From assembly GCF_006345805.1 (NCBI RefSeq), contig NW_021823700.1:1-23232 (forward strand): 23,232 bases of DNA, read 5' to 3'. Below the pieces are notes generated by a model. It was not told where the DNA came from. It saw nothing but the letters and a program-made list of their open reading frames with translations, and searched no databases. The position numbers and the translations under genes are program-made. This DNA comes from Octopus sinensis. Taxonomy: Eukaryota. Shown here in pieces: positions 1-23,232 of this stretch (position 1 is its first letter; each line of letters starts with the position of its first letter).

Positions 1-278
1 CCTTGGCGGTAGACCTCTCTTTGCGGTTTGATGGCCGAAACCACGCTGAATGAGATTTCTTTCGGAGCGCACACTCTTTCCACTTTGGCAGGGCCGCAAT
101 ATTTGTCTTGGACGTACTTCTTCACTTGGAACGAACGGCCTGTTACGCTATCATCCCATTCCATGGAGCATTGTGTTTTGCCTGGACAGGAACAGATGTG
201 TTGGATGTAGATGCCTTTCCTCCAGACACGGCCGCATACGTGATCGAGTGTGGGGCAGACGGGTATATATCTTTGAGG
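1..278 (-). CDS. Coding exon (runs off window) of a secreted Cys-rich protein, Argos/giant-lens (scoloptoxin-11-like) family candidate
   Basis: Manual minus-strand translation from 278 gives 92 stop-free codons: PQRYIPVCPTLDHVCGRVWRKGIYIQHICSCPGKTQCSMEWDDSVTGRSFQVKKYVQDKYCGPAKVERVCAPKEISFSVVSAIKPQREVYRQ. It is preceded by acceptor ttgtttttacAG (AG = + strand ct at 279-280), phase 0. The PVC..VC..CxCP..C..G..KxCxP..C pattern matches the Argos pattern as recalled. The exon is well supported; the family call is less certain. Confidence 0.82.
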
Positions 279-333
279 CTGTAAAAACAATAAATTAATA
301 ACATATTACCATCAACAACAGCAGCAGCAACAA

Positions 334-510
334 CAGGACTCATGAATGTATAAATGGCACTACTAGACACTGCACACATCTTACGTTAGGCGCTTTCAAT
401 ACAGTAAAAATAGCAACACTTAAACAAACCACATCACATACCCAAGTTACAAAGAGCTGCGCTCGGCAGTACAGCGAAATCACGTAATAAAAATAAAGCT
501 ACTGAATAAT
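334..510 (+). mobile_element. 5'-truncated 3' end of RLE-type (R4/Dong-like) non-LTR retrotransposon
   Basis: gcactactagacactgcacacatctta (ALL-TAHIL) plus a 3' UTR visibly homologous to 3210-3360; short aataat tail. Confidence 0.75.
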
Positions 511-758
511 GGTGGCGATATTAACAATTACGGAGATGTACTTGCATAGCAAGTGACCTGATCCGAGATCGTGTGCTGGAACGAAAACAATTGCAGCGTG
601 GAAGGTGTTTATAAGCCATTTAAGAAACACACAAAATCAGTTAGATTCACTTCAACATTTAAATTTAATTTTCCAAAATATTTTCGTCGCTTTGAGACCG
701 CGACCTGTTTACTGACAAAATGCAGCACGAAGTTTTGTCAGTGAACAGGTTGCGGTCT
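511..758 (-). mobile_element. Probable Penelope-like element pLTR remnant with inverted terminal duplication
   Basis: Contains a hammerhead-like fold (720-669) and an inverted partial copy (733-758); such arrangements are typical of Penelope-like element ends. Class is inferred. Confidence 0.45.
669..720 (-). ncRNA. Degenerate minimal type I hammerhead ribozyme, G3:C8 core variant
   Basis: Minus strand reads ttttgtca-GTAAACA-g-gtcgc(ggtctcaaa)gcgac-GAAA-atat-t-t-tggaaaa: stem I, core, 5-bp stem II, GAAA, palindromic stem III, UUU cleavage triplet. The inverted arm shows core GTGAACA. Confidence 0.5.
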
Positions 759-792
759 TACCTTCGTTGTCGTAACCGACGGAATGTCAGTA

Positions 793-1100
793 TTTTTGTT
801 TGTTCCTTCTCGAGCCATGCCTGGCTCATAAGGGCCGGTTTCCCGGTTTCCTTGGCGCATAGGTTCCTCACCTGGACGGGATGCTGGTCCGTCGCAGGTG
901 AGCTGCAAGATGCAGGAGGAAAGAGTGAGAGAAAGTTGTAGCGAAAGAGTCAGCAGAAGTTCGCCATTACCTTCTGCCGGAGCCGCGTGGAGCTTAGGTG
1001 TTTCCGCTCATAAATACACACATCGCCCCGTCTGAGATTCGAACCCGTGATCCCTCGACCGCGTGTCCGCTGCTCTAACCACTAGGCCATGTTCCTCCAC
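793..1100 (-). mobile_element. tRNA-derived SINE
   Basis: Minus strand has A box TGGCCTAGTGG and B box GGTTCGAATC; its 3' gaaaccgggaaaccgg motif is shared with the SINE at 14443-14680. Confidence 0.85.
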
Positions 1101-1262
1101 ATATATCGATAGTAGACTCAGATGAATGCTTTAAATGGATTCAGATTGATCAGGTTCCCATCGAATGCAGTTGTTTTACTCTCCTTCTCTTCAATGTATC
1201 CCACGAGGTGGAGAGCAACAGGAAAGTAAATCCAACGACGTATAAATGCTTTATTTGTAGAG

Positions 1263-1300
1263 CAATGGCTCTTAACCATTTTGTCTGTAGCTCTCCACTT
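1263..1300 (+). mobile_element. Isolated hAT-like MITE terminus
   Basis: caatggctcttaaccatttt resembles the TIRs at 10113 and 13497 and is preceded by ttgtagag, similar to the other target sites. Confidence 0.4.
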
Positions 1301-1375
1301 CTACGTAGTTGTTACGTCTTGCACTCATCTAAATGGTGAGTGAGATATCACGACTAAACTAATTTAATATGGACC

Positions 1376-1788
1376 CCAGCACTATGACCCGGCGGTGCCG
1401 GGTCTAGTGCTAAAGCTTGTTGTTCGTTGCCGGGTCGCAGTAAAAATTTCTCACTAAATCAAGAGCTAAGTTTCTTATCACATTTCAGCCCGGGCCAGTT
1501 TTGTTGTTTATGAGCTAGTTGGAGGTTTTTATGAGAGTAATTGATATTCATTGGACTTCGGCAATGCCCATATGCCCATAACTTATGGGCATAAGGGGTC
1601 AGTTTATCGATTTTTTTAATAACTTTCTGGGGCGACTGGGGAAATGAGGAGAGCTTCACGACCACCCTCAGACAATTTTGAAAGCCCATAGAAAATGTGA
1701 GCCTTTTACGTGAAAAACTGTGGATTTGTATAAAGGACACACAGACACACAGACAAACAGACATTTTGCCGTTTATAGATATAGAGAT
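1376..1788 (+). mobile_element. Non-autonomous Helentron/HINE-like element
   Basis: 5' 15-bp hairpin (1378-1411), 3' (GACA)n-like tract, then ...tttatagatatagagat end; this is the architecture of DINE-1/Lep1-type elements. Confidence 0.5.
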
Positions 1789-2213
1789 GACAGTTTATAA
1801 AATTTTGCTCCAAAAATGGATTGCATGAGCTTTTAACAGTAAACAGATAAAAAAGAAATTAATAAAGACAAAAATTGCAAATTAACTTTATACGCTGTAG
1901 CGTATAAAGAAGGAACATAAAGGGCTTAAAGGGGCTTGCAAAAGCGAAAGAAGTTGAATGACTGAAAGCTTAAAGGACTGAATATTATAGACCAGATGAT
2001 AACAAGATGATGATAATAAGTTTCTGAGGACAACAGCTCGGGGAAAGAAGCCGTTAGGATATTAAGGCTTATGACGAGCAGGAAGCTCAAGAGAGAAACG
2101 ATGTTTGGAAAAAGAAGCTGGTAACACGTTTAAAGGACATGAGAGCAACTACTCGGCCGGAATGTTGATCAGAGCAATGATTATGGAAATATCTATAGAA
2201 AAATGAAACAATA

Positions 2214-2640
2214 GGCGGTGCAGGAGTGGCTGTGTGGTAAGTAGCTTGCTTACCAACCACATGGTCCGGGTTCAGTCCACTGCGTGGCCACCTTGGGCAA
2301 GTGTCTTCTACTATAGCCTCGGGCGACCAAATGCTTGTGAGTGGATTTGGTAGATGGAAACTGAAAGAAGCCCGTCGTATAATGATATATATATATTATA
2401 TATATATATATATATATGCGTGTGTGGTTCGTGTGACTGTGTTTGTCCCCCTAGCATTGCTTGACAACCGATGCTGGGTGTGTTTATGTCCCGTTACTTG
2501 CGGTCGGCAAAAAGAGACCGATAGAATAAGTACTGGGCTTACAAAAGAATAAGTCCCGGGGTTGAGTTGCTCGATTAAAGGCGGTGCTCCAGCATGGCCG
2601 CAGTCAAATGACTGAAACAAGTAAAAGAGTAAAAGAGAGT
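2214..2640 (+). mobile_element. tRNA-derived SINE, family A (head + TA microsatellite + conserved tail)
   Basis: caggagtggctgtgtggtaag...gggttcagtcc head and ...ggcggtgctccagcatggccgcagtcaaatgactgaaacaag tail recur at multiple other loci in the window. Confidence 0.9.
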
Positions 2641-2861
2641 TTATAGTAATAAAGATACAATTTGACGATGCACCAAAGACTCCAACCTAGTAGAAAGAAG
2701 AGGACCCAGCATGTTAATAGATCGATTCTGAATTCGATCAAGCAAAGTTAAGACACTCAGTGGAGGCACCAATTCAAAGATGACAGAATCGCTCAATGCA
2801 AGGTTCAATGGTGGCCTTACAGAGTTACGAGATATTCTCAGGCGAAAGAAATTTGCAGGCA

Positions 2862-3373
2862 CGGAAAGAATAGTCTCAGAAAATGACAAAGCAACCACGC
2901 TCTGGGATATGCCGATAAACACAGATAGAGAAATCAAGGCTAATAGACCGGATATAGTAGTCAGGGATCACCAAGAGCAACATGCCTTCTAATCGACGTA
3001 TTAATACCAGCAGATGACAATGTATCTCTAAACGAAACAGAGAAACTCTCAAAATACAAAAATCTGGAAATAGAGGTAACTCGAATGTGGAGCCTAAAAA
3101 TATAAACAATCCTTATAATAATAGGTGCATTAGGTATGAATAAAAAACATTCAGACAAATACATAGCAAAAACACCGGGACTTACAAATGCATATAACAT
3201 ACAGAAAATAGCACTACTGGGCACCGCACACATCTTACAGAAAGCACTTTCGATACAGTGAAAATAAGAGCACCACAACAAACCACAGCACATTCCCAAG
3301 GCACACAGAGCGGCGCTCGGTGGTGCAATGACAGTACGTGATAAAAATAAGACTACGAATAATAATAATAATA

Positions 3374-3408
<35 letters not shown>
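2862..3408 (+). mobile_element. RLE-type (R4/Dong-like) LINE 3' fragment with (AAT)n tail
   Basis: Degenerate restriction-like endonuclease: ENDKATTLWDMPINTDREIKANRPDIVV..LIDVLIPADDNVSLNETEKLSKY..IGALG..ALLGTAHIL, with a frameshift and stop. Confidence 0.9.
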
Positions 3409-3410
<2 letters not shown>

Positions 3411-3509
3411 CCTACGCAAAATACTTTCTATGTAATCTCAAGGTTTAAAACAAACAATTTTAAAAATTTTATTTATTTAATTTTTATTTATTTATTAGAC
3501 ATTCACTCG

Positions 3510-3649
3510 TACAACACCAAAAAAAAACCCCGCAAATATATGGCACACTAGGCATAACAACAACGTGAACTTCCAACCTGTTGTCTCTTGAGGTCTCTGG
3601 GTGAGACTTGGAGGCAACTTGTAAAAATATAAAGCAAAAGTCAAACATA

Positions 3650-3697
<48 letters not shown>
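3510..3697 (+). mobile_element. 3' UTR fragment of a second RLE LINE subfamily with (AAT)n tail
   Basis: cctgttgtctcttgaggtctctgggtgagacttgga followed by (AAT)n; its start resembles 23146-23170. Confidence 0.55.
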
Positions 3698-4094
3698 ACT
3701 GTCGGCCGGATGTTATATTGAATAAGAGAGATAAATACTGTCAGATCATTGATGTAGCCATACCAAATGACATGGATGTTGTAAGTAAAGAGGCTGAAAA
3801 TATCACCAAGTACTCCGAATTGAAAGTGGAAATGGCAAGGCTGTATGGAATGTGAGAGGGTAGTGTAAAAGTGATACCAGTGGTGATCGGAGCGCTGGGC
3901 TCAATGCCATTGAAACTTCAAGACTTCTTAAGGCAACTGGTAACCCCATGCAAGATTGATGTTTTTGCAAAAAGCAACCTTATTGGTCACAGCGCACATC
4001 TTAAGGTAAGTATTATCTGTCTGAGGTCTTTGTTGTGACTTGACAGACGACTAAAGACTCCGGTGCATTTTTTTTACATACACTGCGTTACGAA

Positions 4095-4162
<68 letters not shown>

Positions 4163-4178
4163 CATAATAATAATAATA
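3698..4178 (+). mobile_element. Third RLE LINE subfamily 3' fragment with (AAT)n tail
   Basis: HCRPDVILNKRDKYCQIIDVAIPND..KEAENITKYSELKVEMARLYGM*..VIPVVIGALG..TAHILR; RPD..D..K..KY catalytic motif. Confidence 0.88.
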
Positions 4179-4625
4179 CTACAGCAAATATTCTGCTCAA
4201 TACCACAGATTTGCTTGTCAGTTGTTTGACCTTAACCAGTTGAGCATGTCCCCTAGTGGCTGACGGTATGTGCATCTCTGATCACGAGCAGAAGTAGTGG
4301 GGGAGCATCATAGCCATATGTTGAGAGGGATTCTTTGGGGTTTGAATAATTCACCTCTGGAAACATGGGTGGTTCGTTCAACATCCTTAAACAACCCTTA
4401 TTCAGGGACCTTTCGAGTGGGATGGGTTACTCGACCTGAAGAAAATTCTAACTGGGCCCCACCTGCAAGGTCATGTGCTGTTTATCTTGATATGAGATCA
4501 CCACGTATGGTTGTGATGCTTGTGCCTAGTGTACCCTTATCAAACGGGTAGTCATGATGGGTATACTGGGCTTCGTATACTTCACCCCAGTGTCACTTGA
4601 TGGCATGCACGTTTTCTCACTCAAT
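4179..4625 (+). mobile_element. Unclassified interspersed element flanked by (AAT)n
   Basis: About 450 bp of non-coding sequence embedded between (AAT)n tracts; repeat status is from recall only, with a single copy in this window. Confidence 0.4.
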
Positions 4626-4701
4626 CAATAATATATATAATAATAATAATGATAATAATATAATAATAATAATAATAATAATAATGATAATAATAATAAT
4701 G

Positions 4702-4750
<49 letters not shown>

Positions 4751-4751
4751 C

Positions 4752-4835
<84 letters not shown>

Positions 4836-4906
4836 TAATTATAATAATAATAATAACAACAACAACAACAACAATAACAATAAAAAAAAAAAAATAATAA
4901 TAATAA
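4626..4906. repeat. (AAT/GAT/AAC)n microsatellite
   Basis: Direct inspection. Confidence 0.97.
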
Positions 4907-4919
4907 AGGTGGTACTTAC

Positions 4920-5033
4920 AAGAACGACGTTCATCAGATTTGAAACCCTGTACGGCACACGAGCCTGATGTCCAGAGATGATTTGCACGACAGCATAGAT
5001 GAAGAAACAGCACAGCATTGATTGACTGGCCAT
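4920..5033 (-). CDS. First coding exon (signal peptide) of the Argos-like gene
   Basis: ATG at 5033 in context acaATGg; 38 codons MASQSMLCCFFIYAVVQIISGHQARVPYRVSNLMNVVL with a hydrophobic h-region and ISG/H cleavage-like site; ends at a perfect GTAAGT donor in phase 0, matching the acceptor at 278. Upstream acceptor candidate ttttttacatccgcatctcAG ends at 5085. Confidence 0.8.
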
Positions 5034-5615
5034 TGTTGAATATCTGTTTCGGTGAATCACAGTTAGAGGGATGCTGAATCTGAGCTGAGATGCGGATGTA
5101 AAAAACAGACCGTGTTTCTTTGGAATATAGATTGATATAATTTACTATAGGAGAGTAGGGTTCAGAGATACACGATGGACGTATATTTTGAAAGTCCTAA
5201 AGGGTTTCTTTTCGTTTGGTTTAAGTAGCGGTGCTTTATGGGACCTTGAGAGGTGAACCTGAGTTATTTAAAAAGTAACCCCAAACGTGTGTTTATAGTA
5301 TTTCTTATTACTATTAATAACAACAACAATAATACTAATAATAAGAAGAAGACTGGAAGGAGAAAAACCACACAGAAACAGACAGCAGTATCTTGTAAGT
5401 CCCCAAAATATACGCTGGGTCCTTGTTAATATTATTGGTATAGTTGATATTGCCGTCGATATTGATAATATTTGGTGTTGCAGTTAATGTTGGAGTGCTG
5501 TGTAGTAACAAGTTATCATTATTCAGAAAGCTTCTCTCGTCAACAGGTACTTTCTCGGAGGTTCTGTTTCGTCCGACGAAGATTCTTTTCAATTCTTCCA
5601 AACTTTGCGTCTCTC

Positions 5616-5625
5616 TTTATATATA
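5616..5625 (-). promoter_or_regulatory. TATA-like box candidate upstream of the signal-peptide exon
   Basis: Minus strand TATATATAAAG, but adjacent to a TA microsatellite so it may be chance. Confidence 0.2.
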
Positions 5626-5644
5626 GAGGTATATTTGCATTCTT

Positions 5645-5880
5645 GTATACATATCCAGACATACAAATACATGTATATATATACATATACATACATATAT
5701 ATATATTATATATATATTATATATATATATATATTATATATATATATATATATAATAATATATATATATATATATATATGTGTATATTATATATATGTAT
5801 ATATATATATATATATATCAAACAAACAACAGACACACACATCAACACGCACACACACATGCACACATGTGTGCACGCAA
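5645..5880. repeat. (TA)n/(CA)n compound microsatellite
   Basis: Direct inspection. Confidence 0.95.
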
Positions 5881-6068
5881 ATTCCTCAAAAGTGATATCC
5901 ACCAAACCCAACACCCCGGAATTCATCTCCCACCCCTCCGCATAACAGGAGTAAAAAAAACGCCACTTGAACCCGCCCACCCAATACATTAGTACCCCCA
6001 CCGCTACCCCCCGCTACTCTCGCTACTCTCGCCGCCGCCGCCGCTACCACAGCCACTACCCTTACTAT

Positions 6069-6107
<39 letters not shown>

Positions 6108-6262
6108 ACACACATACCCGAAATATTCATACTGCACCGCCACCCCGACCATCCAACGACGGAATCTCACACAGCCCTCTCCCATTGTTACAAAACACTG
6201 CAAATTCCAAGCAGATGATTATGTCTGTAGAGTGCTTATATATATATATATATACATACATT

Positions 6263-6296
<34 letters not shown>

Positions 6297-6364
6297 AATA
6301 TGCGCGTGTGTGTGTGAGTGTGTGTACATACACATATTAAATATATATATATGTATGTAAGTTC

Positions 6365-7072
6365 TTATGTATATATATGCATAGATACACACATATATAT
6401 ATACATATATATATACACACACAATATATTATATAATAGACATAGATAACAAATAATATATATACATATATATATACACACACACAAATATATATATATA
6501 TGCATAGATACACACATATATATATACATATATATATACACACACAAATATATATATATATGCATAGATACACACATATATATATACATATATATATACA
6601 CACACAAATATATATATATATGCATAGATAGAGACACACTATATATATATACTATATATATACACACATACAATAGATATATAGATATTATGCATAGATA
6701 ACACACATATATATATACATATATATATATATATACACACAAATATATATATATATGCATAGATACACACATATATATATACATATATATATACACACAC
6801 AAATATATATATATATGCATAGATACACACATATATATATACATATATATATACACACACAAATATATATATATATGCATAGATACACACATATATATAT
6901 ACATATATATATACACACACAAATATATATATATATGCATAGATACACACATATATATATACATATATATATACACACACAAATATATATATATATGCAT
7001 AGATACACACATATATATATACATATATATATACACACACAAATATATATACATATGCATAGATACACAAAC

Positions 7073-7100
<28 letters not shown>
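6365..7100. repeat. 60-bp minisatellite, about 12 units
   Basis: The 60-nt lines starting at 6781, 6841, 6901 and 6961 are identical; the anchor (g)catagata recurs 12 times. Confidence 0.93.
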
Positions 7101-7103
<3 letters not shown>

Positions 7104-7362
7104 CGTTCATAAACACAAACATACATTTGTGTTGTACATGCAATATTTACAAATGTATGTGTATACACACGCACACACACACACACAGACACACACAACA
7201 CACACACACGTACACATGCACATAAGCAAAGATTCACACGCATATACACCCACCCGCACATATTCATTGTGTTTACATTCAACAAAATAATTATGCAGCC
7301 ATATATGTATATATGTACAAGTGTACGTTTGGCATATTTATGTACACACGCATAGAAACATC

Positions 7363-7406
<44 letters not shown>

Positions 7407-7550
7407 CATGCATTCTCGTATGTTTATGGGTGTATGACAGGGTGTGGGAGAAGGGAGTGGCGGAGGTGAAATGTATGTTTTCCCACACTTTCGTTTATGA
7501 ATGGCGTTGAACATGTGTAGTTCAAGACACAGTTTGTGTTTATAGTGAAA

Positions 7551-7978
7551 CCATCATCATCATCATCATCACCCTCATCATCATCATCATCATCGTCATC
7601 ATCATCATTACCATCATCGTCATCATCGTCATCATCATCAACATCATCATCATCATCACCGTCATCATCATCACAATCATCGTCATCATCATCACCACAA
7701 TCATCACCATCATCATCATCATCGTCATCATCGCCACTATCACCACCATCATCACCAGCATCATCATCATCAACAACAACACTAACATCACAATCGTCAT
7801 CATCATCATCATCGTAATCAACACTACCGCCATCATCATCATCATCATCATCATCAACTACAACGTCGTCATCGTCGTCGTCGTCATATCTTTAGATGTA
7901 ATTGAATGGGTGTGTTTAGAGAGATGACACTAGGAACGTAACAACTACAACATCAACAACATCCCCACCACCACCACC

Positions 7979-8010
<32 letters not shown>

Positions 8011-8020
8011 CAACAACGAA
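7551..8020. repeat. (CAT/CGT)n and (CAC)/(CAA)n triplet arrays
   Basis: Direct inspection. Confidence 0.95.
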
Positions 8021-8164
8021 ACTTCTAAGAAACAAAATATGTCCGCCTACAACCTTTTTTTCAAGATGGAAGCTGGGAACAAACAAACAAACAAAGAATC
8101 AAAGAGAAACGGTGAAGACGGATGTTGCTGGCAGAGTGTGTGCGGTGGTATGGTGAAAATTGCG

Positions 8165-8530
8165 GTAGCGGCGGTTGTGTAGGTGGTGGTGGTGGCTTTT
8201 ATGTGTAGGCGGTGGTGGTCGTGGTAGTGGTGGTGGCGGTCATGGTGGTGATGGTGGTGGTAGTGGTGATGGTGGTAGTGGTGATGGTGGTGGTGGTCGT
8301 GGTAGTAAAGTAGGTGGTGGTGGTCGTGGTAGTAAAGTAGGTGGTGGTGGTGGTTGTGGTGGTGGTGGTAGTGGTGGTGATGATGGTGGTAGTGGTGGTG
8401 GTGGTTTTTATGTGTAGGCGGTGGTCATGGTGGTAGTGGTGGTGGTGGTGATGGTGGTGATGGTGGTGGTAGTGGTGGTGGTGGTAGTAATGTAGGTGGT
8501 GGTAGTGGTGGTGGTGGTGGTGGTGGTGTG
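8165..8530. repeat. (GGT)n degenerate triplet array
   Basis: Direct inspection. Confidence 0.95.
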
Positions 8531-8702
8531 TTCTTTTTATGTACCGTTGCCTTGGTGATAATATGCCATCAACAAAAGGAGCCAAAACAAAACACGCCTT
8601 CCACCTCTACATCCACCCGTGACCCCCACGCCAACGTTCTTGTATCGTTTTTTTTGGGGTTTTGTTTTGTTGTGTTTTGTTTTGTTTTATCTCCTTACTT
8701 GT

Positions 8703-8760
8703 TTCCCTCAATTGTATTGCGGTCATGCTGGAGCACCGCCCGAAAGAGTTTAATCAAATA
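8703..8760 (-). mobile_element. SINE family A tail fragment
   Basis: tgcggtcatgctggagcaccgcc core. Confidence 0.6.
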
Positions 8761-8816
8761 ACATCAGCTTCACATACCATTAAAAAAAATATTAAAAATA
8801 TATAAAAAATTTGGTT

Positions 8817-9069
8817 TACTCTTCTACTCTTTTACTTGTTTCAGTCATTTTGACTGCGGCCATGCTGGAGCACCGCCTTTACGTCGATCGAGCAAATCGG
8901 ACCCCAGGACTTATTCTATCGGTCTCTTTTGCTGAACCGCTAAGTTACGGGGACGTAAACACACCAGCATCGGTCGTCAAGCGATGTTGGGGGACAAACA
9001 CAGACACACAAACATATACGTACATACATACATACATACATACATACATACATACATACATACATACAC

Positions 9070-9125
<56 letters not shown>

Positions 9126-9171
9126 CATACATATGGGCTTCTTTCAGTTTCCGTCTACCAAATCCACTCAC
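8817..9171 (-). mobile_element. SINE family A, 5'-truncated
   Basis: Tail, (TACA)/(TA) microsatellite and partial head ending abruptly at the mariner fragment. Confidence 0.88.
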
Positions 9172-9639
9172 GGTCAACGCAGAACTCTATTTTCAAAAGA
9201 TGGAACGACTTAACACGGCTATTCAAGAGAAAAGACCTAATCGTCAGCATGGAGTTCTGCTGCACGACGACCCTGCCCTCATATCACCAATATGACCAAG
9301 GAAACCATTCAAACGCATGGCTAGGAAGTGCTACCAAACACGCCGTACTCTCCTGATTTGGCACCAAAGGATTTCCACCTCTTTCGATCTCTTTCAAATG
9401 CTATGCGCGGAGTTTTGTTCAATACTGATGCAAAATTGAGAGTTTCTTTGGATAATTTTTTTCGAGTCAAAATCGGATGATTTCTACCAACGAGATATTG
9501 AAAATCTTGTTGAACGTTGGGAAAAAGTTGTAAACAACAAGGGTGAATACATTATTGATAAATTAGTTGTTATCTTATATTAAACCTTTAAAAAATTTCA
9601 AATAAAAAAAAAACGGCGGGAACTTCGTTGCCAACCTAA
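9172..9639 (+). mobile_element. Mariner transposon right half (pseudogenised transposase)
   Basis: VNAELY..EKRPNRQHGVLLHDD..PYSPDLAPKDFHLFRSL..ERWEKVVNNKGEYI with frameshifts and a stop; TIR ...gttgccaacctaa followed by TA (9640-9641). Confidence 0.92.
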
Positions 9640-9750
9640 TATATTAAGTATCATACACAGGTGGTTATTTAAATTTAAGAATGAGTCAATTGCGTTTTCC
9701 GGATTGAGGCTTACAATTCTTCACATCATTCGCAACGCATTCGGAAGATA

Positions 9751-9987
9751 TATATTTCTTTACTACCCACAAGGGCCTAAACACAGAGGGGACAAACAAG
9801 GACAGACAAACGGATTAAGTCGATTACATCGATCCGCGGTGCGGAACTGGTACTTAATTTATCGACCCTGCAAGGATGAAAGGCAAAGTCAACCTCGGCG
9901 GAATTTGAACTCAGAACGTAACGGCAGACGAAATACGGCTACGCATTTCGCCCGGCGCGCTAACGTTTCTGCCAGCACGCCGCCTCA
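9751..9987 (-). mobile_element. SINE family E, full length with 14-bp TSD
   Basis: Homologous to 18650-18878; gcattcggaagata at 9737-9750 and 9988-10001. Confidence 0.93.
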
Positions 9988-10428
9988 GCATTCGGAAGAT
10001 AGAGTTAAACAACAAATCGACGTAGACACATAATTGGAGAAATCACAATTACCACATTTCGCTAACAAAAAGAAACGACGATACCAATTAGAGTACAAGC
10101 AATACTTTAGGTCAGTGGTTCTTAACCAGGGTCCATATAAGATTCTGAGGGGTCCATTCAACAAAATAGTAAATTAAGGATACATGAAAGTATTTTAAGC
10201 ACACCCCCCCCTGAAAAATTTTTGCTTTAGACGTATTTGCATGTATTGCAATGAAGAGCGAGGTTCTTTCTCTAACATTTCACATGATTCAACCTACACA
10301 AGTTCATGTGTGGAAAACAAAATAGGAATTTTGAAAGAAGTTTCTACAAAACTAGTTTTTAAACCTCAAATGGCGATGGAGTCCACTAGAATTAAATAGT
10401 AATCAAAGAGGCCCACGCAAGCAAAATA

Positions 10429-11339
10429 TTGCGTTGTCCGGAAAGTTCGTGCCGATTTATAGTAGCTTACCTTTCGACTTATTTTAGAACATGTATGTGT
10501 CCATAAAATAGGATTTGACTACGCCTCCATTTAGAGCACAGTTTAAGCTATCTTTTCGTGGAAGACGGTTTATGCTCCTATAATCTGTGTGGCGCATGGC
10601 TCAGTGGTTAGAGCGTCGAGCTTAAGATCGTGAGGTTGTGAGCTCGAATCCCGGACCGGGCTGCGTGTTGTGTTCTTGAGCAAGGCACTTTATTTCACGT
10701 TGCTCCAGTTCACTCAGCTGTAGAAATGAGTTGCGACGTCACTGGTGCCAAGCTGTATCGACCTTTGTCTTTCCCTTGGATAACACTGGTGGTGTGGAGA
10801 GGGGAGTCTGGTATGCATGGGCGACCGCTGGTCTTCCATAAACAACCTTGCCCAGACTTGTGTCTAGGAGGGTAACTTTCTAGGTGCAATCCCATGGTCA
10901 TTCATGACCGAAGGGGGTCTTTACCCAATCTGTGTTAATTATGTAACCCTTTAAAATGGAAGATAAGAAAGTTCATTTTCGGCACTTGATGCTTTGGGAA
11001 CCAGACAAAAATTGCTGCAGCTCGGCTGGGATGTTTTACCCCACCCTCCATATTCACCAGATATTGCTCCTTCGGATTTCCACTTATTCAGGTCTCTGCA
11101 GAATAGTCTTAATGGTAAAAATTTCAATTCCTTGGATGACATAAAAAGATACCTTGATGAATTCTTTGCCATGAAACCACCTCAATTCTGGGAAGAGGGT
11201 ATTTTCAAGTTAAAGGAAAGATGGAGACGCATTGTGGAACAAAATGGTTCATATTTGGTTGATTAAAAATGTAATGGCAAGTATTTCTTGACCTTTTTCT
11301 TTCCTTTAAAAAGCGGCACGAACTTTCCGGACAACCCAA
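10429..11339 (+). mobile_element. Internally deleted mariner with both TIRs and TA TSDs
   Basis: TA-ttgcgttgtccggaaagttcgtgccg ... cggcacgaactttccggacaacccaa-TA; MEDKKVHFRHLMLWE fused out of frame to TRQKLLQLGWDVLPHPPYSPDIAPSDFHLFRSLQN...GSYLVD*. Confidence 0.95.
10591..10926 (+). mobile_element. tRNA-derived SINE with 9-bp TSD inside the mariner 5' UTR
   Basis: A box TGGCTCAGTGG, B-box-like gctcgaatcc; aatctgtgt at 10582-10590 and 10927-10935. Confidence 0.93.
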
Positions 11340-11717
11340 TAGTATTCTAAGGGCCCATAAATATATTTGGCTTTAGATGTATGTAATGGTTATGTATTGC
11401 GAGAAACAGCTGGGTTTCTTTCTCGAACATTTTACATAATTCAACCTACACAAGCTAATGTGTGAAAAACAAAATAGGGATCCTGAAAGTAGTTTCTATA
11501 AAACTAGTTTTTAAACATCGAATGGCTATGGCGGCTCACCAGAATAAAATAATAATCGAAGGGGTCCATAGATTTTTTAAAAAATGGTTGAGAACCTCCT
11601 GCTTTAGATCTTTCACGTACTGTACCAGGGTCCTACTGGAGCACAAATCATCAAAAAGAAGACAAGAAACAACACACTATGGATCATAATTTGTAAAAGT
11701 CTTCCTATACAAAGAAT

Positions 11718-11830
11718 CAGTGGCGTAGCTAGAGCATGTGCCGCCCGGAGCAGCCCTTGAGTTTTCCAGATCTCACCCCGGACCCCAAACCGATACTGGC
11801 TTATACAGTAGACCCATAGTGCCACCCACC
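11718..11830 (+). mobile_element. Possible MITE terminus (cagtggcgtagctag)
   Basis: TIR-like start typical of Harbinger-type MITEs; no partner end found. Confidence 0.3.
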
Positions 11831-11860
11831 CCTATAAAGCATCACCAAGCCGCCACAACC

Positions 11861-12050
11861 AATACCTATTTCTTTACTACCCACAAGGGGATAAACACAG
11901 AGGGGACAAACAGGGACAGACAAAGGGATTAAGTCGATTATATCGACCCCAGTGCGTAACTGGTACTTATTTAATCGACCCCAAAGGGATGAAAGGCAAA
12001 GTCGACCTTGGCGGAATTTGGACTCAGAACGTAACGGCAGACGAAATACC
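11861..12050 (-). mobile_element. SINE family E, 5'-truncated
   Basis: Near-identical to 9751-9940. Confidence 0.9.
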
Positions 12051-12865
12051 ACCACCACCACCACTATCACCACCTTCACCACCAATTCCACCCCGACCAT
12101 CATCACTTTCATCATCGCTGCCACTACCGCTACCACTATCACCAACATGACAACGAAAACTGACGAGATGGTTATGGTTGGAACACCTTTGATCTTAGAT
12201 CTGTTCGGTCAAAGTTGGCCTGGAGTTTAACAAACACTACACCGCCACCCCACCCCACCCCACCATCTCTGTTATGTAACACAACTAGCATTACCATGAC
12301 CACCACTACCACCACTGACAACAACAAGATACCCTCCCCAACCATCATCGTCATAGCAACAGCACTACAATCTTCAGCTCCAGCAACACCCCCACCCTCA
12401 CCAGCACCTCTATCACCACCACCACTACCGCCACCACCACCACCACCACCACCACAATCGCTATCACGAAGACATTTCCCCCCTCCGCCGCCGCCGCCGC
12501 CGCCCATTCCAGTAGAACGGTGAGGAAGTGATGTCTGTTGCCCACGCAGAATGAGAGACACGTTAATAGCATTCCCGGCAACTCTTGGAGAACAATCTCA
12601 GCTATTTCCCCTTTGATGGAGTCGGCGGTGGTGGTGGTTGTGGTGGTGGTGGTTGTGGTTGTGGTAGTTGTGGTGGTGGTGGTGGTTGTGGTGGTGGTGG
12701 TGGTGGTGGTGGTAGCGATGATAACGGTGTTGTTATAATGATGATGATGAGGAGGAGGAGGAGGAAGAGGAGAAGGAAGAGGAGAAGGAAGAGGAGGAGG
12801 ATGGTGATAGCGATGGTGGTGGTGGTGGTGCTAGCAAGAATAACGGTGTTGTGATAATTTATGAC

Positions 12866-12913
<48 letters not shown>

Positions 12914-13125
12914 GAGGAGGATGGTGATAGTGATGGTTGGTGATGGTGGTGATGATGATGATGATGATAACGATTGTGATGGTGGTGGCATGATATTAAA
13001 AGTATTTATTATGAAAATAATTATAGCATGATGTGATGGTATTGGTTGTAGTGGACAAGGTGGCGGCAGTGGCGGTGGTGGCGGCGGCGACAGCGGCAGC
13101 GGGGGGTGGTGGTGATAATAGTGAT
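12047..13125. repeat. Compound triplet field: (CCA/CCG)n then (GGT)n, (GAG)n, (GAT)n
   Basis: Direct inspection. Confidence 0.92.
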
Positions 13126-13154
13126 GTTGTGGGAACGAGGGTATTTTCAATAAC

Positions 13155-13450
13155 CAAAATAGTCAATCGAACTCCAGGACTTGACTGGTACTTTATTTTA
13201 TCGACCTTTCAACGATAAAAGTAACAAAGCCGGCATCGGAACGTTTTGAACTCGGAACCTCAAACACCGTGTACCAGTATTTAATACTGCAAAGTCATTC
13301 ATCAAACGGTTTGACATTTCTATTGAATTGATCAGTTATAATGGTTTTAAATTTTGGCACAAGGCCAGCAATTTTGAGGACAAAGGGAGTTAGTCGATCA
13401 CATCAACCCCAATGCTTAACTTTTACGGGTTTTTTATCGATTCCGAAACG
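13155..13450. mobile_element. Old diverged SINE-like fragments
   Basis: ggtactttattttatcgacc and gtcgatcacatcaacccc resemble family E segments. Confidence 0.5.
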
Positions 13451-13584
13451 AGAGACAAATGTTACTCAACCCTAGGTGATCCCTCATAATGTAGACCAGG
13501 GGCTCTCAACCATTTTTTTTATATATTGACCCCTATTGTATTCTGATTAACACATTATCTCGTACAGGTTGAACTAAGGAAACT

Positions 13585-14000
13585 GGAGTGGATGTATGGT
13601 AAGTAGCTTGTTTACCAACCACATGGCTCTGGGTTCAGTCCCACTGCGTGGCACCTTGGGCAAGTGTCTCTTCTACTATAACCTCGGGCCGACCAAAGCC
13701 TTGTGAGTGGATTTGGTAGACGGAAACTGAAAGAAGCCCGTCGTATATATGTATATATATATATATGTATGTGTATGTGTGTGTGTGTTAGTGTGTCTGT
13801 GTTTGCTCCCCTAGCATTGCTTGACAACCGATGCTGGTGTGTTTACGTCCCCATAACTTAGCGGTTCGGCAAAAGAGACCGATAGAATAAGTACTGGGCT
13901 TACAAAAGAATAAGTCCCGGGGTCGAGTTGCTCGATTAAAGGAGGTGCTCCAGCATGGCCGCAGTCAAATGACTGAAACAATTAAAAGAGAGTAAAGAGA
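13585..14000 (+). mobile_element. SINE family A
   Basis: Head, microsatellite and tail homologous to 2214-2640. Confidence 0.92.
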
Positions 14001-14199
14001 GGAAGAAAGTTGTTTCTTGTAATACATAGGAATACATACATCTAACGCAAGGGTTCTCAACACCCCTTTTTTTTTTATCTATGGACCCCTTTACTATTTT
14101 ATTCTGGTGAATCCTCATAGTCATTCAATGTTTAAAAACAGTTTTATAGAAACTTCTTTCAGAATTCCTCTTTTATTTGTCAGCCATTAACTTGTGTGG

Positions 14200-14698
14200 G
14201 TGGTTTGTAGGTAAGTAGCTTGTTTACGAACCACATGTTTCCGGGTTCAGTCCCACTGCGTAGCACCTTGGGCAAGTGTCTTCTGCTATAGCCTCGGCCG
14301 ACCAAAGCTTGTGAGTGGATTTGGTAGACGGAAACTGAAAGAAGCCCGTCACATATTATATATATATATATATATATCTATATATATAATATATATATAT
14401 GTGTGGTGTGTGTGTGTGTGGTGTGTGTGTGTGTGTGTGTGTGGAGGCACGTGGCTAAGTGGTTAGGGTTTCAGCATCATGATCGTATGACTGTGGTTTC
14501 GATTCCTGGACCGGGCGACACGCTGTGTTCTTGAGCAAAACACTTCATTTCACGTTACTCCAGTCCACTCAGCTGGCAAAAATGAGTAACACTGCGATGG
14601 ACTGGCGTTCTGTCCAGCTGGGAAACACGTACGCCATTGAAACCGGGAAACCGGGCCCATGAGCCTGGCTAGGCTTTAAATATATATACATACATACA

Positions 14699-14777
<79 letters not shown>

Positions 14778-15005
14778 GTGTGTATATGTTTGTGTGTCTG
14801 TTTGTCCCCCCCCCAACATCGCCTGACAACCGATGCTGGTGTATTTACGTCGCCGTAACTTAGCGGTTCGGCAATAGAGATCGATAGAAAAAGTACTAGG
14901 CTTACAAAGAATAAGTCCTGGGCTCGATTTGCGCGGTCGACTAAAGGCGGTGCTCCAGCATGGCCACAGTCAAATGACTGAAACAAGCAAAACAGTAAAA
15001 GAGAG
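14200..15005 (+). mobile_element. SINE family A split by another SINE
   Basis: Head 14200-14350, tail about 14790-15005. Confidence 0.85.
14443..14680 (+). mobile_element. tRNA-derived SINE nested in the microsatellite of a family A copy
   Basis: A box TGGCTAAGTGG, B-box-like tttcgattcc; 3' gaaaccgggaaaccggg shared with 793-1100. Confidence 0.85.
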
Positions 15006-15262
15006 CAAAGAATCCTAGCTGCTTCTTGCGATACACTCAAATACATACGTACATCAAAAGCAGGGGTCTCAACTATTTTCTAACTATGGACTATTTTATT
15101 CAAGTGGACCCCACTAGTCATTCGGTGTTTAAAAACTGTTTTATAGAAACTACTTTTAAAGTTCCGGTTTTGCTTTTCACCCATTAACTTGTGTAGGTTG
15201 AACTATGTGAAATGTTACAGAAAGAAACCCAGCTGGTTTTTGCAATACATAACCGATACATC

Positions 15263-15616
15263 ATCATCCTTGTTCGACCGTGGTCGAGACAATGGAATTT
15301 ACTATGTTACACCAGACTTCACGGTCCATCATAGCATTACGGAGGTCCTGTTGCTGGATGCTTGTATCCCTGGAGATTACATCAGGGTAGGAGAGTGTAC
15401 GCCCTCTGGGATCGCGAGCAGATGGCTTCCAGAGGAGAAGAGTAGAAATTGCCTCGTTTTCAGCTCTACAACAATGTCCAGCAAACTGGACTCTTCTACC
15501 TTTCACAAGAGATGATACAGGTGGTAGTTTCTCATATATTTGTACTTTGGTTGGATGACGCTTCCACGAGAGATTTTGAGCTCTCATAAGGAGGCGAGAG
15601 TAAGTTCCAACCAATA
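15263..15616 (-). mobile_element. RTE-clade LINE 3' fragment with (GAT)n tail
   Basis: YSRLLMRAQNLSWKRHPT..IYEKLPPVS..RRVQFAGHCCR..LLLWKP..DRE.W; gatacatc at 15255-15262 and 15617-15624 is a likely TSD. Confidence 0.85.
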
Positions 15617-15837
15617 GATACATCTAAAGCAAAAGAAATTTCACGGTCCCTTAAAATACTATCGTGAATTCCAATTTACTATTTTCTTGCGAGGGTCCCC
15701 ACAAAACCTTATATGGATCCTCAGAGGTCAGATGGACCCCGGTTGGAAACTACCGGTGTAGACCTATGATCAAAGACATTCCAACGACGATTAACACGAC
15801 TATTTTTATGACTACATTATTTGACGTGTTCTTGGCT

Positions 15838-16117
15838 GGAGGCGCGTGGCTTAGTGGTTAGGGGTGTTCGGCTCACGATCGTAAGAGCGTGGGTTCGATT
15901 CCCGGCGTAAGAGCGTGGGTTCGATTCACGTTTCTTCAGTTTACTCATCTGGCAAAAATGAGTCGCATCTGTAATTTCAAAGGACTGGTCTTGTCGCATT
16001 CTGTGTCACGCTGAATCTCCCTGAGAACAACGTTAAGGGTGCGATGTGTCTGTGGAGTGCTCAGCCATTTGCACGTTAATTTCAATTTCACGAGCAGGTT
16101 GTTCCGTTGCCCGGGAC
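15838..16117 (+). mobile_element. tRNA-derived SINE with duplicated B box
   Basis: A box TGGCTTAGTGG; cgtaagagcgtgggttcgattc occurs twice. Confidence 0.85.
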
Positions 16118-16185
16118 TAACACAGACGTAAAGACACGCACATACACACACACACACATACAGACACGTATAAATATACAACAAA

Positions 16186-16320
16186 CTTCTTTCAGTTTCC
16201 GTCTATTAAATCCGTTCACAAGTCACTGGTCGGCTCGGGGCTACATATGAAAAGACATCGCTAAGGTACCGTGCGGTAGGACTGAACCCGAAACCAAATG
16301 GTTGAGAAGCAACAGCTAAC
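16186..16320 (-). mobile_element. Diverged SINE family A head
   Basis: cttctttcagtttccgtcta...ggactgaacccg. Confidence 0.75.
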
Positions 16321-16810
16321 ACACACACACAACACACACACACACACACACACACACAACACATGTATGTATGTGTGTATGTATGTATGTATGTATGTAT
16401 GTATGTGTGTAATAGTATGTATGTATGTATGTATGTATGTATGTATGTATGTATGTATGTATGTGTGTATGTATGTGTGTATGTATGTATGACTATGTAT
16501 GTATGTATGTGTATATGTATGTGTGTGTATGTATGTATGTGTGTGTATGCATTATGTATGTATGTGTGTATGTATGTATGTATGTGTGTGTGTGTATGTA
16601 TGTATGTATGCATAATGTATGTATGCATGTATGTATGTATGTATGCATGCATGTATGTATGTATGTATGTATGTACGTATGTATGCATGTATGTATGTAT
16701 GTATGCATGTATGTATGTATGCATGTATGTATGCATGTATGTATGTATGTATGTGTGTATGTGTGTATGTATGTATGTATGTATGTATGTATGTATGTAT
16801 GTATGTATGC
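16321..16810. repeat. (CA)n then about 450 bp of (TATG)n
   Basis: Direct inspection. Confidence 0.97.
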
Positions 16811-17054
16811 TTGACGTTTCTGTGTTTTGTGTGTTTCAGTATAGGGGTCAATGACTTAGTATAGTCAATGAAATGGATGGAAATGTAATGAAATCTTTAA
16901 TATTGTCGCCGAATTTAAAGTTTTTTTTTCTTTTATGTCCCATGAAACCTGTTTACCATGAAATTCCGGTCAATGACACAGTAAGTGTTGGCCGAGCCTT
17001 TAAGTTGCTTTTGCGGATGATGCGTATGTGCATGGGTATGTATGCATGTATGAA

Positions 17055-17146
<92 letters not shown>
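17055..17146. repeat. (ATCT)n microsatellite
   Basis: Direct inspection. Confidence 0.97.
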
Positions 17147-17147
<1 letters not shown>

Positions 17148-17185
17148 TGATACGCACACACACACAGAGACATATATACATATAT

Positions 17186-17441
17186 TCTTTTATTCTTTTA
17201 TTTGTTTCAACCATTTGACTGCGATCATGTTGGAGCACCGCCTTCAGTCGAACAAATCGACCCCAGGACTTATTTTTTCTAAGCCTAGTACTTATTCTAT
17301 CGGTCGTTTTGGCCGAACCGCTAAGTTACAGGGAAGTAAAACACCAACATCAGTTGTCAAGCGATGATGGGGGGACAAAATCAGACACACAAACACAGAC
17401 ACACACACACACACACATGTATATATTATAATATATATATA

Positions 17442-17477
<36 letters not shown>

Positions 17478-17648
17478 CATACATACATACATACGAGAGG
17501 CTTCTTCAGTTTCTGTTTACCTAATCCACTCTCAAAGCTTTGGTCGGCTCGAGATTATAGTAGAAGACACTTGCCCAAGGTGCCACGCAGTCGGATTGAA
17601 CCCGGAACCATTGGTTGGTGAGCAAGCTACTTCCCACACATACTCTCC
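17186..17648 (-). mobile_element. SINE family A, full length
   Basis: Reverse complement of the family A structure. Confidence 0.9.
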
Positions 17649-17844
17649 ATACCACAAACCTAACCTACAAAATAGTACTTAAACATTAATTCCAATCACC
17701 AACAAAGCCACCTTTATGATATAGTTAAGAATATCTCAATTCTGATATCTGAACCCTGTTTGCTTTCAATTAATTTTTGACTCTCCAATCTTGTTTTAAT
17801 TGTTTGATACTACATATATGGACATGCGGATGTATGCGCGTATG

Positions 17845-17880
17845 TATATGCATATATATATATATATAATATATATATAG

Positions 17881-17912
<32 letters not shown>

Positions 17913-17951
17913 TATAGTATATTATAATATATATATATATATAATATATAT

Positions 17952-17999
<48 letters not shown>

Positions 18000-18015
18000 T
18001 ATATATATTGTATAT
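17845..18015. repeat. (TA)n microsatellite
   Basis: Direct inspection. Confidence 0.95.
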
Positions 18016-18016
18016 A

Positions 18017-18430
18017 GGCGCAGGAGTGGCTGTTTTTGTAGTAGCTTGCTAACCAACCACATGGTTCCGGGTTCAGTCCCACTGCGTGGCATCTTGGGCA
18101 AGTGTCTTCTGCTATGCCCCCGGGCCGACCAATGCCTTGTGAGTGGATTTGGTAGACGGAAACTGAAAGAAGCCTGTCGTATATATGTATATATATTAAG
18201 TATGTGTGAATATGTTGTGGTGTCTGTGTTTGTTCCCTAGCATTGCTTGACAACCGATGCTGGTGTGTTTACGTCCCCGTCACTTAGCGGTTCGGCAAAA
18301 GAGACCGATGAATAATACTGGGCTTACAAAGAATAAGTCCCGGGGTTGATTTGCTCGACTAAAGGCGGTGCTCCAGCATGGCCGCAGTCAAATGACTGAA
18401 ACAAGTAAAAAGAGTAAAAAAAAAGAGAGT
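18017..18430 (+). mobile_element. SINE family A, full length
   Basis: ggcgcaggagtggctg head through aaacaagtaaaaagagt tail. Confidence 0.92.
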
Positions 18431-18434
18431 AAAA

Positions 18435-18489
<55 letters not shown>

Positions 18490-18607
18490 GTATGTATGTG
18501 CGTGTATGTGTGTGTACATGTATATATGTGTACATGTGCATGCATGCGTGTATATGTTCGCACGTGTAGGCGTATATGCATATATTTATGGGTATGCGTG
18601 TGTATGC

Positions 18608-18639
<32 letters not shown>

Positions 18640-18649
18640 TGTGTGTGTA

Positions 18650-18878
18650 GGTGGCGAGCTGGCAGAGACGTTAGCACGCCGGGCGAAATGCTTAGCTGTA
18701 TTTCGTCTGTCGTTACGTTCTGAGTTCAAATTCCACCGAGGTCGACTTTGCCTTTCATCCTCTCGGGGTCGATAAATTAAGTACCAGTTTCGCACTGGGT
18801 CGATGTAATCGACTTAATCCCTTTGTCTGTCCTTGTTTGTCCCCTCTGTGTTTAGCCCCTTGTGGGTAGTAAAGAAAT
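18650..18878 (+). mobile_element. SINE family E, full length
   Basis: ggtggcgagctggcagagacgttagcacgccggg...gagttcaaattcc (B-box-like)...gtgggtagtaaagaaata. Confidence 0.92.
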
Positions 18879-19619
18879 ATATATGTGTATGCATGTATAA
18901 GTATTTGTGTATATATATGTGTCAATGCATGCATGCGTATATATGTATATGAATGTATGTGTGTATCTGTATGTGTGTGTGTGTGTATGTGTATATATAT
19001 GCATGCGTACGGGTTTAAATATACAAGTACGCAGGCCTATATAATACTGTATGCACACACACACATATATGTACATGTGTGCGGGCGTGCATATATCGAT
19101 ATACACCTCCTTCTTTCTCTTTGATTCCTCAACCCACACTATCACATTCGCCAGCAGAATAAACACATAAGTATATAAAAACTTAACCATTCTTAGTATT
19201 CTTCCTTCCGTTTTGAGGTTTACTACTCACTTTAGAACCCCCCCTCCTATACCTTTTTCTGTACCCATCCCTTAGTGCCATTCTAACATATTACCCCGCC
19301 TCACATACCTCACACATATTCATTACTTACATTCTTATCTCTTCCTACCATTCCCCTACTCCTCTCCCATTCTCCTCATAATATCTTGACCACCAACTAA
19401 CACTCCTTTTTTCACTTTCGCTCCTTTTTTCACTTTTTTCACTTTCGCTCCTTTTTTCTGCTTTCTCTTCTTGTTTTCATTTTCTCTTCCTCTTTCTTTA
19501 CTTCTTCTTTTCTCGCCTTTTCTTTTGACCCCTTTCCTCATTTTAACACACACACACATCTCTTCTCCCCTCTCTATCCACTTAATACTACTACTACATT
19601 CTCAAATTTTCATTCACAC

Positions 19620-20030
19620 CACAAGACCCTTTTGAATGAACAGCACATGGAATCTACGTCTCCACACTTCCCATTTGTAATGACAAAATACGAACTCCTA
19701 TTGGAATTTACATACCGTGGACAGGAAGCATTTCTACCACTTCTACACACCACTCTCCTTGGAAAGGGAATTGCAACTATAACATCTTTATATTTTTTTA
19801 TTTTTATTTTTATTTTTATTTATACATTCATTCTCCTATTTCTCTATATAATCCTTATTTCCTTCCTTTTCTAAAATAAATCCTTATACTAAACTCTAAT
19901 ATTTCCCTCTAACCATCTCACATCGTCTCTGATGAAGGGATATCCCTAATATCCCAGAAACAGCTGTAAAACTAACTTTCTCTTTATAAATGTCCGGAAA
20001 ATTCCACACAGACTTGGCTTTGTTGTCTCA
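19620..20030 (+). mobile_element. Penelope-like element 3'/pLTR remnant
   Basis: Carries a minimal hammerhead with a palindromic stem III, characteristic of Penelope pLTRs; boundaries approximate. Confidence 0.45.
19924..19973 (+). ncRNA. Degenerate minimal type I hammerhead ribozyme
   Basis: cgtct-CTGATGA-a-gggatat(cccta)atatccc-a-GAAA-c(agct)g-TA-aaact: intact core, 7-bp stem II, GUA triplet; A:A at 10.1/11.1 and 2 of 5 stem I pairs lost. Confidence 0.7.
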
Positions 20031-20041
20031 TTTCATTTTAA

Positions 20042-20074
<33 letters not shown>

Positions 20075-21344
20075 ACACACACACCACACTCATATGTACA
20101 GACACGTTACATATTCTTCAATATCGCATCATATCCAAATAGATTACTACAATCAAATCATTCCAAAATTACATATTCGAAAGTAGATTTTTACATTCAA
20201 ATTTCACAATACATTATTAAGCACTCCAGGGCATATTATTCCCCAAATACATAATTACAAACAAGTTTCACTTCCTTTTAGCAGACATTCATCGCAATGT
20301 ATGTGTGAAATGTCTTGCTTGTGTGTGTGTGTGTGTGTAATAATTGATTATATCAACATCAACATCGAGAGGATTCATGAGTCTTGTCGATAATATAATA
20401 GTTTCTACAATGTTTGTACCAAGATAAAATGCATACGGTAGACTCTGGAAAGTGGCTGTTTTAGGAATGACACACCATGGTAGAAAATGGAAGGCATGAG
20501 CGAAATTTGGCCCTGTAAATTTTAATAAGGCAGTGAATTCGAATAAATAGTGGCACGGACTTTGAGGACCTGTCCAGTCAGTACCAGCATAGAAAGCAGA
20601 TGTAGATCGATAATGATGTGGATATGCATTGCATTCACACACACACACATACTTAATTTGTGGACTACGGCTACCATTGGTTTCATGCAGAGAAGTTCCT
20701 TAACAATTAATAAGCTCATTGTATGTAACATTGGTGTTAGTCTTCATTTTGGATAAGAACACGAAAAATCATGTAAAATCGCGTAGCTTTAATCCACAAA
20801 TAAAGAATCTTTGTCCACCAATGTGGTGTTGAGCACTCATTCTCATTGCTCGATATTTACGTGTGTGTGTGTGTGCATGCGTGTGTCTGTGCGTGTGAGC
20901 TTGTGTGCATATGCATATCTATATCCATATCTATTTATATCTATCTATCGATCCCTCCGTCCTCTCTCCGTTTTTCTCTCGCTCTCATACACAATATATT
21001 TGCGACTGCATGACTTTTCTTTGTTGTATATGTACAGCTATATTTAGCCACGTTTGTTTTTGTCATTGTCCAGTACGTTCGATAGCTATTCCCGGTAGCT
21101 TTTCGCCACTGGCTTCACCAAAAGTGAACGATATCAACGTCAAAGGCGCGAAATTGTAATGATCTTTTGGTCGTTGACTGATGCGGAATTAGCTACGAGT
21201 TTTCTCTTTCTTGTGTTTTTGTGACATTTCCCATTTATTGTGTTTTTCTAAAATTTTTGAAATACACACACACACAAACACATATAATGTACTATATATA
21301 CGCTCGTACATATGTATAAATACTTTTGGTAATGTATGGAATAG

Positions 21345-21351
21345 TATAATA

Positions 21352-21417
<66 letters not shown>

Positions 21418-21422
21418 TAATA
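21345..21422. repeat. (AAT)n microsatellite
   Basis: Direct inspection. Confidence 0.97.
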
Positions 21423-21604
21423 GTCAGATGAAATAAAGGAATTGTTCCTTAGTTTATTTATACACAGAAAATGTCTTCAAATTTTCGAAAGAAAGGAAAT
21501 GGAATGGAATAAAATAAAAATAAAATAATATAAAAAAATACATGATGATATATTTACGTTGTTACATTTAATAATTTGTCTAGCTCTTGAGAGAGCATGT
21601 GCGT

Positions 21605-21642
21605 TTATATACATATGTAAGTTATATATATACATATATATA

Positions 21643-21724
<82 letters not shown>

Positions 21725-21725
21725 C

Positions 21726-21760
<35 letters not shown>

Positions 21761-21781
21761 TGTATATATATGTATAATATA

Positions 21782-21827
<46 letters not shown>

Positions 21828-21836
21828 GATATATAT
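21605..21836. repeat. (TA)n microsatellite
   Basis: Direct inspection. Confidence 0.97.
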
Positions 21837-22259
21837 AGGGACGAGGGTCTGTGAGTGTATAGTGAGGCTGGGTGAATTTTTTTTTTTTGTGTTTATGTTT
21901 ACATTTGTATGTAAAATATCAAAGTTGTGTAGAGCGGGAGTTGGCGTAGATCGTACTGAAACTCTCTGGTCAACGCCTAACGTGTGGGAGGCAAGACAAC
22001 CAAAAACAGAACAGAATGTTAAGGAAAACAAGACTGAATAGTACATGTATAAATGCACGTGCACACACGTACACATACACATACACACACAACACACACA
22101 TATACACCAACGCACATGTAGACATACATACACATATGCAAACAAGCGCATGTGAGTGTATATAGATATAGATATATATATATATTGTATACAGTATACA
22201 GTACATTATATATATATATAAAATTCCAATCTCCATTTTCTTTTTCTTATATATTTAAA

Positions 22260-22790
22260 TTGTGTGTATATATATATAAATATATATATATACACAAACA
22301 CAAGAAAGAAAATTTAATGATGAAGATATGTTTAAGAATATGCTTATAAATATATGTATATATATATATATGTTATATATGAAATTTATGTATGAATTTA
22401 TATATGCATGTATGTACGTGCGTACGTACGTATGTATGTATGTGTGTGTGTGTGGTGTGTATGTATGTATGTGTGTATGTGTGTGTATGTATGTATGTAT
22501 GTATGTATGTGTGTGTATGTATGTATGGATGGATGGATTGATCGATCGATCGATTGATGTATGTATGTATGGATGTGTGTTTTGATGTATGTATATATGC
22601 ATGTGTGTGTGGATGTATGTATGTATGTGTGTGTCGCTGTATGTATGGATGGATTATGCATAGAGAGAGTGGGAGAGAGAGAGAAAGTAGAAAGAGAGTG
22701 GAAAGAGAGAGAGAGAGAGAGAGAATGCTGTACACATGCGCGTATATAATCAAACACATTCACACACACACACACACACACACACCCGCA
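22260..22790. repeat. Compound (TA)/(TATG)/(GA)/(CA) microsatellite
   Basis: Direct inspection. Confidence 0.9.
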
Positions 22791-23145
22791 GAGACTCACG
22801 TATAACCACCCACACAAATTGCAGCGCAAAAAAAAAAAGAAAATAGGAAATAATGAGGAAATACTTATTTACACAATAACAAACGAAATTGCAGGCTATG
22901 GAAGCCGAGACGCGATGACACTCGGTGTGGACTGAACGAGGCAAAGGGTCACACGAGTCCCTCGTCAGAAATATCTTTATATAAACGCCATCGCGGCACC
23001 ATACGTCTCTTACCTGTCACCACGAACTGGTGTTCAAAGCATCATTGTAATGAAACAGTAATTAAGTAATTAGTGACGTAATTAATGGTTTTTATCATAG
23101 CCCTGACCCATCAATGGCTTAAAATCTGAAACAGAAGGGTTTAAC

Positions 23146-23232
23146 ATACCAAGAAACCCCAAAATGGCAGAAATTCAAAAGATAGTGCTCATGGGAACTG
23201 CTCATATCCTACACAAAATAATTTCTCTGTAA
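23146..23232 (+). mobile_element. RLE LINE C-terminal fragment
   Basis: IPRNPKMAEIQKIVLMGTAHILHKIISL* parallels IQKIALLGTAHILQKALSIQ* at about 3200-3260. Confidence 0.85.

Follow-up and report, generated by a model that had tools for sequence, protein, structure and literature searches.

An exon at the edge of an Octopus sinensis contig belongs to a conserved cephalopod gene encoding a predicted secreted, Argos-like protein

The window, i.e. the whole stretch of DNA analysed here (23,232 nt of the Octopus sinensis contig NW_021823700.1), carries at its left edge a minus-strand frame that is open from position 305 to the window edge, comprising 101 codons from stop to stop. Downstream of a tttttacAG acceptor this frame contains 92 stop-free codons with 7 Cys (278..1). 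Translation of 278..3 yields a 92-residue peptide, PQRYIPVCPTLDHVCGRVWRKGIYIQHICSCPGKTQCSMEWDDSVTGRSFQVKKYVQDKYCGPAKVERVCAPKEISFSVVSAIKPQREVYRQ, which runs from PQRYIPVC to EVYRQ and has exactly 7 Cys. The acceptor directly adjoins base 278 as a polypyrimidine tract with AG at 280-279 (ttattgtttttacAG), and its context is also present at intron 1 of O. vulgaris and O. bimaculoides. The window is microsatellite-rich (62 tandem-repeat rows) and holds 135 frames without a stop over 70 codons or more, and therefore the length of a frame alone proves nothing. We regard the frame as real because of homology, not length: when the exon peptide was scanned with HMMER against 1.84 billion representative proteins, one strong match was obtained, with E = 6e-44 and an identity of 60% along the full 92 residues. 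Nothing speaks for the plus-strand frames that overlap the exon (50..298 and 54..284). The left edge of the window carries a genuine exon, which belongs to a conserved octopus gene. A minus-strand exon with 92 codons, 7 Cys and an acceptor had been the starting point of the original prediction, and it is borne out by the frame, its translation and the exon boundaries of the orthologs.

The peptide is identical, letter for letter, to residues 39-130 of a 234-aa protein (P0006) that is recorded for the window's own genome and has already been predicted in public octopus genomes. An exact match to P0006 is located on Octopus vulgaris chromosome OX597836.1 (GCA_951406725.2, locus L001). That the exon was missed by the list of open reading frames is correct in the trivial sense that the frame lacks a start codon and continues past the window edge, but the gene itself was already modelled publicly. 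It consists of three coding exons, which in L001 occupy 10001-10114 (exon 1), 15851-16234 (exon 2, 384 nt, encoding P39-K166) and 17719-17922 plus the stop codon (exon 3). Base 1 of the window corresponds to position 16128 of L001. Exon 2 runs 106 nt past this point, and these 106 nt, intron 2 and exon 3 are located outside the window. The part of exon 2 inside the window covers most of the Argos-like domain 1 and 7 of the 16 Cys of the mature protein. The odd number of Cys in this fragment is due to the fact that exon 2 has 10 Cys in total, three of which (C134, C136 and C164) lie just past the window edge.

Exon 1 encodes a hydrophobic N-terminal signal peptide and the start of the mature chain. 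By inspection the signal peptide reads MASQS followed by MLCCFFIYAVVQIIS and ends at G/HQ, resembling the hydrophobic N-termini of all orthologs. AlphaFold places a helix at residues 3-21, the sole part of the model with a pLDDT of at least 60. About 24 residues separate the predicted signal peptide from the first Cys of the octopus protein. The mature chain with its 16 Cys can be divided by motif into three parts, each with a CxC, and exon 3 carries the last 6 Cys including CTCP. In terms of domains, exon 1 would supply the signal peptide, exon 2 the Argos-like domains 1 and 2, and exon 3 domain 3. The coordinates of all features within the window are given in Table 1. AAT arrays inside intron 1 are found at 3358-3408, 3651-3696, 4097-4178 and 4627-4906. 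In O. vulgaris L001 the orthologous intron measures 5,736 nt, in O. bimaculoides 4,207 nt and in Argonauta 1,152 nt.

Table 1. Gene features located in the window.
Feature	Position	Strand	Details
Coding exon 2 (278 of its 384 nt)	1..278	-	Residues 39-130 and two bases of Gly131
3' splice site of intron 1	279..298	-	Polypyrimidine tract, then AG at 280-279; ttaatttattgtttttacAG followed by CCT
Intron 1	279..4919	-	Phase 0, 4,641 nt, GT..AG; many (AAT)n microsatellites and a copy of a dispersed repeat
5' splice site of intron 1 (GTAAGT)	4914..4919	-	Equivalent donors in three other genomes
Coding exon 1	4920..5033	-	ATG at 5033-5031, 38 codons (MASQSMLCCFFIYAVVQIISGHQARVPYRVSNLMNVVL); residues 1-38 of P0006

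The strong match of the exon peptide is P0002, a 237-aa protein of Argonauta hians which NCBI names 'uncharacterized protein LOC115226858'. Orthologs are present in O. bimaculoides (P0009, GCA_001194135.2), Argonauta hians (GCA_054771915.1) and a fourth species (P0010). In O. vulgaris, O. bimaculoides and Argonauta hians the gene has three exons with both introns in phase 0 and at the same positions, and the boundary of exon 2 coincides exactly with that in three annotated orthologous genes as well as in spliced transcripts. The latter come from the fourth species, in which P0010 is an uninterrupted ORF of 233 aa on contigs of 1.2-1.6 kb from five RNA-seq runs (SRR27666065/67/69/71/82). The contigs represent spliced mRNAs and cross both exon junctions, and the junction NMVL/PEKE is continuous in the mRNA contigs L003-L006. 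A 266-aa form, P0007, is a gene-calling artefact in which TGA was read as Trp; the true product has 233 aa. The domain 3 exon is also seen in a fifth source (ERR3431203, P0008), where the acceptor preceding it has the same position. In an exact look-up of P0006 the only contig carrying it was genomic, and an octopus transcript of the gene was not found. The original prediction was to be given up if the frame showed neither expression nor conservation among orthologs; as it turned out, the orthologs are conserved and a relative possesses the spliced mRNA.

Comparing the window with the near-identical locus L001 of O. vulgaris, the flanking DNA is 92-97% identical, and the 390 nt of the coding part differ at 2 synonymous and at no non-synonymous sites. 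The dN/dS ratio according to Nei-Gojobori is 0.071 between O. vulgaris and O. bimaculoides and 0.12-0.15 between Octopus and Argonauta. Across four species the proteins have long invariant blocks in common, and the loops between the Cys are near-invariant. The gene is under strong purifying selection (dN/dS 0.07-0.15). Such selection would fit a conserved endogenous partner, whichever this may be.

The harvest of homologs, for which the exon was compared with the 1.84 billion representatives and three word-index searches were carried out with full-length proteins, retrieved cephalopod sequences only and no Argos-like protein of gastropods or arthropods. At E <1e-3 the exon search of the representatives yielded no gastropod relative. 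Three further candidates (P0003, P0004 with 2,707 aa, and P0005) were dismissed on account of far lower scores with E-values of 2e-5 or weaker. Two of them, P0003 and P0005, are moreover repetitive. A second homolog cluster was not found in the protein searches, nor was there any sign of gene-family expansion. Judged from these searches, the cephalopod gene is apparently single-copy.

We scanned the proteins against 24,736 Pfam families at E <=10. The Argos family of Pfam (PF11581) has a curated cut-off of 25 bits, and two sequences scored above it: P0010 with 30.8 bits and P0007 with 27.9 bits. Below the cut-off were a C-terminal fragment from Argonauta (21.8 bits), the family consensus (20.5 bits) and the domain 3 exon of P0008 (17.2 bits), as well as residues 131-234 of the octopus protein P0006, which at 15.3 bits and E = 0.021 are sub-threshold. 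The window exon and the full-length proteins P0006, P0009 and P0002 did not match Pfam Argos at E <=10. A match to this profile had been proposed as a check of the Argos assignment; it thus succeeded for the ortholog P0010 but failed for the window's own protein at full length. All matches to PF11581 are colinear, with profile positions 6-126 corresponding to protein residues 94-213, and among the 24,736 families Argos alone recurs and is colinear across the ortholog group. The families of Ly6, uPAR and snake toxins in Pfam were not matched in any scan at E <=10. The PF11581 model spans just the final third of the exon in the window, starting at about QDKYCGP.

Sequence searches of the PDB with the exon, P0002, P0007 and a profile of three sequences did not retrieve Argos at E <=10; weak matches to p73, anillin and eL21 are noise. 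The Argos sequence used for comparison, residues 26-191 of PDB chain 3c9a_A, was obtained with chimeric queries that combine octopus sequence and Argos motifs. The scores of these queries (24.9 and 72.8 bits) are not evidence, and the tests described next were carried out with the unmodified mature octopus protein. Its Smith-Waterman score against Argos 26-191 is 103. Shuffled Argos sequences reached 34.9±5.8 with a maximum of 68, corresponding to z = 11.8, and none of 5000 attained the observed score. When the Cys of Argos were fixed and only the other residues were shuffled, the background rose to 42.0±9.0 and 1 of 5000 shuffles reached 103. A profile HMM of the cephalopod family scored 20.1 bits on Argos, which was rank 1 of 20,001, the best shuffle having 15.5 bits.

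Each of the 15 Cys in the Argos stretch has a colinear counterpart in the octopus protein, and these counterparts include all 7 Cys located in the window. The spacings between successive Cys are near-identical: 6,13,1,5,23,8,25,1,27,5,5,22,1,5 in the octopus protein and 5,14,1,5,21,8,24,1,26,7,5,20,1,5 in Argos. Overall identity to Argos amounts to about 26% over 179 columns, and one third of this identity is contributed by Cys. The window exon alone compares weakly with Argos domain 1, its Smith-Waterman score of 42 being reached by 95 of 5000 shuffles. The Argos motifs that the original prediction had quoted are real, 3c9a_A reading LPVC..VC..IERQCRCP..C..GHT..KMCQP..VC. In the alignment of domain 1 to the crystal chain, from which the insert had been deleted, gaps do not exceed 3 residues. 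This indicates that the octopus protein lacks the long insertion of fly Argos, as had been anticipated. A CxCP had also been expected soon after VYRQG. At this position we found GVVCLCKSP, which aligns with HCRCP of Argos; the site is as expected, but the motif is CLCKSP instead of CxCP.

Taken together, the Pfam match of an ortholog, the alignment to Argos and the conserved orthologs support the Argos-like reading, and at the level of sequence it is supported that the octopus protein belongs to the Argos or 'two-finger' (2FTX) family of protostomes. None of the outcomes named beforehand as counting against the original prediction was observed. We are highly confident of the combined finding that the exon is real, that the gene model, orthology and purifying selection hold as described, and that the protein is homologous to Argos.

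Structure predictions with AlphaFold2 from alignments of 3 and 5 sequences gave pLDDT values of 33.2 and 34.2, which is too low for a confident fold; the models contain paired strands of low confidence. Both low-pLDDT models were compared by Foldseek with 350,542 PDB chains, and the outcome was used as rank evidence only. For the P0010 model, which is of low pLDDT, Argos chains occupied ranks 1-4 with E-values from 6.6e-3 to 2.9e-2 and a TM of about 0.2, and the next chain followed at E = 2.2. For the octopus model, likewise of low pLDDT, Argos chains were at ranks 1-2 (E = 0.36 and 0.97, TM about 0.2). In the list for the octopus model uPAR appeared at rank 8 with a non-significant E-value of 2.0. 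As rank evidence, the predicted models are consistent with the sequence result.

The domain type of Argos has recently been described by Khilji et al. (2025), who named it the two-finger toxin (2FTX) fold: the domains are three-finger-like but possess two fingers only (PMC12514838). About 1800 secreted Argos-like proteins are distributed across protostomes, including the molluscs Aplysia, Pomacea and Conus, and the same fold is found in venom proteins of centipedes and conoideans (PMC12514838). Cephalopods are not mentioned in that paper. A literature search returned no paper linking Argos and cephalopods and nothing relevant on LOC115226858. In public databases the octopus and Argonauta genes are labelled 'uncharacterized' with no Pfam Argos annotation recorded. 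As molluscan Argos-like proteins were described in 2025, the octopus protein is not a new kind of protein, and its novelty had been overrated at the outset with regard to both the annotated gene and the published protostome and molluscan relatives (PMC12514838). Its practical value is that of an upgraded annotation with a clean gene model, leaving the knowledge of the family unchanged. It also offers a candidate for the regulation of EGFR signalling in an animal that possesses camera eyes and a large nervous system. Being a short, insertion-free Argos-like protein, it should be easier to express than fly Argos.

Argos is a secreted antagonist that sequesters the ligand instead of blocking the receptor. 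To our knowledge, this function is known in Drosophila only. By analogy with the fly protein, the three domains of the octopus protein would clamp a secreted ligand of the EGF family at its EGF domain and keep it away from EGFR. The protein would then act as a diffusible extracellular feedback antagonist of EGFR signalling during development or in the nervous system. That it traps an EGFR ligand in this way is a tentative proposal to which we give slightly less than an even chance, because assays have been confined to the fly protein, about 26% of the residues are identical and no phenotype has been reported for the C. elegans homolog. For the best explanation as a whole, i.e. a conserved cephalopod gene of the Argos family whose product clamps EGF ligands, we consider the balance to be even.

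Several other explanations were weighed. Long spurious frames arising from microsatellites fill the window, and on these grounds the exon might be a chance open frame or a dead pseudo-exon. The probability of this appears negligible in view of the ortholog match at E = 6e-44, the splice sites that are exactly conserved in three further genomes, the spliced mRNA of a relative and the presence of synonymous changes only in comparison to O. vulgaris. The protein might instead be an unrelated Cys-rich secreted protein whose likeness to Argos is convergent or a compositional artefact. Database-wide searches with octopus sequences alone gave no significant Argos match, the structure models are poor (pLDDT 33.2 and 34.2), and the Argos chain was obtained with chimeric queries whose scores are meaningless, all of which would suit such an artefact. 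Yet we consider it very improbable: the unmodified octopus protein reaches z = 11.8 and is equalled by 1 of 5000 shuffles even with the Cys positions fixed, Argos is the sole Pfam family to recur colinearly and exceeds the cut-off in one ortholog, and two separate models placed Argos chains first among the 350,542 PDB chains. A component of salivary-gland venom, for which the 2FTX scaffold would have been recruited as a toxin, had been offered as an option by the original prediction. Octopods are venomous, and the protein is small, predicted to be secreted and disulfide-rich. Proteins of the 2FTX or Argos-like type do occur in the venoms of cone snails, turrids and centipedes (PMC12514838). 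The toxins, however, have hypervariable regions between their Cys and those of cone snails lack domain 3 (PMC12514838), whereas the octopus gene has a dN/dS of 0.07-0.15, near-invariant inter-Cys loops and a conserved domain 3 with 6 Cys that matches the portion of Pfam Argos corresponding to this domain. In addition only one homolog cluster without expansion was found, and the gene structure is that of the endogenous gastropod gene and not of the toxin genes. With its sequence constraint and its retained domain 3, the octopus gene is closer to the endogenous class than to that of the venoms, and a role as a venom component is very unlikely.

A stronger competitor leaves the family assignment and secretion as they are but has the 2FTX scaffold bind another partner, such as a different growth factor, a receptor or a channel. 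Three-finger, Ly6 and uPAR-type folds bind many different targets, and the identity of about 26% to Argos concerns mostly framework residues. The Argos-like family is moreover divided into 12 sequence clusters of unknown function (PMC12514838). Knockout of the C. elegans homolog M6.4 has no phenotype and expression of the Aplysia homolog is highest in the pedal ganglia, neither of which is specific to EGFR (PMC12514838). The cephalopod branch is also quite diverged, the exon query having found no non-cephalopod relative in 1.84 billion representatives. On the other hand, the protein has kept the three domains and every Cys that the Argos clamp requires, and Argos is the sole family member with a known function. 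Binding of another partner is accordingly a serious possibility, albeit clearly short of an even chance. Returning to the proposed ligand trap, its extension would be that a working EGF-ligand trap exists in cephalopods and that sequestration of the Argos type is ancestral to protostomes instead of being a speciality of arthropods. We regard this wider reading, which is drawn by analogy, as rather doubtful. If true, a site of action of the octopus trap could be the eye or the nervous system, in line with the expression of the Aplysia homolog in ganglia. The authors of the 2025 study themselves call a role in EGFR signalling speculation (PMC12514838).

Compared with Drosophila Argos, also called giant-lens (PDB 3C9A/3CGU), the octopus protein is likewise secreted, as predicted from its N-terminus, and has three consecutive CxC domains. 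The motifs read CSCP, CLCK and CTCP in the octopus protein and CRCP, CRCP and CQCP in Argos, and the blocks PVC, C.P....VC, Y...F.C..L...C.R..PC..FT and N..LC.CP...C are common to both beyond the Cys. Fly Argos has an N-terminal region of 122 residues and a domain 1 insert of 119 residues, both of which were removed for crystallisation (PMC12514838). The octopus protein, in contrast, lacks the long N-terminal region and the domain 1 insert, and its domain 2 has CLCKSP. The superfamily of three-finger, Ly6, uPAR and TGF-beta-receptor ectodomains has a Cys framework that differs from that of the octopus protein. With C. elegans M6.4 and other protostome 2FTX proteins the octopus protein has in common, going by their description, a predicted secreted architecture of three domains. 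As regards the venom proteins of this type, namely the cone-snail macro-conotoxin Tx33.1 with its related superfamilies and the centipede Argos-like scoloptoxins, the described likeness lies in the type of domain, with two fingers. Tx33.1 and Argos have five disulfides of domains 1-2 in common (PMC12514838), and exon 2 of the octopus gene likewise has 10 Cys. Unlike the conotoxins as described, the octopus protein keeps domain 3, is strongly constrained and is encoded with another pattern of intron phases.

Among the described systems, the endogenous gastropod proteins come from the same phylum and, like the octopus protein, are well conserved compared with toxins. Aplysia californica XP_005110430.1 and the proteins of Pomacea canaliculata and the non-toxin proteins of Conus consist, by description, of a signal peptide and three 2FTX domains with no flexible inserts, as does the predicted octopus product. 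The endogenous gastropod genes have four exons with intron phases 0,1,0, the signal peptide being encoded by the first exon and domain 3 by the last (PMC12514838). The cephalopod genes differ in having three coding exons (phases 0,0) and no phase-1 intron in domain 1, but they agree with the gastropod genes in giving the signal peptide and domain 3 their own exons at either end, as well as in the phase-0 first and last introns.

Several of the long open frames in the window originate from tandem repeats. The array of 60-nt units is embedded in a TA-rich low-complexity tract of about 870 nt, and the long Tyr/Ile/Cys-rich frames that arise from it on both strands are spurious. The trinucleotide arrays generate stop-free frames of 100–190 codons that would encode poly-His, poly-Asp, poly-Gly, poly-Thr or poly-Pro; no coding signs were found in these frames. 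Positions of all features are compiled in the table below.

Features of the window and of related loci, with their positions
Feature	Sequence	Position	Strand	Details
Tandem array, 60-nt unit	window	6366-7095		11.8 copies, 91% matches
Long trinucleotide arrays	window	7552-7856, 8211-8528, 12387-12968		(CAT)n, (GGT)n, (CAC)n, (ATG)n
(AAT)n microsatellites	window	3358-3408, 3651-3696, 4097-4178, 4627-4906		intron 1 of the Argos-like gene
Open frame	window	10967-11266	+	motif ...PHPPYSPDIAPSDFHLF...
119-codon frame	window	15264-15623	-	motif ...RVQFAGHCCRAENE...
Dispersed repeat, ~400 nt	window	2223-2640, 13584-14004, 18014-18439; also 8819-9091, 14206-14442, 14750-15001, 17453-17649	both	
Second dispersed repeat, ~190-230 nt	window	9753-9984, 11861-12050, 18649-18883		
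266-aa ortholog versions	L002	318-1118		P0007, P0011-P0013
Zinc-type alcohol dehydrogenase gene	L009	19655-22454	-	ADH_N / ADH_zinc_N

In the ortholog known from spliced mRNA contigs of a fourth species, the length of 266 aa given by the versions in the public collection was rejected, as a TGA stop had been called as Trp. The true product of the gene on L002, the sequence carrying this frame, comprises 233 aa and ends in ...HVCSA. With respect to the gene neighborhood, no neighboring gene was called within 10 kb of the Argos-like gene at the two Octopus loci (O. vulgaris and O. bimaculoides). At the Argonauta hians locus (L009) the first called gene downstream of it is the zinc-type alcohol dehydrogenase.

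Within intron 1 of the Argos-like gene the (AAT)n arrays reach a maximum of 94 copies. This intron measures 4,641 nt in the window versus 5,736 nt in the orthologous O. vulgaris locus (L001), although the two sequences are 92–97% identical, indicating that intron length is highly variable among close relatives.

Two further frames resemble parts of mobile elements. The plus-strand frame carries a motif of the kind usually seen towards the C-terminus of mariner/Tc1 transposases. The impression that this frame is a decayed transposon stays unconfirmed, since it had no match in Pfam even at E ≤ 10. The 119-codon minus-strand frame is similar to the tail of ORF2 of invertebrate non-LTR retrotransposons; the Pfam comparison gave nothing significant for it.

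Two repeat families are dispersed over the window, and both are found again in O. vulgaris. At L001 the shorter one forms a head-to-tail cluster at ~26715-27319 and occurs at other sites as well. Copies of the ~400-nt repeat are 80–91% identical to one another, and several further copies are located in the flanks of L001. This longer repeat has the appearance of a SINE-type element in octopus.
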